In this document: positions 1 to 64,000 of the stretch, piece after piece
Layout: each line of letters begins with the position of its first letter
Position numbering within the stretch: the first letter of the stretch is position 1
DNA from: Escherichia coli
GTDB lineage: Bacteria; Pseudomonadota; Gammaproteobacteria; Enterobacterales; Enterobacteriaceae
Strand: one strand, 5' to 3'
Length of the DNA stretch: 64,000 nucleotides
NCBI RefSeq assembly: GCF_041886205.1
Contig: NZ_CP169029.1
Translations under genes and position numbers: made by a program
The notes under the pieces: model-generated
Database searches by the model: none
Seen by the model: the letters and a program-made list of their open reading frames with translations, nothing else
What the model was told of the DNA's origin: nothing

Positions 1-113
1 CATGAGCAGAAATGGGCAATGAAACACGGGCGACTATTTTGCGGCAAAAGAGGCCAGCCGCAAAAGCAGTGCGTGCTTTAAGAGATAAAAAAAACGTGAC
101 ACTGTAACCTATT

Positions 114-150
114 ATTGCCGGATTGCGCGTAATCGTCACCATCCGGCAAT
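114..150. repeat. 10-bp perfect inverted repeat (ATTGCCGGAT / ATCCGGCAAT) with 17-nt spacer, downstream of dmsD; possible terminator or REP-like element
   Basis: Arms at 114-123 and 141-150 are exact reverse complements; a T8 run follows on the minus strand about 20 nt further on. Confidence 0.3.
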
Positions 151-162
151 ATTACGGTGATC

Positions 163-777
163 CTATCGAAACAGCGGTTTAACCGCGACAGGAATTAACA
201 GTTGTGATTGCCATTGCGCCAGCGTTAAGCGAGCCAGTTCACCCAGTGCACGGTAGAAAGGGTGTTCTGCTTTTTCGATAAAAACCTCAAGAAAACGTGT
301 TGACCACGGAAAAAGGTGCCATGCCAGCAATTCTTCGCATTCTGTCTGGCGACCATTCTCCGCCAACCACGCAGCCATCAACAGCAGTGAACCAAAATGA
401 TCTTCCGGTTCGTTTTGCTTCATTTCAAACTGAATGCCTTTCTCGCGCATCCACTGACGAAGTGCCAATGTTGAATCGCCAAACAGCACAGATTCGCGAT
501 CCAGCCAGACCGACCCCCACGGCGGAGACGGCAGTGCCCACGGGCCGACAAACAAACGCTGCCAGGCCTGGGCGTGAGTCTCTTCACACTGTGTCTGAAA
601 AGCCGTCACCAGCGGCGCTAATGACGCTTCTGGTAGAGGCCACTGAGTTTCCCAGCCGTCACTGGTGAGTACCGCAACCAGAGGTGCGGCTTCCGCACTC
701 TCTGGAGCGTAATAAAACAGCGCGCCCAACACGCGCGCCGCGACAGAAAAATTATCTTGCTGTGAAAAATGGGTCAT
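163..777 (-). CDS. dmsD: Tat proofreading chaperone DmsD
   Basis: Track ORF 163..786; protein from MTHFSQQDNF... is 204 aa, matching DmsD length and position after ynfH; start placed at the fourth codon. Confidence 0.85.
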   Translation of the reverse strand: MTHFSQQDNFSVAARVLGALFYYAPESAEAAPLVAVLTSDGWETQWPLPEASLAPLVTAFQTQCEETHAQAWQRLFVGPWALPSPPWGSVWLDRESVLFGDSTLALRQWMREKGIQFEMKQNEPEDHFGSLLLMAAWLAENGRQTECEELLAWHLFPWSTRFLEVFIEKAEHPFYRALGELARLTLAQWQSQLLIPVAVKPLFR

Positions 778-819
778 TCCTAACATCCTGAAATGTGCGG
801 GTTGCCCCGCACCAATTTG

Positions 820-1674
820 TTAACCTGCAATAGCCATTCCTACTGTCATGTGCAGGCCATAAAAGAGCACACGCCCGATCATCTCACCGCCAAGTATGAG
901 GATTAGCCCCAGAATAAGTCCGGCAACGTGAGGTTCACGGCGACGAATGAGCGGGCAAAGCCAGCATCCAAGACCTGCGCATAACAATACCACACGCCAG
1001 ACCTGTAAGGAGGCGTAATCTGGTACCAGTGCGCTGGCTTGTTGCACGGATGAGTGAATAGACGCCAGAGACAAACCTTGCAGCACAATCACCCCGGCAC
1101 AAGCGATCAGCGCCAGAACGCTAATGATGGCAAATGGTGTGGTATTAAATGTAACGCGAGCTGCCCGCAGAATTGCGGCAGCAAGTATTGGACCGCTCAA
1201 CAATACCGTCAGGAAGAAAGCCAGCGTAGTGTAACCGTTATGCCAGGTTGGCACGGTGTCGATTTGATACACGCAGGTCATCATCCAGACGAAAATGACG
1301 CCGAGCGCCATGCTGAAAAGTAACCAGAGTTTCCCCAACGCTTGCGGCATTTTACCGATGACTGCCACCAGCCACCATAATCCGCCAACGGCAAAAAATA
1401 TGGAACCGGCAGCAATCTCGTTACTCAGACCAGAAGCTCCGATTCGATTCAGCGAGTTAAACGCCCGCAGTGGCGATCCCAGGTGCATGACAGAGGCAAT
1501 AAACCCGACGCCCATCAACAGCCAGAGGAAAAACATGCCACGGACAATACGCTGACGGTCTGCGTCATTTTTGGCGGCGAACCAGCCAATTCCGCTAACA
1601 ATCAGCGCGCCTACTACGCATTGACCCAATACGGTAAAGATAACCAGTGGCCACTCATGCCATCCATTTCCCAT
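820..1674 (-). CDS. ynfH: DMSO-reductase-type membrane anchor subunit (DmsC family)
   Basis: Multi-TM hydrophobic protein; track ORF runs to 1914 but ATG at 1674 (MGNGWHEWPLV..., 284 aa) sits 2 nt after the ynfG stop; upstream extension would overlap ynfG. Confidence 0.8.
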   Translation of the reverse strand: MGNGWHEWPLVIFTVLGQCVVGALIVSGIGWFAAKNDADRQRIVRGMFFLWLLMGVGFIASVMHLGSPLRAFNSLNRIGASGLSNEIAAGSIFFAVGGLWWLVAVIGKMPQALGKLWLLFSMALGVIFVWMMTCVYQIDTVPTWHNGYTTLAFFLTVLLSGPILAAAILRAARVTFNTTPFAIISVLALIACAGVIVLQGLSLASIHSSVQQASALVPDYASLQVWRVVLLCAGLGCWLCPLIRRREPHVAGLILGLILILGGEMIGRVLFYGLHMTVGMAIAG

Positions 1675-1675
1675 T

Positions 1676-2293
1676 TTACACTTCCTCCGGATTAGCCAGA
1701 TAACCAGTGGTATCGCCGGTCGGGCGGCTGTTGGCGTTAGGTTTGATAACGATATTGGGTTTTGTGAAATGCGCGCGCGGCAGTGGCGCGACGGCAGCAA
1801 GAGTGCCGTGCTTCTGGCGCAGCTCTTCAATTGGACCGAACTCAAGTGCACGCAGCGGGCAGGATTCGACACATATGGGTTGTTTCCCCTCGGCGACGCG
1901 CGAATAACAACCATCGCACTTCGTCATGTGCCCTTTTTCAGCATTGTACTGTGGCGCGCCGTACGGACAAGCCATGTGGCAGTAGCGGCAGCCGATACAA
2001 ACATCTTCATCAACCACCACAAAGCCATCTTCACGCTTATGCATTGCGCCGCTGGGGCAGACTTTTGTACATGCGGGGTCATCGCAATGGTTACAGGAGA
2101 TGGAGAGATAATAAGCGAACACGTTCTGGTGCCAGACGCCATTATCTTCCTGCCAGTCGCCGCCAGCGTATTCATAAATACGGCGGAAACTGACTTCCGG
2201 GCCAAGATCTTTAAAATCTTTGCACGCCAGTTCGCAGGTTTTACAGCCAGTACAGCGGCTGGAATCGATAAAAAATCCATATTGTGTGGTCAT
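1676..2293 (-). CDS. ynfG: 4Fe-4S ferredoxin-type electron-transfer subunit (DmsB family)
   Basis: 205 aa with four Cys-rich Fe-S cluster motifs (CTGCKTCELAC, CNHCDDPAC, CIGCRYCHMAC, CDGC...C). Confidence 0.9.
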   Translation of the reverse strand: MTTQYGFFIDSSRCTGCKTCELACKDFKDLGPEVSFRRIYEYAGGDWQEDNGVWHQNVFAYYLSISCNHCDDPACTKVCPSGAMHKREDGFVVVDEDVCIGCRYCHMACPYGAPQYNAEKGHMTKCDGCYSRVAEGKQPICVESCPLRALEFGPIEELRQKHGTLAAVAPLPRAHFTKPNIVIKPNANSRPTGDTTGYLANPEEV

Positions 2294-2303
2294 GGGCTAC
2301 TCC

Positions 2304-4727
2304 TTAAACCTTTTCGATCTGGACAAGATTGCTGTGCGACGGGTTTCCCTTTGCCAGCGGTGAAGGGCGGTGAGAGGTCAGAATATTGATACTGCCGCCG
2401 TGATCGACCCGGTCACCAAACATATCCGCTTTAAGCCACGCACCTTGCCCGATGGCGGTAACGCCAGGCAGAATACGCGGAGTCACTTTTGCGGCAATCA
2501 GCATTTCTCCATTATTGTTAAATACCCGCACGGTATCGCCATGACGGATACCGCGTGCCTGAGCATCAATGGGGTTGATCCACACCTCTTGTGGGCAGGC
2601 CTGCTGTAACACATCAATATTGCCGTAGCTGGAGTGGGTACGCGCTTTGTAATGGAAGCCCGTTAACTGCAGTGGATAGGTTTTCCGCAGGGGATCGTCC
2701 CAGCCATCAAAACCTGGGGTATACGCAGGAAGGGGATGAATAATTTCATCTTTTTTCAATTCCCAGGTATCTGCAATCTTCGCCAGTCGTTCAGAATAAA
2801 TTTCGATTTTCCCCGAAGGTGTTTTCAACGGGTTTGCCTGTGGATCTTCACGGAATGCGCGGAAAGCGACGTAGTGTTCTTCCGGGCATTTTTTCTTAAA
2901 GATCCCGGTCGTTTTCATCTCCTCGTAGTCGGGCATCTCAGGGTTACGTTCCTTCGTTTTCGCATGGAGATATTTGATCCATTCATGCTGACTGCGACCT
3001 TCAGTAAAGGTTTGATAAACGTCTGGTCCTAAGCGTTTGGCGACTTCACTCAGCATCCAGTAGATGGGTTTGCGTTCAAATTTTGCTGAGGTTGCGGGTT
3101 GGGCGAGGATCACATAGCCCATATTCCCTGCAGATTCATGAGAGATAAGGTCTTCTTGCTCTGTTGGCATCAGGTCGGGCAACAGGATATCGCAATACTT
3201 AGCCGAGGCCGTCATGAAGTGGTCAATGCCAACAATCATCTCGCACTTGCTGTCATCCTGAAGCACCTCATGGGTGTGATTGATGTCGCCATGTTGATTG
3301 ATCAATGTGTTACTGGCGTAGCACCATAAAAACTTGATGGGGACATCCAGTTTTTCTTTTCCACGAACACCATCACGGGTCGCGGTCATTTCCGTACCAT
3401 GGTCGATGGCATCTGTCCATGTAAAGACGGAAATCTGCGTTTTAACAGGATTCTCGAGCATCGGGAACCATTCTACCCCCAGATCCCAGCTACCTTCGCG
3501 TACGCCTGAGTTGCCGCCGTTTATGCCGACGTTGCCGGTGAGAACGGAAAGCATGGCAATAGCGCGGGATGTTTGCTCGCCGTTGGAATGTCGTTGTGGC
3601 CCCCAACCCTGACAAATATAAGCAGGTTTTGCTGAACCGATCTCTCGTGCCAACTGGATAATTTTTTCTGCCGGGATGCTGGTGATTTTTGCTGCCCATT
3701 CCGGCGTTTTAGCTATGCCGTCAGGCCCTTCGCCCAGAATATAGGCTTTATAATGCGCGTTACGTGGTGCGTTGGCGGGCAGCGTTTTTTCATCGTAACC
3801 AACACAATATTTGTCGAGAAATGGCTGATCGACCATGTTTTCAGTAATCAGTACCCAGGCAATCGCACAGGCCAGTGCGCCATCGGTGCCAGGGCGAATG
3901 GGCAGCCATTCATCTTCACGCCCGGCAGCAGTGTCGTTATAACGTGGATCGATGACGATCATGCGTGCGTTTGAACGTTCGCGGGCTTGCTCGACGTAGT
4001 AAGTGACACCACCGCCGCTCATCCGCGTTTCTGCCGGGTTATTTCCGAACATAACGACCAGTTTCGTATTGGCGATATCATCCGGGCTGTTGCCATCATT
4101 GGCACCGAACATATAACTCATTGCGGCACTGATCTGTGCGGTACTGTAGCTGCCATAGCGACTGAGAAAACCACCGCAAGAGTTCATCAGACGGTACGGG
4201 ACGTTTGAGTTGGTGATGTTTCCGCCATCTACACCTGTTCCGTACAGGACATGTACAGCCTCATTGCCGTAATCTTTTAGGATCCGCCGAAGATTATCAC
4301 TGATGGTATCCAGGGCTTCGTCCCAACTTATCCGTTCAAATTTACCTTCACCGCGCTTGCCGACGCGCTTCATGGGATATTTCAACCTATCAGGATGATT
4401 CATCCGTCGGCGGATAGAGCGCCCGCGTAAACACGCGCGAACCTGATGATTACCGTAGACGTCGTCACCTGTCGTATCAGACTCCACCCAGTACACGGTG
4501 TCATCTTTCACATGCAAACGTAACAGACAGCGGCTCCCGCAGTTAACGGTGCAGGAACTCCAGACCGCTTTCTCTTCTACCGGAACCTCTGCCGCCCGAA
4601 CCATTTGGGAAAATGGCAGAGTGAAAGCACTGCTTGCCAGCGCGAGACTGCCAAGTGCGGAGGTTTTCATCAGACTTCTACGGCTGATTTCAGCCTTCAT
4701 GAGCGCCTCTGTGGTATGGATTTTCAT
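2304..4727 (-). CDS. ynfF: Tat-exported molybdopterin oxidoreductase catalytic subunit (DmsA paralogue)
   Basis: 807 aa; twin-arginine signal SRRSLMK; N-terminal Cys cluster CTVNCGSRC; large MopB-type protein. Confidence 0.9.
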   Translation of the reverse strand: MKIHTTEALMKAEISRRSLMKTSALGSLALASSAFTLPFSQMVRAAEVPVEEKAVWSSCTVNCGSRCLLRLHVKDDTVYWVESDTTGDDVYGNHQVRACLRGRSIRRRMNHPDRLKYPMKRVGKRGEGKFERISWDEALDTISDNLRRILKDYGNEAVHVLYGTGVDGGNITNSNVPYRLMNSCGGFLSRYGSYSTAQISAAMSYMFGANDGNSPDDIANTKLVVMFGNNPAETRMSGGGVTYYVEQARERSNARMIVIDPRYNDTAAGREDEWLPIRPGTDGALACAIAWVLITENMVDQPFLDKYCVGYDEKTLPANAPRNAHYKAYILGEGPDGIAKTPEWAAKITSIPAEKIIQLAREIGSAKPAYICQGWGPQRHSNGEQTSRAIAMLSVLTGNVGINGGNSGVREGSWDLGVEWFPMLENPVKTQISVFTWTDAIDHGTEMTATRDGVRGKEKLDVPIKFLWCYASNTLINQHGDINHTHEVLQDDSKCEMIVGIDHFMTASAKYCDILLPDLMPTEQEDLISHESAGNMGYVILAQPATSAKFERKPIYWMLSEVAKRLGPDVYQTFTEGRSQHEWIKYLHAKTKERNPEMPDYEEMKTTGIFKKKCPEEHYVAFRAFREDPQANPLKTPSGKIEIYSERLAKIADTWELKKDEIIHPLPAYTPGFDGWDDPLRKTYPLQLTGFHYKARTHSSYGNIDVLQQACPQEVWINPIDAQARGIRHGDTVRVFNNNGEMLIAAKVTPRILPGVTAIGQGAWLKADMFGDRVDHGGSINILTSHRPSPLAKGNPSHSNLVQIEKV

Positions 4728-4787
4728 CATTACTCACTTATTGCTTTTCAAACAAAATGTCATGCCAGAATTTATGGTTGTAGTGGG

Positions 4788-7214
4788 TTATATTTTTTCG
4801 ATCTCGACCAGATTAGTGTGCTGCGGGTTTCCCTTCGCCAGTGGTGAAGGGCGCAGAGTGGTTAGCGTATTCACACAGCCGCCATGGTCGATTTTATCGC
4901 CAGACATATTGGCCTCGTGCCAGGCTCCCTGGCCCATAGCGCTAACTCCAGGGAGAATACGTGGTGTCACTTTGGCTGGTAGCCGAACTTCGCCACGATG
5001 GTTAAACACCCGCACCATATCGCCGTTGGCAATCCCACGTTTCTGCGCATCTATAGGGTTGATCCACACCTCCTGACGGCAGGCTGCTTTCAGGACATCA
5101 ATGTTGCCGTAGGTCGAGTGAGTACGGGATTTGTAATGGAAACCAAACAGTTGCAGTGGGAAGGTTCTACGTTCAGGGGAGTCCCAGCCTTCAAAGGTAG
5201 AGGCATAAACTGGCAGTGGGCTTATCACTTCATCTTTTTCCAGTTCCCAGGTACGGGCAATTTCCGCCAGCTTGCTGGAATAAATTTCAATCTTACCGGA
5301 AGGTGTTTTAAGTGGATTTGCCTCGGGGTCGTCACGAAATGCTTTGTAGGCGACAAAATGACCATTGGGATCTTTACGCTTATAGATACCCATTTTTTTC
5401 AGTTCGTCGTAAGACGGTAACGCCGGATCTTTGGCAAGCATTTTGGCGTACAGATGTTGTAACCATTGTTCCTGCGTGCGACCTTCAGTGAACTTTTGAT
5501 AGACGTCAGGTCCAAGACGTTTCGCGACTTCACTCAGGATCCAGTAAATCGGTTTGCGTTCGAATTTTTCGCTGGTGACAGGCTGGAGGAAAATGAGATA
5601 TCCCATGTTACCGGCGTAGTCGTTAGGAATAATATCTTCCTGCTCAACGGTCATCAGGTCTGGCAGCAGAATGTCGGCATATTTTGCCGATGAGGTCATA
5701 AAGTTTTCGATGACCACAATCATTTCGCATTTCGATTCGTCCTGCAGAATTTCATGCGTTTTGTTGATGTCAGAATGCTGATTAACGAGGGTATTTCCCG
5801 CGTAGTTCCAGATGAACTTAATGGGCACATCCAGTTTATCTTTGCCCCGGACGCCGTCGCGGATTGCCGTCATTTTGGGGCCATGATCGATAGCATCTGT
5901 CCAGCTGAAGCAGGAAATTGACGTTTTGACCGGATTATCCAGCACCGGCAGGCGCTCTATGGTAATGGTATAGGTCGATTCACGCGCGCCACTATTTCCG
6001 CCGCTGATGCCGACATTGCCCGTCAAAATAGGTAACATAGCAATAGCGCGTGCAGTCAGTTCGCCGTTTGCCTGGCGTTGTGGCCCCCAGCCCTGGCAGA
6101 TATAAGCGGGTTTTGCTGTGCCAATTTCACGCGCCAGTTTGATGATACGGTCCTCCGGGATACCGGTAATTTGCGAAGCCCACTGCGGCGTTTTCGCTGT
6201 TTTATCGTCACCTTCACCAAGAATATAGGCTTTATAGTGACCATTTTTGGGTGCATCTGCGGGTAAGGTTTTTTCGTCATAGCCGACGCAGTATTTATCG
6301 AGAAAAGGTTGATCAACGAGATTTTCGTTAATCAATACCCAGGCAATACCCGCAACCAGCGCGGCATCGGTGCCCGGGCGAATAGGGAGCCATTCGTCTT
6401 CACGACCGGCAGCCGTATCGGTATATCGCGGATCGATAACAATCATTTTGGCGTTCGATTTCTCGCGCGCTTTTTCAAGAAGATAAGTGATGCCACCACC
6501 GCTCATGCGGGTTTCTGCCGGGTTGTTACCAAACATCACGACCAGCTTGCTGTTTTCAATATCCGTGGTGCTGTTGCCATCATTACTGCCGTAGGTGTAG
6601 GGCATGGCACAGGAAATTTGCGCAGTGCTGTAGGAGCCATACTGGTTGAGTGAACCGCCGTAGCAGTTCATCAGGCGTTTGACCGCCGAGGCTGATGGCG
6701 AAGAGCGGGTCATATTGCCGCCAACGATCCCCGAAGAGTACTGAATATATACAGCCTCATTGCCATATTGTTCGACGGTTTTCTTCAGGCTACTGGCGAT
6801 AGTATCCAGGGCTTCATCCCAGCTAATCCGTTCGAATTTGCCTTCGCCGCGTTTGCCCACGCGTTTCATTGGGTAATTCAAGCGATCGGGATGATTAATA
6901 CGCCGGCGGATGGAGCGACCGCGCAAACAGGCGCGTACCTGATGGTTGCCGTACTCATCGCTGCCGGTATTGTCAGTTTCCACCCAGGTCACTTCATTAT
7001 CTTTAACATGTAGACGAAGTGCACAGCGGCTACCACAGTTGACGGAACAGGCACCCCAGACCACTTTTTCGCGGGCCTGTTGTACCGATGCTGCTGCATT
7101 GCGCAGGGTAAACGGCAAAGAAAAACCGCCTGCAGCCAGCGCCAGAGAACCTATCGCGGTAGATTTAACGAGTGTTCTGCGGCTGATGCCCACCATTCGT
7201 TCATTTTTGGACAT
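4788..7214 (-). CDS. ynfE: Tat-exported molybdopterin oxidoreductase catalytic subunit (DmsA paralogue)
   Basis: 808 aa; twin-arginine signal SRRTLVK; CSVNCGSRC motif; colinear paralogue of ynfF directly upstream in the same operon. Confidence 0.9.
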   Translation of the reverse strand: MSKNERMVGISRRTLVKSTAIGSLALAAGGFSLPFTLRNAAASVQQAREKVVWGACSVNCGSRCALRLHVKDNEVTWVETDNTGSDEYGNHQVRACLRGRSIRRRINHPDRLNYPMKRVGKRGEGKFERISWDEALDTIASSLKKTVEQYGNEAVYIQYSSGIVGGNMTRSSPSASAVKRLMNCYGGSLNQYGSYSTAQISCAMPYTYGSNDGNSTTDIENSKLVVMFGNNPAETRMSGGGITYLLEKAREKSNAKMIVIDPRYTDTAAGREDEWLPIRPGTDAALVAGIAWVLINENLVDQPFLDKYCVGYDEKTLPADAPKNGHYKAYILGEGDDKTAKTPQWASQITGIPEDRIIKLAREIGTAKPAYICQGWGPQRQANGELTARAIAMLPILTGNVGISGGNSGARESTYTITIERLPVLDNPVKTSISCFSWTDAIDHGPKMTAIRDGVRGKDKLDVPIKFIWNYAGNTLVNQHSDINKTHEILQDESKCEMIVVIENFMTSSAKYADILLPDLMTVEQEDIIPNDYAGNMGYLIFLQPVTSEKFERKPIYWILSEVAKRLGPDVYQKFTEGRTQEQWLQHLYAKMLAKDPALPSYDELKKMGIYKRKDPNGHFVAYKAFRDDPEANPLKTPSGKIEIYSSKLAEIARTWELEKDEVISPLPVYASTFEGWDSPERRTFPLQLFGFHYKSRTHSTYGNIDVLKAACRQEVWINPIDAQKRGIANGDMVRVFNHRGEVRLPAKVTPRILPGVSAMGQGAWHEANMSGDKIDHGGCVNTLTTLRPSPLAKGNPQHTNLVEIEKI

Positions 7215-7313
7215 AACTCACTCCCTGTTCTTTATCGTTATATAAAAGTTTATATATTGAATATTTAGCGCGCTAACAATAGAGGGAGTCTACCCATTTT
7301 GGGTTAAGAATTA

Positions 7314-7327
7314 TTAATCCATATCAA
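7314..7327 (-). promoter_or_regulatory. candidate FNR site (TTGAT-N4-ATTAA on operon strand) about 105 bp upstream of ynfE
   Basis: Near-consensus FNR half-sites at the right distance for an anaerobic operon; only one half-site is perfect. Confidence 0.3.
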
Positions 7328-7412
7328 TAGAAGGGTATGAGTAATAAGGTGGGATTATGTTGTATGTTCAAATCGCCGGATTTGTCATATCCGGCGTTCA
7401 GTCGATAATGTG

Positions 7413-7718
7413 TTACTGCGGTTCGGCAGGCGCGCCATCCTGGCTAGACTGCGCGGGAGCAGAGACGTTACCGCTGGTGGTGCGGGTATAGAGAATTTTA
7501 TGCGTATCATTAGCGCAATGGCCGACGACCTGGGAATCAGGCTGATCAACCTGGTCATTGGGTACAATACTTAACGTGAAGCTGCTTTCGGGTACGCCAT
7601 TATTGATAATGCGCTGTGATATATCGCTCTGTATGCGCTCACAGGATCCCGGCGCGGCGAGTACCGCGGGTGAGGCGAGGGCGAGCAGAAGCGCGGCACA
7701 GCAGGTTGAGAGTTTCAT
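7413..7718 (-). CDS. ynfD: small secreted protein YnfD
   Basis: Track ORF 115 aa; start placed at MKLSTCCAALLLALASPAVLAAP (signal peptide), giving 101 aa. Confidence 0.7.
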   Translation of the reverse strand: MKLSTCCAALLLALASPAVLAAPGSCERIQSDISQRIINNGVPESSFTLSIVPNDQVDQPDSQVVGHCANDTHKILYTRTTSGNVSAPAQSSQDGAPAEPQ

Positions 7719-7825
7719 CATAAGCTCCTTACGCGAAGATAACTTCTTTAAGCATAGCATTTAACGTGTAAAGTACTGTATTTGCTACTATGATTGAGAA
7801 TCATCTCTACTCTCTGGTGACTGTT

Positions 7826-8536
7826 GTGAAATACAAATTACTACCATGCTTACTCGCGATATTCCTCACAGGATGTGACCGCACAGAGGTAACACTTTCA
7901 TTTACCCCTGAGATGGCCAGTTTCTCTAATGAATTCGATTTTGATCCGCTGCGTGGTCCGGTAAAAGATTTCACTCAGACATTAATGGATGAGCAAGGTG
8001 AAGTGACGAAACGTGTTTCTGGGACTTTGTCGGAAGAAGGCTGTTTTGATTCACTCGAATTACTGGATCTGGAAAATAATACCGTGGTCGCTCTGGTACT
8101 GGACGCCAATTATTACCGTGATGCCGAGACGCTGGAGAAGAGAGTACGTTTACAGGGAAAATGCCAGCTAGCAGAATTACCTTCTGCCGGGGTGAGTTGG
8201 GAAACCGATGATAATGGCTTCGTGATTAAAGCCAGCAGCAAACAAATGCAGATGGAATATCGCTATGATGATCAGGGTTATCCGCTGGGTAAAACCACGA
8301 AAAGTAACGACAAAACATTATCTGTCAGCGCCACGCCATCAACGGATCCGATCAAAAAATTAGATTACACAGCGGTTACTTTACTGAATAATCAACGGGT
8401 TGGTAATGTAAAACAGAGCTGTGAATATGACAGTCACGCTAATCCGGTGGACTGTCAGCTAATCATTGTTGATGAAGGAGTAAAACCCGCCGTCGAACGG
8501 GTTTACACCATCAAAAATACGATCGATTATTATTAA
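7826..8536 (+). CDS. ynfC: lipoprotein YnfC
   Basis: Lipobox LTGC near N-terminus; GTG at 7826 gives 236 aa; the ATG at 7790 is an alternative start. Confidence 0.7.
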   Translation: MKYKLLPCLLAIFLTGCDRTEVTLSFTPEMASFSNEFDFDPLRGPVKDFTQTLMDEQGEVTKRVSGTLSEEGCFDSLELLDLENNTVVALVLDANYYRDAETLEKRVRLQGKCQLAELPSAGVSWETDDNGFVIKASSKQMQMEYRYDDQGYPLGKTTKSNDKTLSVSATPSTDPIKKLDYTAVTLLNNQRVGNVKQSCEYDSHANPVDCQLIIVDEGVKPAVERVYTIKNTIDYY

Positions 8537-8538
8537 TG

Positions 8539-9099
8539 CTATTGTGCGGTCGGCTTCAGGAGAGTCTGACCCGGTGTTTTGTGCTCTGCCAGATACTGAT
8601 GCTGGAATATACACATGCGAATGGCATTACGATATTGACCATTAATAAAGAACTCGTGCATCAATTCACCTTCAACCGAAAAGCCAAGCTTGCGGTAAAT
8701 GTGAATCGCTTTTTCATTCTCTTTATCAACGATCAGATACAGCTTATAGAGATTGAGAACGGTGAAGCCATAGTCCATTGCTAATTTGGCGGCACGGGTT
8801 GCCAGACCTTTCCCCTGATACTCCGGGGAGATAATTATCTGAAATTCTGCGCGGCGATGAACATGGTTAATTTCCACCAGCTCCACCAGACCGGCTTTTT
8901 CGCCGTCACATTCCACCACAAAGCGCCGTTCGCTCTGATCGTGAATATGCTTATCATACAGATCAGAGAGTTCAACAAAGGCTTCGTAGGGTTCCTCAAA
9001 CCAGTAACGCATCACACTGGCGTTATTGTCGAGTTGATGTACATAGCGTAAATCTTCACGCTCCAGCGGGCGTAGCTTAACACTGTGGGCGCTTGGCAT
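8539..9099 (-). CDS. speG: spermidine N1-acetyltransferase
   Basis: 186 aa GNAT-family protein ([26 protein letters not shown]...), recognised as SpeG. Confidence 0.9.
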
Positions 9100-9133
9100 A
9101 ACGTGTCCTTACATTCCTTAAATCAATAACAGG

Positions 9134-9475
9134 TTAGGGGGTAATAACGCGGCCAGTTCGACGGTCCAGGCAGCGCAAAGTATTTGGCTCCCAGTAGGCA
9201 TTGATGTTGGCGCTTTGCTCGCATTTATCGCGGTTATCAAAAGCGGCGTCGGCTTTATCCCACTCTTTTTCAGTGCGTTTATTCACTTTCTGGCGCAGAT
9301 TGCGCGTGTCATTCCATTGCTCTTTTTCCATAGCGGCGTGCTGGCGACTTTGTGCACTGTCGCCAGACTCAATCACCAGTTTGTTAGTTTCGGCATGAAC
9401 AGTTGTGCTCAATGCCAGTGCGCAAGGCAGCAGAAAAGCGAGCAGGCCGATTCGTTTGCTGAGAGTGATTTTCAT
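9134..9475 (-). CDS. ynfB: secreted/membrane protein YnfB
   Basis: 113 aa with N-terminal signal peptide; position between speG and ynfA. Confidence 0.7.
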
Positions 9476-9609
9476 AATTCATTCCCTGTATGAATGATTA
9501 AAGGTGATTCTACACCATCCACTGCGAACGCAAAACGTACCAGGTGGGTGTTTATATTGATGATATTATGTCGCCCTATAACTATACATGATGTCAATAA
9601 GTGACAAAG

Positions 9610-9936
9610 ATGATTAAAACAACGTTACTATTTTTTGCTACTGCGCTGTGTGAAATTATTGGATGCTTTCTGCCCTGGTTGTGGTTAAAACGAAACGCCA
9701 GTATCTGGCTGTTGCTTCCGGCGGGGATTTCACTGGCGCTGTTTGTCTGGTTGTTAACGTTGCATCCAGCGGCGAGTGGGCGTGTTTACGCGGCTTATGG
9801 TGGCGTTTATGTCTGCACGGCGTTGATGTGGCTGCGCGTTGTGGATGGCGTGAAACTGACTCTTTATGACTGGACGGGTGCGTTGATTGCGCTTTGCGGC
9901 ATGTTGATCATTGTTGCGGGCTGGGGGCGCACGTAG
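9610..9936 (+). CDS. ynfA: small inner-membrane protein YnfA
   Basis: 108 aa from MIKTTLLFF...; four predicted TM segments. Confidence 0.75.
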
Positions 9937-10043
9937 GAACATAAATCCATTTTATCAATAAGATAAGAGGAAGTGTCAGCTGACAAAAGGTATTCTATTT
10001 CATCTTTTGTCAACCATTCACAGCGCAAATATACGCTTTTTTT

Positions 10044-10051
10044 GTGATCAC
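10044..10051. promoter_or_regulatory. palindrome GTGATCAC about 90 bp upstream of rspA; candidate GntR-family (YdfH) operator
   Basis: Perfect 8-bp palindrome of GT-N4-AC type in the rspA promoter region; the GntR-family gene ydfH lies nearby. Confidence 0.25.
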
Positions 10052-10140
10052 TCCGGCTTTTTTCAATCTTCATACTTGTATGGTAGTAGCTCAGATGCGT
10101 AGATTTCATGCATCACGACAAGCGATGCAAGGAATCGAAC

Positions 10141-11355
10141 ATGAAGATCGTAAAGGCTGAAGTTTTTGTTACCTGTCCGGGGCGTAATTTCGTCACATTA
10201 AAAATCACCACTGAGGACGGTATTACGGGCCTTGGGGATGCCACCCTCAATGGACGTGAGCTTTCCGTGGCCTCTTATTTGCAGGATCACCTTTGTCCGC
10301 AGCTTATTGGTCGCGATGCGCACCGTATCGAAGATATCTGGCAGTTTTTCTATAAAGGTGCTTACTGGCGTCGCGGTCCGGTTACGATGTCGGCCATTTC
10401 AGCGGTTGATATGGCGCTGTGGGATATTAAAGCCAAAGCTGCCAACATGCCGCTTTACCAGTTACTCGGCGGCGCGTCTCGTGAAGGGGTGATGGTTTAT
10501 TGCCATACCACCGGTCACAGTATTGATGAAGCTCTGGATGATTATGCCCGTCATCAGGAGCTGGGATTCAAAGCCATCCGCGTGCAGTGCGGAATCCCTG
10601 GTATGAAAACCACCTACGGCATGTCGAAAGGTAAAGGTCTGGCTTATGAACCCGCAACCAAAGGACAGTGGCCGGAAGAGCAGCTGTGGTCGACGGAGAA
10701 ATACCTCGATTTCATGCCGAAATTGTTTGACGCGGTACGTAACAAGTTTGGTTTTAATGAACATTTGCTGCATGACATGCACCATCGCTTAACGCCTATT
10801 GAAGCGGCGCGCTTTGGTAAAAGCATTGAAGATTATCGCATGTTCTGGATGGAAGACCCGACGCCTGCGGAAAACCAGGAATGCTTCCGTCTCATTCGCC
10901 AACATACCGTCACACCCATCGCAGTGGGTGAAGTCTTCAACAGCATCTGGGACTGCAAACAACTGATTGAAGAGCAACTCATCGATTATATCCGCACCAC
11001 GCTGACCCATGCAGGCGGAATTACCGGTATGCGCCGGATTGCCGATTTTGCTTCGCTGTATCAGGTACGTACTGGCTCACACGGTCCTTCCGATTTGTCA
11101 CCAGTCTGCATGGCTGCGGCGCTGCACTTTGATCTGTGGGTCCCCAATTTCGGTGTCCAGGAATACATGGGTTATTCCGAACAAATGCTCGAAGTCTTCC
11201 CGCACAACTGGACTTTCGATAACGGCTATATGCATCCGGGAGACAAACCGGGTCTTGGTATCGAATTCGATGAAAAGCTGGCGGCGAAATATCCCTATGA
11301 ACCTGCTTATCTACCAGTCGCACGTCTGGAAGATGGCACGCTGTGGAACTGGTAA
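10141..11355 (+). CDS. rspA: enolase-superfamily mannonate dehydratase / starvation-sensing protein
   Basis: 404 aa from [24 protein letters not shown]...; RBS AAGGAA upstream. Confidence 0.85.
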
Positions 11356-11366
11356 GGAGTAAGATA

Positions 11367-12386
11367 ATGAAAAGCATATTAATTGAAAAACCGAATCAAC
11401 TGGCGATTGTCGAACGTGAAATACCCACCCCGTCAGCGGGTGAAGTACGAGTAAAAGTGAAACTTGCCGGAATTTGTGGTTCAGATAGCCATATTTATCG
11501 TGGGCATAATCCTTTTGCGAAATATCCGCGCGTCATTGGTCATGAATTCTTTGGCGTCATTGATGCAGTGGGTGAAGGCGTGGAAAGCGCCAGAGTCGGT
11601 GAACGTGTTGCTGTCGATCCGGTGGTCAGCTGTGGGCATTGCTATCCGTGCTCTATAGGTAAACCGAACGTTTGTACGACACTGGCTGTATTAGGTGTGC
11701 ACGCTGACGGTGGTTTCAGTGAATATGCCGTGGTTCCGGCAAAAAATGCGTGGAAAATTCCTGAAGCAGTGGCCGATCAATATGCGGTAATGATCGAACC
11801 TTTTACCATTGCGGCTAACGTAACCGGACATGGTCAACCGACTGAAAATGATACCGTTCTGGTTTATGGTGCCGGTCCAATCGGCCTGACGATCGTTCAG
11901 GTATTAAAAGGCGTCTATAACGTTAAAAATGTGATTGTTGCCGATCGCATTGATGAACGACTGGAAAAAGCGAAAGAGAGCGGGGCTGACTGGGCGATTA
12001 ATAACAGCCAGACACCGCTTGGCGAGATTTTCACTGAAAAAGACATCAAGCCGACATTAATTATCGATGCGGCTTGTCATCCTTCTATCCTGAAAGAGGC
12101 CGTAACGCTGGCTTCTCCAGCGGCACGTATTGTATTGATGGGCTTCTCCAGTGAACCGTCTGAAGTGATTCAGCAAGGAATTACCGGAAAAGAACTCTCT
12201 ATTTTCTCTTCACGCTTAAATGCAAATAAATTCCCGGTCGTTATCGACTGGTTAAGTAAAGGGTTAATTAAACCAGAAAAATTAATTACCCATACGTTTG
12301 ATTTCCAGCATGTTGCTGATGCCATTAGTTTATTTGAACAGGATCAAAAGCATTGCTGCAAAGTCTTACTCACTTTTTCTGAATAA
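11367..12386 (+). CDS. rspB: Zn-dependent alcohol dehydrogenase-family oxidoreductase
   Basis: 339 aa from MKSILIEKPNQL...; GHEFFG and GAGPIG motifs; RBS GGTAAGGAG. Confidence 0.85.
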   Translation: MKSILIEKPNQLAIVEREIPTPSAGEVRVKVKLAGICGSDSHIYRGHNPFAKYPRVIGHEFFGVIDAVGEGVESARVGERVAVDPVVSCGHCYPCSIGKPNVCTTLAVLGVHADGGFSEYAVVPAKNAWKIPEAVADQYAVMIEPFTIAANVTGHGQPTENDTVLVYGAGPIGLTIVQVLKGVYNVKNVIVADRIDERLEKAKESGADWAINNSQTPLGEIFTEKDIKPTLIIDAACHPSILKEAVTLASPAARIVLMGFSSEPSEVIQQGITGKELSIFSSRLNANKFPVVIDWLSKGLIKPEKLITHTFDFQHVADAISLFEQDQKHCCKVLLTFSE

Positions 12387-12443
12387 TACTAATAACGGCG
12401 AGTAAGTAGTACGCATCTTACCTCTTTTTTAGAGATAACCATT

Positions 12444-12536
12444 ATGACAATAGAAAAACACGAAAGAAGCACTAAGGATTTGGTGAAAGCAGCAGTATCG
12501 GGATGGCTGGGCACTGCGCTTGAATTTATGGATTTC
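12444..12536 (+). pseudogene. ydfJ: 5' fragment of ydfJ (MFS transporter) cut by prophage insertion
   Basis: MTIEKHERSTKDLVKAAVSGWLGTALEFMDF then diverges; the rest of the protein resumes in frame at 36643 (MDFQLYSLGAA...). Confidence 0.7.
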
Positions 12537-12573
12537 AAGAGTCATACGTGTCAACTATTTGATAAATATTAAA

Positions 12574-13869
12574 TTAATTTTTCATTGCTTCGTTATGGGG
12601 CATGGTTGGGGCAAACTCGCTTAACTGTGTATTTAACAAAGCTACCTGTGCATTATTGTTTTCAGACATCCATTTTCCGTATACCTGAAATACCATTTGC
12701 GCATCTGCATGGCCCATCTGGTTTGCTATAAATGCCGGGTTAGCACCAGCTGTCAGCGACCAGCAGGCATAAGTATGTCTCGACTGATATGATTTTCGAT
12801 GGCGGAGTCCGGCACGTTTTATCGCTGCGTCCCACATCTGCCTTATTGAGTCAACGGTAAAATGGTCACCATAATTTTTTACTCTCGCTGACACTTCAGG
12901 TTGAAAAACAAAGGTGCATTTATGTTTTTCTGTTCTGCCATACTCTCTGAGGTGAACATCAATGATATGCTCTTTGCTCAGTCTCGTTAATGTCATCTGA
13001 CTCCGGAGAGCGTCGATTGCTGGCTTAATAAGATGAATGACCCGATTGGTTCCCGCCTGTGTTTTTGGGACCGTGAAACGGTCTTTTGCTAAATTTCTCC
13101 TGATCATCATTGTTCCATTTTTCAGATCTATGTCCTCCCATCCAAGTGCACACAGCTCACCAGGGCGAACGCCAGTATAAACAGAAACACACCATAAATT
13201 TTTGGCTTGCTGATTTCTGCACGCATCGATAAGACGGATGAATTCCTCCCGCGAAAGAGGATCCGGAATGGTTCTTGATTCCTTTAATGGCGAGATCCCC
13301 TTAAACGGGTTATCTGCCAGGTAACCGTTATCAACACCAAACTGGAACACGGCGTTAAGATTTGTCATGTAATTATTTACAGTTACAGCCGATCTCCCTG
13401 GTTGTGTAACAATATAGTTACTTTTGGGGATCTGGTATCCAGTCAGTAGCTCTTTACGAACCTCCAGTAATTTTTCTTTATTAATCGATGAGGCAAGATT
13501 TTTTTCACCGATTATGCTCAGGATATTTTTGATGACGGCACGGTATGTGTTGAGTGATGTTTTGGCGACTTCAGTTTCTTTCAGTGCCAGAAATTTTTCA
13601 GCCAGTTCTTTTATGGTTAAATCTTGTCGGGCCTCACCAAATTTTTCCAGATTGCGTGAGGAGGGAAACTGTTTTGCATAGTCGAAAACACCAGTTTTTA
13701 TTGCGTAACAAACAGAGGAGCGTAGTTCACCTGCAACGCGCCTGTTTTTTGCTGTGTCAGGAACCCCCAGATTTTCCCTGACTCTTACGCCTTTATAAAC
13801 AAACCAGATACGTAATTTCCCTCCATGGTTTTCCACGCCTGTCGGATATTTCATTTCAACTTCTCTCAT
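12574..13869 (-). CDS. phage tyrosine integrase
   Basis: 431 aa; C-terminal catalytic region with R...HxxR...Y signature (RHTYACWSL...); located at the att junction. Confidence 0.9.
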   Translation of the reverse strand: MREVEMKYPTGVENHGGKLRIWFVYKGVRVRENLGVPDTAKNRRVAGELRSSVCYAIKTGVFDYAKQFPSSRNLEKFGEARQDLTIKELAEKFLALKETEVAKTSLNTYRAVIKNILSIIGEKNLASSINKEKLLEVRKELLTGYQIPKSNYIVTQPGRSAVTVNNYMTNLNAVFQFGVDNGYLADNPFKGISPLKESRTIPDPLSREEFIRLIDACRNQQAKNLWCVSVYTGVRPGELCALGWEDIDLKNGTMMIRRNLAKDRFTVPKTQAGTNRVIHLIKPAIDALRSQMTLTRLSKEHIIDVHLREYGRTEKHKCTFVFQPEVSARVKNYGDHFTVDSIRQMWDAAIKRAGLRHRKSYQSRHTYACWSLTAGANPAFIANQMGHADAQMVFQVYGKWMSENNNAQVALLNTQLSEFAPTMPHNEAMKN

Positions 13870-13888
13870 TAGTTAGTGTGGCTTTTAG

Positions 13889-14140
13889 TCAAGTAAGATG
13901 ACGTCTTGGTCTTGCTGATGCCTGGCGCTCAATCCAGCGATCAATTTCTTCCAGGTTGTAAAAGCATGGACTGTTATCCCATGGCATACCGTCATGAGCG
14001 ACATGCTTATATTCCCTTCCTTCCATAAACGATTTTTCCCGGGCCTTTTTTAACGTACCTTTTTTTATTCCTTTCAGCGCAATTAACTGCTCTTCGGATA
14101 CCCATTTGCCGGGAGAGACAATCATGATTACTTCGCTCAT
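13889..14140 (-). CDS. excisionase-like protein
   Basis: 83 aa; KWVSEEQLIALKGIKKGTL...GREYKHV pattern typical of lambdoid excisionase-like proteins; directly upstream of int. Confidence 0.6.
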   Translation of the reverse strand: MSEVIMIVSPGKWVSEEQLIALKGIKKGTLKKAREKSFMEGREYKHVAHDGMPWDNSPCFYNLEEIDRWIERQASARPRRHLT

Positions 14141-15989
14141 CGATTTCTTTATCTCTTACATCAGACGAGCGCCGGTTGCAGAATACCAGTCACAACCGGC
14201 GACAGTTGAACATTAAGAATCAGCCTGACTCGGGATCAGTTTTTGCCAGATAGCTGAAACGTATTTTGCCTGGTAACGGGCGTCATCAAGTGCATTATGG
14301 CGCTCACCTTCGAATGGAATAGCCGTTCTGGCATCGAAGTCTATGGCTTTCCCCAGCTCAACGATTGTGCGTACATCGCGATCGTTGTAGTAACGCCACG
14401 GGCAGGGGATCCCCTGCCGTTCGTATGAACGGCGCAAAATCGTGTTGTCGAAGTTGGCTCCATTTCCCCAGACATGAACAAAAAATTCACCGGAGTTTTC
14501 GTCGATAAATTCCCGCAATTGTAACAGTGCATCATCTAACGGGATTTCATCGGTCATAATGGCAGATTGCGCTTCGCGTGATTGTTTAAGCCACCATTTA
14601 ATGGTGTCCCGATCAATGACTCCGCCAGCAGTTTCCAGATCGATAGTCTTACTAAATTCCGGTCCCATATCTCCGGTTTGCGGATCGAAAAATATTGCAC
14701 CTATTGAGATAATCGGGGCATCGGGATTTTTTCCCATGGTTTCAAGGTCGATCATCAGATGAATCCCCGCTCTGCTGGTGGATGTGAGATTATGATGACC
14801 GTTTGCCTTAATTAAGGGATCTGACGCCTCGCCAGTTTCACTATCGCTGGCATGATGCTGATTGCCGCCAGTGTTCTCCTTGTGCTGATGCGCAGTGCCT
14901 TCTATTTCCTCCGGATCATTTTCCTGAACTTCAGGCTGATTCTCTCCATCGAATATTTCCTGGTATGTTGCGTCACCCATCACCGCACCACAATCAGGGC
15001 AGTTGCCGCCACCGCTCTGACCGCAGGCGGTGCAGATCTTTTCCGGTTCCTGTTGCACTACTGGTTCAGGTTGTTTCGTTTCTGGCTCGTTTTGTTGCAT
15101 ATTTGGGCTGTTTTGTTCCGCTTTCTGGTCGTTCTGTTCCGTTTCTTGCTGGTTCTGGTTCACAGAATCGCGGGTCTGGATCCCCTTAATCCATTTCGGA
15201 TCATTCGGGTCGCTAATCCCTTCAACAAATTCACCACGTGATACTGCAAGCAGTTCATCGGCGTCAGGCTGGCTGATATTGGCTGCCTGCATAATTTTGT
15301 TTACTTCGTCAGCGGTAACTTTTACTGACCCTGGTTGTGCGGTCGTGTCAGATGCACCAGTATTTTGTTGTGAACCTGAGTATGTACCGTTTTTGCGGGC
15401 GAAATATTCTTCTTTCGTGATTTCAGTAGCCCCAGCAGACAGCGCCTTATCCAGACCAGAAAGTTTATTTGCGCGACCGTATTTTTCGCCATCCTTGTCG
15501 GTGAAGAGGAAGTAGAACGGCCCCTCACGTTCTACAGATGGTTCGACTTCCACTTTGCATTCGGTTTTTTCGTTGTCTGGAATTGCCGTTTCCACTGCAT
15601 CAGTTTCTGGTACTGGCGACGAGAGAGTATCAGTTGCGCTCTGATTTGTTCCTTCATCTTCAAACACGCCCTTTGTAGTCAGGTATTCAGTAATGTATTT
15701 GTTCAGTGCCACAGGGTCTTTGTGAATGTCGATCGGACGTTCACGGACAAGGCCAAAAATAGTCTGGCGGTCGTAGCGAAGGGCATCAGGCTGTTTGCGC
15801 ATTGATGCCGAGATACGCTTCCAGTCTTCGCGGTCGTTGTCGATAACTTCATTTTTTGCCCAGCGATGGATGCTGCCGTCAATGTTTCCGGCATCCACAT
15901 CACCAGGCCAGAGAGCGTAGGCCAGTTCGTCATCCTGAACCGCCCCGGGAATCCTGGAGACTAAACTTCCTGAGAAAGAGGTAAACAGG

Positions 15990-16316
15990 ATGACTAAAAA
16001 TACTCGTTTTTCCCCCGAAGTCCGTCAACGGGCAGTCCGTATGGTTCTGGAAAGTCAGAGCGAATATGACTCACAATGGGCGACAATTTGTTCCATTGCT
16101 CCAAAGATTGGCTGTACGCCGGAGACTCTGCGTGTCTGGGTTCGCCAGCATGAGCGGGATACCGGGGGCGGTGATGGAGGGCTCACCACCGCTGAACGTC
16201 AGCGTCTGAAAGAGCTGGAACGTGAAAATCGTGAACTGCGCCGCAGTAACGATATCCTTCGCCAGGCTTCCGCTTATTTTGCGAAGGCGGAGTTCGACCG
16301 CCTCTGGAAAAAATGA
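15990..16316 (+). CDS. IS3-family transposase OrfA (HTH)
   Basis: 108 aa [21 protein letters not shown]...; leucine-zipper-like C-terminus. Confidence 0.85.
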
Positions 16317-17203
16317 TGCCACTGCTGGATAAGCTGCGTGAGCAGTACGGGGTCGGACCGCTATGCAGCGAACTGCATATTGCCCCGTCAACGTATTACC
16401 ACTGTCAGCAACAGCGACATCATCCGGATAAACGCAGTGCCCGTGCGCAGCGCGATGACTGGCTGAAGAAAGAGATACAGCGCGTATACGATGAAAATCA
16501 CAAGGTATACGGTGTGCGTAAAGTCTGGCGTCAGTTGTTACGGGAAGGTATCAGAGTGGCCAGATGCACTGTGGCACGTCTCATGGCGGTTATGGGACTT
16601 GCCGGTGTTCTCCGGGGTAAAAAGGTCCGTACGACCATCAGCCGGAAAGCCGTTGCCGCAGGCGACCGCGTAAACCGTCAGTTCGTGGCAGAACGACCTG
16701 ACCAGCTGTGGGTGGCTGATTTTACTTACGTCAGCACATGGCGGGGCTTCGTCTATGTGGCGTTCATCATTGATGTGTTTGCCGGATACATCGTGGGGTG
16801 GCGGGTCTCATCGTCCATGGAAACGACATTCGTGCTGGATGCACTGGAGCAGGCGTTATGGGCCCGTCGACCGTCCGGCACGGTCCATCACAGTGATAAA
16901 GGTTCTCAGTATGTATCGCTGGCCTACACACAGCGGCTTAAGGAAGCCGGATTACTGGCATCAACAGGAAGTACAGGCGACTCGTATGACAACGCGATGG
17001 CGGAGAGCATCAATGGTCTTTACAAAGCGGAGGTAATACACCGTAAGAGCTGGAAAAACCGTGCAGAAGTGGAACTGGCCACACTCACGTGGGTGGACTG
17101 GTATAACAATCGACGATTGCTGGAAAGGCTGGGCCATACTCCTCCGGCAGAAGCAGAAAAAGCTTATTATGCTTCCATCGGAAACGATGATCTGGCAGCC
17201 TGA
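16313..17203 (+). CDS. IS3-family transposase OrfB (DDE integrase core)
   Basis: 296 aa with rve-type DDE domain; overlaps orfA in -1 frame. Confidence 0.85.
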
Positions 17204-18017
17204 GTTCACAGATAAAACACTCTCCAGGAAACCCGGGGCGGTTCATCCAGTGTTTTCCATGTCTGCTTGTATTCGCGATGAATGGCAGCAATGACCGGGT
17301 TGATTTTTCCTGTTGAATTTTCAGTGTGCTGTTGATTGGCTCTGGCACGGGCGAGATCAACAACAGACGTGTATTTTCCGGCTTCCTTGCGTTCACCTTC
17401 GCGACGTTTTTTCCAGATGCGCATCTCTGCCTGAATTTCGGGCCATTTGGCACCAGGCTTACATTTATGCTTAACCCACCCGATGGCATGCAGCTTAAGC
17501 TCCGGATACATAGCGTTAACTTCTGGCATTTTCATCAACGCTTCAACGATATGGCCGTCGAATGTTGCCATGTCTTCCTGCAACAATTCCTGTGCGCTAA
17601 TCACCATATCAACAGTGATGTTTTCACATGTGTCGAACTTAACCATGACAGCGTTCTGTACTTCAGGGGCTAGGTTGTCAAAAGTGACGTTCATCGGATC
17701 GGATTCAGTCTCGACCGGGACAAAGGAAGCAGACGCCTCATCCCAGCGGTTTTCCTGCATATATTCAGCATCCCAGGAATCGAGGGCAGGGCGGGGTATA
17801 CCGGGTTTATCCTCGCAAACAAGAAATTTATAAGCGCAGTCCTGAGCAGCCGGATAATGTTCCAGGAATTGCCAGTGAAATTTTGCGCGGGCGCGACGTT
17901 CATCACCGGCTTCAATGGCAGTGGCTACAGTGAGACGAACTTCGCCGTGCGCTTTCGTGTTGTGTGCCTGCTTTTAACCACGTCAGGCGAGGTGGTATCC
18001 TTAAAATCACCACAGTT

Positions 18018-18593
18018 TTAAGGATTCATTAAGCAATGTCGCAACCACCAATAAATCCGCTTAAGAACATGAAAATTGATTACTGGTATAAAGCGCTTAC
18101 AGTTGTTGGCGCTGCGTTGTTTGTCTTTAATGGAACGTCTTTTTTTGACAGATATCCCGTTGTTCCATTGGATTTTTTGTCCTCCGGCATCTTTTTTATT
18201 GGTTTGGGGGAGTGGATTAATCACCCTCTCAAAGTGAGATTTATTGGTCCTGGAGTTTGGACTCGTGGATATAATCGTTCTTAGTGCGCACTCGGTATCA
18301 TCTTCGACATACTTGGTTGTTTCCTGATTGTTACAGGAGTCGTCAAGTTCTTCTGATGTAAAACCGCAAATGGGGCACGTAACGGGAATTTTGAAAAGCG
18401 TTTCTCCGGGTTCCAGAACAAAATTTTCTGCGGTCTGATTTTGCTTCTCATATTTGTGCTCCGCGTCATTGTGAGAGCACATTCTTATTCTGAGTGCCTG
18501 TTTAAACTCACTGAAGCTGAGAGCTTCTTCGCCTTCGGCAAGACCTTCGAAGTATTCTTCGTAAGCCTTTTCCATGATTGTGTCGAAATCCAT
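18018..18593 (-). CDS. hypothetical phage early protein; C-terminal half doubtful
   Basis: Start at MDFDTIMEKAYEEYF...; first ~110 aa look protein-like, the rest is K/R-rich low complexity and overlaps a plausible plus-strand ORF. Confidence 0.35.
   Translation of the reverse strand: MDFDTIMEKAYEEYFEGLAEGEEALSFSEFKQALRIRMCSHNDAEHKYEKQNQTAENFVLEPGETLFKIPVTCPICGFTSEELDDSCNNQETTKYVEDDTECALRTIISTSPNSRTNKSHFERVINPLPQTNKKDAGGQKIQWNNGISVKKRRSIKDKQRSANNCKRFIPVINFHVLKRIYWWLRHCLMNP
18036..18284 (+). CDS. hypothetical small membrane protein (two predicted TM helices)
   Basis: 82 aa with hydrophobic segments ALTVVGAALFVF and SGIFFIGLGEWI; RBS AAGGA upstream; lies antisense within the 18018-18593 ORF. 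Confidence 0.3.
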   Translation: MSQPPINPLKNMKIDYWYKALTVVGAALFVFNGTSFFDRYPVVPLDFLSSGIFFIGLGEWINHPLKVRFIGPGVWTRGYNRS

Positions 18594-18594
18594 A

Positions 18595-18831
18595 TCACTC
18601 ACCTGAGTTTCTTTCCAGCCAGCGACGGGCACCATTTTCGGTTTTAAACGTTTTGCTTTTGGTATACGTCATCGCGGTGAACGTACCGTCCTGGTTGGGG
18701 AACACGCCACATACCGGAGATTCGCTGTTGCCAAGATCGATAGTATCCATGCTGACCTCATTTCCCCTTAACGCCGGGGTAGCGGAACAAAAACCTGCTG
18801 CATAGTTATTAAAGTTGAACCCTGCCGTCAT
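18595..18831 (-). CDS. hypothetical phage early protein
   Basis: 78 aa ORF; stop overlaps next start (TGAtATG arrangement), suggesting translational coupling. Confidence 0.4.
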   Translation of the reverse strand: MTAGFNFNNYAAGFCSATPALRGNEVSMDTIDLGNSESPVCGVFPNQDGTFTAMTYTKSKTFKTENGARRWLERNSGE

Positions 18832-19047
18832 GTTCTTACGCCTCGGGCTGGCTACTTAACCCCTGACCACTGCCTGGTAACTCGAAGTATTGCCCTGCAT
18901 TCTGTGGGGCGGGGTGGGTGGCAGGCATATAATGTACTTTGCGTTCATTGTTGTAAAGTACTTTTAGTACATTTTGTGTGTAAAAAAATGAGATGGGATA
19001 AAGTGAAGCACAAACCCGGAGGAAGGCGCTACCGGATTTATGCTGGT

Positions 19048-19467
19048 TTAAGAGGCTTTTTGTTTTTTCTTTCGTGCTAACTCTTCGTAAATTGCATTGT
19101 ACTTCTGTTTTTTCTCTTCAAGAGTTTTTAAAAGTTCATCTGTCTCACTGTCAGGGAGCTCGTCCAGAAGGTCAATGATGATTTTTTGTCTTGGATTTAA
19201 CTCCTGATAGAAACGTACCTGTCCACTTTCTTCTGTATCCTCTCCCAAAAGATAGGTTGGTGTTGTTCCTATTAGTGTTGCTAATTCCCTTAATTTCTCC
19301 CGGCGAGGAATTGTTTCGCCATTAAACCATTTGCTAACCGCTTTTGGTGTTAATTTCATTCGACGGGCAATTTCTGCCTGCCTTCCATGTTGTTCATAAC
19401 CAGCGTTTTCACAGGCTAGCGCAAGCCTACTGGCGAACTCTTTACGCGCTTTATCTTCATGAACCAT
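19048..19467 (-). CDS. prophage repressor, XRE-family HTH (RacR/DicA-like)
   Basis: 139 aa; HTH QAEIARRMKLTPKAVSKWFNGETIP; divergent from a Cro-like gene. Confidence 0.7.
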   Translation of the reverse strand: MVHEDKARKEFASRLALACENAGYEQHGRQAEIARRMKLTPKAVSKWFNGETIPRREKLRELATLIGTTPTYLLGEDTEESGQVRFYQELNPRQKIIIDLLDELPDSETDELLKTLEEKKQKYNAIYEELARKKKQKAS

Positions 19468-19546
19468 AAGTTCAATGATATTCGCTCTTGAATGTACTGT
19501 CAGTTCTGTTATAGCATGTACTCAAAGTTCACACTGTGAGGGTGAT
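19468..19546. promoter_or_regulatory. divergent immunity promoter/operator region
   Basis: 79-bp intergenic region between repressor and Cro-like gene; direct repeats TGTACT at 19493-19498 and 19517-19522. Confidence 0.4.
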
Positions 19547-19801
19547 ATGAACCAGAAAACACTTGAAGATGTAATCAAAACTGTTCGCGTTGCTGTTGTG
19601 GCCGACGTTTGTGGTGTCAGCCAAAGAGCAATCTATAAATGGATGGATAACGGAAAATTGCCTCGCACAGAATATACCGGCGAAACAAATTACGCTGAAA
19701 AAATCGCTCTTGCATCAAACGGATTATTTTCTGCCGATGCAATTTTAACTATTGGCAGGAATAAAACTACTACGAAAAAGCTGATGGGAGTTGATTCATG
19801 A
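19547..19801 (+). CDS. Cro-like / YdaS-like small DNA-binding protein
   Basis: 84 aa from MNQKTLEDVIKT...; RBS GAGGG; position opposite the repressor. Confidence 0.55.
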   Translation: MNQKTLEDVIKTVRVAVVADVCGVSQRAIYKWMDNGKLPRTEYTGETNYAEKIALASNGLFSADAILTIGRNKTTTKKLMGVDS

Positions 19802-20223
19802 AAATCAAGCATGAACACATCCGCATGGCGATGAATGCCTGGGCGCATCCGGACGGCGAAAAAGTACCGGCTGCGAAAATTACCAAAGCGTATTTCGAGC
19901 TGGGAATGACGTTCCCGGAACTGTATGACGACAGCCATCCGGAAGCCCTGGCTCGCAATACTCAGAAAATTTTCCGCTGGGTGGAGAAAGACACCCCTGA
20001 TGCGGTTAAAAAAATTCAGGCGTTGTTACCAGCTATCGAAAAAGCAATGCCACCTCTGCTGGTGGCCCGAATGCGCAGTCATAGCTCAGCCTATTTTCGG
20101 GAACTAGTGGAGACGCGGGAACGACTGGTGAGAGACGCTGATGATTTTGTCGCAGTGGCGATCGCTGGTTTCAACCAGATGAATCGTGGTGGCCCTGCAG
20201 GAAATATTGTGGTTGTGCATTGA
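19798..20223 (+). CDS. YdaT-like protein
   Basis: 141 aa starting MKIKHEHI..., third gene of a RacR-YdaS-YdaT-type module; overlaps upstream stop. Confidence 0.5.
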   Translation: MKIKHEHIRMAMNAWAHPDGEKVPAAKITKAYFELGMTFPELYDDSHPEALARNTQKIFRWVEKDTPDAVKKIQALLPAIEKAMPPLLVARMRSHSSAYFRELVETRERLVRDADDFVAVAIAGFNQMNRGGPAGNIVVVH

Positions 20224-20288
20224 CTCGCAATATTCATACCGGATCACTTCCGGCAATTTGTGAGTAAAAAGATTCGGTATCAAAAGAG

Positions 20289-21365
20289 GTGAGTATGGCT
20301 AACGCCTGGCTCAGATTATGGCATGACATGCCAAATGACCCTAAGTGGCGAACAATTGCCAGGGTGTCAGGGCAGCCAATTGCAACAGTGATGGCAGTGT
20401 ATATCCACCTCTTGGTGAGCGCGTCACGAAATGTCACGCGAGGTCACATTGATGTCACGACAGAAGATTTGGCAAGTGCGCTCGACGTGACAGAAGAGGT
20501 AATTGATTCAATTTTGCAGACGATGCAGGGGCGGGTACTTGATGGTGATTTAATCACTGGATGGGAAAAACGCCAGGTGCTTAAAGAGGACAACGGCAAT
20601 ATTTCGCAAACCGCAAAATCTCCTGCAGAGCGCAAGAGGGCGCAGCGAGAGAGGGAAAGAAAGCGGGAACAAAATGGCGATTGTCACGGCGCGTCACGAA
20701 ATGTCACGCACATGTCACGACGAGTCACGACAGATAAAGATACAGATAAAGATACAGATCAAGAAGATCAAAACACTATGGTCCATGGCGTAAAAAACGC
20801 CACGAACCAGGCAGGGGATGTTCAGACCGTCAATCTTGGTCAGCCAGCAGGCACGACACCGGAAGCCGATTCAGCGTATGCGCTGAAAGCCGATTCGGGC
20901 GCTGTGCAGCAGGTGATGACCGCAAGGCCGGAGCAATCACACCAACTGCAGCAGCCCGAAGCCGATTCCGCCATTCAGCGGGAAGCCGATCGGGTAGTCC
21001 CGGAAAACACCGGGCAGTCTGTGGGACGAGTGGATTATCCGGATGTGTTCGAACAGGTCTGGCGGGAGTACCCGTTGCGTGCCGGAGCAAACCCGAAGAA
21101 ATCCGCTTTCAGTGCCTGGAAGGCCAGATTACGCGAGGGGGTGCCACCAGAGGCCATGCTGGATGGCGTGAGGCGTTACGCAAGATACTTGGCGGCTACC
21201 GGGAAAACGGGAACGGAATTTGTTCAGCGAGCGACGACGTTTTTTGGACCGGACCGGAATTTTGAGAACTCCTGGTTGCTCCCGGTAAGCGGCACGAACA
21301 ACCAGCGTTGTGTGAATCATATTTCTGAACCGGATAACGAAATTCCGCCGGGCTTCAGGGGGTAA
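20289..21365 (+). CDS. phage replication initiator / replisome organiser, O-like
   Basis: 358 aa; N-terminal WLRLWHDMPNDPKW motif; the coding sequence contains iterons; GTG start with RBS. Confidence 0.6.
   Translation: MSMANAWLRLWHDMPNDPKWRTIARVSGQPIATVMAVYIHLLVSASRNVTRGHIDVTTEDLASALDVTEEVIDSILQTMQGRVLDGDLITGWEKRQVLKEDNGNISQTAKSPAERKRAQRERERKREQNGDCHGASRNVTHMSRRVTTDKDTDKDTDQEDQNTMVHGVKNATNQAGDVQTVNLGQPAGTTPEADSAYALKADSGAVQQVMTARPEQSHQLQQPEADSAIQREADRVVPENTGQSVGRVDYPDVFEQVWREYPLRAGANPKKSAFSAWKARLREGVPPEAMLDGVRRYARYLAATGKTGTEFVQRATTFFGPDRNFENSWLLPVSGTNNQRCVNHISEPDNEIPPGFRG
20423..20765 (+). repeat. putative replication origin: nine GTCAC(G/A) iterons in two clusters plus an AT-rich tandem repeat
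   Basis: Iterons at 20423, 20433, 20443, 20454 and 20683, 20693, 20703, 20714, 20724 (10-11 bp spacing); then GATACAGATAAA x2.5. Confidence 0.5.
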
Positions 21366-21405
21366 GTGTTAATTTCTGGTCATGAGGTAATTTTCAGGAG
21401 GGCTT

Positions 21406-21828
21406 GTGGCAAAAGTTTTTACACAAGAAGAGCGGGAAAAAATTAAAGGGCAGGTTGTTGAACTCGTACGCCAGAGTGGGCGCGAGACGTTAAGACAACT
21501 GGAAACTAAAACTGGGGCAACAAAATATATGATGAACGTTCTGGCCAGAGAGCTGGTTGCCAGTGGCGATGTATACAACTCTGGTTACGGGTTATTCCCG
21601 TCTGAACAGGCGCGTAAGGACTGGCAAAATGCCCGTAAAAAGCTCTCAAGGGCAAAGCTGAAGAAACCATCTGCGGTTGATCCGGACCTTATCTGGTCAT
21701 TACCTGATGGAGAAATACGTCGTTACGACAGGCGTCATAATATGATTTGTACTGAGTGTCGTAAAAGCGAAGTTATGCAGCGCATATTGTCGTTTTATCA
21801 GGGGGATGTTCGGTATTTATTGAAGTGA
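21406..21828 (+). CDS. hypothetical phage protein
   Basis: 140 aa; GTG start 6 nt after AGGAGG; contains C-x2-C. Confidence 0.45.
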   Translation: MAKVFTQEEREKIKGQVVELVRQSGRETLRQLETKTGATKYMMNVLARELVASGDVYNSGYGLFPSEQARKDWQNARKKLSRAKLKKPSAVDPDLIWSLPDGEIRRYDRRHNMICTECRKSEVMQRILSFYQGDVRYLLK

Positions 21829-22223
21829 CGAGATTAAAGTGCATTAGTTCAGATGCAAATTGACATTTTGTGGCACAGGGTAGAGCTAGCGTGGTTGTCC
21901 GCTTTGTGCCAACAGCGGACATTATGGAAGGTCAGAGTTAAAGATTAAAATGGGATGCTGTGTGTTTTCTCCAGGTTTTGCTCTATACCTTTCGGGATAC
22001 TCCACCGACAGAATACGAAAATCAACATTATCAACGGCTCGAAGTGTCTAGATTATCCATGGCAATTCATGGGAAATCCCATCCAACGGCTTATGCTTCA
22101 TGTTGCTTTTTGAGATCGCTTCTAGCATAGCTCCACTCAATAATGTTGTCGGGTCGTTGCTGATCGAAAAGGATACGGGATTCAATACCATTACCTAAAA
22201 AGCTGGTACCGGAACTCGGGCTG

Positions 22224-23228
22224 GTGGTCGTTAAGCCGGGCCGTGAATCCATGCCGGTATTCCACAATACCCGGGTACTGGTGGAGCCGGAACCGAAAAG
22301 CATGCGTAATCTGCCGTCCGGGGTCGTTCCTGCCGTTCGCCAGCCGCTGGTGGAAGACAAAACATTGCTGCCGTTTTTCAGTAACGCACGGGTAATTCGT
22401 GCTGCTGGTGGTGCTGGTGCATTGTCTGACTGGCTGTTGCGCCATATTAAATCCTGCCAGTGGCCACACGGCGATTATCATCACAGCGAAACCGTTATTC
22501 ACCGATATGGTACCGGCGCAATGGTGTTGTGCTGGCACTGCGACAACCAGCTGCGTGACCAGACATCCGAATCACTCGAGCAACTTGCTCATCAAAACCT
22601 GTCAGCATGGATGATTGACGTCATCGGTCACGCAATAAGCGGTACGCAGGAGCGTGAATTATCTCTGGCTGAATTATCCTGGTGGGCGGTCCGCAATCAG
22701 CTGGCGGACGCGCTACCGGAAGCGGTATTACGTCGCTCGCTGGGATTACCAGCGGAAAAAATCTGCTCGGTGTACCGCGAAAGCGACATCGTACCGGGAG
22801 AGCAGACCGCCACCAGCATATTGAAACAGCGCACAAAAAATCTTGCACCGTTGCCTCACGCCCACCAGCAACAAAACCCATCACAGGAAAAGACGGTGGT
22901 AAGCATCACCGTTGATCCAGAGTCTCCGGAATCTTTCATGAAGCTGCCTAAACGTCACCGGTGGGTTAAGGAGAAATACACACGCTGGGTTAAGACACAG
23001 CCGTGTGCTTGCTGCGGTATGCCAGCCGACGATCCGCATCATCTGATTGGTCACGGGCAGGGCGGAATGGGAACCAAAGCACATGATCTCTTTGTTTTGC
23101 CTTTGTGCAGAAAGCATCACGACGAGTTGCATACGGATACCGTGGCATTTGAAGAGAAGTATGGCTCCCAACTGGAGCTGATTTTTCGATTTATCGATCG
23201 CGCGCTGGCAATTGGTGTGCTGGCCTAA
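22224..23228 (+). CDS. DUF968-type protein with C-terminal HNH-like motif (YdfU/NinG-like)
   Basis: 334 aa; C-terminus [21 protein letters not shown]...[10 protein letters not shown]; directly upstream of Q. Confidence 0.6.
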
Positions 23229-23245
23229 TTTTGTGGAGTAAGTTG

Positions 23246-23623
23246 ATGCGTGATATTCAGATGGTTCTTGAGCGTTGGGGGGCATGGGCGGCTAATAATC
23301 ATGAAGATGTGACCTGGTCGTCCATTGCCGCCGGTTTTAAGGGATTAATTCCTTCAAAAGTAAGATCTCGTCCGCAATGCTGTGACGATGACGCGATGAT
23401 CATTTGTGAATGTATGGCTCGCCTGAAAAAAAACAACAGCGATTTACATGATTTATTGGTGGACTATTATGTCGGCGGCATGACTTTTATGGCGCTTGCA
23501 CATAAGCATGGGCGATCTGATTGTTGGGTTGGCAGGATGCTCCAGAAAGCTGAGGGCGTAGTGGAGGGCATGCTGATGGTGTTGGATCTCCGATTGGAGA
23601 TGGATGCTGATTGTTCGAAATAA
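23246..23623 (+). CDS. quuQ: late-gene antiterminator Q
   Basis: 125 aa [24 protein letters not shown]...; recognised from memory as near-identical to the Qin antiterminator. Confidence 0.75.
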
Positions 23624-23635
23624 TTAAAGGAAAAG

Positions 23636-23664
23636 TTGCTGTCTGATTTTCATTAGTCTAACAT
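23636..23664 (+). promoter_or_regulatory. candidate late promoter PR' (-35 TTGCTG, 17-bp spacer, -10 TAACAT)
   Basis: Sigma70-like elements just downstream of Q and upstream of a terminator, the classic PR'/qut/tR' arrangement. Confidence 0.4.
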
Positions 23665-23721
23665 TTTAAATGTTGGAATCGCAACGTAGTTATTATCATA
23701 TAACAGCTTGTTTCCTGATTT

Positions 23722-23750
23722 AGCCAGCCTCCCCAAAGGCTGGTTTTTTT
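23722..23750 (+). terminator. Rho-independent terminator (tR'-like)
   Basis: Stem CCAGCC/GGCTGG with 8-nt loop followed by T7. Confidence 0.6.
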
Positions 23751-23778
23751 CTAATAAGTATCATTTCGGGTGGGGATT

Positions 23779-24303
23779 TTATTGTTTAACCCATAATAGT
23801 TCATTGACATTGAATCCCAACTTTTGAGCGGTACGCACATAGTCTGCTTTTACATTATCTGGAATAGTTTGGGTCCTTGCCAGAATCCATAGGTATTCTC
23901 TGTTCGGACCACTGACAAGAGCATACTTATACTCATCATCCAGTTTGATTACATTATAGCCACCATAGAAGGGGCCAAAAAACGAAACTTTCAACGCTGC
24001 AGTTTTAGTATCTCCAGTAAAGTATGCTTTACCTTCGCTCTCGCTCCATTTGTTTTTCGTTGGATCGTATCCACGGTTAAGTACGCGAATCCCTCCGTCG
24101 TTCCGTTTTTCATAAGTAGCGCTGACCTGTTCCAGACCACGTTCGAACCAGTTCTCGAGGCGAGCTATTTCATACCATTTTCCGAGGTAGCGGTTGGCGT
24201 CAAAATTTGTAATCGGCTGCACACCTTTAGGTGGTGTCGGGGCCTTACATGCTATAAGAGTGAAAGAGAGTGCAATGCCAGTCAACACAGGCCATAACTT
24301 CAT
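23779..24303 (-). CDS. bacterial lipocalin (Blc-like outer-membrane lipoprotein)
   Basis: 174 aa; lipobox LIAC; lipocalin motifs NFDANRYLGKWYEIARL and YKYALVSGPNREYLWILAR. Confidence 0.8.
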   Translation of the reverse strand: MKLWPVLTGIALSFTLIACKAPTPPKGVQPITNFDANRYLGKWYEIARLENWFERGLEQVSATYEKRNDGGIRVLNRGYDPTKNKWSESEGKAYFTGDTKTAALKVSFFGPFYGGYNVIKLDDEYKYALVSGPNREYLWILARTQTIPDNVKADYVRTAQKLGFNVNELLWVKQ

Positions 24304-24495
24304 AATAAATCCTGTACTTTTGATAGTTGAGAGTAAGTATGAAAGATAGATGAGTACGACCGATCACTTAAAGAACTTTCCTACTATATTAGGAATAGTC
24401 AATAACAGAAAAATTGTCAGTGATGAAGCCAGAAAGGCAATTTAGTCCGTGCACTACAAAGTTTATGTGTTAATGAATTAGTCAAGGGGGAGGAA

Positions 24496-25455
24496 ATGAT
24501 AAAAAAACCTGTGATTGGGATCAGCGGTTGTTTGGGCGGTTCTGCTGTTCGTTTTGATGGTGGTCACAAAAGAGATGACTTTTTAATGGACAAATTAGTG
24601 GAATGGGTAACATTCAGACCAGTATGTCCGGAAATGGCTATAGGGCTGCCAGTTCCGCGTCCTGCTCTACGACTTGTGCGCTCGAAGCAAGGAAATATAC
24701 GGATGTGTTTCAGCCACGACCAGAATGAGGATGTGACAGAGAGAATGACAGAGTTTAGTCGTTCTTATATGGACAAATTAAAGGATGTATCGGGGTTTGT
24801 GGTTTGTGCTAAATCTCCCAGCTGTGGCATGGAGCGCGTGCGTGTCTATGATGAAAATGGTAATCGAGGTCGTAAAGATGGAGTGGGACTATTTACGAGC
24901 ACTTTGATGGAAAAGTTTTCCTGGCTACCGGTTGAAGAGGATGGGCGATTACATGATCCAGTGCTTCGTGAGAATTTTATTGAAAGAGTTTTTGCTTTGC
25001 ATGAGCTCAATCACCTTTACAAGGAGAAATTATCAAGAAGAGAGTTATTAGCTTTTCATAGTCGTTATAAGCTTCAGTTGTTGGCGCATAGCCAGGCAGG
25101 CTATAAAGATATGGGACCATTTGTGGCTGCAATACACGAGTGGGCGGACCTTGAATCATACTTTGAGGTGTATCGTGATAATCTGATGGCGATTCTCAGA
25201 AAACCAGCATCACGTAAAAATCACACGAATGTGCTGATGCATATACAGGGGTATTTTAGTAATTACTTAAGTACACGCCAGCGTAAAGAGTTGAGCGAGG
25301 TTATACTTAACTATCGCTTTGGCACATTGCCTCTTCTTGCGCCGTTGACTCTGCTGAAGCATTATCTGGGTGAGTATCCTAATGATTACTTGCTTACACA
25401 GAATTACTTCGATCCCTATCCGGAAGAACTGGCTCTAAGACTGATGGTGAATTAA
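24496..25455 (+). CDS. DUF523-DUF1722 fusion protein (TudS/YbgA-like)
   Basis: 319 aa; N-terminal Cys-containing DUF523-like region (GISGCLGGSAVRFDGG, CPE, SPSCG); C-terminal YbgA-like region. Confidence 0.65.
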   Translation: MIKKPVIGISGCLGGSAVRFDGGHKRDDFLMDKLVEWVTFRPVCPEMAIGLPVPRPALRLVRSKQGNIRMCFSHDQNEDVTERMTEFSRSYMDKLKDVSGFVVCAKSPSCGMERVRVYDENGNRGRKDGVGLFTSTLMEKFSWLPVEEDGRLHDPVLRENFIERVFALHELNHLYKEKLSRRELLAFHSRYKLQLLAHSQAGYKDMGPFVAAIHEWADLESYFEVYRDNLMAILRKPASRKNHTNVLMHIQGYFSNYLSTRQRKELSEVILNYRFGTLPLLAPLTLLKHYLGEYPNDYLLTQNYFDPYPEELALRLMVN

Positions 25456-25852
25456 CTGTATGCGATATCATCTGAAAGTGATGAGTTCCTGTATGCAGGA
25501 TATTTACAATCGTAAAAACTACGCTATGATGCTCATAGTGTCAGTTTTTATAAAAATCCTGTTCACGCTAAAGAAAACATTGAGATGCAATTTAATGTTG
25601 GTAAACATACCAACCCCAAAAGATTTTATTCAATCTGTTTTTATATGAAGATATTTCAAGTGAATATAAAGAGCATATAATATTATTATTGCACGCAGCT
25701 ATTATAATATAACAGATTAGTTTAATGATTTGTTTTTTGTGAGTTAAACACATGGTTTTATAGTTGTGATGCAATGAGATTTTCCTTATTGTTGAACTGG
25801 CGAATATTGATTTTCCACCTATACTTACCTGGTGTAACCCCAATGATATCAG

Positions 25853-26575
25853 GTGGATAATATGTCATACATATGTTCTATCATTTTGGTGTTGAACTCG
25901 TTTGGTGTCCGAATTGGTAAAGAAGATATTTTGTTTAAAAAAGGAAATGCTGTCCTCATTGAATACAATTTAAAAGATCTTTTTTCGTCAAATACAGATC
26001 ATCTAATGATCGTAGATGTTGAGGAGAAAACAGTTAATGATTTCTTTAAAAACTACACACTCTCACCTTTTTCTGTAAGAAGGTTTTATCCGTCATACTT
26101 GATAGTAGAATGTGAAGATTTTTCATTGTTAAAGAACTTGGTTGCATGCTTGAATTGTGATAGCAAAACCGTGGATGTAGTTAGAAATCAAATATCACTT
26201 GCATGTCTTGCTGTCTTATCTTCAGAGAAAATAGTGCAAAGTTTTTTGTTCGGAAGTCTTAATAGCTTAGGTTGTAAAGTTAAGGCTATTATTCACTCGG
26301 ATATCTCAGCGTCATGGAGACTTTGTGATATATCTTCAAGATTATATATGAGCGAGAGTTTGTTAAAAAGAAAATTAAAAGACGAAGGATTATCGTTTAG
26401 TAAATTAATTCTTGAAGAACGAATGATGATGGCGCAAAGATTATTGATCTACAGTAACCATACTGTCGGCAAGGTGGCGGGAATATGCGGGTATGACAAT
26501 GCATCATATTTTGTAAGTGTTTTTAGAGGATATTTTGGTGTGCCTCCGCACCAATATTTATCAAGATTTTCTTAG
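25853..26575 (+). CDS. AraC/XylS-family transcriptional regulator (AppY/YdeO/GadX-like)
   Basis: 240 aa; C-terminal AraC HTH (GICGYDNASYFVSVFRGYFGVPPHQY); AT-rich gene and flanks. Confidence 0.75.
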   Translation: MDNMSYICSIILVLNSFGVRIGKEDILFKKGNAVLIEYNLKDLFSSNTDHLMIVDVEEKTVNDFFKNYTLSPFSVRRFYPSYLIVECEDFSLLKNLVACLNCDSKTVDVVRNQISLACLAVLSSEKIVQSFLFGSLNSLGCKVKAIIHSDISASWRLCDISSRLYMSESLLKRKLKDEGLSFSKLILEERMMMAQRLLIYSNHTVGKVAGICGYDNASYFVSVFRGYFGVPPHQYLSRFS

Positions 26576-26765
26576 AAGATATGATGTGATGGCATTTTAT
26601 AAAGTTATTTTTTGAAGTGTAAGATTATACGATATTTTTAGCTACGCCAGAATAATTGCTGGCGTTTTTCTTTTTGAATAGATGTTCGGGCCTTACGCTA
26701 ATGTAACTTCTTTCCTTCTTCGAACCAAACCGTGTACACCATCCGTTATCTGCGGAGGTGAGGCT

Positions 26766-26981
26766 ATGAAATCCATGGATAAGTTAACAACGGGCATCGC
26801 CTACAGCACCTCTGCAGGCAGTGCTGGCTACTGGTTTTTACAGTTGCTCGATAAAGTCACGCCCTCACAGTGGGCGGCAATAGGTGTATTGGGTAGTCTG
26901 GTATTTGGCATGCTGACGTATCTGACAAATCTTTATTTCAAGATTAAAGAAGACAGGCGTAAGGCTGCGAGAGGAGAGTAA
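26766..26981 (+). CDS. essQ: phage holin
   Basis: 71 aa [29 protein letters not shown]...; one TM segment and charged C-terminus; first gene of lysis cassette. Confidence 0.8.
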
Positions 26982-26985
26982 TCCA

Positions 26986-27297
26986 ATGACTCAAGACTAT
27001 GAACTGGTTGTGAAAGGAGTCCGTAATTTTGAGAATAAAGTTACGGTAACTGTAGCCTTACAGGACAAAGAACGCTTTGACGGTGAAATTTTTGGCCTGG
27101 ATGTCGCCATGGACCGTGTTGAAGGAGCTGCGCTGGAGTTTTATGAGGCAGCAGCCAGAATGAGCGTCCGGCAAGTCTTCCTGGAAGTAGCAGAAAAATT
27201 GTCAGAAAAAGTTGAGTCTTATCTGCAGCATCAGTACTCCTTTAAGATTGAAAATCCTGACAATAAGCACGAGCGTCCTCATCATAAATATCTATGA
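26986..27297 (+). CDS. ydfR: YdfR-like phage protein
   Basis: 103 aa between holin and endolysin. Confidence 0.55.
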   Translation: MTQDYELVVKGVRNFENKVTVTVALQDKERFDGEIFGLDVAMDRVEGAALEFYEAAARMSVRQVFLEVAEKLSEKVESYLQHQYSFKIENPDNKHERPHHKYL

Positions 27298-27823
27298 ACA
27301 CAAAAATCAGATACGGCCTGTCGGCTGCCGTTCTGGCGCTGATTGGTGCTGGCGCATCTGCTCCTCAGATACTTGACCAGTTTCTGGACGAAAAAGAAGG
27401 TAACCACACAATGGCATACCGCGATGGTTCTGGCATATGGACCATCTGTCGGGGTGCCACAGTGGTGGATGGAAAAAACGTTTTTCCCAATATGAAACTG
27501 TCGAAGGAAAAATGCGACCAGGTCAACGCCATTGAGCGTGATAAGGCGCTGGCATGGGTGGAGCGCAATATAAAAGTTCCACTGACCGAGCCACAGAAAG
27601 CCGGTATCGCGTCATTCTGTCCCTATAACATTGGCCCTGGTAAGTGTTTTCCGTCGACGTTTTATAAGCGGCTTAATGCCGGTGATCGTAAAGGCGCATG
27701 CGAGGCGATTCGCTGGTGGATAAAGGACGGTGGACGTGATTGCCGCATTCGTTCAAATAATTGTTACGGTCAGGTTATTCGTCGTGACCAGGAGAGTGCA
27801 TTAACCTGCTGGGGGATAGAACA

Positions 27824-27827
<4 letters not shown>
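27294..27827 (+). CDS. rrrQ: phage endolysin (lysozyme) with N-terminal signal-anchor
   Basis: 177 aa; hydrophobic N-terminus; lysozyme-like core; overlaps neighbours in a lysis cassette. Confidence 0.8.
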
Positions 27828-28320
<493 letters not shown>

Positions 28321-28683
28321 GGTAATATTAAATCGGAACATTTACATCGCGGAATGTAAAATTTAAATAAAAAGGACTCTTCCATGAGCCAAAATTCCTG
28401 AAATCTTAAGGGTAAGATAAAAGGTCTTAATCAGAATGACACGTTATTATTAATAAATAAAGCTATTCTTTCATTGCTGTGTTTTTCTTTACAAAAGTAA
28501 TCCTTGCTATGGGTGGTTAATCATGCGTTAATGGTGTTCTGGTTTGTTACAAATTTATCTGAAGCAGTCATTGTTATAATTTTATTATTTGTACCTCTTG
28601 AGATTTCCTTGTTGGTTTTTCTCTCTGATATTTTTTTTCGGACCATTCTGCCCAAGGGCTAATTTCTTCAAAAGGTAATAATT

Positions 28684-28896
28684 ATGTCTAACAAAATGAC
28701 TGGTTTAGTGAAATGGTTTAACCCTGAAAAAGGTTTTGGTTTCATCACGCCGAAAGATGGCAGCAAAGATGTGTTTGTCCATTTCTCAGCAATTCAGAGC
28801 AACGATTTCAAAACATTAACTGAGAATCAGGAAGTTGAATTTGGTATTGAGAACGGACCTAAAGGTCCTGCCGCTGTTCATGTAGTGGCGCTTTGA
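28684..28896 (+). CDS. cspI: cold-shock protein (CspA family)
   Basis: 70 aa [23 protein letters not shown]...; long upstream leader typical of csp genes. Confidence 0.9.
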
Positions 28897-29167
28897 GGTA
28901 GACAATATTACAAACCATATTCACTTTAGATGCCCGTGTTGTCATGGTTCCCAGTATAGAACATCATCTTTTGATGTTTCTGACATGAATCCTTTCGGGG
29001 CAAAATGTATCTTTTGTAAATCAATGATGATTACATTTGATAATATTTCACAATACTTAAATGCCAGCCGTCTGTCGTTGGATTTAAAAAAGTGAAAATG
29101 AAGGCTCCTTCGGGAGTTTTTTTGCTTGGTATCTATTCGATGGATACTCACATACTACGGTAACATC

Positions 29168-29398
29168 ATGAAAAAAATCATAGTTTTTTTTAACTCTGAA
29201 CCAGCAGTGGTAGTGCCAGCGATGACTGGAGTTAACACCATCATGCGTGAATATCCAAATGGCGAAAAAACACACCTTACTGTAATGGCCGCAGGGTTTC
29301 CATCTCTGACCGGAGATCATAAAGTCATTTATGTAGCAGCGGATCGACATGTAACTTCAGAAGAAATTCTGGAAGCAGCAATGAGACTCTTGAATTGA
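29168..29398 (+). CDS. hypothetical small phage protein
   Basis: 76 aa from MKKIIVFFNSEPAVVV...; the track ORF starts at an upstream TTG. Confidence 0.45.
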   Translation: MKKIIVFFNSEPAVVVPAMTGVNTIMREYPNGEKTHLTVMAAGFPSLTGDHKVIYVAADRHVTSEEILEAAMRLLN

Positions 29399-29570
29399 TT
29401 TGATTCTAATGCATTGATAATAAATGATAATCATCTTTATCTGTTTGTGTGAAATTTAGACCGTCGTATGTTGATTATTGCGATGTTTCATCTTATCTTT
29501 TATACGTTTGCTCCATATAATTGACACTACTGTGTACCAGGACAGTCATAACAGACTAAAAGAGGAAATG

Positions 29571-29744
29571 ATGAACATTGAAGAGTTAAAAACAAAAACA
29601 GAAGCAGATATTTCTGAATATATAACAAAAAAAATCATTGAGCTTAAGAAAAAGACCGGGAAAGAAGTTACCAGTATCCAGTTTACTGCACGGGAAAAAA
29701 TGACTGGTCTTGAAAGCTATGATATCAAGATTGATTTAATCTAG
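29571..29744 (+). CDS. gnsB: GnsA/GnsB-family small protein
   Basis: 57 aa MNIEELKTKTEADISEYITKKIIELKKKTGKEV...; RBS AGAGGAAATG. Confidence 0.75.
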   Translation: MNIEELKTKTEADISEYITKKIIELKKKTGKEVTSIQFTAREKMTGLESYDIKIDLI

Positions 29745-30039
29745 CATGTTTATAGTATTAGCATCAATTTCTCATCAGATGCTATTCAACAATACAAATT
29801 ACCCATAAACCTCGTTTTTACGGGGTTTTGTTATATTTAAACATTACCGAATAGATATAAATCTCGATTGTCGATGGTATTGGTTATGTGACAATACCTA
29901 GTCTTTCCGGTATGCCTGAAGAGAATACAAACGACAGATTATGTAAGGGAAACGCGCTGAAACTTTCACTCTTTCATGCTGAGTGATTTGACGTTATATT
30001 TTTAGCCGCAAGTGAAGAGCAAACGAATGGAGCGACAAA

Positions 30040-30246
30040 ATGCATAAAGATCAATACACTGATGCCCCCTCCCAGGAGCAGGTTCGTGTAAAAACTATGC
30101 TTAATAGCACCATTTCGATGGGTTACCCGGATGTTGTAATTGCATGTATAGAACATCAAGTATCTCTGGAAGCATTCAGGGCAATTGAGGCCGCGTTAGT
30201 AAAGCACGATAAGAATACGAAGGATTATTCCCTGGTGGTTGACTGA
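30040..30246 (+). CDS. hypothetical protein
   Basis: 68 aa with GGAG RBS 11 nt upstream; no recognisable family. Confidence 0.3.
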
Positions 30247-30469
30247 TCACCATAACTGCTAACCATTCTGACCATTTCACAAGTGACAGAGTCAATATCG
30301 TATTCTGTCACTGTAAGGCTAATACAGTACTGCAATTCAACTACAGCAATGCCTCGTATTTAGGTGAATTTACAATATCGTCCAGTTCGGATGCCGGCTG
30401 CATTTCTGAAGATAAGGCATTTCGGTTCGCGTATTTTCCCCTCATGCTCGTCAGTCCTGCGCGTAGTAA

Positions 30470-30838
30470 GAAACACCAAACGGGACGGTTACAGTCACCA
30501 TAAGCGATGATCATAACTTTGACCGTCAAATCATTATTCCGCCCATTATCTTTAACGGAATAGCGTATAGCGATCCGGGAAGTGGTAATAACCCGGGAGG
30601 TACAAGATACACGGGTTATGGTTTTGAAGTTCGCAAAAACGGTGTATTAATCGCATCCAGAGAAACTAAAGGGGCCATTCCCGGTAGCTACAGTGCGGTT
30701 ATTGATATGCCGAGTGGCAGGGGAAGCGTCACTCTGGAGTTTAAGGTTTTCCATAAAGGCAATCAGTGGGCAGGTAATATCACCGACTGTACGGTGATTG
30801 TGACCAAAAAAGCCGCTTCCGGCATCAGTATTCGTTGA
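30470..30838 (+). pseudogene. start-less 3' gene remnant (about 122 codons) ending at a terminator; possibly a tail-gene relic
   Basis: Open frame with no ATG/GTG/TTG for the first ~77 codons; upstream frames suggest a frameshifted longer gene; synteny position upstream of lom. Confidence 0.3.
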
Positions 30839-30859
30839 AATTGTTATAACCCATATAAG

Positions 30860-30883
30860 GGCACCAGAAATGGTGCCTTTTTT
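30860..30883 (+). terminator. Rho-independent terminator
   Basis: Stem GGCACC/GGTGCC, loop AGAAAT, then T6. Confidence 0.55.
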
Positions 30884-30907
30884 ATTGCAGAAAAGCGAGA
30901 GGTAATT

Positions 30908-31507
30908 ATGCGTAAACTTTATGCCGCCATTTTGTCCGCAGCCATTTGTCTGGCCGTATCCGGTGCGCCTGCATGGGCATCTGAACATCAGTCCACGCTG
31001 AGCGCGGGGTATCTTCATGCCTCGACGAACGTTCCCGGCAGCGATGATCTTAACGGGATTAACGTGAAATACCGTTATGAGTTTACGGACACACTGGGGC
31101 TGGTGACGTCATTCAGCTATGCAGGAGACAAGAATCGCCAGCTTACCCGTTACAGCGATACCCGCTGGCATGAAGATTCCGTGCGTAACCGCTGGTTCAG
31201 CGTGATGGTGGGGCCGTCTGTGCGCGTGAATGAATGGTTCAGCGCGTATGCGATGGCGGGTGTGGCTTACAGCCGTGTGTCGACTTTCTCCGGGGATTAT
31301 CTCCGCGTAACTGACAACAAGGGGAAAACGCACGACGTGCTGACCGGAAGTGATGACGGTCGCCACAGCAACACGTCTCTGGCGTGGGGAGCTGGCGTGC
31401 AGTTTAACCCGACCGAATCCGTGGCCATTGATATTGCTTATGAAGGCTCCGGCAGTGGCGACTGGCGCACTGACGGTTTCATCGTGGGTGTCGGTTATAA
31501 GTTCTGA
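30908..31507 (+). CDS. lom: Ail/Lom-family outer-membrane beta-barrel protein
   Basis: 199 aa; signal peptide; alternating beta-strand pattern ending ...GVGYKF; sits before stf as in lambda. Confidence 0.8.
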
Positions 31508-31533
31508 TTAGCCAGGTAACACAGTGTTATGAC

Positions 31534-31560
31534 AGCCCGCCTGTTCAGGCGGGCTTTTTT
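31534..31560 (+). terminator. Rho-independent terminator after lom
   Basis: Stem AGCCCGCC/GGCGGGCT, loop TGTTCA, then T6. Confidence 0.65.
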
Positions 31561-31565
31561 GTGGG

Positions 31566-34043
31566 GTGAATATGGCAGTAAAGATTTCAGGTGTACTGAA
31601 AGACGGCACAGGAAAACCGGTACAGAACTGCACAATCCAGCTGAAAGCAAAACGTAACAGCACCGCGGTGGTGGTGAACACGCTGGCCTCAGAAAATCCG
31701 GATGAAGCCGGGCGTTACAGCATGGACGTTGAGTACGGTCAGTACAGCGTTATTCTGTTGGTGGAAGGATTCCCGCCGTCACATGCCGGGACCATCACCG
31801 TGTATGAAGATTCCCGACCCGGTACGCTGAATGATTTTCTCGGTGCCATGACGGAGGATGATGCCCGTCCGGAGGCTCTGCGACGTTTTGAACTGATGGT
31901 GGAAGAGGTGGCGCGTAACGCGTCCGCAGTGGCACAGAACACGGCAGCCGCGAAGAAGTCAGCCAGTGATGCCAGCACATCTGCCCGTGAGGCGGCAACT
32001 CATACAACCGATGCTGCAGGCTCAGCTCGTGCCGCCAGCACGTCAGCCGGACAGGCTGCATCATCTGCTCAGTCAGCATCTTCCAGCGCAGGAACGGCAT
32101 CAACAAAGGCCAGTGAAGCATCGAAAAGTGCTGCTGCTGCAGAGTCCTCAAAAAGCGCGGCGGCCACCAGTGCCGCTGCGGCGAAAACGTCAGAAACGAA
32201 TGCGGCAGCGTCACAACAATCAGCAGCCACTTCTGCATCCGCCGCGACCACGAAGGCGTCAGAAGCTGCCACCTCAGCCCGGGATGCGGCGGCCTCAAAA
32301 GAGGCGGCAAAATCATCAGAAACGAGCGCAGCCTCGAGCGCCAGTAGTGCAGCCTCCTCGGCAACAGCGGCAGGAAATTCCGCGAAGGCGGCAAAAACGT
32401 CCGAGACGAACGCTAAGTCTTCTGAGACGGCAGCAGCACAGAGTGCCTCCGCAGCAGCAGACTCAAAAACAGCGGCTGCCTCATCTGCCAGCGCCGCGTC
32501 AACAAATGCCGGGCAGGCCTCAGCCAGTGCCACCGCCGCCGGAAAATCGGCAGAAAGTGCTGCATCGTCCGCTTCAACAGCCACAACGAAGGCTGGCGAA
32601 GCCGCTGTACAGGCCAGCGCAGCAGCGAGGTCTGCTTCCGCAGCGAAGACATCCGAGACGAACGCGAAAGCGTCGGAAACCAGCGCAGAATCCTCAAAAA
32701 CGGCTGCCGCATCGTCCGCCAGTTCGGCGGCGTCATCGGCATCATCGGCGTCTGCTTCAAAAGATGAGGCGACCAGACAGGCGTCAGCAGCAAAGGGCAG
32801 CGCCACGACGGCATCCACGAAGGCGACAGAGGCAGCTGGCAGTGCGACGGCGGCAGCTCAGAGCAAAAGTACGGCGGAATCCGCGGCAACGCGCGCCGAG
32901 ACAGCGGCAAAACGGGCAGAGGATATTGCATCCGCCGTGGTGCTTGAGGATGCGAGCACGACGAAAAAGGGGATAACCATGCCACAGGCGAGTTCTGTTG
33001 TTTCAATTACGTTGATTGGTGGTGCGGGATTTAACGTGGGGTCACCTCAACAGGCAGGTATATCTGAACTTGTTTTGCGTGCAGGTAATGGTAATCCGAA
33101 GGGGATTACTGGTGCTTTATGGCAGCGCACATCGACAGGGTTTACAAATTTTGCCTGGGTCAATACATCTGGTGATACTTACGATATTTACGTTGCAATC
33201 GGAAATTATGCGACTGGTGTAAATATTCAATGGGATTATACCAGTAATGCCAGCGTGACGATTCATACGTCACCAGCATATTCTGCTAATAAGCCGGAAG
33301 GGTTAACGGACGGTACAGTTTATTCACTCTATACGCCATCAGAGCAGTTTTATCCGCCTGGCGCACCAATCCCGTGGCCATCAGATACCGTTCCGTCTGG
33401 CTATGCCCTGATGCAGGGGCAGACTTTTGACAAATCTGCATACCCGAAACTTGCAGCCGCTTATCCGTCAGGCGTGATCCCTGATATGCGTGGCTGGACG
33501 ATTAAGGGCAAACCCGCCAGTGGTCGTGCCGTATTGTCTCAGGAACAGGACGGCATTAAATCGCACACCCACAGCGCCAGCGCATCCAGTACGGATTTGG
33601 GGACGAAAAACACATCGTCGTTTGATTACGGAACCAAATCCACGAATAACACCGGGGCGCATACCCATAGTATTAGCGGGACTGCAAATAGTGCCGGTGC
33701 GCACCAACACAAGAGTTCCGGTGCATTTGGTGGCACGAACACGAGCATTTTCCCTAATGGTTATACCGCGATTTCAAATCTAAGCGCGGGGATTATGAGC
33801 ACAACAAGCGGTAGTGGCCAGACTCGTAATGCAGGGAAGACATCATCAGATGGTGCTCATACCCACTCGCTGTCCGGCACTGCTGCAAGCGCAGGCGCAC
33901 ATGCACATACTGTCGGTATTGGTGCTCATACGCACTCCGTTGCGATTGGTTCACATGGACACACCATCACCGTTAACGCTGCTGGTAACGCGGAAAACAC
34001 CGTCAAAAACATCGCATTTAACTATATTGTGAGGCTTGCATAA
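31566..34043 (+). CDS. side tail fibre protein Stf
   Basis: 825 aa; conserved N-terminus [20 protein letters not shown]; long Ala/Ser-rich repeats with KTSETNA units; C-terminal GAHTHS repeats; ATG at 31572 is the likely true start. Confidence 0.85.
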
Positions 34044-34618
34044 TGGCATTCAGAATGAGTGAACAACCACAGACCATAAAAATTTATAATCTGCTGGCCG
34101 GAACTAATGAATTTATTGGTGAAGGTGACGCATATATTCCGCCTCATACAGGTCTGCCAGCAAACAGTACCGATATTGCACCGCCAGATATTCCGGCAGG
34201 CTTCGTGGCTGTTTTCAACAGTGATGAGGCATCGTGGCATCTCGTTGAAGATCATCGGGGAAAAACCGTCTATGACGTGGCTTCCGGCGACGCGTTATTT
34301 ATTTCTGAACTCGGTCCGTTACCGGAAAATGTTACCTGGTTATCGCCGGAAGGGGAGTTTCAGAAGTGGAACGGCACAGCCTGGGTGAAGGATACGGAAG
34401 CAGAAAAACTGTTCCGGATCCGGGAGGCGGAAGAAACAAAAAACAACCTGATGCAGGTAGCCAGTGAGCATATTGCGCCGCTTCAGGATGCTGCAGATCT
34501 GGAAATTGCAACGGAGGAAGAAATCTCGTTGCTGGAAGCATGGAAAAAGTATCGGGTATTGCTGAACCGTGTTGATACGTCAACTGCACAGGATATTGAA
34601 TGGCCAGCACTGCCGTAG
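34043..34618 (+). CDS. tail fibre assembly protein Tfa
   Basis: 191 aa; start overlaps the stf stop; typical Tfa N-terminus ([21 protein letters not shown]). Confidence 0.8.
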
Positions 34619-34715
34619 GGTAAAACATATAAATTCTATAATTAGATGTATCTTTCCATTTACGGCAAGGAAGGGGGCTTGGAACACGTAAAGCATCTCA
34701 CACCGAGATTATTTT

Positions 34716-35306
34716 TTATATGTCAGGTGTCTGAAGTTTTGCTTTGGCTCTTAAAATGGTTTGCCGCGAGGTTTTGAATTCCCGGGCAATGGCACTTATA
34801 CTTACACCTGACTTAATTCGTTCGAATACCACCTGTTTCTGTTCTTCATTTAACACAGGTGGTCGACCAAAACGTTTCCCTGCGCCGCGGGCTCTTACTA
34901 TCCCGGAATGAGTGCGTTCAAGTAAAAGGTCTCGTTCAAATTCAGCGACTGCTGAAATTACTTGCATCATCATTTTTCCTGTTGGACTGGTCAGGTCAAT
35001 GCCACCCAATGCTAAGCAATGCACTCTGATACCTGTTTCGGTCAGTTGTTCCACTGTTTTCCTGATATCCATTGCATTACAACCAAGGCGATCCAGTTTT
35101 GTCACAATCAATTGATCACCACATTTCAGGCGAGCAAGCAACCGGTTAAAACCAGGACGCTCACTGGTTGCTGCTGAGCCGCTAATGTGTTCTTCGATTA
35201 TTTGCTGAGGTTTGATTTTAAAACCTGCACTTTCGATTTCCCGGCGTTGATTTTCGGTGGTCTGATCCAGCGTTGATATCCGACAGTAAGCAAAAATTCG
35301 AGACAT
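34716..35306 (-). CDS. serine recombinase / DNA invertase (Pin/Gin/Hin family)
   Basis: 196 aa [20 protein letters not shown]... with catalytic Ser and C-terminal HTH. Confidence 0.9.
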
Positions 35307-35623
35307 AGTGAGACTCTATTCGAAATTGGTGTTCATATCATAATGCATCTCAGAAAATAATTATGATTATTTTTGTGCATATTTGTATGTACACGTTCGA
35401 AAATAAACGAATGCGTATGCAACCCCGTAATTTTTGGTGAGACCCAAAATCGATTTTGTGAAAAATGGCTTTAACTTGGTTTGTTTTTCGAGTTCCGGGC
35501 GGGCTCAAGGAAGAAGAATAGTGTTGCGTGTTATTTTAACCAGATTTCAAGTTGTTTGGACGTGGAAAAGTGGAGCAAAATGTTGTTAAAGTGGAAAAAT
35601 GATAAAAAAGTAAGTTTATTATA

Positions 35624-35857
35624 TTACATTTTACCATTTAAATTTTGGTTGTCTTTAAGAACTGATATCGCTGTTTGTAATAATTCTTTGTTATCCAGCC
35701 ATGATTTTTTCTTTATGTTTCCTTCAATGTAATCAAGCAATGTTCTGGTATTAATAGGTCTTCCCTGTTTTGCTACTTCCACTACAGCATCCCCTAGGAT
35801 AATTCTTACTTCAGGAAGCTGCGCAGGGAACCACTTAAGGGTGTCTTTTGATTTCAT
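35624..35857 (-). CDS. ydfK: YdfK/YnaE-family small protein
   Basis: 77 aa from MKSKDTLKWFPAQLPEVRIILGD...; last gene before the right junction. Confidence 0.75.
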   Translation of the reverse strand: MKSKDTLKWFPAQLPEVRIILGDAVVEVAKQGRPINTRTLLDYIEGNIKKKSWLDNKELLQTAISVLKDNQNLNGKM

Positions 35858-36642
35858 GAAGATATTCCTTAAAATATTATTGATTTTCATTGCGATATTG
35901 TATGTCTGATTCAGGATATGTTGACTTATACATCGGTTTTGTCTGGGTTATTGGATATGCCAATCCCTAATTTTATTAGGGCATGACTAAAAATGCTGAA
36001 TATGATAAGGAGAGAAGTGATTATCAGTATGCTGTTCATATAGCCTCGAATTAGTAATGTGTTATATATGATATAGTTGACAATTTTTATCTTGGGTGTT
36101 TTTAAAGTTCGTAGATAAACATTGTCGTTTCAGGTATACAGGAATGCTAGCAGGTGGCAGCAAAAATCAGGCGGTTTATGGCGCAAGCTGAAGCGGCAAC
36201 TGCAAACTATCTTATGCAGAGACTCTACACGGATTGGGTTTAAAAGTATACATAGATAACAGTTTTTATCTGAAAAAGAAAAATATCAAGGTGATATAGC
36301 CTATATGCCTTTGATGCGGAGGAATGACTGTGATGGGAGTGATGTATCTGAATAGTTGAAAAAACGCAGACACGCCTTATGCAAGAACGTGCTGCGGTTG
36401 GCTGGTAAATTTTTCGATAGTGTGAGTATTGAATGATTTCCAGCCGTTCTTGATTTTACGCATAAATCCATGAAAAAACTACTTATCTGTTGGGGAGTTT
36501 TTTTGGGGCATATATGGGACAGAAATAGGCCCCAGATAGACACTGAGATCGAACTTAGGATGCTTTTTAAAAAATGCAACTATCTGAAAAAACCTAGAAA
36601 ACGCCAAGGAAACCACAGGATGGGAAAAAACACCTGTGAATT

Positions 36643-37926
36643 ATGGATTTCCAGTTATATTCGCTCGGCGCAGCGTTAGTGTTTCATGAAATATTTTTTC
36701 CTGAATCATCAACGGCAATGGCGTTAATTCTGGCAATGGGAACCTACGGTGCAGGTTATGTGGCGCGTATTGTCGGAGCATTTATTTTCGGCAAAATGGG
36801 CGACAGAATAGGGCGTAAAAAAGTGCTCTTTATTACCATCACCATGATGGGGATCTGTACTACCTTAATTGGTGTGCTGCCGACCTATGCACAAATTGGT
36901 GTTTTTGCACCCATCTTGCTGGTGACGCTGCGTATTATTCAGGGGTTGGGTGCAGGTGCGGAAATTTCCGGTGCCGGTACGATGCTGGCGGAATATGCGC
37001 CAAAAGGTAAGCGCGGAATTATCTCCTCATTTGTGGCTATGGGAACTAACTGCGGAACCTTGAGCGCAACGGCAATCTGGGCCTTTATGTTCTTCATTCT
37101 CAGTAAAGAGGAACTGCTGGCGTGGGGATGGCGTATACCGTTCCTGGCGAGCGTTGTCGTGATGGTCTTTGCTATCTCGTTACGTATGAATCTGAAAGAA
37201 AGCCCGGTCTTTGAGAAGGTTAATGACAGCAACCAACCGACAGCAAAACCTGCACCTGCTGGTAGCATGTTCCAGAGCAAATCCTTCTGGCTGGCAACAG
37301 GGCTGCGTTTTGGTCAGGCGGGTAACTCCGGGTTAATTCAGACTTTCCTTGCAGGCTATTTAGTGCAGACGTTATTGTTTAACAAAGCAATTCCAACAGA
37401 TGCATTGATGATTAGTTCGATTCTCGGCTTTATGACCATTCCGTTCCTTGGTTGGTTATCCGATAAAATTGGTCGCCGGATCCCGTATATTATTATGAAT
37501 ACCTCCGCGATTGTGCTGGCATGGCCAATGCTTTCTATCATCGTAGATAAAAGCTATGCCCCGAGCACCATTATGGTTGCACTGATTGTGATTCATAACT
37601 GTGCGGTGCTGGGATTATTTGCTCTGGAAAACATTACCATGGCAGAAATGTTCGGCTGTAAAAACCGCTTTACCCGGATGGCTATTTCTAAAGAAATTGG
37701 TGGTCTTATCGCTTCCGGTTTTGGTCCTATCCTGGCGGGTATTTTCTGCACCATGACGGAATCCTGGTATCCGATCGCCATTATGATCATGGCATATTCA
37801 GTGATTGGTTTAATCTCTGCGCTGAAAATGCCAGAGGTGAAAGACCGTGATTTAAGTGCGCTGGAAGACGCTGCGGAAGATCAACCGCGTGTTGTAAGAG
37901 CTGCGCAACCTTCCAGAAGTCTGTAA
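36643..37926 (+). pseudogene. ydfJ: 3' portion of ydfJ (MFS transporter), 5'-truncated by the prophage
   Basis: 427 aa MFS protein lacking about the first 30 aa and first TM helix, which are at 12444-12536. Confidence 0.7.
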
Positions 37927-37935
37927 ACCCTCAAT

Positions 37936-37965
37936 CCCTTCTCTTACCGGAGAGGGGATTTTTAT
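37936..37965 (+). terminator. Rho-independent terminator after ydfJ
   Basis: Stem CCCTTCTC/GAGAGGGG with one G-U pair, then ATTTTTATT. Confidence 0.5.
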
Positions 37966-38013
37966 TCATATAACAAAACATGTAGCTTGCATATTTAAAT
38001 TTAAGGAATTGTT

Positions 38014-39474
38014 ATGGGAAATAATTTGTTATCAGCAAAAGCGACGCTCCCTGTTTATGATCGTAATAACCTAGCTCCAAGAATTGTTCATTTAGGCTTT
38101 GGTGCATTTCACCGTGCGCATCAGGGTGTGTATGCCGATATTCTTGCTACGGAACATTTCAGTGACTGGGGATATTATGAGGTCAACTTAATCGGCGGCG
38201 AACAGCAAATTGCCGATTTACAACAGCAAGATAATCTTTATACCGTTGCGGAAATGTCGGCCGATGTGTGGACGGCTCGCGTTGTTGGCGTCGTTAAAAA
38301 AGCCTTGCACGTACAGATAGATGGCTTAGAAACCGTGTTGGCAGCGATGTGTGAACCGCAAATCGCGATTGTCTCTCTGACAATCACCGAAAAAGGGTAT
38401 TTCCACTCTCCGGCGACCGGACAGTTAATGCTCGATCACCCGATGGTAGCTGCCGACGTGCAAAATCCCCACCAGCCGAAAACAGCAACAGGGGTGATTG
38501 TTGAGGCGCTGGCTCGCCGTAAAGCGGCAGGACTTCCCGCATTTACCGTCATGTCATGTGACAACATGCCAGAAAACGGTCATGTTATGCGTGACGTTGT
38601 CACTTCCTACGCACAAGCCGTTGATGTAAAACTGGCACAATGGATCGAAGATAACGTGACTTTCCCATCAACAATGGTGGACCGTATTGTGCCCGCAGTG
38701 ACAGAGGATACGCTGGCGAAAATCGAACAACTTACCGGTGTGCGCGATCCTGCGGGCGTTGCCTGTGAACCTTTCCGCCAGTGGGTAATAGAAGATAACT
38801 TTGTTGCCGGACGTCCGGAATGGGAAAAAGCGGGAGCCGAACTGGTTAGCGATGTGCTGCCTTATGAAGAGATGAAGTTGCGCATGCTCAACGGCAGTCA
38901 TTCATTCCTGGCGTATCTGGGGTATCTTGCAGGATATCAGCACATTAATGACTGTATGGAAGATGAACATTATCGTTATGCGGCGTATGGCTTGATGTTG
39001 CAGGAACAAGCGCCGACGTTGAAAGTGCAGGGCGTTGATTTGCAAGATTACGCTAACCGATTAATTGCACGCTATAGCAACCCGGCGTTACGTCATCGAA
39101 CCTGGCAGATTGCGATGGATGGTAGCCAGAAATTGCCACAGCGGATGTTGGATTCTGTTCGCTGGCATCTGGCGCATGACAGCAAGTTCGATCTGCTGGC
39201 GCTGGGCGTCGCGGGTTGGATGCGTTATGTCAGTGGTGTTGATGAACAGGGAAATCCGATAGAAATCAGTGACCCACTGTTACCTGTTATTCAGAAGGCT
39301 GTACAAAGTAGTGCCGAAGGGAAAGCGCGCGTCCAGTCATTGCTGGCGATTAAGGCGATCTTTGGTGATGATTTGCCAGACAATAGTTTGTTTACTGCAA
39401 GAGTGACGGAAACGTACTTGTCTTTATTAGCGCATGGCGCGAAAGCGACCGTGGCAAAATATTCCGTGAAGTAA
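38014..39474 (+). CDS. ydfI: mannitol-dehydrogenase-family oxidoreductase
   Basis: 486 aa with N-terminal Rossmann motif ([12 protein letters not shown]). Confidence 0.85.
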
Positions 39475-39508
39475 AAAAGCAATGCCGCCATCGGCGGCAT
39501 TCACACGC

Positions 39509-39712
39509 TTAGTTCATGCCGAGACGAATCAGGTCCAGTGGTGCCAGTTTCTCTTCACAACCTTCAACAACTACGGTTTTTCCGCGGCGGATTTGCTCAG
39601 CGGTCAGACCTTCAGTATCAATCGACAGGATCTTGCCAGTGTGACCGGTGCCGCTAACCATAACACGGCTGCCAGTGGTGATTGCGTTACGGTTACGATC
39701 GTAGGTCGTCAT
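39509..39712 (-). CDS. ydfZ: small protein YdfZ
   Basis: 67 aa [28 protein letters not shown]... Confidence 0.7.
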
Positions 39713-39888
39713 AGGTGTTTTCTCCTTTCTGATTTACAGTCGAAGCCCACGTAACGGGCGCAATATAAATACTCCTGTCGAGTGAAATATTTTTTGTTTT
39801 TGATCAAGCTCACATCTTTTTTGATGCATGCATGAGCCATAAGGCGGGGGAAAAGACTCTCACCCCGGATGGGATGAGAGGAAATGAA

Positions 39889-40575
39889 TTACTCTTCGCT
39901 AAACCAGTCGCTGTTTTCCTGGCGGATCTGGCGCACGGATTCGCTGATTTCCTGCAAATGTTGCGTCATTGCACGTTCTACCGCATCGCCATCACGTTTT
40001 TGCAGGGCAGAGAAAATATCAAGATGCTGGCGTAACAGCATTTCTGGTGGAGAAACGTGGTCGAAACTCATATAGCGCACGCGATCAACGGTCGCTTTCA
40101 GGTTCTCAATGGTATCCCACGCCAGTTGACAGTCGGCAATCTGCGTCAGGAGTTGATGGAAGTTGTCATCAAGTTCAAAAAAATCATCCAGTTGCTTGCG
40201 CTCAATGGCAATGCGTTGCTGGTGAAGATTTTGTTCCAGTTGATAGCACTGGCTTTCGGTAATCATGCTCGCCGCCCGACGCGCCACCGCGCACTCAATG
40301 GCCTGACGGATAAAACTGCCGTTGCGCACCTGGGCCATGGAAATTTTGTTGACGTAGCTGCCACGTTGCGGACGAATTTGAATCAGGCCGTTTTCCGCCA
40401 GTTTAATAAAGGCTTCACGAACCGGCTGGCGTGACACATTGAAACGAACAGAAACTTCTTTTTCCGACAACGGTGTGCCTGGAGCAATCAGGCAATGGAC
40501 AATGTCGCGACGAAGAATACGATAAATCTGCTGATTGACAGGCTGTGTGGGATTAAGTTGCGTTTCGACGGTCAT
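39889..40575 (-). CDS. ydfH: GntR/FadR-family transcriptional regulator
   Basis: 228 aa; N-terminal winged-HTH, C-terminal FCD-type domain. Confidence 0.8.
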
Positions 40576-40663
40576 TCGTTCTTGCTTGTGAGTGAGTTAA
40601 CTGCATGAGTCTACCACTTTTTTGTGACAAGCAATAACCCGGCAGTTACGCCGGGTATAAAAA

Positions 40664-41410
40664 TTACTGACGGTGGATATTCAGTCCGGCATAGCTTTGG
40701 GTAACCGGCATCATTTCCAGGGTATTGATATTGACGTGAGCAGGCAGCGTTGACACCCACCAGACGGCTTCGCTGACATCTTCTGGCGTCAATGCAACGG
40801 TATTTTGATAGGTTTTTTCTGCTTTACCGTCATCGCCTTTAAAGCGGACATTGGAAAACTCGGTACCACCCACCAGACCCGGTTCGATGTCGGTGACGCG
40901 CACCGCCGTACCATGCAGATCCGTACGCAGATTCAGGCTAAACTGACGAACAAACGCTTTCGTCGCACCGTAAACGTTACCACCGGCATACGGCCAGCTA
41001 CCTGCCGTTGAGCCAATGTTAATAATATGACCATGATTACGTTCAACCATACCCGGTAAGACGGCGCGCGTCATATATACCAAGCCTTTGTTGTTGGTAT
41101 CAATCATCGTTTCCCAGTCTTCAACGCTGGCTTTATGCGCAGGCTCCATGCCCAACGCTAGGCCGGCATTATTTACCAGGATATCAATATTGCACCACTC
41201 GGCAGGAAGCGATGCCAGCATCTCTTCAATAGCGGCGCGGTTGCGAACGTCCAGTTGGGCGATATACAGATTATCTCCCAGTTCGTCTTTTAACTCCTGC
41301 AACCGTTCCTGGCGACGGCCAGTGGCGATAACTTTATGCCCTTGTTGAATAAAACGACGAGTAATGCATTCACCAAAACCTGCCGTTGCTCCAGTTACTA
41401 AAACGATCAT
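40664..41410 (-). CDS. ydfG: NADP-dependent short-chain dehydrogenase
   Basis: 248 aa from MIVLVTGATAGFGE...; SDR motifs TGxxxGxG and YxxxK; RBS GAGGA. Confidence 0.85.
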   Translation of the reverse strand: MIVLVTGATAGFGECITRRFIQQGHKVIATGRRQERLQELKDELGDNLYIAQLDVRNRAAIEEMLASLPAEWCNIDILVNNAGLALGMEPAHKASVEDWETMIDTNNKGLVYMTRAVLPGMVERNHGHIINIGSTAGSWPYAGGNVYGATKAFVRQFSLNLRTDLHGTAVRVTDIEPGLVGGTEFSNVRFKGDDGKAEKTYQNTVALTPEDVSEAVWWVSTLPAHVNINTLEMMPVTQSYAGLNIHRQ

Positions 41411-41546
41411 CTCACTGTTCCTCAACGCTTTTGTGTGTCAATAACATAGCACGGGATGCTTAAGAGCGGGTAATACTGGATTGCAAGATTGCACTCCGTT
41501 ATCAGTAAGCCTACGCTATGGAACACCTCGCGTTCAGGAGAAGAAA

Positions 41547-43592
41547 ATGACAACAATGAATCCTTTCCTTGTGCAAAGCACACTGCCGTATCTGGCTCCC
41601 CATTTTGATCAAATTGCCAATCATCACTATCGCCCGGCATTCGATGAGGGAATGCAGCAAAAGCGGGCAGAAATTGCTGCCATCGCGCTTAACCCGCAAA
41701 TGCCTGATTTCAACAATACTATTCTGGCACTGGAACAAAGCGGAGAATTACTTACCCGCGTTACCAGCGTCTTTTTTGCGATGACTGCGGCGCATACCAA
41801 TGATGAATTACAGCGTCTTGACGAGCAGTTTTCCGCTGAACTGGCGGAACTGGCTAATGATATCTATCTGAACGGTGAATTATTCGCGCGGGTAGATGCT
41901 GTCTGGCAGCGCCGTGAATCCCTGGGGCTTGATAGTGAATCCATCCGCCTGGTGGAGGTGATTCATCAACGTTTTGTCCTTGCCGGAGCCAAACTTGCGC
42001 AAGCTGATAAAGCAAAATTAAAAGTACTGAATACAGAAGCTGCGACCCTGACCAGCCAGTTTAACCAGCGATTACTGGCAGCAAATAAATCCGGCGGTCT
42101 GGTTGTGAACGATATCGCGCAGCTGGCAGGAATGAGTGAGCAAGAGATTGCGCTGGCGGCAGAGGCGGCTCGCGAGAAAGGTCTGGATAACAAATGGCTG
42201 ATTCCGCTGCTGAATACCACCCAACAACCGGCGCTTGCCGAAATGCGCGATCGTGCGACGCGTGAAAAACTGTTTATTGCGGGCTGGACGCGAGCGGAAA
42301 AAAATGATGCCAATGATACCCGCGCTATCATTCAACGTCTGGTGGAGATCCGTGCACAACAGGCAACACTACTTGGTTTTCCTCATTATGCCGCATGGAA
42401 AATCGCCGATCAGATGGCAAAAACACCCGAAGCAGCACTCAACTTTATGCGGGAAATTGTTCCAGCGGCGCGTCAACGTGCGAGCGATGAATTAGCCTCC
42501 ATACAGGCGGTTATCGATAAGCAGCAGGGCGGGTTTAGCGCGCAGCCGTGGGACTGGGCATTTTATGCCGAACAGGTCCGGCGGGAGAAATTTGATCTTG
42601 ATGAGGCGCAGCTCAAGCCATATTTTGAATTAAACACGGTGTTGAATGAAGGTGTATTCTGGACCGCGAATCAGCTCTTCGGTATTAAGTTTGTCGAACG
42701 TTTTGATATTCCTGTCTACCATCCTGACGTTCGAGTGTGGGAAATTTTTGATCATAATGGCGTGGGACTGGCGTTATTTTACGGTGATTTCTTCGCCCGT
42801 GATTCAAAAAGCGGCGGTGCATGGATGGGCAATTTTGTTGAGCAATCAACACTTAATGAAACGCGTCCGGTAATTTATAACGTCTGCAATTATCAGAAAC
42901 CCGCTGCCGGTGAGCCTGCGTTGTTACTCTGGGATGATGTCATAACCTTATTCCATGAATTTGGTCATACGCTGCACGGCCTCTTTGCCCGCCAGCGTTA
43001 TGCCACGCTTTCCGGCACCAACACGCCGCGTGATTTTGTCGAATTTCCGTCGCAAATCAACGAACACTGGGCAACGCATCCGCAGGTATTCGCTCGCTAC
43101 GCCCGGCATTATCAGAGCGGGGCAGCAATGCCTGACGAACTGCAACAGAAAATGCGTAATGCCAGCCTGTTCAACAAAGGGTATGAGATGAGCGAACTGC
43201 TTAGCGCCGCACTTCTCGATATGCGCTGGCATTGCCTGGAAGAAAACGAAGCAATGCAGGATGTCGATGATTTTGAATTGCGGGCGCTGGTGGCGGAAAA
43301 TATGGATCTTCCTGCTATACCGCCACGCTATCGCAGCAGTTATTTCGCCCATATTTTTGGTGGCGGATATGCCGCAGGTTATTACGCTTATCTGTGGACA
43401 CAAATGTTGGCCGATGATGGTTATCAGTGGTTTGTTGAGCAGGGCGGATTAACGCGTGAAAATGGGCTGCGTTTTCGCGAGGCGATCCTTTCCAGAGGTA
43501 ACAGCGAAGATCTGGAACGCCTGTATCGACAATGGCGCGGTAAGGCTCCTCAGATTATGCCGATGCTGCAACATCGTGGCTTGAACATATAA
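41547..43592 (+). CDS. dcp: dipeptidyl carboxypeptidase (M3-family Zn metallopeptidase)
   Basis: 681 aa from MTTMNPFLVQ...; HEFGH zinc-binding motif. Confidence 0.9.
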   Translation: MTTMNPFLVQSTLPYLAPHFDQIANHHYRPAFDEGMQQKRAEIAAIALNPQMPDFNNTILALEQSGELLTRVTSVFFAMTAAHTNDELQRLDEQFSAELAELANDIYLNGELFARVDAVWQRRESLGLDSESIRLVEVIHQRFVLAGAKLAQADKAKLKVLNTEAATLTSQFNQRLLAANKSGGLVVNDIAQLAGMSEQEIALAAEAAREKGLDNKWLIPLLNTTQQPALAEMRDRATREKLFIAGWTRAEKNDANDTRAIIQRLVEIRAQQATLLGFPHYAAWKIADQMAKTPEAALNFMREIVPAARQRASDELASIQAVIDKQQGGFSAQPWDWAFYAEQVRREKFDLDEAQLKPYFELNTVLNEGVFWTANQLFGIKFVERFDIPVYHPDVRVWEIFDHNGVGLALFYGDFFARDSKSGGAWMGNFVEQSTLNETRPVIYNVCNYQKPAAGEPALLLWDDVITLFHEFGHTLHGLFARQRYATLSGTNTPRDFVEFPSQINEHWATHPQVFARYARHYQSGAAMPDELQQKMRNASLFNKGYEMSELLSAALLDMRWHCLEENEAMQDVDDFELRALVAENMDLPAIPPRYRSSYFAHIFGGGYAAGYYAYLWTQMLADDGYQWFVEQGGLTRENGLRFREAILSRGNSEDLERLYRQWRGKAPQIMPMLQHRGLNI

Positions 43593-43636
43593 ACACCACC
43601 AATGGCTGTCCTGGAGATATCGCCAGGCCAGCCTGG

Positions 43637-44155
43637 TTATAGCAGTAATTGCAGCAGCTGGGCGAGGGCAAACCTCACCGCTAAAGCTAATACCGTTTCG
43701 CAGTCGCCAGCAAAATGCATAACCGCAGTATAGGTCTGGCCTTTAATATGCCACGCGAACCAGACGGTACCCGCTGGCGTACCATCTTCACCGCCCTCCG
43801 GTCCGCCGTAGCCGGTAATGGCAATACTGACATCAGCATCCGCACGCTCTATGGCACCGGTTGCCATTTCTGCTGCCACTTTCTCACTCACCGCAGAATA
43901 TCGTTCAAGAGATTGCTGGCTTACGCTGAGGATTTTCATCTTTGCCTGATCGGTGAAAGTAACAAAGCCTGCACCGTAAAATTTGGGTGTATCTTCAGCT
44001 GCACACAGGGCGCTAGCCAACTTACCGCCGGTGCATGATTCGGCGGTAGTTAAGCGTAATTGATCCGCGATTAGTCTTTGACTCAACGCGGATGTCAGGT
44101 TTTCAATAGTGTCGGTATCTGCAAGTTGTACAATTTTATCGCTATTAATGTTCAC
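43637..44155 (-). CDS. ydeJ: CinA C-terminal-domain (PncC-like) protein
   Basis: 172 aa with CinA-C type sequence. Confidence 0.8.
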   Translation of the reverse strand: MNINSDKIVQLADTDTIENLTSALSQRLIADQLRLTTAESCTGGKLASALCAAEDTPKFYGAGFVTFTDQAKMKILSVSQQSLERYSAVSEKVAAEMATGAIERADADVSIAITGYGGPEGGEDGTPAGTVWFAWHIKGQTYTAVMHFAGDCETVLALAVRFALAQLLQLLL

Positions 44156-44430
44156 TGTTTTTTGTCCACGCTTTTATATGTAAAGGTGATTTGCTTTTTC
44201 TGTATGCTCGTCCAATATAATAATTTTCAAACATATAAATCCGATTATTCTGAAAATATATTTAAGACTATTTGATCTTCTTAACTTTAGTGAGTTAAAT
44301 TCTCTGAATATTTGACAGCTAGTTGCCTGATTTTAAATGCCTTATAACAATTGGCAGTATTCTTATTTGGCAATTATAAAAATAGCAACCAGACTTAATA
44401 AGTCAAACCAAACGCAATTAAGGAGTCAGT

Positions 44431-44823
44431 ATGAAATTTCAGGCCATTGTATTAGCAAGTTTTCTTGTCATGCCTTATGCGTTGGCAGATGACCAGGGCG
44501 GTTTAAAACAGGATGCAGCGCCACCGCCGCCTCATGCAATAGAAGATGGCTATCGCGGAACCGATGATGCAAAAAAAATGACCGTTGATTTCGCAAATAC
44601 CATGCACGATGGCGCTTCGGTTTCACTACGCGGTAATTTGATTTCTCACAAAGGAGAGGACCGTTACGTTTTTCGCGATAAGAGCGGTGAAATTAATGTC
44701 GTTATTCCTGCGGCCGTCTTTGATGGACGAGAAGTTCAGCCGGACCAGATGATCAACATTAGCGGCAGTCTGGATAAGAAAAGCGCGCCGGCCGTCGTTC
44801 GGGTCACTCATTTGCAGAAATAA
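44431..44823 (+). CDS. ydeI: periplasmic OB-fold stress protein (YgiW/BOF family)
   Basis: 130 aa with signal peptide. Confidence 0.75.
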
Positions 44824-45077
44824 AAATAAATTAGCCTGATGGCCTGAACTACTGGGCCATTAGGGTATTGGGTTATGCTATTTGTCATCCTTTTATTTAC
44901 GATAATGCAGAGGTAATTTACAGAATTAAACACTTTTTTATCCGCTGATTTTGTTTTAAATCACAATGTTATCTCAGAGATGACTCATAACTTCGGATTT
45001 CTATGAAAATATTGACGTAATTTTGCTTTTCTCTCGTTAGAATAGCGCGCACAAGGAACTGTGAAAAAGGAGTGGCA

Positions 45078-45968
45078 ATGATCAAGAAGACAACGGAAAT
45101 TGATGCCATCTTGTTAAATCTCAATAAGGCTATCGATGCCCACTACCAGTGGCTGGTGAGTATGTTTCACAGCGTGGTCGCGAGAGATGCCAGTAAGCCA
45201 GAAATAACGGATAACCATTCTTATGGACTGTGCCAGTTTGGTCGGTGGATTGATCATCTGGGGCCACTCGATAACGATGAATTACCTTACGTTCGGCTAA
45301 TGGATTCTGCCCATCAACATATGCATAACTGTGGTCGGGAATTAATGCTGGCTATTGTTGAAAATCACTGGCAGGACGCGCATTTCGACGCCTTTCAGGA
45401 GGGGTTGCTTTCTTTTACTGCGGCATTAACCGATTACAAAATTTATTTGCTGACGATCCGTAGCAATATGGATGTTTTGACGGGATTGCCGGGGCGTCGG
45501 GTTCTTGATGAATCCTTTGATCATCAGTTACGCAACGCTGAGCCTCTGAATCTTTATTTAATGTTGTTGGATATTGACCGATTTAAATTGGTTAATGATA
45601 CCTACGGGCATTTAATCGGCGATGTAGTATTACGCACCCTGGCAACTTACTTAGCCAGTTGGACGCGTGATTACGAAACGGTTTATCGCTACGGGGGCGA
45701 AGAATTTATCATTATTGTCAAAGCGGCTAATGATGAAGAAGCATGTCGTGCAGGTGTCAGAATTTGCCAGTTAGTCGATAACCATGCCATCACGCATTCT
45801 GAAGGGCATATCAACATTACCGTGACAGCAGGTGTCAGTCGCGCATTTCCTGAAGAGCCTCTGGATGTGGTCATTGGAAGAGCAGACCGGGCAATGTATG
45901 AGGGTAAGCAAACCGGAAGAAATCGCTGCATGTTTATTGATGAACAAAATGTGATTAACCGAGTTTAA
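45078..45968 (+). CDS. dgcZ: zinc-sensing diguanylate cyclase
   Basis: 296 aa; N-terminal zinc-binding domain; GGDEF domain with RYGGEEF; RBS AAGGAG. Confidence 0.85.
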   Translation: MIKKTTEIDAILLNLNKAIDAHYQWLVSMFHSVVARDASKPEITDNHSYGLCQFGRWIDHLGPLDNDELPYVRLMDSAHQHMHNCGRELMLAIVENHWQDAHFDAFQEGLLSFTAALTDYKIYLLTIRSNMDVLTGLPGRRVLDESFDHQLRNAEPLNLYLMLLDIDRFKLVNDTYGHLIGDVVLRTLATYLASWTRDYETVYRYGGEEFIIIVKAANDEEACRAGVRICQLVDNHAITHSEGHINITVTAGVSRAFPEEPLDVVIGRADRAMYEGKQTGRNRCMFIDEQNVINRV

Positions 45969-45978
45969 GCTCCGTTTA
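45962..45978 (+). promoter_or_regulatory. PhoP box-like direct repeat (AGTTTA-N5-CGTTTA)
   Basis: Two hexamers matching the (T/G)GTTTA consensus with 5-nt spacer, overlapping the dgcZ stop, about 30-40 bp upstream of the proposed mgrR start. Confidence 0.45.
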
Positions 45979-46007
45979 ACATTCATTGAGAAAACTGATG
46001 CTACTGT

Positions 46008-46111
46008 GTCAACGATCCGTTATCAGTGCAGGAAAATGCCTGTTAGCGTAAAAGCAAAACACAAATCTATCCATGCAAGCATTCACCGCCGGTTTACTGG
46101 CGGTTTTTTTT
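46008..46111 (+). ncRNA. mgrR: MgrR-like small RNA; 5' end approximate
   Basis: About 100-nt unit between the PhoP-like box and a strong terminator (stem GCCGG/CCGGC then T8 at 46085-46111); K-12 context recalled from memory. Confidence 0.5.
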
Positions 46112-46186
46112 CGCCGTCATAAAAATCAGGCCCCTTGTACACAACTGTAACAAGGGGCCGGTTAGGTGAGGGATTATCTCCGTTCA

Positions 46187-46282
46187 TTAGTCATCCCATT
46201 TGTGGCTGAAATACGCGGCCAGAAAACCAGAAAATAAAATTATTCCCAGTACGGCCATAAAAACATTCATATTACCCAGCAT
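46187..46282 (-). CDS. mgtS: small membrane protein MgtS (YneM), 31 aa
   Basis: Below the track's 60-aa cutoff; translation MLGNMNVFMAVLGIILFSGFLAAYFSHKWDD; followed on the minus strand by a hairpin terminator. Confidence 0.7.
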   Translation of the reverse strand: MLGNMNVFMAVLGIILFSGFLAAYFSHKWDD

Positions 46283-46408
46283 TATTTGCCTCCGTTTATG
46301 GTGTGGTGTGTTTCCTCGCTTACCTTAATTTTCATCTCAATGAGAAAGATATTAGCAGAGGTAACCTAAACGAAGGCTGAATTAAATTTTTATTGTGTTC
46401 GACTTAAA

Positions 46409-47596
46409 TCAACAAAGCGCGGGCTGCCCCCACGGTTTTGCACGAATCCCTTTTAACATCAGCACCCACGCAGCAATGATCACCAACGCTAAGATGATAA
46501 ACAGCGAGGAAGGCGGCAGGCTGGTTAGCACTACGCCACTCACTAATGGGTTAATTGCAGCACCAAGCCAGCCTAAAGACTGGGCGGAAAAATAGCTGGC
46601 TTTCATTCCTGGCGGCGCAATATGGTCAATCAACATATACTCGCCCGGCGCATAAATGATTTCACCGACAGTAAATACCGCAGCTGACATACCCCACAAT
46701 AGCAGGCTGTTGCCGGAAAAAATAAAACCAACCAGACCGATGACGAAACAGAGGGTGCCTGCTGTCATCAGCGCGCGGATGTTAACCGGGTTAAGGCGGC
46801 GGCCCACGGAATATTGCAACGTAACTACCATGGCAGCATTAACCGGAAGAACAACCGCGACCACCTTTTCGGCAAAATCCCCATCAGCAATCACCATCAC
46901 ATATTGTGAAATGCATGAAGCAAATGCGCCGCTAACAAAGGAAGCCAGAAAACCAGAGCAGGTAAACCACAACAGTGCTTTATCTTGTAATAAAACTTTC
47001 GGCGACCAGACACTGCCTGTTTCCGTGGCGATGATTTTCTCGCTGCGCTTTACCCAAATTTGAATGAAAAGCATGGGAAACGCGGAACAGATAGCTGCCA
47101 GCCAAAAGGGCAGATTGATGCTCTGCATCACCAACAGCGTGCCGAGCGGCGGACCGATGGTCCAGCCAATGTTTAGCATGGTGTAGTTGATTGAGAAGAT
47201 TTTCGTTTTGCTGGTGGACGAAAGATTGTCGGCAAACCAGGCTTTCAACACGGTAGCAAAAACGGAATAGGCGCAGTTAATAAGGGCAAAAAAGAGCACC
47301 ACCAGCGTCACGTTATTCACTAAAGGAATGGCAATAAAACCGCTGGCGAAGGCGGTAATTGCCAGTAACATATAGCGTTTCTTGTCGAACTTATCCGCCA
47401 GGATACCAAAACCGAGGCTAAAAACGACGCCAATAGTGAGCGCAATTGTCATCGCATAACCGATTAGATCGACACTCAGGCTGTACTGGCGACTCAAGTA
47501 AATGGTCATAAATGGCAGCGTAGCGCCGCGTCCGATGGTTAATAACAACGACGAGGCAAGAAGGGCGCTGGTAGAGCGTCGTAGGGATAAGTTCAT
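46409..47596 (-). CDS. ydeE: MFS transporter
   Basis: 395 aa, 12-TM MFS architecture. Confidence 0.8.
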   Translation of the reverse strand: MNLSLRRSTSALLASSLLLTIGRGATLPFMTIYLSRQYSLSVDLIGYAMTIALTIGVVFSLGFGILADKFDKKRYMLLAITAFASGFIAIPLVNNVTLVVLFFALINCAYSVFATVLKAWFADNLSSTSKTKIFSINYTMLNIGWTIGPPLGTLLVMQSINLPFWLAAICSAFPMLFIQIWVKRSEKIIATETGSVWSPKVLLQDKALLWFTCSGFLASFVSGAFASCISQYVMVIADGDFAEKVVAVVLPVNAAMVVTLQYSVGRRLNPVNIRALMTAGTLCFVIGLVGFIFSGNSLLLWGMSAAVFTVGEIIYAPGEYMLIDHIAPPGMKASYFSAQSLGWLGAAINPLVSGVVLTSLPPSSLFIILALVIIAAWVLMLKGIRAKPWGQPALC

Positions 47597-47790
47597 TTGT
47601 CTGTCCGGCAGTGCGTTTCGTTATGTTTTGTTTTAGAGATGTAAAGAAATAGCATGGCAAAAATCCGAAGTATAGCGACTTATTTGCGCATTAATGCCGT
47701 CGTAACCGGCGACTAACGAATCAACTGTTAAAGAAAAGTAAATTCAGCTAAGTTGATTGCTTACAAAAGATGAAATTCAGAGGCGGTAGA

Positions 47791-48690
47791 ATGTCGCGAA
47801 AAGATGGGGTGTTGGCGCTACTGGTAGTGGTCGTATGGGGGCTAAATTTTGTGGTCATCAAAGTGGGGCTTCATAACATGCCACCGCTGATGCTGGCCGG
47901 TTTGCGCTTTATGCTGGTCGCTTTTCCGGCTATCTTTTTTGTCGCACGACCGAAAGTACCACTGAATTTGCTGCTGGGGTATGGATTAACCATCAGTTTT
48001 GCGCAGTTTGCCTTTCTGTTCTGCGCCATTAATTTTGGTATGCCTGCTGGACTGGCTTCGCTGGTGTTACAGGCACAGGCGTTTTTTACTATCGTGCTTG
48101 GCGCGTTTACTTTCGGGGAGCGCCTGCATGGCAAACAATTGGCGGGGATCGCCTTAGCGATTTTTAGCGTACTGGTGTTAATCGAAGATAGTCTGAACGG
48201 TCAGCATGTGGCGATGCTCGGCTTTATGTTGACCCTGGCGGCAGCATTTAGTTGGGCGTGTGGCAACATCTTCAATAAAAAGATCATGTCGCACTCAACG
48301 CGTCCGGCGGTGATGTCGCTGGTAATCTGGAGCGCATTAATCCCAATCATTCCCTTCTTTGTTGCCTCGCTGATTCTCGATGGTTCCGCAACCATGATTC
48401 ACAGTCTGGTTACTATCGATATGACCACCATTTTGTCTCTGATGTATCTGGCGTTTGTGGCGACAATTGTTGGTTATGGGATCTGGGGAACACTACTTGG
48501 ACGCTATGAAACCTGGCGGGTTGCACCGTTATCGTTACTGGTGCCCGTAGTCGGACTGGCAAGTGCGGCACTATTGTTGGATGAACGCTTAACGGGTCTA
48601 CAATTTTTCGGTGCGGTGCTCATTATGACCGGGCTGTATATCAATGTATTTGGCTTGCGGTGGCGTAAAGCGGTAAAGGTGGGAAGTTAA
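47791..48690 (+). CDS. eamA: DMT-superfamily exporter (cysteine/O-acetylserine efflux)
   Basis: 299 aa from MSRKDGVLALLVVVVWGLNFVVIKVG...; duplicated EamA domains. Confidence 0.85.
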   Translation: MSRKDGVLALLVVVVWGLNFVVIKVGLHNMPPLMLAGLRFMLVAFPAIFFVARPKVPLNLLLGYGLTISFAQFAFLFCAINFGMPAGLASLVLQAQAFFTIVLGAFTFGERLHGKQLAGIALAIFSVLVLIEDSLNGQHVAMLGFMLTLAAAFSWACGNIFNKKIMSHSTRPAVMSLVIWSALIPIIPFFVASLILDGSATMIHSLVTIDMTTILSLMYLAFVATIVGYGIWGTLLGRYETWRVAPLSLLVPVVGLASAALLLDERLTGLQFFGAVLIMTGLYINVFGLRWRKAVKVGS

Positions 48691-48720
48691 TAAGCCCCGA
48701 GATGTCGGGGCCAGAACAAA

Positions 48721-48939
48721 CTACATAGCGTGTTGATTATAATAGGGCACGCCGAGCGCATCCGACTTATCACTGCCAGTACCCATGTGATTTAAATCAA
48801 ACGGTGGTTGTTCCTGCGATGGGGGAACAACCACGACATTGGCACAAGAAGTAACAACTGGCTGCGTGGTTTGTTCCGCAACGCCCTGCGCGGAAAAGAG
48901 AATAAGCGCAGCTGCTATTGCGGATAAAAGTGGTTTCAT
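48721..48939 (-). CDS. marB: multiple antibiotic resistance protein MarB
   Basis: 72 aa with signal peptide; directly after marA. Confidence 0.8.
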   Translation of the reverse strand: MKPLLSAIAAALILFSAQGVAEQTTQPVVTSCANVVVVPPSQEQPPFDLNHMGTGSDKSDALGVPYYNQHAM

Positions 48940-48970
48940 GATTGCCTCAGTGACGTTGTCACGTTATCAA

Positions 48971-49354
48971 CTAGCTGTTGTAATGATTTAATGGATGTAA
49001 AAAGCGCGATTCGCCCTGCATATTGGTCATCCGGTATTTATGCGGCGGAACATCAAAGTAATTTTTGAAGGTTCGGGTCAGAGTTTGTTGCGACTCGAAG
49101 CCATATCGTTCTGCCAGATAGAGTATCGGCTCGTTACTTTCCTTCAGCTTTTGCGCGATTTCCGTCATCTTACGGCTGCGGATGTATTGGCCTAATGAAT
49201 GACCGGTTTCTTTTTTAAACATCCGTTGCAGGTGCCATTTGGAGTAACCCGAACGCTCTGACACTTTCTCCAGTGACAGTGGCGATTCCAGGTTGTCCTC
49301 GATCCAGTCCAAAATGCTATGAATGGTAATAGCGTCAGTATTGCGTCTGGACAT
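48971..49354 (-). CDS. marA: AraC-family transcriptional activator MarA
   Basis: 127 aa from [31 protein letters not shown]...; the track extension overlaps marR. Confidence 0.9.
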
Positions 49355-49373
49355 CGTCATACCTCTTTTTTGT

Positions 49374-49808
49374 TTACGGCAGGACTTTCTTAAGCAAATG
49401 CTCAAGTGTTGCCACTTCGTCCGCCGTCAGGTTTTTTGTTAATTCTTGATGCAGGTCCTGGCCAACTAATTGATGGCATTGTTCGCATATTGCCGCGCCG
49501 CTGGTGGTAAGTTTTACCAGTACGCCGCGCTTATCATTCGGGTTCGGCAACCGTTCAACCCAGCCTTTACAGACCAGGCGATCCAGCATACGGGTCAGTG
49601 CTCCCAGGTCGACCGACAACACTTTTTTCAGTTCAACCGGAGTAATACACGCCGCGCAGCGGATAGAGCAGAGCACCTTAAACTGTGCCGCAGTAATATC
49701 CAGCGGAGACAGATACTCGTTAAGCAGACGATCTTTCTTCTGATTAACCATATGGATTAAGCGACCCAATGGAATAATTTCATTGAACAGATCGCTGGTA
49801 CTTTTCAC
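49374..49808 (-). CDS. marR: MarR repressor
   Basis: 144 aa, GTG start; winged-helix MarR sequence. Confidence 0.9.
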
Positions 49809-49810
49809 AT

Positions 49811-49906
49811 TAGTTGCCCTGGCAAGTAATTAGTTGCAGGGGATAATATTGCCCAGGCAAGTATAAGTCAAATGAATGAATGACCGATGCCACGTTTTGC
49901 TAAATC
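49811..49906 (-). promoter_or_regulatory. marO: two MarR operator palindromes, mar promoter and marbox
   Basis: TTGCCCTGGCAA at 49814-49825 and TTGCCCAGGCAA at 49849-49860; -35 TTGACT (rc) at 49866-49871; marbox GATTTAGCAAAACGTGGCATCGGTC (rc) at 49882-49906. Confidence 0.75.
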
Positions 49907-49985
49907 GGTTCAAGTTTTGGTCAATGCGATGCAAGGCAATGATACTAATCTGTATGGGAACGGAAAATATAATCTTTGCGTTATT

Positions 49986-50001
49986 ATAACTGATAAGTTA
50001 T
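49986..50001 (+). promoter_or_regulatory. perfect palindrome ATAACT-GATA-AGTTAT; candidate operator of the TA operon
   Basis: 6-bp inverted repeat with 4-bp spacer, 26 bp upstream of the toxin ATG, in an AT-rich promoter-like stretch. Confidence 0.4.
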
Positions 50002-50027
50002 ATTCAAGTATAAACAGGGGGGAAGCT

Positions 50028-50348
50028 ATGTATGAGCTACTATTTCACCCCGAAGCGGAAAGCGAAATTTATGACCTCGAACCTATTATGCAAGCAAAGG
50101 TACTTAAGGGACTAGAAAAGCTGGAAGCGAAAGGGCCGGAACTCCGCTATCCAGATACAGGCATTATCCAGGATGGTTTGTTTGAGTTGCGCGTAGGAAG
50201 AAAAGACATTTCAAGAACATTTTTTGCTTACGCTAAAGGTCGAAAGATCTATATTTTAAGAACGTTTATTAAGAAGACCCCTAAGACTCCGAAGGCCGAA
50301 ATTGCTCTGGCGACGTCAAGATGGGAGGAACTGAAAGATGGCTGTTAA
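50028..50348 (+). CDS. type II toxin, RelE/ParE superfamily (Gp49/HigB-like)
   Basis: 106 aa from MYELLFHPEAESEIYDL...; RBS GGGGGGAAG; overlaps the downstream XRE gene by 11 nt; the track start at 49887 lies in the marbox and is rejected. Confidence 0.65.
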   Translation: MYELLFHPEAESEIYDLEPIMQAKVLKGLEKLEAKGPELRYPDTGIIQDGLFELRVGRKDISRTFFAYAKGRKIYILRTFIKKTPKTPKAEIALATSRWEELKDGC

Positions 50349-50622
50349 AGGTATCAAGTTTTCTGAAGTCAAAGCAAAAGCACTTGCCAATCCTGACGTT
50401 AAAAAGGCTTACGATGAAGCCACGCAGGAAGAAGAACTCCGTGCAGTCCTCATTGAAATGAAGAAGAGAGCCGGATTAACCAGCACCGAGATTGCAGCTC
50501 GCATGGGAGTTAGCCAACCAGCTGTCAGCCGTCTTGAGAGGAATGTATCAAGTGCCAGCCTTACAACGTTACAACGTTATGCTGCAGCTTGTGGTATGCA
50601 CATTAAGTTGTCTCTTCAATAA
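50338..50622 (+). CDS. XRE-family HTH antitoxin (HigA-like)
   Basis: 94 aa; HTH LTSTEIAARMGVSQPAVSRLE; translationally coupled to the upstream toxin-like gene. Confidence 0.65.
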   Translation: MAVKGIKFSEVKAKALANPDVKKAYDEATQEEELRAVLIEMKKRAGLTSTEIAARMGVSQPAVSRLERNVSSASLTTLQRYAAACGMHIKLSLQ

Positions 50623-50653
50623 AATCGACACACTCGGATAGCTACCAGCCACA

Positions 50654-50690
50654 GGTCTGGAGTCGACTCTCAGCGAACCCAGACCTTTTC
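50654..50690 (+). terminator. hairpin terminator after the TA operon
   Basis: Stem GGTCTGG/CCAGACC with 18-nt loop followed by TTTT. Confidence 0.4.
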
Positions 50691-50742
50691 ATTTCGAACA
50701 ACACAATTGCCTTAATTGAGGCATACAGGATAACAACCACCA

Positions 50743-51408
50743 ATGTTAGATTTGTTTAAAGCAATTGGCCTGGGGCTGGTGGTGTTGCTGCCGTTAGCTA
50801 ACCCATTAACAACTGTCGCGCTATTTCTTGGTCTGGCAGGCAACATGAACAGTGCTGAACGTAATCGTCAGTCGTTGATGGCCTCGGTGTACGTATTTGC
50901 CATCATGATGGTGGCGTATTACGCCGGGCAACTGGTGATGGATACATTTGGCATTTCGATTCCCGGTCTGCGAATTGCAGGCGGCTTAATCGTCGCGTTT
51001 ATCGGTTTTCGGATGCTCTTTCCGCAACAGAAAGCGATTGATTCACCGGAGGCGAAAAGCAAGTCGGAAGAGCTGGAAGATGAACCCAGTGCCAATATTG
51101 CTTTTGTACCACTGGCAATGCCAAGTACCGCCGGTCCGGGAACCATTGCGATGATTATTAGCTCGGCGTCCACAGTGCGTCAGAGTTCAACCTTCGCTGA
51201 TTGGGTACTGATGGTTGCGCCGCCGCTGATCTTTTTCCTGGTGGCGGTTATTTTGTGGGGAAGTCTACGCAGCTCTGGCGCAATTATGCGGCTGGTGGGC
51301 AAGGGTGGCATTGAAGCGATCTCCCGCCTGATGGGGTTCCTGCTGGTATGTATGGGTGTGCAGTTTATTATTAACGGCATCCTGGAAATCATTAAAACGT
51401 ACCATTAA
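50743..51408 (+). CDS. marC: MarC-family inner-membrane protein
   Basis: 221 aa, six TM segments. Confidence 0.85.
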
Positions 51409-51430
51409 AAAAGGCCCGAATGGGCCTTTC
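51409..51430. terminator. bidirectional Rho-independent terminator between marC and sotB
   Basis: AAAA-AGGCCC-gaat-GGGCCT-TT between convergent genes. Confidence 0.55.
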
Positions 51431-51432
51431 AA

Positions 51433-52623
51433 CTATTGCGTCTGTTCTTCGAGTGTCACTGGCCAGCGGCGAAATATAATGATTGACCATATTAACGCGG
51501 CAAAAGCAGGCACCGCGCCCACATAACCAATCATCGACATTGACCAGTGCAAACTCACCTGATTACCTACCAACGCACCCGCCCCGATTCCAATATTAAA
51601 TATCCCGGAGAATAGCGCCATCGCGACGTCGGTTGCATCTGGTGCCAGCGCCAGCACTTTAACCTGCATACCAAGCCCGATGATCATCATGGCGATCCCC
51701 CAGAAAATACTCAGCACCCCGAGGTGTATTTCACTGTTCGCCGCAGGTAGCAGCAGTGCCAGGCACACCAGCAACAGCGCAATCGCCGTACTTACCAACG
51801 CAGACGCATACTGATTACCCAGTTTACCGAAAATTACGCTGCCAATAATGCCCGCACCACCGAGTAATAACAGTAATGCCGTGGCAAAGTTGGCGCTGAA
51901 TCCCGCAATGTTTTGCACAAAAGGCTCGATATAGCTGTATGCCGTGTAATGGGCGGTGACAACCACCACAGTTAACAAATAAATGCTCATCAATGCCGGG
52001 CGGCGGAACAATAGCGGGAGGCTTTTCAATGAACCGGAATGCTCACTGGGCAGTAAGGGAAGTAACTTAATCAGGCACAAAAGGGTGATAAGCGCCCCTA
52101 TACCAATCGCGAAGAAGGTCATTCGCCAACCGAAATACTGCCCCACAATGCGCCCGAGAGGTAAACCTAAGACCATCGCCAGTGCTGTACCGGTGGCAAT
52201 TAAACTCAAGGCCTGTGCCCGCTTCCCGGCCGGAGCCATACGGATCGCCAGAGACGCCGTAATCGACCAGAAAATCGCATGTGCAAAAGCCACACCAATG
52301 CGACTGATCACCAGAACGGTAAAGCTCCACGATAAAAACGACAGTACGTGGCTGGCAATAAACACCACAAACAGGCAGATCAGTAATTTGCGCCGTTCAA
52401 CCTGACTGGTCATTAACATAAAAGGCAATGACATTAGCGCTACTACCCATGCGTAAATGGTCAACATAATGCCGACCTGAGCGGTTTGCATGTGAAAACT
52501 TTGCGCAATGTCAGAGAGCAGGCCAACAGGGACAAATTCGGTGGTGTTGAAGATGAAGGCGGCGACTGCCAGCGTAACGACCCGTAGCCACGCCACTTTG
52601 CGGGAAACAGTGTTTGTTGTCAT
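51433..52623 (-). CDS. sotB: MFS sugar efflux transporter
   Basis: 396 aa, 12-TM MFS protein. Confidence 0.85.
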
Positions 52624-52772
52624 AACAGATTATCGGGTGAGTTGCGAAAAAGTGATGAAATGATCTTAAAACGGTTAATGATGTGAATACAATGCATTTG
52701 TGATCTGGATCGCGTTTTCCGTTTCTCTGATGCTGATTCTGTTCCGCGTCAGAGAGTCGGTAACATCACGGT

Positions 52773-53888
52773 TTAATGACGTTCAGGGAGGTCTGGCGTT
52801 TTGGCGGTTGCGGGTATAGTTGGTCTGACAGGGGAGCGAGGCCTGTTTTTCACCAGGTCTTCGTGAGTAACTTTTGGCGGTGTTTCATTTTTTACAAACA
52901 GTTTGAGGGTCCTGCGCGCCATATGTTTGATAATTTTATCATCACTTAATGATGCTGGCATCAACACGTCATTCAAATCACTTTCATTGGGATTCATAAA
53001 TTGGTGATAGTGCAATAACATATTGGCGAAAAATAAAAACAAGTTCTGAAAATGAGGAGATTCTTGTTCTGCTAAAAGGGATAAAAAGCAGATGCAGACT
53101 TCGGGTAGTACATGTTTGTTAGAACCTAATGAATCCATCAGGCTTTGCAACAAATCCTCTTTTAATTCGCTGTCCGTTATGTCGAGAATGGCGGTGATCA
53201 AGTTAGGATCTTTATTGACGAACCATCTGTGAACCTCAGAGTCATTCCATAATCGGGGGAGTATGACAAAATTACCGCGAGAGATAAAATTCAGGACAAG
53301 CAAATCAAACTGGCGTAAGTAATCTGCAGCGGTATGGTGATCCGGAGGCAGGGGTTCAATATGTGGTGTATGCGCTCTTTTGATGGGAACACCAGGGTTG
53401 ATCATTGGAAATTGTTCAATAAAATCATTCAGAAACAGAAAGAGTACACGCTCGACGCCGGTCTGAAATACGCGCCCCATAGTGACAGGCTTTGGGTTGG
53501 GAGCGCAAAAAATATTAATTTCTCCATCATGGCGAAAATTATCTAAATAAATAGGGCTTAAATTTATTACTACCTGAAATTCAATATTTTCTTTGTGTCT
53601 TCCATTCCTGGCGGGATAAGTGAGTTTAAACTGAACCTTTTCATTGTATAGCGTGTCGTTACCCCGAAAAGAAGTCCTCTGAATATATGATAAGTTGTCA
53701 AGGTTATTAAATATCTTTTTTGTGACTGAGTTGATGTTTAAAGACGTGCGCCACTCTTCATCACATATTATTGTACTAAGTGCATCAATAAAATCCTTTA
53801 AAGCTTCTTTTACCTGAGGTGCAATATTACGTACGGGAAAATCATCAGGAAGAGATATGTAATTGCTGATGCTTACTGGCGTAACCAT
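52773..53888 (-). CDS. yneK: uncharacterised protein YneK
   Basis: 371 aa; no recognisable motifs; named by synteny. Confidence 0.55.
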   Translation of the reverse strand: MVTPVSISNYISLPDDFPVRNIAPQVKEALKDFIDALSTIICDEEWRTSLNINSVTKKIFNNLDNLSYIQRTSFRGNDTLYNEKVQFKLTYPARNGRHKENIEFQVVINLSPIYLDNFRHDGEINIFCAPNPKPVTMGRVFQTGVERVLFLFLNDFIEQFPMINPGVPIKRAHTPHIEPLPPDHHTAADYLRQFDLLVLNFISRGNFVILPRLWNDSEVHRWFVNKDPNLITAILDITDSELKEDLLQSLMDSLGSNKHVLPEVCICFLSLLAEQESPHFQNLFLFFANMLLHYHQFMNPNESDLNDVLMPASLSDDKIIKHMARRTLKLFVKNETPPKVTHEDLVKNRPRSPVRPTIPATAKTPDLPERH

Positions 53889-53965
53889 ATTTGCCCCATA
53901 TAGTCATAAGTCATCGGAACATCACTATATAGAGCATATTAGCCGCAAGAACTATCAAAAATAGC

Positions 53966-54847
53966 TCATTGATAACCCTGTTTTGCCGAGTCAGGCACAT
54001 CCAGCAGTTGAATAAATGCCTCAAGCGGACGCGTTTTCGCACCACGACGCCAGACCAGCCAGGTTGTTAACCAACGCCATTGCTCAGCTAACGGCCACGC
54101 TTCAACCTGGTGATGCCCCGGCATACTTTCCAGCATAGAGCGTGGAATAAGCGCAATGCCTGCTCCTGCGACCACACAGGCCAACATTCCGTGATAAGAC
54201 TCCATCTCATGGATAGTTCCCGGAGCGGCACCGTCAGCATGAAACCAGCTCTCGAAGTGGCGACGATACGAACAATTGGCGCGGAAGGCATAAATGTTAC
54301 TGCCGTTAACCTGACTGGCGCGGATTACTGGCGCATGACCTTGTGGCGTGACGATCATCAGCTCCTCGCGGTATACCGGTATCCCGTCAATGGCAGTATG
54401 GTTAATGGGCCCATCAATAAATGCCGCATTCAGTTTTCCCTCCAGCACCCCTTCCAGCATAGTGCCGGAAGGGCCGGTGGAAAGTGAAAACTGAATTTTG
54501 GGATAACGACGGTTGAATTCCGCCAGCGTGGCCGGAATGCGCACTGCTGCGGTGCTTTCCAGCGAACCAAGAGAAAATAAACCTTGCGGCTCATCGCCAG
54601 CGACAACGCTCCGCGCTTCATCCACTAACGCGAGAATTTGTTGGCTATAGCGTAAAAAGTTATGCCCGGCAGGAGAGAGACGTAAACGCTGATTCTCGCG
54701 AATAAACAGATCAACCCCCAGTTCTGTTTCCAGCTGGCGCAGACGGGTAGTGAGATTCGACGGCACGCGATGCACTTTTGCTGCAGCCTGGGTTATGCTG
54801 CCAGCTTCGGCAACCGCGTTGAACATCTCCAGTTGGGTCAGATCCAT
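53966..54847 (-). CDS. yneJ: LysR-family transcriptional regulator
   Basis: 293 aa; N-terminal LysR HTH; divergent from sad. Confidence 0.8.
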
Positions 54848-54947
54848 AGCATTCTCGATTCGTGAATAAGTGGCTTAATATTATTCATTTTAAAGCAAGA
54901 GTAAATCTGCGTATCTTCATACCATGACTCATAAAGGAGATACCCCG

Positions 54948-56336
54948 ATGACCATTACTCCGGCAACTCATGCAATTTCGATAAATCCTGCCACGGGTGA
55001 ACAACTTTCTGTGCTGCCGTGGACTGGCGCTGACGATATCGAAAACGCACTTCAGCTGGCGGCAGCAGGCTTTCGCGACTGGCGCGAGACAAATATAGAT
55101 TATCGTGCTGAAAAACTGCGTGATATCGGTAAGGCTCTGCGCGCTCGTAGCGAAGAAATGGCGCAAATGATCACCCGCGAAATGGGCAAACCAATCAACC
55201 AGGCGCGCGCTGAAGTGGCGAAATCGGCGAATTTGTGTGACTGGTATGCAGAACATGGTCCGGCAATGCTGAAGGCGGAACCTACGCTGGTGGAAAATCA
55301 GCAGGCGGTTATTGAGTATCGACCGTTGGGGACGATTCTGGCGATTATGCCGTGGAATTTTCCGTTATGGCAGGTGATGCGTGGCGCTGTTCCCATCATT
55401 CTTGCAGGTAACGGCTACTTACTTAAACATGCGCCGAATGTGATGGGCTGTGCACAGCTCATTGCCCAGGTGTTTAAAGATGCGGGTATCCCACAAGGCG
55501 TATATGGCTGGCTGAATGCCGACAACGACGGTGTCAGTCAGATGATTAAAGACTCGCGCATTGCTGCTGTCACGGTGACCGGAAGTGTTCGTGCGGGAGC
55601 GGCTATTGGCGCACAGGCTGGAGCGGCACTGAAAAAATGCGTACTGGAACTGGGCGGTTCGGATCCGTTTATTGTGCTTAACGATGCCGATCTGGAACTG
55701 GCGGTGAAAGCGGCGGTAGCCGGACGTTATCAGAATACCGGACAGGTATGTGCAGCGGCAAAACGCTTTATTATCGAAGAGGGAATTGCTTCGGCATTTA
55801 CCGAACGTTTTGTGGCAGCTGCGGCAGCCTTGAAAATGGGCGATCCCCGTGACGAAGAGAACGCTCTCGGACCAATGGCTCGTTTTGATTTACGTGATGA
55901 GCTGCATCATCAGGTGGAGAAAACCCTGGCGCAGGGTGCGCGTTTGTTACTGGGCGGGGAAAAGATGGCTGGGGCAGGTAACTACTATCCGCCAACGGTT
56001 CTGGCGAATGTTACCCCAGAAATGACCGCGTTTCGGGAAGAAATGTTTGGCCCCGTTGCGGCAATCACCATTGCGAAAGATGCAGAACATGCACTGGAAC
56101 TGGCTAATGATAGTGAGTTCGGCCTTTCAGCGACCATTTTTACCACTGACGAAACACAGGCCAGACAGATGGCGGCACGTCTGGAATGCGGTGGGGTGTT
56201 TATCAATGGTTATTGTGCCAGCGACGCGCGAGTGGCCTTTGGTGGCGTGAAAAAGAGTGGCTTTGGTCGTGAGCTTTCCCATTTCGGCTTACACGAATTC
56301 TGTAATATCCAGACGGTGTGGAAAGACCGGATCTGA
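54948..56336 (+). CDS. sad: NAD-dependent succinate-semialdehyde dehydrogenase
   Basis: 462 aa from [18 protein letters not shown]...; aldehyde dehydrogenase motifs (ELGGSDP, catalytic Cys); RBS AAGGAGA. Confidence 0.85.
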
Positions 56337-56399
56337 CGCGACATATTCAGCTCTGATATACTCGCAGGTCTTTTCAGACCTGCGGTCCAGGAGTAGAAA

Positions 56400-57326
56400 G
56401 TGGCAGTCGCCATGGATAATGCAATTTTAGAAAACATCTTGCGGCAAGTGCGGCCGCTCATTGGTCAGGGTAAAGTCGCGGATTATATTCCGGCGCTGGC
56501 TACAGTAGACGGTTCCCGATTGGGGATTGCTATCTGTACCGTTGACGGACAGCTTTTTCAGGCCGGAGACGCGCAAGAACGTTTTTCCATTCAGTCTATT
56601 TCCAAAGTGCTGAGTCTCGTTGTCGCCATGCGTCATTACTCCGAAGAGGAAATCTGGCAACGCGTCGGCAAAGATCCGTCTGGATCACCGTTCAATTCCT
56701 TAGTGCAACTGGAAATGGAGCAGGGTATACCGCGTAATCCGTTCATTAATGCCGGTGCGCTGGTGGTCTGCGATATGTTGCAAGGGCGATTAAGCGCACC
56801 ACGGCAACGTATGCTGGAAGTCGTGCGCGGCTTAAGCGGTGTGTCTGATATTTCCTACGATACGGTGGTAGCGCGTTCCGAATTTGAACATTCCGCGCGA
56901 AATGCGGCTATCGCCTGGCTGATGAAGTCGTTTGGCAATTTCCATCATGACGTGACAACCGTTCTGCAAAACTACTTTCATTACTGCGCTCTGAAAATGA
57001 GCTGTGTAGAGCTGGCCCGGACGTTTGTCTTTCTGGCTAATCAGGGGAAAGCTATTCATATTGATGAACCAGTGGTGACGCCAATGCAGGCGCGGCAAAT
57101 TAACGCGCTGATGGCGACCAGTGGTATGTACCAGAACGCGGGGGAGTTTGCCTGGCGGGTGGGGCTACCGGCGAAATCTGGCGTTGGTGGCGGTATTGTG
57201 GCGATTGTTCCGCATGAAATGGCCATCGCTGTCTGGAGTCCGGAACTGGATGATGCAGGTAACTCGCTTGCGGGTATTGCCGTCCTTGAACAATTGACGA
57301 AACAGTTAGGGCGTTCGGTTTATTAA
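56400..57326 (+). CDS. glsB: glutaminase 2
   Basis: 308 aa; serine-dependent glutaminase motifs (SISKV, KSGVGGG). Confidence 0.9.
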
Positions 57327-57685
57327 TGCAGTCTCTCGATCCACTCTTCGCGCGTTTATCCCGTTCAAAATTTCGCTCTCGCTTTCGTCTGGGCATGAAA
57401 GAGCGTCAGTATTGCCTGGAGAAAGGCGCGCCAGTCATCGAACAACATGCGGCGGATTTTGTCGCTAAACGTCTTGCTCCGGCATTACCGGCTAATGACG
57501 GTAAGCAAACCCCCATGCGCGGGCATCCGGTGTTTATCGCTCAGCACGCCACCGCGACCTGCTGTCGCGGTTGTCTGGCTAAGTGGCATAACATTCCGCA
57601 GGGTGTTTCGTTAAGCGAAGAACAACAACGTTATATCGTGGCGGTAATCTATCACTGGCTGGTTGTACAGATGAATCAGCCATGA
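57326..57685 (+). CDS. yneG: DUF4186-family protein YneG
   Basis: 119 aa; start overlaps the glsB stop. Confidence 0.6.
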   Translation: MQSLDPLFARLSRSKFRSRFRLGMKERQYCLEKGAPVIEQHAADFVAKRLAPALPANDGKQTPMRGHPVFIAQHATATCCRGCLAKWHNIPQGVSLSEEQQRYIVAVIYHWLVVQMNQP

Positions 57686-57853
57686 GAATTGCGGAAAACG
57701 ACAAAATAGCATTCCCAAGGTACCTTTATTTGCCGCCGCTGTCAGCGAACATGCTATCCTTTATGAGAATTTACTTATTACGTTGAGATAATTGCCACCC
57801 GCAATTGTATGGACAGATAATTAATACATGTACACCCCATTTCAACTTTCCGT

Positions 57854-59242
57854 TTGTTCCAGGAAGGTCATCTGCTACGTAATAGCATCGCTATTTTTGC
57901 GCTAACCACGCTGTTCTATTTTATTGGTGCAGAGTTACGGCTGGTTCACGAACTTTCTCTTTTCTGGCCGCTGAATGGCGTAATGGCGGGGGTGTTTGCC
58001 CGCTATGTCTGGCTTAATCGACTGCATTACTATGCGATCAGTTATGTGGCGATGCTGGTTTATGATGCCATAACCACCGAATGGGGACTGGTTTCACTGG
58101 TTATCAATTTCTCCAATATGATGTTTATTGTTACCGTCGCCTTACTGGTCGTGCGGGATAAGCGTCTGGGGAAAAATAAGTATGAGCCAGTAAGTGCCTT
58201 ACGGCTATTTAATTACTGTCTCATTGCCGCATTATTATGCGCTATTGTCGGGGCGATTGGTTCGGTCAGTATTGATAGTCTGGATTTCTGGCCTTTGCTT
58301 GCGGACTGGTTCAGTGAGCAATTCTCAACGGGCGTGTTGATCGTGCCTTGTATGCTGACGTTGGCTATTCCTGGAGTGCTGCCGCGCTTTAAAGCAGAAC
58401 AGATGATGCCCGCCATCGCGCTTATTGTGTCGGTTATTGCCTCGGTAGTCATTGGCGGAGCGGGGAGTCTGGCGTTTCCGCTGCCTGCATTAATCTGGTG
58501 TGCAGTGCGCTATACGCCGCAGGTAACATGTCTGTTGACCTTTGTCACCGGTGCGGTGGAAATCGTACTGATAGCAAATTCGGTGATTGATGTCTCGGTC
58601 GGTTCGCCGTTCTCCATTCCGGAAATGTTCTCCGCACGTCTCGGTATTGCCACGATGGCGATATGCCCAATTATGGTTTCTTTTAGCGTGGCAGCGATCA
58701 ATTCGCTAATGAAGCAAGTTGCGCTGCGAGCCGACTTTGATTTTCTGACTCAGGTTTACTCACGGTCCGGTCTTTATGAGGCGCTGAAAAGTCCATCGCT
58801 GAAACAGACACAACATCTGACTGTCATGCTGCTTGATATCGACTATTTCAAAAGTATTAACGATAACTATGGACATGAATGTGGCGATAAAGTGTTAAGC
58901 GTGTTTGCAAGGCATATTCAGAAGATTGTCGGTGATAAGGGGCTGGTGGCACGAATGGGCGGCGAAGAATTTGCTGTTGCAGTGCCGTCGGTGAATCCTG
59001 TCGATGGTCTGCTAATGGCGGAAAAAATCCGTAAAGGCGTTGAACTGCAACCATTCACCTGGCAACAAAAAACGCTTTATCTCACGGTAAGTATTGGCGT
59101 CGGTAGTGGTTGCGCATCGTACCGAACGCTGACCGATGACTTTAATAAATTGATGGTCGAAGCCGATACGTGTCTGTATCGCTCGAAGAAAGATGGGCGC
59201 AACCGTACCAGCACTATGCGTTACGGTGAGGAAGTTGTCTGA
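57854..59242 (+). CDS. dgcF: membrane-anchored diguanylate cyclase (GGDEF)
   Basis: 462 aa; N-terminal multi-TM domain; C-terminal GGDEF with RMGGEEF. Confidence 0.7.
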   Translation: MFQEGHLLRNSIAIFALTTLFYFIGAELRLVHELSLFWPLNGVMAGVFARYVWLNRLHYYAISYVAMLVYDAITTEWGLVSLVINFSNMMFIVTVALLVVRDKRLGKNKYEPVSALRLFNYCLIAALLCAIVGAIGSVSIDSLDFWPLLADWFSEQFSTGVLIVPCMLTLAIPGVLPRFKAEQMMPAIALIVSVIASVVIGGAGSLAFPLPALIWCAVRYTPQVTCLLTFVTGAVEIVLIANSVIDVSVGSPFSIPEMFSARLGIATMAICPIMVSFSVAAINSLMKQVALRADFDFLTQVYSRSGLYEALKSPSLKQTQHLTVMLLDIDYFKSINDNYGHECGDKVLSVFARHIQKIVGDKGLVARMGGEEFAVAVPSVNPVDGLLMAEKIRKGVELQPFTWQQKTLYLTVSIGVGSGCASYRTLTDDFNKLMVEADTCLYRSKKDGRNRTSTMRYGEEVV

Positions 59243-59468
59243 TATCTTTATTCATTCCGCGCGATTTGAATGCAATGTGTTCTACCACTTTATGATCCAG
59301 GAAAAGGCGTATTTCCTCGATTAAACCATGATCCGCGCCACACTTTTCTCATAAAACTGCTCATTAATCATCAGGAGTTGATCAAAACAGGGGTTCAGCG
59401 TATTAAAGTTTGCTAACCTGTCGTACCAATTCAAACAGGTTGTATGACTAATCAGAAGGGAACCCATT

Positions 59469-60920
59469 GTGAAAACACTAAATCGTCGCGATTTTCCCGG
59501 TGCACAGTATCCAGAACGTATCATTCAGTTTGGTGAAGGTAACTTCCTGCGCGCCTTTGTTGACTGGCAAATCGATCTCCTGAATGAGCACACCGATCTG
59601 AATTCTGGCGTGGTCGTTGTTCGTCCGATTGAAACTTCATTCCCGCCGTCACTGAGCACGCAGGATGGTCTGTATACCACCATTATCCGTGGCCTGAATG
59701 AGAAGGGGGAAGCGGTCAGCGACGCGCGTCTGATTCGCTCGGTTAATCGTGAAATCAGCGTCTACAGTGAATACGATGAATTCCTGAAACTGGCTCACAA
59801 CCCGGAAATGCGCTTTGTTTTCTCTAACACCACCGAAGCGGGTATCAGCTACCATGCGGGCGATAAATTCGATGACGCGCCAGCGGTAAGCTATCCGGCA
59901 AAACTGACCCGTCTGCTGTTCGAACGCTTTAGCCATTTCAACGGTGCGCTGGATAAAGGTTGGATCATCATCCCGTGTGAGTTGATCGACTACAATGGCG
60001 ACGCGTTGCGTGAACTGGTGCTGCGCTATGCGCAAGAGTGGGCACTGCCAGAAGCATTTATTCAATGGCTGGATCAGGCTAACAGCTTCTGTTCTACACT
60101 GGTGGACCGTATCGTTACCGGCTATCCGCGTGATGAAGTGGCTAAACTGGAAGAAGAACTGGGTTATCACGATGGTTTCCTCGACACCGCTGAACACTTT
60201 TACCTGTTTGTGATTCAGGGGCCGAAATCCTTAGCGACTGAACTGCGTCTGGACAAATATCCGCTCAACGTGCTGATTGTTGACGATATTAAACCGTACA
60301 AAGAACGCAAAGTGGCAATCCTCAACGGTGCGCACACCGCGCTGGTGCCGGTGGCGTTCCAGGCAGGGTTGGATACCGTAGGTGAAGCGATGAACGATGC
60401 TGAAATTTGCGCATTCGTTGAAAAAGCCATCTACGAAGAAATTATTCCGGTTCTGGATTTGCCTCGCGATGAACTGGAGTCTTTCGCCAGTGCAGTCACC
60501 GGGCGTTTCCGTAACCCGTACATCAAGCATCAGCTGCTGTCTATCGCGCTCAACGGTATGACCAAGTTCCGCACCCGCATCCTGCCGCAGCTGCTGGCAG
60601 GGCAGAAGGCAAAAGGCACGCTTCCGGCGCGCCTTACTTTCGCATTAGCGGCATTGATTGCCTTCTATCGCGGTGAGCGTAACGGAGAAACATATCCGGT
60701 ACAGGACGATGCACACTGGCTGGAACGTTATCAGCAACTCTGGAACCAGCATCGTGACCGTGTCATCGGCACCCAGGAACTGGTAGCGATTGTTTTGGCA
60801 GAAAAAGACCACTGGGAGCAGGACCTGACGCAAGTGCCTGGTCTGGTCGAGCAGGTTGCTAATGACCTGGATGCGATTCTTGAAAAAGGGATGCGCGAAG
60901 CTGTACGTCCGTTGTGCTAA
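59469..60920 (+). CDS. uxaB: altronate oxidoreductase (tagaturonate reductase)
   Basis: 483 aa mannitol-dehydrogenase-family protein. Confidence 0.85.
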
Positions 60921-60938
60921 TAACACCGTTACTTCTGA

Positions 60939-60966
60939 ACCCGGTTTCGACCGGGTTTCTTCTTTC
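60939..60966 (+). terminator. Rho-independent terminator after uxaB
   Basis: Stem ACCCGGT/ACCGGGT, loop TTCG, then TTCTTCTTTC. Confidence 0.55.
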
Positions 60967-61126
60967 ACCATATTAGTTACAACATCCTATGTGCCTTTAT
61001 CATTAACAGGTGCCACATGCAGCGCCTGTTAATGTTGTAAGCTTATAGGTAATTTGTAAGTAGCGTCTTGAGAATGTGATCGTAATCACGTTTAATAGGG
61101 CGACTTTTCCACGCCTGAAGATAACC

Positions 61127-62041
61127 ATGATTGTTCGTCCACAACAACACTGGCTGCGCCGTATTTTTGTCTGGCACGGCTCAGTATTATCCAAGATATC
61201 CTCGCGCTTACTACTCAATTTTCTCTTTTCTATCGCTGTTATTTTCATGCTGCCCTGGTACACGCATCTGGGCATCAAATTCACCCTCGCACCGTTCAGC
61301 ATTCTCGGTGTTGCCATCGCCATTTTTCTTGGTTTTCGTAATAATGCCGGTTACGCCCGTTACGTTGAAGCGCGAAAACTTTGGGGGCAGTTGATGATTG
61401 CCTCACGGTCGTTACTACGTGAGGTAAAAACGACATTGCCGGATTCGGCAAGTGTAAGGGAGTTTGCCAGGCTGCAAATCGCCTTCGCTCACTGTTTACG
61501 CATGACATTACGCAAACAGCCACAGGCGGAAGTGCTGGCACATTATCTCAAGACTGAAGATCTTCAGCGTGTACTGGCTTCGAACTCTCCAGCTAACCGT
61601 ATCTTGTTAATAATGGGGGAGTGGTTGGCGGTTCAGCGCCGCAATGGGCAGCTTTCAGATATCCTGTTTATTAGCCTCAACGATCGGCTTAACGATATTT
61701 CAGCGGTTCTGGCAGGCTGTGAGCGCATTGCCTACACGCCAATTCCCTTTGCCTACACCCTGATTTTGCATCGTACCGTTTATCTGTTTTGTATCATGCT
61801 GCCGTTCGCGCTAGTCGTGGACCTGCATTACATGACGCCTTTTATCTCTGTGCTGATTTCCTATACTTTTATTTCGCTGGATTGTCTGGCGGAAGAACTG
61901 GAAGATCCGTTCGGTACTGAAAACAATGATTTACCGCTGGATGCCATCTGCAACGCTATTGAAATTGACCTGTTACAGATGAACGATGAAGCCGAAATTC
62001 CAGCAAAAATTCTTCCCGATCGTCATTACCAGCTGACGTGA
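61127..62041 (+). CDS. yneE: bestrophin-family membrane protein
   Basis: 304 aa from MIVRPQQHWLRRIFVWHGSVLSKI...; multi-TM. Confidence 0.7.
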   Translation: MIVRPQQHWLRRIFVWHGSVLSKISSRLLLNFLFSIAVIFMLPWYTHLGIKFTLAPFSILGVAIAIFLGFRNNAGYARYVEARKLWGQLMIASRSLLREVKTTLPDSASVREFARLQIAFAHCLRMTLRKQPQAEVLAHYLKTEDLQRVLASNSPANRILLIMGEWLAVQRRNGQLSDILFISLNDRLNDISAVLAGCERIAYTPIPFAYTLILHRTVYLFCIMLPFALVVDLHYMTPFISVLISYTFISLDCLAEELEDPFGTENNDLPLDAICNAIEIDLLQMNDEAEIPAKILPDRHYQLT

Positions 62042-62044
62042 TAA

Positions 62045-62803
62045 TTACTCCGTACGGCGGGCAACAATAAAAAGACGCGGAAATGCCAGCAGTATCTGTC
62101 CGTTCTCTTGCAGTGGATACTGCTCTTCCAGCATCTGATGGTAGCGCGTAAGAAAAAGCTGCTGTTCGCTCTCGGTCAGATCCTGTAACCACGGACGTAA
62201 TCCAGTGGCGGTCACCCAATCGATAATCGCCTGGTGCGACGGCATCTGGTGATAGTAGGTGGTTCGCCAGATATCGACCTCACATCCGGCTTCGCTCAAA
62301 ATATCGTAGTAAGCATGAACGCCAGCCAACGGCTCACGCCCGCGATCCGGGTAGTTTTGTTCCCAGGCAACTTCGCGCATGAGCACATGGGTCGGCTCCA
62401 GCCAGTTATCTGGCATCTGTACTGCCAGCACGCCCTGCGGATTAAGTAAAGAAACCAAGTGAGGAAACAATTCGTAGTGGTCGGGCAGCCATTGCAGTGA
62501 GGCATTAGCAAAAATCAGATCGAGTGCCTGTTCCGGTTGCCAGTTGCGGATGTCTGCTTCCACGAACTGGCAGTCTGGCAAAGCACTGCGCGCTTCAGCA
62601 ATCATCGCCGGAGACGAGTCGATGCCTGTTATCCTGGCCGCAGGCCAACGTTGATGCAGCAGGGCGGTGCTGTTACCTGGGCCACAGCCAAGATCGGCAA
62701 CGTATTTGATATTCTCCAGCGGCACTCTGGCAAGCAGCTCCACCGCCGGACGCGATCGTTCAGCGGCAAAGTGCAGATATAAAGAGGGGTTCCAGTCAGA
62801 CAT
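62045..62803 (-). CDS. tam: trans-aconitate 2-methyltransferase
   Basis: 252 aa SAM-dependent methyltransferase ([10 protein letters not shown]); RBS GGGAG. Confidence 0.85.
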
Positions 62804-62890
62804 TTATTTACTCCCGTCAGCGCGTTACCCCAATTGTAGATAAAACTGTTGACATCCTCCACGCCCTGAATGACGAGGATCCTGCTACGT

Positions 62891-64000
62891 TCAGGCTGTC
62901 GCCTGAATCATTTCGGTGGGTTCCTGCTTCAACGGGCGGCCTGACTGCACCATCCCTCCACAGGCAAGAACGGCGTGCCCCGCCGCTAAAATGTTACGAG
63001 CGCCATTTACATCGGCGTTCGCTGTATATCCACATACCTGGCATCTGAATTTACTTTGTGACAGGCGGTTCTCTTTCGCTGTATGACCACAGTACGCGCA
63101 ACGCTGGCTTGTATACGCTGGCGGAACAGCAAGCACCTGACCGCCACGCCAGAGCTGCTTGTACTCAAGCTGGCGGCGCATTTCATACCAGCCCTGATCC
63201 AGTATCGAACGGTTTAAACCTGATTTTGCCCGGACATTGCGCCCCGGCTGGCTGACCGTACCCGCTGCTGACTTTGACATGTTGCTGACCTTCAAATCCT
63301 CAATGACTATCATTGCGTGGTTTTTGCTGACGGTCGTTGTGACTTTGTGAAGGTAGTCCCTGCGGATATTTGCGATACGGGAATGCAGTCGCTGTATTTT
63401 GCGTTTCTGCTTCTGCCAGTTGTTGCTGAATTTGACCTTGCGGCTTAACTGTCGCTGAAGTCTCGCCAGCTTCTTCTGGTTTTTCTGAAAACTGTTTACA
63501 GGCTCAAAGACTGTACCATCTGACAGCGTGGCGAGTTTAGCCACGCCAGCATCCAGCCCGATCATTGATGCTGAAGGGTGAACCGGAGTTGATACTTCAC
63601 TTTCTGTCTGAATACTGATGTGCCACTTACCGCAGGACTGGCTGACCGTGACATTTTTCACAACACCCGTGACCTGACGGCTATTCCGGTAGCGCATCCA
63701 GCCCAGTTTCGGCAGAAAAATACGGCTGTTTTCCTGATCGAGCTTAACGCCCTGCGGGTAGCGGAATGCATCATTCTGTCCCCGCTTTTTGAATCGGGGA
63801 AAAGCAGCCCGCTTCTGGAAGAAGTTTTTGTAAGCCCGCTCAAGGTCTTTCAGTGACTGTTGCAATGGCTGTGACGGGGCATCTTTAAGCCATTGCGTTT
63901 CAGTGGCATTTTTCCACTCAACCAGCCAGGAAGCCATTTTCCCGTAAGGGATGTATTTATTACCGGCCTCATGATTCTCATTCTGACGTGCCAGAGCACG
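62891..64000 (-). CDS. tnpB: IS200/IS605-family TnpB (OrfB) protein, 5' end beyond the window
   Basis: C-terminal zinc finger CAYCGH...CQVCG and RuvC-like region; frame stays open upstream of the track's Met to position 64000; an 18-bp hairpin overlaps the stop. Confidence 0.8.

Follow-up and report, generated by a model that had tools for sequence, protein, structure and literature searches.

The pinQ/pinR gene of lambdoid prophages: a probable orphan resolvase gene from a Tn3-family transposon

The right end of a Qin-type prophage

Positions 28–38 kb of the window, by which we mean the whole 64-kb stretch of DNA analysed, correspond to the right-hand end of a cryptic prophage of Escherichia coli, of the Qin type. 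The genes there follow one another in the order J fragment (tail tip), lom, stf, tfaQ, a gap of 97 bp, pinQ (on the minus strand), ydfK, ynfT and a truncated copy of the host gene ydfJ. The features referred to throughout the text are the following.

30908–31507: lom
31566–34043, plus strand: stf, side tail fibre gene, 825 aa (open reading frame, Stf protein alignment, inverted-repeat test)
34043–34618, plus strand: tfaQ, tail fibre assembly gene, 191 aa, the sole tfa in the window
34619–34672, no strand assigned: phage DNA 3′ of tfa, 54 bp (alignment with HannyBb, mEp460 and Tritos)
34673–34710, plus strand: relic of the right terminal inverted repeat of a Tn3-family transposon (blastn, sequence comparison, shuffles)
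34716–35306, minus strand: small serine recombinase gene of the pinQ/pinR type, probably tnpR-derived, 196 aa (intact open reading frame, Pfam Resolvase and HTH_7 domains)
35317–35335, minus strand: res subsite C, decayed (alignment of seven upstream regions)
35336–35346, minus strand: −10-like element of the putative tnpR promoter region
35348–35379, minus strand: res subsite B, decayed, 32 bp (alignment; its residual internal dyad appears as a self-match in the copy search)
35394–35419, minus strand: position of res subsite A, presumed crossover site I (the pin-proximal half-site, 35394–35402, alone is recognisable)
35624–35890, minus strand: ydfK, phage b-region gene always linked to pin (open reading frame, survey of the pin-ydfK junction)

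A first-pass annotation, made from the letters of the DNA, had counted a single stf/tfa pair at this locus and placed pin about 97 bp from tfa. Both counts held. Searches of the entire window by tblastn with Stf, Tfa, TfaE, TfaP, Mu U, PinE, Gin and PinQ found one stf, one tfa and one serine recombinase gene, and the gap between tfa and pin, 34619–34715, measures exactly 97 bp. The recombinase, which carries Pfam Resolvase and HTH_7 domains, is 100% identical to PinR of the K-12 prophage Rac and differs at 2 residues from PinQ of the K-12 prophage Qin; it is called PinQ below. Its neighbours are also those of the K-12 genes (stf, tfa, pin, ydfK/ynaE, ynfT/ynaM). The gene is a known one, its orphan status was already published in 2025 and the locus is textbook K-12 biology. 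The difference lies in stf, which encodes 825 aa here, whereas StfR of K-12 exceeds this length and stfQ of K-12, at 963 bp (about 320 aa), falls far short of it. Alignment with the Stf proteins of L001 and mEp460 showed the window protein to carry an in-frame deletion of 163 aa relative to a 988-aa allele present in other strains.

The same module is found in isolated lambdoid phages. The pin protein is 99–100% identical in mEp460_ev081, 2H10, Tritos, HannyBb, Kati, Turner and the PhiR series, and mEp460_ev081 has the gene order of the window (J, lom, stf, tfa, 97 bp, pin, ydfK, attP, int). Since this viable phage has an identical layout, the presence of a single stf/tfa pair is not a result of prophage decay. 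Tritos and HannyBb carry unrelated fibre genes, yet retain the final 112 bp of tfa together with the spacer and pin. Homology between the window and HannyBb, mEp460 and Tritos breaks at position 34507, and the 54-bp stretch at 34619–34672 is kept, along with the 112-bp end of tfa, even where the fibre genes are different ones.

A survey of 5,426 complete E. coli genomes found pin at a coverage of at least 80% in 2,750 (51%). Some match to a query across the pin-ydfK junction was found in 2,874 genomes, and in 2,753 of them the junction was unbroken. Matches to a query spanning the tfa-pin junction fell into three classes: those of full length, those breaking at window position 34507 inside tfa, which correspond to swaps of the fibre module, and those to tfa alone, from prophages without pin. 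Among the matches listed, which are samples of the ranked matches, none broke within the 97-bp spacer and none represented an orientation isomer at either pin junction. One odd record (H129) broke at window position 34591. The same search did detect the inverted isomer of e14, in strain S17-1 (H188), where the query piece 87–1925 corresponds to the span between the e14 repeat arms. Kirigo et al. (NAR 2025, PMC12529663) likewise report natural inversions of e14 and none of Qin or Rac.

Search for an invertible tail-fibre segment

Invertases of the Hin/Gin/Cin/Pin family, whose genes contain a recombinational enhancer with Fis sites in their 5′ part, act on two inverted 26-bp sites with the core AAACC-NN-GGTTT, one of which adjoins the invertase gene. 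No such pair of sites was found in the window. In scans controlled with real crossover sites read from K-12 e14 and Mu, the gix/hix/cix/pix consensus gave 0 matches over the 64 kb at up to 3 mismatches, and the AAACCNNGGTTT core occurred at chance frequency (32 matches, against 34.9 expected). Two core candidates, at 29807 and 33763, were discarded as they come without matching outer half-sites. A general search for inverted repeats between 28 and 38 kb returned nothing beyond 70–85% matches of 19–28 nt. When all 26-mers of both pin flanks were compared with the reverse complement of stf and tfa, the best inverted pair matched at 18 of 26 positions, a score that 40 of 100 shuffles of unchanged composition attained as well; applied to e14 and Mu, this test gave 22/26 and 26/26, respectively, and in the window it disclosed no internal crossover site in stf. 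These results confirmed the first-pass statement that no invertible tail-fibre segment is evident. As to the alternative offered there, namely that the recombination sites lie inside stf and elsewhere, neither gix/hix-like 26-bp inverted repeats above chance level in stf and the spacer nor orientation isomers among complete genomes could be found for it. Also absent from the window, unlike e14 and Mu, is a segment with two alternative fibre C-termini and opposed tfa genes.

The sites recognised by serine recombinases can be short or degenerate, so failure to find them by scanning is not absolute proof that they are absent. One could therefore imagine a cryptic local switch, in which diverged sites in stf and either in the spacer or upstream of pin allow the stf C-terminus and tfa, with or without pin, to invert on rare occasions. 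We found no positive point for such a switch. The best inverted 26-mer is of chance quality; there is a single stf 3′ end and a single tfa, so that inversion would merely break the gene; the tfa-pin and pin-ydfK junctions are fixed in thousands of genomes; and inversions of Qin or Rac are unreported (Kirigo et al., 2025, PMC12529663). We regard this possibility as very improbable.

The first-pass annotation had further proposed that the switch looks degenerate, as would be the case if an ancestral segment of the Mu G or e14 P type had lost its second stf-C/tfa half along with the crossover sites and left the invertase behind. In keeping with this, pin adjoins stf and tfa in the manner of gin, cin and pinE, the gene is annotated as pin, and tblastn relates the C-terminus of Tfa to TfaE and Mu U. 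PinQ also shares with the Fis-dependent Hin/Gin/Cin/Pin invertases the small serine recombinase fold with a C-terminal HTH, and its best match among solved structures is Gin (105 bits, against 82 bits for gamma-delta resolvase). However, members of that family are close to one another in sequence and cross-complement, and PinQ is only 36.1% identical to Gin and 37.7% to PinE (35–37% to the P1, HK225 and D6 invertases), whereas PinE and Gin are 78.5% identical to each other. The direction of the gene is also opposite: pin and stf/tfa converge, but gin and pinE point the same way as the constant part of their fibre gene. Unlike the members of that family, pinQ comes without 26-bp inverted sites, an alternative fibre half or natural isomers. 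Finally, the consensus scan and the 26-mer test uncovered no site relics, the layout is shared with viable phages, the same pin module is kept by phages with unrelated fibre genes, and the flanks of pin are transposon-derived up to the tip of a terminal repeat (see below). On these grounds a degenerate Gin-type switch was rejected, its likelihood being hardly above nil. What stands of the proposal is the absence of a working fibre switch; descent from a switch of the Mu G, P1 C or e14 P type does not.

A transposon resolvase that resembles the invertases has a precedent. The resolvase of ISXc5, in work dating from 1998, is reportedly closer in sequence to invertases than to Tn3 and gamma-delta resolvases, and the PinQ clade, which we liken to it by description only, is likewise more invertase-like than Tn3/gamma-delta-like.

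Transposon sequences on both sides of pin

Homologues of PinQ at 79–85% amino-acid identity are found 160 bp from a divergent gene for a 994-aa Tn3 transposase, whereas the window itself has no adjoining tnpA. On plasmid pUTAK-3 the recombinase is 83% identical and lies at this distance from a divergent Tn3-family transposase gene (the nucleotide match being weaker), and homologues from Shewanella baltica and Klebsiella, at 79–80% identity, lie 160 bp from an intact gene for the 994-aa transposase. The transposase scores 1220 bits against the NCBIfam model for Tn3 transposases, NF033527 (cut-off 500). Like pUTAK-3, pRM10386-2 is an E. coli plasmid; a complete element of 3.8 kb could be delimited on it, where a 38-bp inverted repeat is followed by tnpA, res (160 bp), tnpR and a second repeat that begins right after the tnpR stop codon. 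S. baltica harbours five copies of the element, 3,815 bp long with perfect 38-bp repeats; 5-bp target duplications were seen in 2 of the 4 copies examined. NCBI labels the transposon simply "Tn3 family", and it was not found under ISSod9, Tn5403 or ISEc63 in PMC7157771.

Window positions 34671–35386 align with the pRM10386-2 transposon at 81.7% (blastn), from 82 bp upstream of the tnpR start to the tip of the right repeat. The repeat relic at 34673–34710 reads GGGG, followed by a 3-bp deletion and GCTTGGAACACGTAAAGCATCTCACACCGAGATT; the intact repeat reads GGGGTCCGCTTGGAAAACGGAAAATATCCCACGCTAAG. Beyond the deletion, 33 of 43 ungapped positions match, a number attained by none of 100,000 shuffles (maximum 24). 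Of the 38-bp terminal inverted repeats of the Tn3-family element (GGGG...ACGCTAAG), the window thus contains the right one in decayed form, and the left one is absent. The spacer of K-12 Rac and Qin is that of the window with one base different, and homology to the element has the same limits in every chromosomal copy of pinQ/pinR. Relics of tnpA were found neither in the window nor in the phages, and neither contained a further copy of the spacer or of the sequence upstream of pin. A hairpin within the repeat relic (ATCTC-ACACC-GAGAT-TATTTTTT plus a T-run) was considered as a terminator for tfa and set aside, not being called by a terminator scan.

On the other side of pin, the 160-bp intergenic regions of four transposon copies were aligned with the corresponding sequences of the tnpA-less plasmid pAPEC-O1-ColBM and of two prophage copies. 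The transposon res comprises three dyad subsites built on TGTCCGAAA: A (26 bp) next to tnpA, B (32 bp), and C (19 bp) next to tnpR, following a TATAAT box. Subsite C, just upstream of the pin start codon, reads TGAACACCAATTTCGAATA in the window and TGTACACCCATTTCGTACA in the transposon; the −10-like element reads GCATTATGATA and GCATTATAATA, respectively. Subsite B is TGCACAAAA-N14-TTTCTGAGA in the window and TGTCCGAAA-N14-TTTCGGACA in the transposon. In the window, each half-site of B and C retains 6–7 of 9 positions. The inner half of subsite A survives at 35394–35402 (TTTCGAACG), and this is where homology to the transposon ends. Subsite A is presumably the crossover site, because it occupies the tnpA-proximal position and pAPEC-O1-ColBM has an independent breakpoint at A. 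A scan for paired res-type half-sites that recovers the transposon A and B subsites at 17–18 of 18 positions gave no score better than those of shuffled sequence, either in the window or in the 40 kb scanned from two viable phages. With res lone, truncated and decayed, and with no partner for it in the window or in the viable phages, no local inversion or resolution is to be expected. Presumably stf and tfa occur in one orientation only because nothing local can invert or resolve.

The retention of relic res subsites upstream of pin raises the possibility that PinQ serves the phage as a working resolvase, using the diverged res to resolve dimers that the genome would form when circular or plasmid-like. 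The conservation of pin at 99–100% in viable phages would fit such a role, as would the case of the ColBM plasmid pAPEC-O1, which keeps tnpR and res without tnpA, a combination typical of plasmid multimer resolution. Against it, the outer half of A is missing, the other half-sites are reduced to 6–7 of 9 positions and none passes the paired-site scan, and a cysteine (Cys76) replaces a catalytic arginine of the enzyme. Moreover, lambdoid phages package their DNA from concatemers and have no need for dimer resolution. Such a role appears unlikely.

We conclude that pinQ/pinR is most probably (at about 0.8) the tnpR gene of a Tn3-family transposon of some 3.8 kb, now an orphan with no local substrate, rather than a descendant of a Gin/Cin/Pin switch. 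The unnamed element (pRM10386-2, pUTAK-3, S. baltica and a cargo-carrying relative in Klebsiella) has a TnpR of 196 aa that is 79–85% identical to PinQ, with a homologous promoter, res-proximal region and terminal repeat after the stop codon. The window differs from it in lacking tnpA and the left repeat, in the truncation of A and decay of B and C, in the Arg76 to Cys change and in relaxed selection (see below). The direction of transfer, from transposon to phage, is clear, because a transposon end 3′ of pin makes sense only if the gene was captured by the phage. In the sequence of events we envisage, an ancestral lambdoid phage of the Rac/Qin/mEp460 type would have received the transposon in its b region, 54 bp 3′ of tfa. 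The parts likely to have survived are the decayed right repeat in the spacer, tnpR and the tnpR-proximal portion of res (B, C, the promoter and half of A), and the likely losses are tnpA, the inverted repeat at the left end and the outer half of A, the subsite where crossover presumably took place. Descent of PinR/PinQ from a Tn3-family resolvase, the relic repeat and the lost arginine were not found in the literature searched, our coverage of which was incomplete.

Catalytic residues, selection and the e14 phenotype

The invariant LDRLGR motif reads LDRLGC in PinQ. The cysteine, Cys76, aligns without gaps with an arginine of Gin and with R71 of gamma-delta resolvase, and is also present in K-12 PinQ and K-12 PinR. 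The motif was found in 117 of the cluster representatives among the 120 closest relatives, and 112 of these have arginine at the position. The five with cysteine comprise the PinQ/PinR clusters and those of another prophage lineage, 85% identical, so that Cys76 is confined to two phage-borne lineages. The replacement corresponds to a CGT to TGT change. Consequently, the catalytic set of Tn3 resolvase (Y6, R8, S10, D36, R68 and R71 in Tn3 numbering) is incomplete in PinQ at the R71 equivalent; the remainder is conserved (Y7, R9, S11, E39 and R73). R71 is among the six residues judged most critical in Tn3 resolvase, and the R71A and R71K changes abolish resolution in vivo and lower cleavage about 1000-fold (PMC2794168). 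By extension from these measurements, made in Tn3 resolvase and not in PinQ, PinQ would be at best a very weak recombinase, its catalytic competence presumably lost. The recognition helix, on the other hand, is nearly unchanged from that of the transposon enzyme, and the decayed subsites might still be bound. The activity most likely to remain is thus binding of DNA at the protein's own relic sites, that is, autoregulation; any biological effect would have to be exerted in trans.

Constraint on the phage-borne gene is relaxed, not absent. The dN/dS ratio is 0.34 between the two Cys76 phage-borne lineages, as compared with 0.07–0.09 among transposon copies and about 0.15 between the two groups, the estimate being complicated by mosaic pin alleles. 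Since a value of 0.34 is below 1 and about 2,750 genomes have the reading frame intact, pinQ/pinR probably retains some function. As to the mosaics, the pin gene body of one prophage is of the transposon type, with Arg76, and in another prophage the 5′ half of pin is of the transposon type and the 3′ half of the PinQ type; these alleles show that gene conversion between prophage pin and plasmid transposons is ongoing.

The only experimental function on record is the action of PinQ in trans on e14. In K-12, overproduction of PinQ brought inversion of the e14 P segment to 88% and deletion of pinQ lowered it; the near-identical PinR is credited with the same trans inversion (Kirigo et al., NAR 2025, PMC12529663). 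Inversion of the P segment creates StfE2 and blocks adsorption of phage T2, whereas deletion of pinQ sensitises cells to T2, an effect that depends on stfP, stfE and e14 (PMC12529663). In the same study, deletion of pinE locked the P segment in the non-inverted state despite the presence of pinQ and pinR (PMC12529663).

Taken at face value, the K-12 experiments suggest that PinQ directly inverts the e14 P segment at its pix sites and that the gene is kept for this purpose, as a trans-acting invertase serving in phage defence. The window protein is identical to K-12 PinR and differs at 2 residues from K-12 PinQ, and the effects of PinQ on inversion imply some activity in vivo. In our own comparison, the res half-sites (TGTCCGAAA) and the pix half-sites (TCTCGAAAAC and TCTCCCAAAC) share an outer T-TC and an A-tract. 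A target in trans may be available, as related invertible segments with PinE-like enzymes are common in the genomes searched. On the other hand, the equivalent of R71 is Cys76, PinQ is 38% identical to PinE and of resolvase descent, and the locking of the P segment upon pinE deletion means that the effect of PinQ may be indirect or limited to overproduction. The distributions differ as well: pinQ/pinR is present in 2,750 of 5,426 genomes, as against a few per cent for the K-12-type P segment. A query of that segment with pinE was covered to 80% or more in no more than 170 genomes, and 280 records matched it at 99% identity or better. The window has no pix-like site. In the closest complete genome icd is followed directly by iraM, with no e14 at icd, which is suggestive only, as this genome differs from the window by 7.2 kb and is not its source. 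On balance, direct inversion of e14 by PinQ seems rather doubtful. It is possible, and we propose it tentatively, that pinQ/pinR is an exapted resolvase without the catalytic arginine, serving as a DNA-binding autoregulator or as a non-catalytic modulator of Gin-family invertases such as PinE, in which case the e14 phenotype would be indirect.

A transposon origin of pin explains why no switch accompanies it at this locus: the gene still carries the end of the transposon and part of its res. The missing critical arginine, together with the locking of the segment by pinE deletion, calls for caution towards the claim that PinQ itself catalyses e14 inversion. The finding is also a warning for annotation, as the labels "pin", "DNA invertase" and "invertase from lambdoid prophage Rac" are attached to transposon resolvases across the Enterobacterales.

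Extent of the prophage and an extra 7.2-kb segment

The prophage extends over roughly 12.4–36.6 kb of the window, and within these limits it lacks head genes altogether, while a fragment of J is all that it has of the tail genes. A segment of 7.2 kb (15936–23137) is absent from the closest complete genome, NZ_AP045833.1, whose deletion junction is matched by a 357-bp piece of the window (17243–17599). The segment contains, in order:

16313–17203, transposase ORF of an IS3-family element, located at the end of a recE-like exonuclease ORF
following the IS3-family element, genes for a cI-like HTH repressor, a YdaT-like protein, a DUF977 protein and a DUF968 protein

Alterations and exchange in the fibre genes

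Other strains have an stf allele of 988 aa; compared with it, the stf product of the window lacks 163 aa, removed in frame at 32960–32990 to give the junction ...STTKKGI|TMPQASS... The part lost includes the repeated KGIVQLSSATNSTSE shaft motifs. The longer stf allele (+492 bp) is present in most of the close genomes.

In phages Tritos and HannyBb, the last 112 bp of tfa, the 97-bp spacer and pin are all retained despite unrelated fibre genes. The breakpoint corresponds to position 34507 of the window, inside tfa, and BL21 and CFT073 break at the identical point. On sequence comparison, the preservation of the tfa 3′ end next to foreign fibre genes places the joint for fibre-module exchange within this conserved 3′ end, as opposed to a gene boundary.

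A separate case is the genome NZ_CP025892.1, where the match to the tfa-pin junction begins at 34591, 28 nt ahead of the tfa stop codon. This starting point differs from those of all other classes among the matches listed and is probably due to a deletion or an insertion sequence.

The res region in transposon copies

Subsite A has an 8-bp centre that reads CTGACCGG in the Shewanella element (L012, 5886–5911) and CCGGTCAG in the Klebsiella element (L019, 5887–5912). The two centres are exact reverse complements of each other, the flanking half-sites being unmoved; this arrangement may be a sign of the crossover core's polarity.

The IncF ColBM plasmid pAPEC-O1-ColBM (L010, 5877–6637) retains tnpR, res and the right inverted repeat, with tnpA absent. 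Homology to the transposon starts at subsite A, with 2 of 12 positions differing in its outer half. Such a pattern is what would be expected if res had recombined with another element. The neighbours of tnpR on this plasmid are a RelE/ParE toxin-antitoxin pair and an iron ABC transporter.

Distribution of PinQ and mosaic pin alleles

The organisms reported to have proteins with over 90% identity to PinQ include the trematode Clonorchis sinensis (PMC12529663, section "PinQ recombinases are widespread"). Bacterial contamination in a eukaryotic assembly seems a better account of this entry than true distribution.

Some pin alleles were found to be of mosaic make-up (L025, 5001–5591; L026, 38–628). 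In one prophage, the body of the gene is of the transposon type, with Arg76, and the flanks on both sides are of the phage type. The second mosaic allele combines a transposon-type 5′ half with a 3′ half identical to PinQ. As judged from their sequences, these mosaic alleles indicate that prophage pin and plasmid-borne tnpR undergo gene conversion.

Follow-up and report, generated by a model that had tools for sequence, protein, structure and literature searches.

Features of the AT-rich right-hand end of a Qin-type prophage in the ydfJ gene of Escherichia coli

What, if anything, is encoded in the AT-rich DNA that separates ydfK from the right-hand attachment site of a prophage in ydfJ? The window considered here, a 64 000 nt stretch of the E. 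coli chromosome (contig NZ_CP169029.1), runs from ynfG to rspB, through the prophage and the truncated ydfJ′, and on from ydfI. Positions 35858–36640 had been described from their sequence as AT-rich, gene-poor DNA next to attR, and the description of their composition and location stands: G+C content is 36.8 %, which falls at the 4.5th percentile of 783-bp windows (whole window, 47.7 %; prophage, 45.9 %), annotated coding sequence accounts for 114 of the 783 bp, and the 11-bp core of attR adjoins the stretch, in agreement with the boundary of Qin in K-12 MG1655, which corresponds to window position 36651. It had further been suggested that the stretch is an empty or decayed slot for cargo, possibly holding a promoter or sRNA reading into ydfJ. 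We instead consider it, with a probability of roughly 85 %, to be the normal right-hand end of a Qin-type lambdoid prophage in ydfJ, made up of four ordinary minus-strand modules (Table 1). All signals found in the stretch lie on the minus strand, and are directed away from ydfJ. Over the surrounding 1.6 kb, identity is 99.9 % to strain wlxctx60 and 98.75 % to K-12 MG1655, where the counterpart is the left end of the cryptic prophage Qin, with pinQ, ydfK, ynfT and a truncated ydfJ annotated.

Table 1. Features of the prophage end and its integrase (window coordinates)
Feature	Position	Strand	Description
Integrase (tyrosine)	12574–13869	−	Full-length, 431 aa; arm-binding and catalytic domains; stop codon 38 bp from attL core
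ydfK	35624–35857	−	77 aa, cold-shock gene, just outside the stretch; annotated in K-12 and in the best-matching genome
ynfT–ydfK spacer	35858–35925	−	68 nt; ydfK RBS AAGGA at 35866–35870
ynfT	35926–36039	−	37-aa hydrophobic small protein, YnaM/YnfT family; RBS GAGG at 36044–36047
Untranslated leader	36040–36244	−	Between candidate promoter and ynfT, placement relative to promoter putative; upstream part of the described ydfK 5′ UTR
Promoter-like site	36245–36274	−	TTCAGA-18-TATACT, from consensus scan; candidate ynfT–ydfK promoter
Predicted intrinsic-terminator hairpin	36359–36396	−	CGCAGCACG...CGTGTCTGCG, then T6
Former dinI 3′ UTR	36397–36461	−	Precedes the hairpin
dinI-like stump	36462–36511	−	10-codon ORF remnant (36479–36511) and diverged 3′ end; gene body of ~200 bp gone
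P arm of attP	36491–36640	−	Arm-type motif pair, inverted copy, IHF-like repeat, inverted repeat beside core
attR core	36641–36651		TTATGGATTTC; crossover identity with attL 12526–12536; the truncated ydfJ ORF begins at the ATG within it

The ynfT–ydfK module

The stretch had been credited with only weak, overlapping ORFs that lack an RBS, a view that is contradicted by ynfT. This minus-strand ORF carries a GAGG motif 5–8 nt upstream of its ATG, and matches both Pfam PF23676 over residues 1–37 (96.2 bits; cut-off 27) and NCBIfam NF041477 (63.9 bits; cut-off 35). Two other ORFs, 36470–36679 (plus strand, 69 aa) and 36301–36579 (minus strand, 92 aa), have no Pfam match. The gene is annotated in K-12 MG1655. 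Chromosomal epitope tagging has identified a set of small proteins that includes the identical K-12 protein, then named YnfQ, and a ribosome-profiling screen also scored it as positive (PMC6001520). Its Rac paralogue, YnaM, has the same 37-aa sequence (PMC6001520). All 17 distinct homologous loci retain an intact ORF, always approximately 70 nt upstream of ydfK; these sequences extend to Salmonella phages, whose copies show ~80 % nucleotide identity, with that of phage 118970_sal3 differing at 12 synonymous and 8 non-synonymous codons. The Rac prophage end of K-12 (pinR, ynaE, ynaM, then ttcC′) is paralogous, with 98 % identity from pin to window position 36401, spanning pin, ydfK/ynaE, ynfT/ynaM, the leader and the hairpin. 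Past the hairpin the two ends differ: where the window has the dinI stump and a P arm specific to ydfJ, Rac carries an att arm of its own, belonging to the ttcA site.

The candidate promoter for ynfT–ydfK matches the consensus at 9 of 12 positions, and its hexamers are unchanged in all aligned variants, including relatives of 89–93 % identity, in which the next 100 bp carry ~17 substitutions. Shuffled sequence yields at least as many promoter-like sites as the region as a whole. Peaks of RNA polymerase binding in vitro have been reported within the ydfI–ydfK spacer (PMC5493296); by a coordinate conversion made here, these map to about 36212–36314. The exact promoter and start site given for ynfT–ydfK, and with them the extent of the leader, are best described as putative. 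An alternative promoter directly upstream of ynfT, in the Salmonella-conserved block at ~36045–36095, was considered and rejected, with no acceptable −35/−10 spacing visible by eye and none returned by the scanner. The predicted arrangement would be that of a self-contained accessory operon, with a promoter near 36245–36274, a leader of ~200 nt, ynfT and then ydfK.

With regard to the leader, the genome paper on strain ER2796 (PMC4444293), citing Raghavan, Sage and Ochman (2011), describes the UTR upstream of ydfK as an RNA thermosensor, and infers the same for that of ynaE. Bilusic et al. list '5′ UTR-ydfK' and 'ttcC-ynaE' RNAs amongst Hfq-bound leader RNAs (PMC4152368), prematurely terminated leader transcripts of ydfK and ynaE feature in earlier reports summarized in PMC5089854, and YdfK has been described as strongly up-regulated at low temperature (PMC10654059). 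Going by this literature, the leader RNA would make ydfK temperature-responsive. Folding of the leader is no better than that of shuffled sequence (z = −0.6 and −1.5), and a cmscan of 34500–37500 on both strands (E ≤ 1; RF01766 included) returned no leader family from Rfam. That scan gave a match to CssrB (RF02799) of 23.8 bits against a threshold of 76, in which the hairpin alone aligns and on the opposite strand, as well as a mir-263 match far below threshold. It also gave a partial match to IS009 of 81 bits (gathering threshold 117) at 34500–34584 (plus strand), which is clipped at the edge of the searched stretch and falls inside the 3′ end of the tail-fibre assembly gene tfaQ. Searches with the ydfK protein gave no Pfam or NCBIfam match, even to cold-shock-domain models. 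Leaders of the cspA type (RF01766) are comparable in that a long 5′ leader, cited as temperature-sensing, precedes a cold-induced gene; they differ in that the ydfK leader has no Rfam match and contains a translated gene of 37 codons.

It is conceivable, although we consider it rather unlikely, that the published 'non-coding' ydfK leader is actually translated, with translation of ynfT forming part of the cold response of ydfK. If so, the element would be a leader-peptide-coupled thermosensor and not a purely structural one. The idea, suggested by a single-sequence fold, that an anti-SD CUCCUU within ynfT masks the ydfK RBS was discarded, as the anti-SD is not kept in phage 2H10 or the Salmonella phages, and is absent from the consensus fold. 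The ATG of an 88-aa, extended form of ydfK is absent from the Salmonella-phage homologues. The ynfT–ydfK spacer also holds a Fur-box-like sequence at 35871–35888. For ydfK and ynaE, reported to be amongst Fur-activated genes, a cluster of Fur sites has been predicted, located for ydfK at +8 relative to its former annotated start (PMC2189734); the sequence seen here may equal that predicted cluster.

The attachment site and the split ydfJ gene

The core, TTATGGATTTC, is the sole 11-mer common to the two prophage junction regions, and these identical copies flank an otherwise continuous host gene. In a genome with an empty site, ydfJ is intact (455 aa) and sits beside rspB, with homology to the window beginning at 36637. 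In the window, the ydfJ promoter and the first ~28–31 codons are left at attL, ~24 kb from attR, and the ORF resumes to the right of attR. At attL, the promoter and N-terminal codons run into the P′ arm, generating a 42-aa stub ORF (12444–12572, plus strand). Its K-12 counterpart is YnfP (36 aa), which is included amongst experimentally identified small proteins (PMC6001520).

The integrase matches PF12167 (Arm-DNA-bind_2) at 82.9 bits, and a set of candidate binding sites can be discerned on either side of the core. Tandem arm-type motifs, TGGG(G/A)CA, occur at 36503–36521 (starts 36504 and 36515), 120–148 bp from the attR core, and a second pair is found at 12595–12613 (starts 12596 and 12607), 59–77 bp past the attL core and within the 3′ end of int. 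The motif has 10 occurrences in the 64 kb, four of which form these two 11-bp-spaced pairs, one per arm; an inverted near-copy lies at 36528. Of the four IHF-consensus matches in the window, one (12552) falls in the P′ arm, and the P arm carries an IHF-like repeat, CAACTATCTGAAAAA (36577–36591), with one mismatch to that P′ site. Adjoining the core is the inverted repeat CACAGG-N13-CCTGTG (36614–36638). When P arm, core and P′ arm are joined, the rebuilt attP of 296 nt is found contiguously at 98.6–99.7 % identity in the phages mEp460_ev081, Tritos, PhiR42_1 and HannyBb, whilst the P-arm segment is ~90 % identical to that of other ydfJ prophages. In Tritos and HannyBb, the two phages compared by annotation, the order is pin, ydfK, (ynfT), ~600 bp, attP, int, xis and exo, all on one strand. 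From these motifs we infer that Int and IHF bind at the arm sites, such that the integrase, together with IHF, would occupy the P arm (~36491–36651) for integration and excision.

This arrangement resembles attP of lambda, where the 3′ end of int likewise adjoins the core, an IHF site lies in P′, and the P′-side arm sites overlap the end of int. The P-side arm-type sites are found 120–148 bp from the core here, compared with ~90–140 bp in lambda; no sequence similarity between the two was seen, and the arm motif differs. Although the integrase is intact, the prophage measures ~24 kb, compared with 45–49 kb for related free phages, and it is therefore likely to be defective.

Joining of the arms in attP also creates a near-consensus sigma-70 promoter-like site, TTGACA-18-CATAAT (11 of 12 positions), on the int-transcribed strand, with its −35 at 12549–12554 and its −10 at 36640–36645. 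It is the sole site of such quality on both strands of the window and in the rebuilt attP, is split by integration, and is also present in L010 (4283–4312). A promoter assembled only in attP is nonetheless probably a by-product, because in LC727844.1, with a P′ arm of 88 % identity, the −35 is lost and the overlapping IHF consensus is kept.

A terminator-like hairpin at a mosaic joint

Between the P arm and the candidate ydfK promoter lies a hairpin with a G+C-rich stem of 9 bp interrupted by one bulge, to which three inner pairs are added (12 in all), and with T6 following directly. Its predicted fold has an energy of −15.2 kcal/mol (z = −2.1), and it was missed by a simple terminator scanner because of the bulge. 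The hairpin is present in every related context examined, namely Qin, Rac, a prophage near appY/ompT, a prfC-site prophage and free phages. Independent variants are few, and comprise a compensatory change of C–G to A–T (L004), a G–C to G–U change (K-12), and a partly disrupted form in L005; the T-run is degraded in L004 and L005, and intact in most copies.

Homology to the various relatives ends or begins close to this structure, reaching up to 36401–36413 for Rac-type sequences and up to 36483 for the prfC type, and starting from 36361–36365 for other ydfJ prophages. As the breakpoints of the module variants all fall beside the hairpin, the hairpin segment (36365–36401) is the sole segment common to all variants. 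These alignments mark it as the shared joint for past exchanges of ydfK modules, dinI modules and att arms amongst lambdoid prophages.

In Tritos and HannyBb, int, attP and the hairpin follow one another in this order along a single strand; integration has placed int at attL and the hairpin at attR of the prophage. In the free phage, the hairpin would stop the pL/int transcript once this has passed attP, and would occupy the position held in lambda by tI/sib, at which read-through transcripts form an RNase III site that destabilizes int mRNA. The analogy rests on a hairpin with T-run on the int-transcribed strand, located beyond the P arm and split from int by integration. It departs from lambda in distance, with the hairpin ~245–280 nt from the core and a gene relic in between, compared with ~140–190 nt in lambda, and no sequence similarity between the window hairpin and that of tI/sib was seen. 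By this analogy, the hairpin is a putative terminator of the int transcript; in the integrated state, it may now stop minus-strand transcription entering from the att side.

An alternative with some claim to attention, which we hold to be possible yet not the better account, is that the hairpin is only the fossil of a lost dinI-like gene and a mosaic joint, with no present role for int or ydfK. Where a gene lies upstream of it (dinI-like or, in strain S10, one for a SAM-dependent methyltransferase), that gene's stop codon precedes the hairpin, directly so in L005, L008 and L012 (dinI-like) and in L003 (methyltransferase); moreover, every module-variant breakpoint is within ~40 nt of it. Against this, the compensatory and G–U changes would keep the stem paired, the T-run survives in most copies, and the hairpin is the only strong terminator-like structure found between int and the ynfT–ydfK promoter on the transcribed strand of the free phages. 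A fossil or joint role and a terminator role are, however, compatible, and both can hold together.

Cargo in the arm and transcription into ydfJ

Beyond the hairpin and the former 3′ UTR lies the remnant of a dinI-like gene. A full gene of 80–82 aa occupies the same position in L005 (EHEC-type, in ydfJ), L008 (prfC-site prophage) and L012 (phage 2H10). Alignment with these three reveals that, in the window and in L004, ~200 bp of coding sequence are absent between a retained upstream flank and a retained 3′ UTR; thus, no DinI-family ORF of ~80 aa is intact here, and only ~50 bp of flanks are left. This is evidence that the dinI-like gene has been lost from the lineage. Prophage dinI-like genes beside att (2H10 gp27; the EHEC ydfJ prophage) are found on the same strand and, as here, in the interval from attP to the hairpin; they share their 3′ UTR and terminator hairpin with the window, in which the coding body is gone. 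The former 3′ UTR holds the sequence TTGAATGATTTCCAG (36431–36445), which looks like the core together with host-side TTATGGATTTCCAG. A Stx2a phage record, LC727844.1 (L044, ~300–380), has the hairpin and dinI 3′ UTR joined straight to the core, P′ arm and int, with no P arm, for which recombination at a secondary att-like site is one possible explanation.

That this arm can carry variable cargo, as had been proposed, is evident from relatives. L005 (NZ_CP030767.1) has three DUF1076 (NleG-like) genes in addition to its dinI-like gene in the same arm (1943–4347), another relative has one hypothetical gene, and at other att sites the ydfK module is followed by the methyltransferase gene of strain S10 or by a dinI-like gene. 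The EHEC-type prophage (L005/L043) has a truncated integrase, and its annotated interval contains no attL, rspA or rspB, which have apparently been deleted. The ynfT–ydfK pair is itself cargo of the present lineage. It may be likened to the 'moron' cargo of the lambda b region, in that it lies between tail-fibre genes and attP, with its own promoter-like site and a predicted terminator upstream, and is present in several unrelated prophage backbones; moron is used here as a description and not as a family.

Whether the arm is empty or decayed in the window can thus be answered in two parts: decay is apparent for the dinI-like gene only, and the stretch is not empty, as it contains ynfT, the candidate ydfK promoter with its leader, the predicted terminator and the P arm of attP. 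We therefore regard it as highly improbable that the stretch is a vacated cargo slot, filled by non-functional DNA after loss of accessory genes. The loss of the dinI-like gene, the cargo in the same arm of other prophages, and the AT-richness and low coding density would fit such a reading; however, the relic amounts to only ~50 bp, the K-12 YnfT protein has been detected, the leader has a published function, and attP arm sites are present. In addition, the whole stretch is kept at 97.5–99 % in free, presumably viable phages, running straight into attP, int and xis, and the same spacer without inserted genes is found in 2,011 of 5,426 complete E. coli genomes as well as in four free lambdoid phages, which is the finding that the original prediction had named as speaking against it. 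The idea of an empty slot is, accordingly, largely refuted already.

Finally, an outward-facing promoter or sRNA that crosses attR and drives the truncated ydfJ is extremely unlikely: the ORF (36643–37926), whose start would happen to be the ATG of the attR core, has lost its own promoter to attL and is still annotated as a gene in K-12, so any expression would need a phage-side promoter, but the consensus scan, which may miss weak or non-sigma-70 promoters, found no plus-strand promoter-like or terminator-like site from 35876 to ydfJ (35876–36651), no Shine–Dalgarno sequence precedes the ATG at 36643, many RefSeq genomes call ydfJ here a pseudogene without N-terminus, the K-12 interval has no RNA gene in RefSeq, and the reported RNA is the ydfK leader, which runs in the opposite direction.

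Viewed as the ordinary end of a Qin-type prophage, the stretch has contents that are mostly described before. Mildly new are the base-level map of a Qin-type attP (core, arm-site pairs and IHF site), the remnant of a dinI-like gene, and the identification of the hairpin as a mosaic joint. There is no case for pursuing the stretch as a hotspot for defence or other cargo, or as a source of transcription into ydfJ. The main value of the analysis is one of correction, in that apparently empty prophage DNA is accounted for by a gene for a small protein, a regulatory leader, a predicted terminator and one arm of the attachment site.

Follow-up and report, generated by a model that had tools for sequence, protein, structure and literature searches.

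The closest described counterpart of the DNA analyzed here is the leader of Escherichia coli ydeH (dgcZ), which, as later papers cite the work of Jonas et al. (2008, Mol Microbiol 70:236), is reportedly bound directly by CsrA; the exact footprinted nucleotides come to us second-hand, through those citing papers. The long leader of another CsrA target, pgaA, holds six CsrA sites. In the leaders of glgC, cstA, pgaA, nhaR and sdiA, one GGA overlaps the Shine-Dalgarno (SD) sequence and at least one further GGA lies upstream, and repression operates through blocked ribosome binding, with destabilization of the mRNA as a secondary effect (PMC4066749). The dgcZ leader resembles these five on both counts, but compared with them it is very short (27-29 nt) and has just two sites, of which the upstream one lies near the 5′ end. 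The leader of ycdT (dgcT) likewise belongs to the mRNA of a GGDEF gene and is directly repressed by CsrA (PMC4066749, PMC4844966); it has a single known CsrA site around the SD, whereas ydeH is described as having multiple sites around the SD and as one of the E. coli targets on which binding studies have been done (PMC4066749).

Direct CsrA binding, and the dependence of dgcZ translation and mRNA stability on CsrA, are taken here from the published literature. CsrA has been described as repressing ydeH translation directly (PMC10294631) and as destabilizing the transcript upon binding, and the mRNA has been reported as up-regulated and destabilized by CsrA (PMC4844966 for both). Ribosome profiling and RNA-stability data show that both the translation efficiency of dgcZ and the stability or half-life of its RNA are altered in a csrA mutant (PMC5694010). 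A biophysical model counts dgcZ among seven mRNAs whose two high-affinity ANGGN sites lie near each other and require minimal unfolding, and labels it 'well-characterized, repressed, Jonas 2008' (PMC6028588). In the Potts 2017 supplements, b1535 appears in GO tables only and in no CLIP peak list. The first-pass annotation of this DNA had proposed CsrA-type translational repression of dgcZ and a comparison with published CsrA targets as a check; ydeH/dgcZ is indeed among those targets (PMC4066749, PMC6028588; RegulonDB), published as a directly bound target with two sites, and the proposal is borne out.

The window, by which we mean the whole 64,000-nt stretch of E. coli DNA that was analyzed, carries the dcp-ydeJ-ydeI-dgcZ-mgtS locus in its E. 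coli K-12 form, and positions 44990-45077 are part of the ydeI-dgcZ intergenic region. The features on which the argument depends are as follows.

44431-44823: ydeI, BOF family, directly upstream neighbor of the dgcZ intergenic region
45012-45017, plus strand: -35-like hexamer TTGACG, 20 bp upstream of the -10
45012-45026, minus strand: candidate CpxR-box-like direct repeat GCAAA-ATTAC-GTCAA, an 8/10 match to GTAAA-N5-GTAAA
45038-45043, plus strand: -10 hexamer TAGAAT, 5-7 nt upstream of two published 5′ ends, transcription starting 6-8 nt downstream of it
45049-45051, plus strand: transcription starts G45049 (29-nt UTR) and A45051 (27-nt UTR), both published 5′ ends
45049-45077, plus strand: dgcZ 5′ untranslated leader, 27-29 nt from the mapped starts
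45050-45063, plus strand: predicted hairpin CACA[AGGAAC]UGUG with the upstream GGA (GGA1) in its loop; 4-bp stem only if the start is at or before C45050
45053-45057, plus strand: CsrA site 1, AAGGA (GGA1 at 45055-45057), mRNA +3/+5 to +7/+9
45067-45072, plus strand: Shine-Dalgarno AAGGAG, also CsrA site 2 (GGA2 at 45069-45071), 5 nt before the ATG
45072-45109, plus strand: predicted weak long-range stem, GUGGCA (45072-45077) with UGCCAU (45104-45109), enclosing the start codon
45078-45968, plus strand: dgcZ (ydeH) coding sequence, a 296-aa CZB-GGDEF diguanylate cyclase

The assignment of 44990-45077 to the dgcZ leader region, made in the first-pass annotation, holds: the ATG at 45078 is the annotated start of dgcZ, and the product has CZB and GGDEF domains. 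The 297 bp from 44824 to 45120 are 100% identical to many E. coli chromosomes, including that of MG1655, and the region is present in 5382 of 5426 complete E. coli genomes; the element is thus the same as the ydeH leader of Jonas 2008, without any difference. In MG1655 the gene is b1535 (minus strand, 1,622,960-1,623,850), and coordinates were transferred by taking the MG1655 coordinate as 1,668,928 minus the window coordinate. The window and MG1655 are out of register by an indel somewhere in 41928-44823, so the source strain is K-12-like here and not necessarily MG1655 itself. Five of the 5403 matches to the dgcZ upstream region fall in records labeled as plasmid rather than chromosome.

Several known genes lie 3′ of dgcZ, namely the small-protein genes mgtT and mgtS at 46083-46282 on the opposite strand and, with its position carried over from MG1655, the sRNA gene mgrR at ~46014-46111 on the same strand as dgcZ. 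On the other side, an inverted repeat (CTGATGGCC...GGCCATTAG, 44836-44866) sits immediately 3′ of the ydeI stop codon; it has no T-run and was not reported by the terminator scan, and it may mark the end of the ydeI transcript.

Two published 5′ ends locate the start of the dgcZ transcript. The transcription start site (TSS) table of Kim 2012 (PMC3415461, supplement file 2) lists ydeH at NC_000913.2 1621901 on the minus strand, with 5 reads and a UTR of 27, and its upstream string, ending ...TAGAATAGCGCGCA, maps to window positions 45001-45051, which places the start at A45051. In the supplement of Leistra 2018 (PMC6028588), the sequence given for the ydeH/dgcZ mRNA begins GCACAAGG / GCACAAGGAAC... 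and has its start codon at nt 30; its 5′ end maps to G45049. The leader used in that modeling is therefore the same 29-nt leader as the one described here, and the two AAGGA sites are the same as those of the Jonas 2008 element. Starts at 45049 and 45051 identify TAGAAT as the -10, since it falls within the 5-9 nt upstream of a mapped start that are expected for sigma70, and they place both GGAs inside the leader.

The upstream half of the proposed promoter fares differently. TTGACG...TAGAAT had been annotated at first pass as sigma70 promoter elements; both hexamers are present, and the -10 is backed by the two published 5′ ends, but TTGACG stands 20 bp from it, outside the 16-18 bp at which a sigma70 -35 is expected. 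A scan for the canonical sigma70 consensus with spacers of 16-18 bp found no promoter in 44700-45200, and direct reading of the hexamers at 16-18 bp from TAGAAT gives CGTAAT, ACGTAA and GACGTA, all poor matches to TTGACA. Given the 20-bp spacing and the empty scan, TTGACG and TAGAAT do not form a canonical -35/-10 pair, and TTGACG probably belongs to an activator box.

Within the mapped leader of 27-29 nt, both of the GGA motifs claimed at first pass are found, at 45055-45057 and, overlapping the SD, inside AAGGAG at 45069-45071. In CsrA dual-site binding, the reach of one dimer is roughly 10-63 nt, and the upstream GGA, 14 nt from the SD GGA, lies within it. Each GGA is part of an AAGGA, which is a listed primary CsrA site (PMC4066749); one of the two AAGGA sites is at the extreme 5′ end of the mRNA and the other forms the SD. 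An Rfam scan of 44300-45600 at E <= 1 matched no family. Fusions to cat that were made in EPEC could be placed on the window by mapping their primers: those ending at 45076, which include both sites, show little or no activity, while those ending at 45050 are active (PMC13131220). This result is consistent with CsrA repression but is indirect, because no csrA mutant was used, and the two sets of fusions differ also in their transcription-start context (PMC13131220). Taking the positions of the motifs together with the published binding and expression data, we consider 44990-45077 to be the promoter and 27-29 nt leader of dgcZ, repressed by CsrA through the two AAGGA sites, with a probability of roughly 0.93.

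Predicted folds leave both sites accessible. With the G45049 start, the minimum-free-energy fold contains a 4-bp 5′ hairpin that presents GGA1 in its loop, and it places the SD GGA in a single-stranded linker; if transcription starts at A45051 instead, the hairpin is gone and GGA1 is predicted to be plainly single-stranded. The unpaired probability of GGA1 is at least 0.88 for 5′ ends from 45044 to 45052 with both 3′ ends tested (45110 and 45140), and its lowest value, 0.75 at one G, was obtained when the 5′ end was set at 45030, a position supported by no mapped TSS. GGA2 is unpaired with a probability of 0.76-0.99 in short constructs (~0.9 with a 3′ end at 45110) and of 0.1-0.3 in longer ones (3′ ends at or beyond 45120, for example 45140), because the long-range stem then extends into the SD. 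Across 3′ ends from 45100 to 45250, opening the AAGGA costs at most 1.25 kcal/mol at site 1 and 0.05-2.55 kcal/mol at site 2, varying with the 3′ extent. Structure prediction had been suggested as a check on the first-pass annotation, with burial of the GGAs in stable stems as the outcome that would speak against it; as both sites open at no more than 2.6 kcal/mol, neither GGA is predicted to be held in a stable stem.

The behavior of the longer constructs raises the question of whether intrinsic structure, independently of CsrA, limits translation by pairing the SD and start codon with codons 9-12 (GGAGUGGCA / UGCCAUCUU). The GUGGCA/UGCCAU stem does appear in both the minimum-free-energy and centroid folds, it holds the SD GGA to an unpaired probability of just 0.1-0.3 once the 3′ end reaches 45120, and both of its arms are invariant in Escherichia. 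However, the arms lie in coding sequence, which makes their invariance uninformative, and invariant arms provide no covariation. The cost of opening the SD site is only the 0.05-2.55 kcal/mol given above, the leaders of E. fergusonii and Citrobacter are not predicted to form the same stem, and the SD is occluded no more strongly than in codon-order shuffles, of which 62 in 200 occlude it as much or more. An SD-sequestering stem as a selected feature, indistinguishable in this way from shuffled codons, was rejected, and we regard intrinsic structure as an unlikely substitute for repression by CsrA.

The 5′ hairpin invites another explanation, in which CACA[AGGAAC]UGUG would be chiefly a stability element acting against RppH and RNase E rather than a protein-binding site. 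Its predicted position, 1 nt from the G45049 5′ end, would suit such a role, as would the fact that effects of CsrA on ydeH have been reported at the level of mRNA stability. Against this, the stem is no longer than 3-4 bp and does not form in the fold with the A45051 start. Nor is it maintained among relatives: in E. albertii its inner pair is disrupted, and folding of the E. whittamii and E. fergusonii leaders gives no hairpin, whereas the GGA itself is invariant in these species. The sequences were too few and too similar for covariation in this hairpin, which is not conserved. Because the GGA is kept where the hairpin is not, the conserved property is an accessible GGA ~14-15 nt upstream of the SD GGA and not any particular stem; a role as mainly a stability element is very improbable.

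Conservation was followed first within E. coli and then among orthologs of increasing distance. Between 45030 and 45095 (66 nt), 4477 of 5382 E. coli records match the window exactly, and the sampled variants carry only a T to C change in the spacer or a synonymous AAG-to-AAA codon change. One strain, E. coli ERL06-2503 (NZ_CP032795.1), has a 9-bp deletion (GTGGCAATG, equivalent to window 45072-45080) that takes out the dgcZ start codon together with the 3′ edge of the SD region; RefSeq still annotates dgcZ in this strain, as an 888-nt gene starting at the next ATC. Close orthologs, at 89-96% protein identity, were found among the matches listed in a genome contig search in three Escherichia species (divergent E. 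coli, E. albertii and E. whittamii), and a protein search added orthologs at 60-65% identity from E. fergusonii and several Citrobacter lineages. These more distant orthologs share the neighborhood, having ydeJ and ydeI on the upstream side or mgtS on the downstream side; mgtS adjoins dgcZ in Citrobacter too.

All eight ortholog lineages have the SD-region GGA, at -9 or -10 relative to the ATG, and seven have the upstream GGA, at -23 or -24, with the upstream-to-SD spacing held at 14-15 nt in those seven despite changed flanks. With its flanks, the upstream GGA reads ACAAGGAACUGUG in E. coli and ACAGGACAUGAUG in E. fergusonii, while two Citrobacter lineages have ACAUCAAGGAUGUAUG. In these two Citrobacter lineages the leader (ACAUCAAGGAUGU, containing ACAUCAAGGAUGUAUG) is a near match to RUACARGGAUGU, which we take to be the CsrA SELEX consensus. 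The exception is a Citrobacter freundii-like lineage whose leader reads CAUCAGAAACG: the upstream GGA has been lost, and a tandem GGGAGGGAG occupies the SD position, so that its two GGAs are just 4 nt apart. This leader represents a naturally occurring departure from the twin-site layout.

The same comparison bears on whether the GGAs are coincidental, one being just part of a strong SD and the other a chance trinucleotide, with no dedicated regulator involved. Base rates in the window are compatible with coincidence. At least one GGA is expected in 18 nt with a probability of 0.19 (random 18-mers from this window), a GGA falls in the SD zone of 27 of the 44 crude gene starts in the window, and seven of these 44 (~16%) have at least two GGAs in -30 to -1. 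Nor is the half-consensus ACARGGA enriched over the whole window (13 seen, 11.9 expected). The GGA pair is real but does not exceed chance, and has little statistical weight by itself; with two or more GGAs in ~16% of crude starts, sequence alone is insufficient to establish CsrA control. Coincidence is nevertheless scarcely credible for this leader, for which direct CsrA binding and csrA-dependent expression are reported in the literature, and in which, in E. fergusonii and Citrobacter, the neighboring bases change but the upstream GGA stays at -23/-24.

The promoter is conserved in a comparable manner. In all eight lineages, exactly 20 bp separate the -35-like hexamer from the -10-like one; the former is TTGAC(A/G), or TTTACA in one lineage, and the latter is TAGAAT throughout Escherichia and TAAAAT, TAGACT or TAAGAT among orthologs at greater distance. 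The T-rich core of the spacer, TAAnTTTTCTTTT, is kept in all eight lineages, and the spacer contains no dyad. Judged from these conserved letters, a 20-bp spacer with such a core suggests a protein site, perhaps for CpxR, that takes the place of a normally spaced -35.

We infer a candidate for that site in the CpxR-box-like repeat at 45012-45026, which is conserved among the orthologs. Read on the plus strand as TTGAC-GTAAT-TTTGC, it overlaps TTGACG and ends 11 bp before TAGAAT, and it is the sole match to the CpxR pattern with two or fewer mismatches inside 44973-45050. At that tolerance the pattern has 83 matches in the window as against 63 expected; matches are thus common, and the repeat is a candidate rather than a demonstrated site. 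The shortest active fusion of a 2026 EPEC study, which by its primers corresponds to window 44973-45050, is said there to carry 'only the CpxR box' (PMC13131220), and RegulonDB, as reported in the same study, gives dgcZ a CysB site, a CpxR site and two CsrA sites. Promoters with a pho box, which are served by OmpR/PhoB-family activators, have a direct-repeat box that lies roughly one turn of the helix upstream of the -10 and replaces a properly spaced -35, as the candidate box of dgcZ would; the dgcZ candidate differs in matching the CpxR consensus at only 8/10, a level at which matches are common. Farther upstream, two blocks in window 44925-44975, GAATTAAACACTTTTTT and TTTGTTTTAAATCACnnTGTTAnCT, have been conserved from E. 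coli as far as E. whittamii; the TTTGTTTTAAATCACnnTGTTAnCT block includes an imperfect palindrome at 44948-44967, and both blocks lie within the part said to hold a CysB box and a proposed YgbI box (PMC13131220).

MerR-type promoters have a spacer of 19-20 bp that contains a dyad-symmetric operator. That the near-consensus hexamers and 20-bp spacer make up a MerR-family, twist-activated promoter, in keeping with the copper and zinc connections of dgcZ, has next to no likelihood: the spacer length is invariant in eight lineages and copper induces dgcZ fusions, but this induction is attributed to CpxAR (PMC13131220), dgcZ is a member of the CpxR iModulon and of the RegulonDB CpxR regulon, what is conserved in the spacer is a T-rich direct repeat and not a palindrome, and a MerR-type operator was rejected because a search for dyad symmetry in or around the 20-bp spacer found none.

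In the favored reading, the dgcZ promoter, which has a good -10 but lacks a -35 at the proper distance, would be activator-dependent and assisted by CpxR, the activator named in the literature; its transcript begins with the 27-29 nt leader. One CsrA dimer, as we infer from the 14-nt spacing and the established dual-site binding of CsrA, would bridge the 5′-terminal AAGGA and the SD AAGGA. Bound in this way, CsrA would occlude the ribosome-binding site and block the 30S subunit and translation initiation, and blocked initiation would secondarily hasten decay of the mRNA. Sequestration of CsrA by CsrB and CsrC would relieve repression and allow DgcZ to be made, upon which c-di-GMP would rise and PGA-dependent biofilm would be favored over motility.

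CsrA control of the dgcZ leader is already known. The leader links the global carbon-storage regulator CsrA to c-di-GMP and to the switch between motility and PGA-dependent biofilm, a link established since 2008, so that its confirmation adds nothing to the biology. The locus has value as a positive control, in that a real CsrA target was picked out from sequence alone even though its motif pair is statistically unconvincing. What is new is minor and adds modestly to the published picture: a conserved spacer of 20 bp, accompanied by a candidate CpxR box, and a twin-GGA geometry that is conserved across Escherichia and Citrobacter. Together they may form a conserved composite module, in which a CpxR direct-repeat box, made up of TTGAC and the 5′ half of the spacer, replaces the -35 and is combined with fixed twin GGAs at -23 and -9; we hold this view tentatively, at somewhat less than even odds. 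If it is correct, TTGACG would be an activator site and not a -35, and the envelope-stress and Csr inputs to dgcZ would predate the split between Escherichia and Citrobacter.

What the first reader, a model, noticed from the sequence alone, without database searches (positions are those of the whole stretch)
45962..46282. PhoP-box / MgrR sRNA / MgtS small-protein locus packed into the dgcZ-ydeE gap
A PhoP-like direct repeat (AGTTTA-N5-CGTTTA) overlaps the dgcZ stop. About 100 nt downstream is a strong terminator, delimiting an MgrR-sized sRNA. On the other strand a 31-aa single-TM ORF (MgtS) lies below the track's cutoff and has its own terminator. This shows how small features are missed by a 60-aa ORF threshold.
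Basis: partly seen in the sequence, partly recalled or inferred. Interest (0 to 1): 0.3.

Follow-up and report, generated by a model that had tools for sequence, protein, structure and literature searches.

The report
Known E. coli mgrR–mgtS magnesium-stress locus

Summary
Window 46014-46111 (+) is mgrR (97/98 nt identical to K-12 b4698; Rfam STnc560, 281.9 bits). Window 46187-46282 (-) is mgtS (100% identical; NCBIfam and Pfam equivalog hits). The GTTTA-N6-GTTTA repeat at 45962-45978 does overlap the dgcZ stop codon, and the terminator at 46085-46104 plus U-run is real: published Term-seq puts a very strong 3' end at 46104. The locus is in 5416 of 5426 complete E. coli genomes, and the pair is conserved in Citrobacter and Salmonella.

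- mgtT (34 aa, 46083-46187, -), whose start overlaps the mgtS stop and whose last 29 nt are antisense to the MgrR terminator.
- CDS58 (17 aa, 46282-46335, -), a published upstream frame.
- A second, better-placed PhoP-type box in front of mgtS (46367-46383, -).

The measured mRNA end (46124) falls at codon 22 of 34, so full-length MgtT needs terminator read-through. MgtT shows no protein-level conservation outside Escherichia. Which half-sites form the mgrR PhoP box remains unresolved.

The parts
45962..45978 (+). PhoP-like direct repeat AGTTTA-AGCTC-CGTTTA (half-sites A 45962-45967 and B 45973-45978). Half-site A overlaps the dgcZ stop codon TAA (45966-45968). The repeat spans -52 to -36 relative to the MgrR 5' end.
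   Evidence: Sequence. Strict core found once against 0.11 expected. Half-site B (C/T)GTTTA is invariant in 20/20 loci; half-site A scores a mean 3.7/6 with only TT invariant.
45984..45989 (+). Third 11-bp-phased element CATTGA (half-site C). Nearly invariant across genera but a poor match to the PhoP half-site. With half-site B it would form a box ending 12 bp from the -10 hexamer.
   Evidence: CATTG in 19/20 loci; 2-4 of 6 matches to (T/G)GTTTA.
45999..46007 (+). Conserved extended -10 element TGcTACTGT (TGnTAnnnT) of the mgrR promoter; the hexamer 46002-46007 ends 7 nt before the 5' end.
   Evidence: Alignment of 20 loci; position relative to the K-12 annotated 5' end.
46014..46111 (+). mgrR, a 98-nt Hfq-dependent small RNA. 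It comprises a 5' stem-loop (46018-46048), a single-stranded A-rich centre with the published pairing region U55-A68 (46068-46081), a terminator stem (46085-46104) and a U-tail to 46111.
   Evidence: K-12 annotation b4698 mapped by alignment, 1 difference (46017 C vs T). Rfam RF01407, 281.9 bits. Fold -25.9 kcal/mol, z = -2.9. 94% of cells paired across 16 sequences. Term-seq 3' end at 46104. Pairing region from PMC6239178.
46121..46161 (-). Intrinsic terminator of the mgtS transcript: stem 46159-46150 / 46138-46129 with an upper stem and GUUG loop, then T5 at 46125-46121. The measured 3' end is at 46124.
   Evidence: Fold -22.6 kcal/mol, z = -3.6. 13 pairs, 3 with compensatory changes, and a T-run in all genera. 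Term-seq 3' end at K-12 1622804 (+) = window 46124.
46083..46187 (-). mgtT, a 34-aa frame (MNGDNPSPNRPLVTVVYKGPDFYDGEKKPPVNRR). Its ATG overlaps the mgtS stop by 1 nt (TAATG). It runs through the mgtS terminator, and its last 29 nt are antisense to the MgrR terminator.
   Evidence: RefSeq annotation; 100% identical to b4775; Pfam PF23498, 96.3 bits; translation evidence in 10.1101/511675, PMC11429745 and PMC12350097. Frame length varies from 9 to 66 codons in other genera.
46187..46282 (-). mgtS (yneM), a 31-aa single-helix inner-membrane protein.
   Evidence: Variable alignment columns by codon position 8/4/22, a clear signature of protein-level selection.
46282..46335 (-). CDS58, a 17-aa upstream frame (MKIKVSEETHHTINGGK) whose TAA overlaps the mgtS ATG by 1 nt.
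   Evidence: Translation identical to CDS58 in PMC12350097 supplementary file 5. The start codon is absent in E. albertii, E. whittamii and Citrobacter.
46349..46383 (-). mgtS promoter: PhoP-type box AATTCA-GCCTT-CGTTTA (46383-46367), a 12-nt spacer, and the -10 hexamer TAATAT (46354-46349).
   Evidence: The pattern TTCA-N5-NGNTTA-N12-(-10-like hexamer) was found in all 17 loci that carry mgtS. The hexamer is TAnTAT in 15 of them and CAGGAT or CATGAT in L016 and L020. PhoP dependence of a yneM-lacZ fusion is reported in PMC3536696 and PMC11429745.

Best explanation

On the + strand, a promoter built from an invariant CGTTTA PhoP half-site and an extended -10 fires at 46014. It makes the 98-nt sRNA MgrR, which ends at the 46085-46111 terminator. 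MgrR binds Hfq through its A-rich centre and U-tail, and it pairs through nt 55-68 with mRNAs such as eptB, ygdQ and pitA to repress them.

On the - strand, a canonical PhoP promoter (box, 12 bp, -10) drives a short mRNA carrying three end-to-start overlapping small frames: CDS58, mgtS and mgtT. MgtS is the functional product. It is a single-helix membrane protein that protects the Mg2+ importer MgtA from degradation and acts on the phosphate transporter PitA. Most of this mRNA ends at the 46129-46159 hairpin and T-run (measured end 46124), 12 nt short of the MgrR 3' end, so the two transcripts normally do not overlap.

Shown here: the identities, coordinates, structures and conservation. Taken from the literature: PhoP dependence, targets, protein function and transcript ends. 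Inferred: promoter element assignment, and that MgtT and CDS58 are lineage-specific translated frames without a conserved protein function.
For: - Identity: Rfam 281.9 bits. The K-12 annotation lists mgrR, mgtS and mgtT, and exact or near-exact matches place them in the window. NCBIfam and Pfam hits are above their cut-offs.
- Ubiquity: 5416 of 5426 complete E. coli genomes.
- Conservation of the pair in Escherichia, Citrobacter and Salmonella with variable flanks.
- Structures: MgrR fold z = -2.9 and 94% paired. The mgtS terminator has z = -3.6 and 3 compensatory pairs.
- Selection: mgtS variable sites fall at codon positions 1/2/3 as 8/4/22.
- Promoters: invariant half-sites and -10 elements.
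- Literature:
  - PhoP-activated mgrR and yneM fusions (PMC3536696).
  - A PhoQP-dependent mgtS-mgtT operon, with MgtS in the membrane and MgtT not (PMC11429745).
  - MgrR is 98 nt, Hfq class II, with pairing region U55-A68 (PMC6239178).
  - Term-seq ends at 46104 and 46124 (PMC7815308).
  - MgrR is PhoP-activated and targets pitA in Salmonella (PMC12721325).
Against: - Nothing contradicts the identification.
- The PhoP repeat alone is not statistically compelling in 64 kb.
- Its upstream half-site is poorly conserved, and it sits one helical turn further from the -10 than at mgtS.
- The primary papers (Moon & Gottesman 2009; Wang 2017; Yin 2019) were not held, so their data are cited second-hand.
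- The Term-seq MgrR end (46104, the first U) is 7 nt short of the annotated end (46111). I did not resolve this.
- The invariance of the MgrR core in my loci follows from the search design, because the pattern required it.
Confidence: 0.96

Rival explanations
1. The functional PhoP box of mgrR is not the reader's pair (A+B, 45962-45978). It is the invariant CGTTTA plus the downstream conserved CATTGA (B+C, 45973-45989), or PhoP occupies all three 11-bp-phased half-sites.
For: B+C ends exactly 12 bp before the -10 hexamer. That is the same layout as the mgtS promoter in all 17 loci. CATTG is present in 19/20 loci, whereas half-site A keeps only TT and is shifted by 1 nt in most genera.
Against: CATTGA matches the (T/G)GTTTA consensus at only 2-4 of 6 positions, against 5 of 6 for half-site A in E. 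coli. [quoted passage not shown] Conservation of CATTG could serve another factor.
Confidence: 0.3
2. MgtT is a functional, selected small protein, not an incidental frame.
For: It is translated according to Ribo-RET, an SPA-tag western blot and PIRT-Seq. It is induced by low Mg2+ through PhoQP. It has a Pfam family, PF23498. Its start codon and first ~13 codons are conserved across genera.
Against: - Frame length ranges from 9 to 66 codons outside Escherichia.
- Within Escherichia, variable sites fall at codon positions 1/2/3 as 9/5/2, the reverse of a coding signature.
- The conserved N-terminal DNA includes the terminator's left arm (its distal codons).
- The ATG arises automatically from the tandem stops TAATGA or TGATGA.
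- Neither deletion nor overexpression gives a phenotype (PMC11429745).
- The measured mRNA end lies at codon 22.
Confidence: 0.15
3. The features are chance resemblances: a random GTTTA repeat, a random hairpin and a random short hydrophobic ORF.
For: The loose PhoP pattern is at chance level. Short ORFs are abundant: 58 ORFs of at least 20 aa lie in 3.5 kb.
Against: Rfam E = 1.8e-64, NCBIfam E = 5.8e-23, near-identity to curated K-12 genes, cross-genus conservation with a wobble-position pattern, and measured transcript ends.
Confidence: 0.01

Closest known systems
MgrR sRNA of E. coli K-12 (b4698; Rfam RF01407 'STnc560', the Salmonella name)
   Same: 97 of 98 nt identical, with the same 5' and 3' ends by alignment, the same terminator and U8 tail, an identical pairing region U55-A68, and the same neighbours.
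   Different: One substitution at nt 4 (C here, U in K-12), outside the predicted stem. Both variants occur among Citrobacter. The Rfam model (214 nt, window 45980-46193) is much wider than the RNA. It includes 34 nt of promoter and 82 nt downstream, so the second 'helix' of that model is really the mgtS terminator read on the opposite strand.
MgtS (YneM), b4599; NCBIfam NF033842; Pfam PF22865
   Same: 100% identical protein and DNA, with the same convergent position relative to mgrR.
   Different: None found.
MgtT, b4775; Pfam PF23498 (Weaver et al. 2019)
   Same: 100% identical, with the same 1-nt stop/start overlap with mgtS and the same 29-nt antisense overlap with mgrR.
   Different: None in this window. 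Across genera the frame is not maintained.
CDS58 of the PIRT-Seq study (PMC12350097)
   Same: Identical 54-nt frame and peptide.
   Different: Not in RefSeq annotation. Restricted to E. coli-like sequences.
Canonical PhoP-activated promoters (direct repeat (T/G)GTTTA-N5-(T/G)GTTTA in place of the -35 element)
   Same: The mgtS promoter has the box, a 12-bp spacer and a -10 hexamer. The mgrR promoter has a 10/12 match to the repeat.
   Different: Only one half-site is invariant.

Membership tests
MgrR / Rfam RF01407 (STnc560) | Covariance-model score at or above the curated gathering score | tested here: met
   281.9 bits against 55, E = 1.8e-64, full model 1-214.
MgrR / Rfam RF01407 (STnc560) | Full-length sequence identity to the curated K-12 gene b4698, with the same ends | tested here: met
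   97/98 nt, no indels, window 46014-46111.
MgrR / Rfam RF01407 (STnc560) | Rho-independent terminator with a long U-tail (Hfq proximal-face site) and a single-stranded A-rich centre containing the pairing region | tested here: met
   8-bp stem plus U8. Nt 36-71 are mostly unpaired in the fold. The U55-A68 sequence is identical to K-12. Hfq binding itself was not tested.
MgrR / Rfam RF01407 (STnc560) | A transcript that really ends at the terminator | tested here: met
   Published K-12 Term-seq 3' end at 1622824 (-) = window 46104, score 2.4e6. The data are for K-12, not this strain.
MgrR / Rfam RF01407 (STnc560) | PhoQ-PhoP-dependent transcription | not testable with these tools
   Sequence is consistent with it. 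Dependence is reported for K-12 and Salmonella (PMC3536696; PMC12721325).
MgtS (NF033842 / PF22865) | Equivalog HMM score above the curated cut-off over the full 31 residues | tested here: met
   NCBIfam 80.6 bits against 35; Pfam 88.2 bits against 27.
MgtS (NF033842 / PF22865) | A single hydrophobic helix and protein-level purifying selection | tested here: met
   19-residue window with mean KD 2.34. Variable sites by codon position 8/4/22.
MgtS (NF033842 / PF22865) | Stabilises MgtA and modulates PitA | not testable with these tools
   Stated in PMC11429745, citing Wang 2017 and Yin 2019.
MgtT (PF23498) | HMM score above the cut-off and identity to b4775 | tested here: met
   96.3 bits against 27; 100% identity. 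NCBIfam has no model for it.
MgtT (PF23498) | Reading frame maintained and under protein-level selection in related genera | tested here: not met
   Frame length is 9, 14, 30, 34, 42, 45, 60 or 66 codons. Variable sites by codon position are 9/5/2 in Escherichia (small sample of 4 sequences).
PhoP box | Direct repeat (T/G)GTTTA-N5-(T/G)GTTTA near the -35 position | tested here: inconclusive
   - mgrR: 10/12 match, but 23 bp from the -10; an alternative pair lies at 12 bp.
- mgtS: 8/12 match here (9-11/12 in most other genera) at the canonical 12 bp.
- Chance level: 1 found against 0.11 expected, p about 0.08.
PhoP box | PhoP binding | not testable with these tools
   Needs a footprint or ChIP experiment.

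The most novel reading that the evidence does not exclude
Translation of mgtT may matter in cis rather than through its peptide. The frame starts on the tandem stop of mgtS and, in every genus examined, reaches the 5' arm of the mgtS terminator or stops just short of it (within a ribosome footprint). A ribosome coupled from mgtS could therefore mask the hairpin and let RNA polymerase read through into the antisense of mgrR. Transcripts that do terminate at 46124 leave mgtT without a stop codon and would need ribosome rescue. That would link mgtS translation rate to an anti-MgrR transcript, or to convergent-transcription interference, at a locus whose two products act on the same target, PitA.
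Probability: 0.07. Interest if true: 0.45.

Novelty: already known. Interest (0 to 1): 0.08.

Why it matters
As a discovery it does not matter much. mgrR, mgtS and mgtT are curated K-12 genes with a dedicated literature, and PGAP already annotates mgtS and mgtT in the RefSeq assemblies checked (mgrR is annotated in K-12).

Its value is as a positive control for the scan. A reader working from raw sequence correctly recognised an sRNA, its promoter motif and a 31-aa gene, all below the ORF cut-off.

The follow-up adds three small cautions:
- The Rfam STnc560 model spans two genes on opposite strands.
- The annotated mgtT frame extends 39 nt beyond the measured end of its own mRNA and shows no protein-level conservation.
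- The precise PhoP half-sites at mgrR are not obvious from conservation.

Tried and rejected
- I tried to read the primary papers (Moon & Gottesman 2009, PMC2841474; Wang 2017, PMC5465934; Yin 2019, PMC6351178). None is held, so the published PhoP box and 5' RACE end could not be checked directly.
- No paper in the library holds both 'STnc560' and 'MgrR'. The equivalence rests on coordinates.
- The loose PhoP pattern search was uninformative, at chance level.
- The built-in promoter scan found neither promoter, as expected for activator-dependent promoters without a -35 element. The terminator scan missed the mgtS terminator because of its bulged stem.
- Covariation in MgrR is weak: 2 pairs with double changes, and 149 of 500 shuffles do as well. 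The relatives are too close, so the structure is supported by pairing percentage and published probing rather than by covariation.
- I considered CATTGAGA as a -35 element (TTGAGA) and rejected it, because it lies only 10 bp from the conserved -10.
- I did not use the large protein or structure searches. They were not needed for a locus identical to K-12.

Full report
**What is in the sequence.**
The interval between dgcZ and ydeE is 440 nt. dgcZ is 45078-45968 (+) with stop TAA at 45966-45968. ydeE is 46409-47596 (-). NCBIfam equivalogs support both, at 521.9 and 798.6 bits.
- The direct repeat AGTTTA-AGCTC-CGTTTA at 45962-45978 has its first half-site over the dgcZ stop.
- A G+C-rich 8-bp hairpin at 46085-46104 is followed by eight T.
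- A 31-aa ORF lies on the minus strand at 46187-46282.
- A second, longer hairpin at 46129-46159 has its T-run on the minus strand.

**Identity.**
- Rfam's STnc560 model (RF01407, 'Hfq binding RNA') matches 45980-46193 (+) at 281.9 bits, against a gathering score of 55.
- A 521-nt query around the gap hits 5416 of 5426 complete E. coli genomes, 4890 of them at 99% identity or more. RefSeq annotates dgcZ, mgtT, mgtS and ydeE under it (detail).
- K-12 MG1655 additionally annotates the ncRNA mgrR (b4698, 98 nt), mgtS (b4599) and mgtT (b4775).
- Mapping K-12 onto the window gives mgrR = 46014-46111 (+) with one difference (46017, MgrR nt 4, C instead of U). It gives mgtS = 46187-46282 (-) and mgtT = 46083-46187 (-), both 100% identical. 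The 541-nt stretch compared (45918-46458, the gap plus 50 nt on each side) differs from K-12 at five positions only.
- MgtS hits NCBIfam NF033842 (80.6 bits, cut-off 35) and Pfam PF22865 (88.2 bits).
- MgtT hits Pfam PF23498 (96.3 bits) and has no NCBIfam model.

**Is the PhoP box more than chance?**
On its own, barely. With two mismatches allowed, the consensus gives 22 matches against 19.2 expected. The exact GTTTA-N6-GTTTA core occurs once against 0.11 expected, and 8 of 100 shuffles also have one. The support comes from context.

I used one genome-collection scan with a 30-nt MgrR core. It returned 20 loci from Escherichia (albertii, whittamii, a divergent 'coli'), about 14 Citrobacter species, Salmonella enterica subsp. 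arizonae and two MAGs. The core is therefore conserved by construction, but the flanks are not. The alignment and the half-site table show the following:
- The promoter-proximal half-site (C/T)GTTTA (45973-45978) is invariant in 20/20 loci.
- A TGnTAnnnT extended -10 element (45999-46007) is conserved and ends 7 nt before the annotated 5' end.
- A third element, CATTG(A/G) at 45984-45989, also 11 bp in phase, is almost invariant but matches the consensus poorly (2-4 of 6).

The pair formed by the invariant half-site and CATTGA ends 12 bp from it. The original paper was not available.

**A second PhoP promoter.**
On the minus strand upstream of mgtS lies AATTCA-GCCTT-CGTTTA (46383-46367), then 12 nt, then TAATAT (46354-46349). 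The pattern TTCA-N5-NGNTTA-N12 followed by a -10-like hexamer is present in all 17 loci that carry mgtS. The hexamer is TAnTAT in 15 of them and CAGGAT or CATGAT in L016 and L020. Published lacZ fusions show that both mgrR and yneM (= mgtS) are PhoP-activated (PMC3536696). RNA-seq and reporters show PhoQ-dependent induction of mgtS-mgtT in low Mg2+ (PMC11429745).

**MgrR itself.**
- The 98-nt sequence folds into a 5' stem-loop (nt 5-35), an open centre and the terminator. The energy is -25.9 kcal/mol with z = -2.9.
- Across 16 distinct sequences, 94% of cells in this structure are standard pairs, against 25-49% when partners are slid. Covariation is weak because the relatives are close.
- Published probing agrees with this fold. 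It places the A-rich Hfq distal-face motif and the pairing region U55-A68 (window 46068-46081) in the single-stranded centre. MgrR is a class II Hfq sRNA that represses eptB and ygdQ (PMC6239178). pitA is a further target (PMC12721325; title of Yin 2019).

**Transcript ends.**
K-12 Term-seq (PMC7815308, supplementary file 1) lists two 3' ends here:
- One at 1622824 (-), score 2,434,090, which is window 46104 (conversion: K-12 coordinate = 1668928 minus window coordinate).
- One at 1622804 (+), score 2,596, which is window 46124, the second T of the T5 run after the second hairpin.

Both terminators therefore work in vivo, and the two convergent transcripts stop 12 nt apart by annotation. The MgrR end at the first U, rather than the eighth, is a discrepancy I did not resolve.

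**The mgtS terminator.**
The hairpin is real and conserved: -22.6 kcal/mol, z = -3.6; 13 pairs, three with compensatory changes; a T-run in every genus. Citrobacter carries a ~35-nt insertion between the two terminators.

- *mgtT.* It starts at the A of the mgtS stop (TAATG) and runs 34 codons to 46083. It therefore contains the whole mgtS terminator and ends 29 nt inside the complement of the MgrR terminator. It was found by Ribo-RET and tag western blot (10.1101/511675). It is PhoQP-induced, not membrane-associated and without a deletion or overexpression phenotype (PMC11429745). PIRT-Seq detected it again (PMC12350097).
- *CDS58.* The PIRT-Seq study also reports CDS58. I located it at 46335-46282 (-), a 17-aa frame whose TAA overlaps the mgtS ATG in the same TAATG manner.
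- *Conservation.* MgtS is nearly invariant, and its variable sites sit at codon positions 1/2/3 as 8/4/22. The mgtT frame keeps its ATG and about 13 codons, then runs for 9, 14, 30, 34, 42, 45, 60 or 66 codons depending on the species. Within Escherichia its variable sites are distributed 9/5/2. Those conserved codons include the DNA of the terminator's left arm, and the ATG is generated by the tandem stops TAATGA or TGATGA. CDS58 has no start codon in E. albertii, E. whittamii or Citrobacter.
- *Inference.* Both frames are probably translated but are not conserved proteins.
- *Read-through.* The measured mRNA end (46124) is at codon 22 of mgtT. Full-length MgtT therefore requires read-through of the terminator, and terminated transcripts lack a stop codon in that frame.

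**Context across genera.**
A dgcZ-like gene precedes mgrR in Escherichia and most Citrobacter, but its stop lies 85 to 332 nt before the MgrR core. In S. arizonae the upstream gene is ydeI, and in C. amalonaticus it is dcp, with no mgtS downstream. The conserved unit is therefore the mgrR-mgtS pair. The overlap of the PhoP repeat with the dgcZ stop is specific to E. coli and E. whittamii.

**Verdict.**
Interest is low. The only mildly open points are which half-sites PhoP uses at mgrR, and whether translation of mgtT across the terminator has a cis role.

Noticed in passing
window 46083-46187 (-), with the measured 3' end at 46124: The published Term-seq 3' end of the mgtS mRNA falls at codon 22 of the 34-codon annotated mgtT frame. 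Terminated transcripts therefore have no stop codon for mgtT, and the full-length protein needs terminator read-through into the antisense of mgrR.
   Followed up: partly
window 46282-46335 (-): The 17-aa frame MKIKVSEETHHTINGGK is identical to 'CDS58' of the PIRT-Seq study. Its stop overlaps the mgtS start by one base. It begins only ~6-8 nt after the position where the -10 element predicts the mgtS transcription start, and it is not conserved outside E. coli-like sequences.
   Followed up: partly
window 45980-46193 (+): The Rfam STnc560 model is 214 nt, more than twice the 98-nt RNA. It covers promoter DNA, MgrR, the mgtS terminator and all of mgtT on the other strand, so the model's third helix belongs to the opposite-strand gene.
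   Followed up: yes
window 45969-46111 (+): No terminator-like site lies between the dgcZ stop and the MgrR terminator. dgcZ transcripts probably end at the MgrR terminator and carry the MgrR sequence as their 3' UTR, an arrangement like 3'-UTR sRNAs with their own promoter.
   Followed up: no
window 46104 versus 46111 (+): The Term-seq MgrR 3' end is at the first U after the stem, 7 nt short of the annotated U8 end that Hfq binding is thought to need. This is unexplained; trimming or method bias are possible causes.
   Followed up: no
window 46408-46434 (-): A terminator-like hairpin and T-rich tail overlap the last codons and stop of ydeE, about 25 nt upstream of the mgtS PhoP box. ydeE read-through could therefore feed into mgtS.
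   Followed up: no
window 46300-46330 (-); loci L003-L022: A block in the mgtS 5' UTR (TTAAGGTAAGnGAGGAAAC) is highly conserved between Escherichia and Citrobacter, although the CDS58 frame that covers it is not. It is possibly a regulatory RNA element.
   Followed up: no
L006 (SMXE01000224.1, 'Caldithrix sp.' MAG) and L018 ('Raoultella' MAG): The Caldithrix MAG contig carries an mgrR-mgtS-mgtT stretch whose MgtS and MgtT products are identical to E. coli. This is almost certainly contamination or mis-binning. The 'Raoultella' MAG locus looks like Citrobacter braakii.
   Followed up: no
L012 (Citrobacter amalonaticus): MgrR is present with its promoter and terminator, but there is no mgtS within about 700 nt downstream, and dcp rather than dgcZ lies upstream. 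The pair is split or rearranged in this species.
   Followed up: no
window 16271-16387, 28538-28923, 34386-34584 (+): Other Rfam hits in the window are an ALIL pseudoknot (IS3-type frameshift element), a cspA-type thermoregulator leader and IS009. These suggest insertion-sequence and prophage-like DNA elsewhere in the window.
   Followed up: no

Follow-up and report, generated by a model that had tools for sequence, protein, structure and literature searches.

The interval between marR and marC in this Escherichia coli chromosome carries two overlapping genes, which we regard, with a probability of about 0.8, as a self-contained, horizontally acquired type II toxin-antitoxin (TA) operon of the Gp49-type HigBA (Tad-Ata-like) family. 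The pair is not a new sighting, as it is already part of the RefSeq annotation of 372 complete genomes, BL21(DE3) among them. Coordinates below are those of the window, the whole 64-kb stretch of DNA that was analysed.

Extent of the foreign DNA between marR and marC

The starts of marR and marC are 934 bp apart in this strain, 934 bp in BL21(DE3) and 933 bp in ECONIH4. The gap is 211 bp in both K-12 MG1655 and strain EC11. The sequence-only reading had proposed that the interval holds extra DNA relative to K-12. This holds (934 vs 211 bp), and both open reading frames are present and match TA families. The foreign DNA had been placed at 49907-50742, but its true limits, taken from alignment to EC11 and K-12, are 49938-50724 (+ strand), a lineage-specific segment of 787 bp. 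Native sequence flanks it on both sides, marO at 49907-49937 and the marC leader at 50725-50742. The left junction falls between 49937 and 49938 and the right one at about 50724/50725 (±3 nt); the junctions are identical in BL21(DE3) and ECONIH4. As claimed, the segment is accessory and absent from K-12, but it is not a pure insertion: 63 bp of ancestral DNA upstream of marC were exchanged for the 787 bp, making the event a replacement.

Most of the segment is a portable module (49964-50616, + strand) consisting of promoter, operator, toxin gene and antitoxin gene. In blastn comparisons it is 76-79% identical at the nucleotide level to modules in other replicons, namely an IncX1 plasmid, a Pectobacterium island and a Leclercia chromosome, all of which span 49964/5-50615/6. 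The 26 bp at the head of the insert (49938-49963, + strand) are without a match in homologous modules elsewhere and presumably derive from the donor context.

To the left of the junction the native marO/marRAB control region (49809-49937, - strand) is context rather than insert, being collinear with and near-identical to K-12 and EC11 up to 49937. The sequence contains the MarR palindromes and the marbox, and the marRAB promoter was called by the consensus scan. On the - strand these are MarR site II (about 49814-49828), the marRAB -10 TATTAT (49843-49848), MarR site I (49849-49863), the marRAB -35 TTGACT (49866-49871) and the marbox (49886-49906; one mismatch over 49887-49905). The replacement event left the marRAB promoter elements untouched. 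The description of the mar control elements as intact stands, with the caveat that one base pair is missing from this allele at about 49880, between the marbox and the marRAB -35; 156 genomes have the marO allele with this 1-bp deletion. The module does not lie inside the mar control region, as had been suggested; the junction is about 30 bp beyond the marbox and outside the known marRAB control elements.

The toxin, the antitoxin and their promoter

The first gene (50028-50348, + strand) encodes a 106-aa Gp49-type HigB/Tad protein of the RelE/ParE superfamily. It matches the Pfam family Gp49 (PF05973) with an E-value of 1.5e-22 over 87 of the 90 model positions and is identical to RefSeq WP_000273128.1, annotated in ECONIH4 and BL21(DE3). 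The founding Gp49 member, gp49 of phage N15, is 41.7% identical to it (E = 2e-21), and phrog_2523 matches at 4.8e-26; no NCBIfam model matches the toxin. All 30 invariant positions of the family are retained, and K82 is invariant in 43 homologues. An extended 153-aa reading frame from 49887 was rejected as the toxin, since the homologues are all about 106 aa and the RefSeq start is the ATG at 50028. The protein database also holds a few truncated E. coli variants of the toxin (P0004, 100 aa; P0017, 104 aa).

The predicted structure of the toxin (AF2 model; pLDDT 86.3, pTM 0.78) has as its top Foldseek matches HigB of the Streptococcus pneumoniae HigBA pair (6AF3/6AF4) and Mycobacterium tuberculosis HigB1 (7AWK; 7NBU, with the ribosome and cspA mRNA), all with a TM of 0.78-0.81 and a probability of 1.00. 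At the sequence level similarity to the solved HigB structures is weak (18-24% identity; E = 0.05 with a single sequence, 1.8e-4 with a profile). HigB, HigB1 and this toxin have a KTPK segment in common. K82 aligns with the catalytic K95 of HigB1, represented by the Ala of the K95A mutant chain, in a weak profile alignment (E = 0.17-0.21). M. tuberculosis HigB1 differs in being part of a TAC system of three components, one of them a SecB-like chaperone that is missing here. The family match and the HigB/HigB1 fold of the model bear out the earlier assignment of a Gp49/HigB-like toxin in the RelE/ParE superfamily. The HigBA of E. coli K-12 (YgjNM; 5IFG, 6KML) is from the same superfamily and is likewise toxin-first with a helix-turn-helix antitoxin, but it belongs to a different Pfam family and matches with a TM of only 0.57-0.59 and an E-value of about 0.01-0.02. 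It is not an orthologue.

Gp49 falls within the joint RelE/ParE superfamily, the level at which the RefSeq name stops, and the toxin might on that basis be a ParE-like gyrase poison in place of a HigB/RelE-like mRNA endonuclease. We consider this extremely unlikely. After HigB and HigB1 the next structural neighbours of the model are RelE and YoeB, whereas ParE structures reach a TM of only 0.41-0.51, and the partner is a HigA-type XRE protein.

That partner is encoded at 50338-50622 (+ strand) and is a 94-aa XRE/Cro-type helix-turn-helix protein of the HigA type, matching HTH_3 at 1.1e-11 and HTH_37 at 1.4e-8. NCBIfam matches to it were all under the cut-off. Its closest solved relatives are M. 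tuberculosis HigA3 (6LTY, 4e-7) and HigA2 (7EWC) and S. pneumoniae HigA (6AF3_B). The two genes are co-oriented with the toxin first and overlap by 11 nt (50338-50348), in agreement with the earlier call of an overlapping XRE-family antitoxin. One upstream promoter and one downstream hairpin bound the operon. The toxin-first order has been described as universal among studied Gp49 modules (PMC5906591), and a passage of the same article, citing Dziewit 2007, refers to experimentally validated TA modules of this order with a Gp49-domain toxin. Our literature searches gave nothing specific to this pair, and no report of its toxicity, neutralisation or autoregulation.

The TA promoter was assigned by homology to the related modules. 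The inferred -35, TTGCGT (49976-49981, + strand), aligns with TTGAAT in the IncX1 plasmid and TTGAGT in Pectobacterium and Leclercia; the inferred -10, TATATT (49999-50004, + strand), is TATAAT in the plasmid homologue. With a 17-nt spacer these hexamers fit the consensus at 8 of 12 positions, compared to 10 of 12 for the plasmid counterpart (TTGAAT-17-TATAAT), and the consensus promoter scan left the TA promoter uncalled, below threshold. An operator-like palindrome, TATAACT-GATA-AGTTATA (49985-50002), sits in the promoter spacer and overlaps the -10. The perfect palindrome reported earlier is thus real and slightly longer than claimed. TATAAC-N6-GTTATA occurs once in the 64-kb window, against 0.11 occurrences expected by chance. 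Across five aligned modules with an overall identity of about 77%, its half-sites, TTATTATAAC and GTTAT, do not vary, whereas the central bases do. Ahead of the toxin ATG is a Shine-Dalgarno-like GGGGGGAAG (50017-50025, + strand), whose G-run has one base more than its counterpart in ECONIH4 and BL21 (indel at 50017). The DNA-binding domain predicted in the antitoxin (HTH_3), together with the putative operator palindrome at the operon promoter, gives the locus the sequence-level features of a TA system.

If the pair behaves like the rest of its family, the toxin would be a ribosome-dependent mRNA endonuclease that the antitoxin neutralises by direct binding. An antitoxin dimer would repress the operon through the TATAAC-N6-GTTATA palindrome over the -10. 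Once the labile antitoxin was lost or proteolysed, the toxin would be set free and translation would stop, and the operon would most likely persist as a selfish addiction module.

The sequence-only reading had also raised the possibility that the toxin is coupled to the antibiotic-resistance regulon. Here the module would be wired into the mar stress regulon, with MarA or MarR controlling the TA promoter and linking the toxin to antibiotic stress. The layout is suggestive, as the TA -35 is 70 bp from the marbox and the TA operon is divergent from marRAB, and in a strain that lacks the TA pair MarA ChIP peaks have been attributed to the marC<>marR interval (PMC5684230). Within the insert no marbox or MarR site is better than chance. 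The best marbox match there has three mismatches, the modal value for random 787-bp windows of the same sequence, and MarR palindromes are confined to the two sites known in marO. The inferred TA start is about 105-115 bp downstream of the native marbox, whose centre, about 115 bp away, falls outside the usual class I/II positions of MarA promoters. Moreover, related modules on plasmids, in an island and elsewhere in chromosomes keep the promoter and operator with no mar genes nearby, and their retention in such unrelated contexts argues for autonomous autoregulation. Coupling to mar is therefore unsupported and, in our estimate, very unlikely.

Whether the acquired module still works also has to be considered. 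It has no known function, its promoter is weaker by consensus than that of its plasmid homologue, the ribosome-binding region has a G-run of variable length, and truncated variants of the toxin exist, as might be expected of an inert remnant simply carried along. However, both frames are intact and all invariant family residues are kept. The two E. coli allele groups are about 1.5% diverged in DNA and encode identical proteins, with 0 non-synonymous and 3 synonymous coding changes and 8 changes across roughly 190 bases of non-coding DNA; both groups have the same operator. These three coding substitutions, the only ones, hint at purifying selection on the pair. In a sample of 60 carriers, all 60 have both genes annotated. 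We judge an inert remnant to be quite improbable.

Distribution, relatives and origin

The TA pair is present at the same junctions in 372 of 5,426 complete E. coli genomes (6.9%), including B and BL21(DE3). Each carrier has one chromosomal copy, always spanning marR to marC, and there are no copies elsewhere in E. coli. RefSeq names the products a RelE/ParE-family toxin and a helix-turn-helix protein in every carrier inspected. In other species of the Enterobacteriaceae, 74 of 74 loci are without the TA pair and have gaps of 186-280 bp, indicating that the module is derived and horizontally acquired. We considered and rejected a loss of the module from K-12 by deletion, as the 63 bp found in K-12 are unrelated to the insert and conserved in other Escherichia species, and all 74 outgroup loci are short. 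The distribution reflects a single insertion/replacement event between marO and marC, absent from other genera. At least two marO haplotypes have identical junctions, showing spread within the species by homologous recombination in the flanks after a single illegitimate insertion.

The insert contains only the two TA genes and has no flanking direct or inverted repeats and no target-site duplication. A transposable element, IS, MITE or integron cassette was rejected as its source given the lack of repeats, the single copy per genome and a 63-bp target that was lost, not duplicated.

Relatives were found on IncX1 plasmids, in an integrative island of Pectobacterium and in the Leclercia chromosome. 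The IncX1 plasmids of Salmonella and E. fergusonii (WP_000273115.1/WP_000974937.1) have the same promoter, operator and two genes with the 11-nt overlap. Their module is 76.7% identical at the nucleotide level and its antitoxin is 88% identical. The plasmid copy differs in having a stronger promoter and in lacking both the 26-bp head and a 106-bp tail with the hairpin. The donor search found nothing above about 79% nucleotide identity, and the nearest modules (76-79%) share neither head nor tail. Among phages there was no nucleotide match, only distant protein relatives such as those of N15 and phiKO2.

More widely, the pair resembles known Gp49 HigBA/Tad-Ata modules (N15 gp49-gp48, tad-ata of Paracoccus pAMI2, HigBA of Acinetobacter baumannii, and HigBA2/3 of M. 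tuberculosis) in its PF05973 toxin, toxin-first order and XRE antitoxin, and also in the gene overlap and location in accessory DNA. Compared to N15 gp49, only about 42% identical, it stands alone in an intergenic region of the core genome and not on a plasmid or in a prophage.

Many type II TA pairs, including ones of the RelE superfamily, have been shown to defend against phage. This module might similarly be primarily for abortive infection, with the toxin released on phage infection. Weak PADLOC matches point in this direction, the toxin to NsnC (residues 47-95, partial, 4.8e-6) and the antitoxin to HTH_VI (1.7e-8), as do the relatives in prophages (N15, phiKO2) and in a P4-like island. 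PADLOC gave no full match to a known defence system, though, only the partial NsnC hit and generic helix-turn-helix hits, and nothing at the locus is specific to defence. Among the carriers is E. coli B, classically the permissive host for T phages. A primarily anti-phage role appears unlikely, and it and an addiction module are not mutually exclusive.

The downstream hairpin and marC

Beyond the antitoxin gene is a terminator-like hairpin, AGGTCTGG...CCAGACCT, followed by TTTTCATTT (50653-50694, + strand; RNA fold, inverted repeat I8). The hairpin itself (50653-50686) has an 8-bp stem and an 18-nt loop (MFE -19.3 kcal/mol, z -2.6). The consensus terminator scan left it uncalled because the 18-nt loop is too long. 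The 8-bp stem and the TTTTCATTT after it make the earlier suggestion that the module has its own terminator plausible, as a prediction from sequence. The plasmid, Pectobacterium and Leclercia modules do not share the hairpin. An Rfam search of the 1.2-kb region gave no match at E<=1, indicating that the 106-bp tail is not a known RNA.

The native marC leader is retained with its ribosome-binding region ACAGGATAACAACCACCA (50725-50742, + strand; comparison with K-12/EC11), and marC is intact (50743-51408, + strand) and now 120 bp 3' of the antitoxin stop codon. MarC (WP_000885033.1) is annotated in the carriers ECONIH4 and BL21 and in EC11, a non-carrier. The 63 bp lost are conserved in other Escherichia species. 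They include a TATACT/TATAAT hexamer that 61 of 76 Enterobacteriaceae loci share, 31-39 nt ahead of the marC ATG. Normally TATACT in Escherichia, 39 nt upstream of the ATG, it is missing here, and scanning the sequence from the hairpin to marC gave no promoter comparable to it. Its assignment as the marC -10 is a phylogenetic footprint, not a mapped start site; the consensus promoter scan called no marC promoter in either haplotype, and a literature search for PmarI/PmarII gave nothing relevant on the marC promoter.

With the conserved hexamer deleted along with the 63 bp, marC transcription is probably altered in carriers, making the earlier suggestion of changed marC expression a likely one. 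Deletion of the conserved -10 would leave marC poorly transcribed, or read through the hairpin from the TA promoter. In one form of this proposal marC is a passenger of the TA operon, transcribed only by read-through from a HigA-repressed TA promoter, and MarC would rise when the antitoxin is degraded under stress; in the other marC is effectively silenced, a natural promoter knock-out. We offer this pair of outcomes tentatively, as a possibility more doubtful than not. In K-12, loss-of-function mutations in marC improved isobutanol tolerance (PMC3071312). If it is true, the change in marC could be one source of differences between strains, for example in solvent tolerance.

A further HigBA-type module on a chromosome, and one that RefSeq already annotates, matters little in itself, and this one is ordinary except that its arrival removed a conserved marC promoter element. 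Its carriers include E. coli B, REL606 and BL21(DE3), which rank among the strains most used in the laboratory and for production. Only two TA loci were counted in B when it was compared with K-12 by multi-omics (PMC3446290), so the marR-marC module has been overlooked rather than characterised. The locus offers a clean natural case in which a TA cassette has taken the place of the core promoter of a conserved neighbour, marC, beside a paradigm antibiotic-resistance regulator. Studies of mar regulation that presuppose the intergenic layout of K-12 are not directly transferable to the strains that carry the module.

A replacement between marR and marC

In the window, marB, marA and marR (49374-49808) lie on the minus strand, followed by the mar operator region, two small plus-strand ORFs and marC (50743-51408). 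The marR and marC start codons are 934 bp apart, versus 211 bp in K-12 MG1655 and in EC11, another strain with the short haplotype; this agrees with the sequence-only reading, which had put the distances at about 935 bp and about 200 bp. Aligned with the short haplotype, the window is collinear to 49937 and resumes at about 50725. The intervening 787 bp (49938-50724) stand where K-12 has 63 unrelated bp (TAGCTAAAGAGTGACACTTTATCCTTGTTTACCCCTTATACTTTTCGCTGATAACCCAGATAC), so that native DNA was replaced rather than simply interrupted. The extra DNA is thus confirmed with its boundaries corrected, as the interval first proposed, 49907-50742, takes in native DNA at both ends, 31 bp from marO and 18 bp from the marC leader.

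All 74 loci from other species with both marR and marC, among them other Escherichia, Salmonella, Citrobacter, Enterobacter and Klebsiella, have a gap of 186-280 bp and neither toxin-antitoxin (TA) gene. The 63 bp of K-12 are conserved in other Escherichia species, so the short state is ancestral. One contig from a 'Caldithrix sp.' MAG (SMXE01000224.1, locus L006) encodes a MarC 100% identical to that of E. coli with a 211-bp marR-marC gap and is almost certainly E. coli contamination of the Caldithrix bin.

A survey of E. coli, as the sequence-only reading had proposed, found the insert in 372 of 5,426 complete genomes (6.9%), with one chromosomal copy each. In the same 372 a single match spans marR, the insert and marC, so the insertion site is always the same. 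The carriers fall into two allele groups: 59 genomes are at least 99% identical to the window, and the other 313, among them E. coli B, BL21(DE3) and strains derived from these, are about 98.5% identical. The alleles have 14 differences in the intergenic region and insert, only three of them coding and all three synonymous, and the junctions are identical in both groups. The marO haplotype of the window, which has a 1-bp deletion, also occurs in insert-free genomes, ATCC 8739 and strain 214-4 among them, and BL21 has the insert on a different marO haplotype. The shared junctions and mixed marO haplotypes are best explained by a single origin, then spread or loss by homologous recombination of the flanks.

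In the plasmid collection, NZ_CP134663.1 (match record H91), an E. coli record of 4.9 Mb, has the insert at 98.2% identity and is evidently a chromosome filed under the wrong label; similar mislabelling may account for the five 'plasmid' places given by the marR-marC query. In UPEC957C (NZ_CM177858.1, match record H30) only the marR side of the query (1-237) matched, suggesting a deletion or rearrangement that removed the marC side.

A predicted Gp49-type toxin and its antitoxin

The first plus-strand ORF (50028-50348) codes for a predicted toxin of 106 aa with a Gp49 domain (PF05973, E 1.5e-22) that also matches phrog_2523 (4.8e-26) and is 41.7% identical to gp49 of phage N15. It overlaps by 11 nt the plus-strand antitoxin ORF (50338-50622; 94 aa), whose product matches HTH_3 (1.1e-11) and HTH_37. 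These profile searches of both proteins support the TA identification made from the sequence. The two proteins are identical to RefSeq WP_000273128.1 ('type II toxin-antitoxin system RelE/ParE family toxin') and WP_000268704.1 ('helix-turn-helix domain-containing protein'), respectively. Gp49-domain toxins are a branch of the HigB group within the RelE/ParE superfamily and in all studied cases are encoded upstream of an XRE-type antitoxin (PMC5906591); a passage of that paper, citing Dziewit 2007, describes some as validated Tad toxins.

An AlphaFold model of the toxin, built on 43 homologues (mean pLDDT 86), has a predicted fold like those of S. pneumoniae HigB and M. tuberculosis HigB1 (TM 0.78-0.81). 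S. pneumoniae HigB (6AF3/6AF4) provides the top PDB matches at 0.80-0.81, with HigB1 (7AWK and 7NBU, the latter on the ribosome with cspA mRNA) at 0.78-0.80 and RelE and YoeB next; ParE structures, in contrast, reach only about 0.5. All 30 invariant positions of the toxin family are kept. K82 aligns, weakly, with the alanine of K95A HigB1 chains and may be catalytic. The nearest solved relatives of the antitoxin are M. tuberculosis HigA3 (E 4e-7), HigA2 and S. pneumoniae HigA.

Public genomes already carry annotations of the pair, and its family is well described, so the system is not new in kind. A literature search found no paper describing or testing the marR-marC pair. Lon typically degrades type II antitoxins. 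In E. coli B the lon promoter is interrupted by IS186, as the reference list of Yoon et al. 2012 (PMC3446290) indicates, so that activating the module may be difficult in B and BL21; this limit is inapplicable to the other carriers. The count of two TA loci in B in that paper is incomplete, given the Gp49/HTH pair between marR and marC in BL21(DE3).

Predicted regulatory sites and probable origin of the module

The palindrome noticed in the sequence-only reading is present at 49985-50002, in the fuller form TATAACT-GATA-AGTTATA; TATAAC-N6-GTTATA occurs once in the window, with 0.11 expected by chance. We aligned the upstream sequences of five modules (window, BL21, IncX1 plasmid, Pectobacterium and Leclercia). 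All five share the half-sites TTATTATAAC and GTTAT, with variable sequence at the six central bases, and a TTG(C/A)(G/A)T hexamer lies 17 nt upstream of TATATT/TATAAT. Together these features place the putative TA promoter and operator at 49976-50004, with the -35 at 49976-49981 and the -10 at 49999-50004. The putative operator would cover both the spacer and the -10, as is usual for autorepression. The promoter of the window allele is only 8/12 to consensus, which is why a consensus scan missed it. In the toxin ribosome-binding site, the G-run at 50017-50022 has six Gs in the window and five in the carriers ECONIH4 and BL21(DE3), shifting the Shine-Dalgarno-to-ATG spacing by one base; the difference reflects a homopolymer polymorphism or else an error in sequencing.

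The TA operon had also been credited with its own terminator. A hairpin, AGGTCTGG...CCAGACCT (50653-50686), followed by TTTTCATTT, is present and terminator-like by its predicted fold (-19.3 kcal/mol, z -2.6), although its 18-nt loop is long.

Positions 49964-50616, which hold the promoter/operator and both TA genes, are the exact extent of 76-79% nucleotide homology with three other modules. One occurs on IncX1 plasmids of approximately 46 kb in Salmonella and E. fergusonii, the second belongs to a P4-like integrase island in Pectobacterium versatile, and the third stands alone as a gene pair in the chromosome of Leclercia barmai. Neither the 26-bp head of the insert nor its 106-bp tail, hairpin included, has a match in these three. 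At the protein level, relatives with 60-90% identity are common across Enterobacterales, Pasteurellaceae and Shewanella. The insert brings no transposase, and neither terminal repeats nor a target duplication were found with it. We conclude that a portable TA cassette from an unsampled donor entered here via illegitimate recombination. Unlike the E. coli copy, the Leclercia barmai module (L087) has a direct repeat of about 34 bp on either side (CTTATGCGCTCAGTTCGTTAAACC[G/C]TTCACGGAA; approximately 2894-2932 and 3606-3645), which suggests that a long target was duplicated or that the module inserted into a repeated element.

Possible consequences for mar control and marC

The two MarR palindromes, -10, -35 and marbox (49886-49906) of marRAB all lie left of the insert junction; the Fis site, which from the work of Martin and Rosner we take to be immediately upstream of the marbox, is presumably also retained. 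The sequence-only reading proposed that the toxin could be coupled to the mar regulon, possibly with MarA or MarR sites over the TA promoter. No marbox or MarR site in the insert exceeds the chance level; the closest marbox match has three mismatches, the modal value for window pieces of the same size. As the native marbox is also about 115 bp from the inferred TA start and the module has its own operator, conserved in unrelated contexts, coupling is unsupported.

The marO deletion (49880-49881), relative to K-12, EC11 and BL21, reduces the spacing between the -35 (49866-49871) and the marbox to 14 nt from 15 nt in the others. An exact 61-mer with the deletion is found in 156 of 5,426 genomes, both with the TA pair (ECONIH4) and without (ATCC 8739, 214-4). 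As marbox spacing matters for activation by MarA, the deletion allele might change mar autoactivation. BL21(DE3) and E. coli B have a G-to-A change at the equivalent of 49882 (C-to-T on the marRAB strand), in the marbox/-35 spacer.

Upstream of marC, 61 of 76 Enterobacteriaceae loci have a TATACT or TATAAT hexamer 31-39 nt before the ATG, kept despite divergence of the sequence around it; in the Klebsiella/Raoultella group its distance is about 52 nt. Across the 75 nt upstream of marC in the loci compared (L006-L085), the hexamer is at a nearly fixed distance from the ATG in most Enterobacteriaceae genera (e.g. L006:2456-2461) and is absent from the Kluyvera loci. A loosely conserved GTTT(C/T)C motif precedes it and no -35 is recognisable in these loci. 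It looks like an activator-dependent promoter, for which we found no mapping in the literature.

The Escherichia hexamer falls within the 63 bp lost at the insertion, and the 75 nt before marC in the window have neither TATACT nor TATAAT. Between the hairpin and marC no promoter-like site is better than 7/12; the single 9/12 site, at 50597-50625, lies upstream of the hairpin. The lost hexamer and these scores suggest that carriers either express marC weakly or rely for it on read-through from the TA operon. The marC gene itself is intact, and carriers and one non-carrier encode identical MarC proteins. The earlier suggestion that the module alters marC expression thus has a concrete sequence basis in the lost hexamer, and the effect on expression itself is plausible. 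The pair is an uncharacterised member of a known family, and its local consequence for marC is modest.
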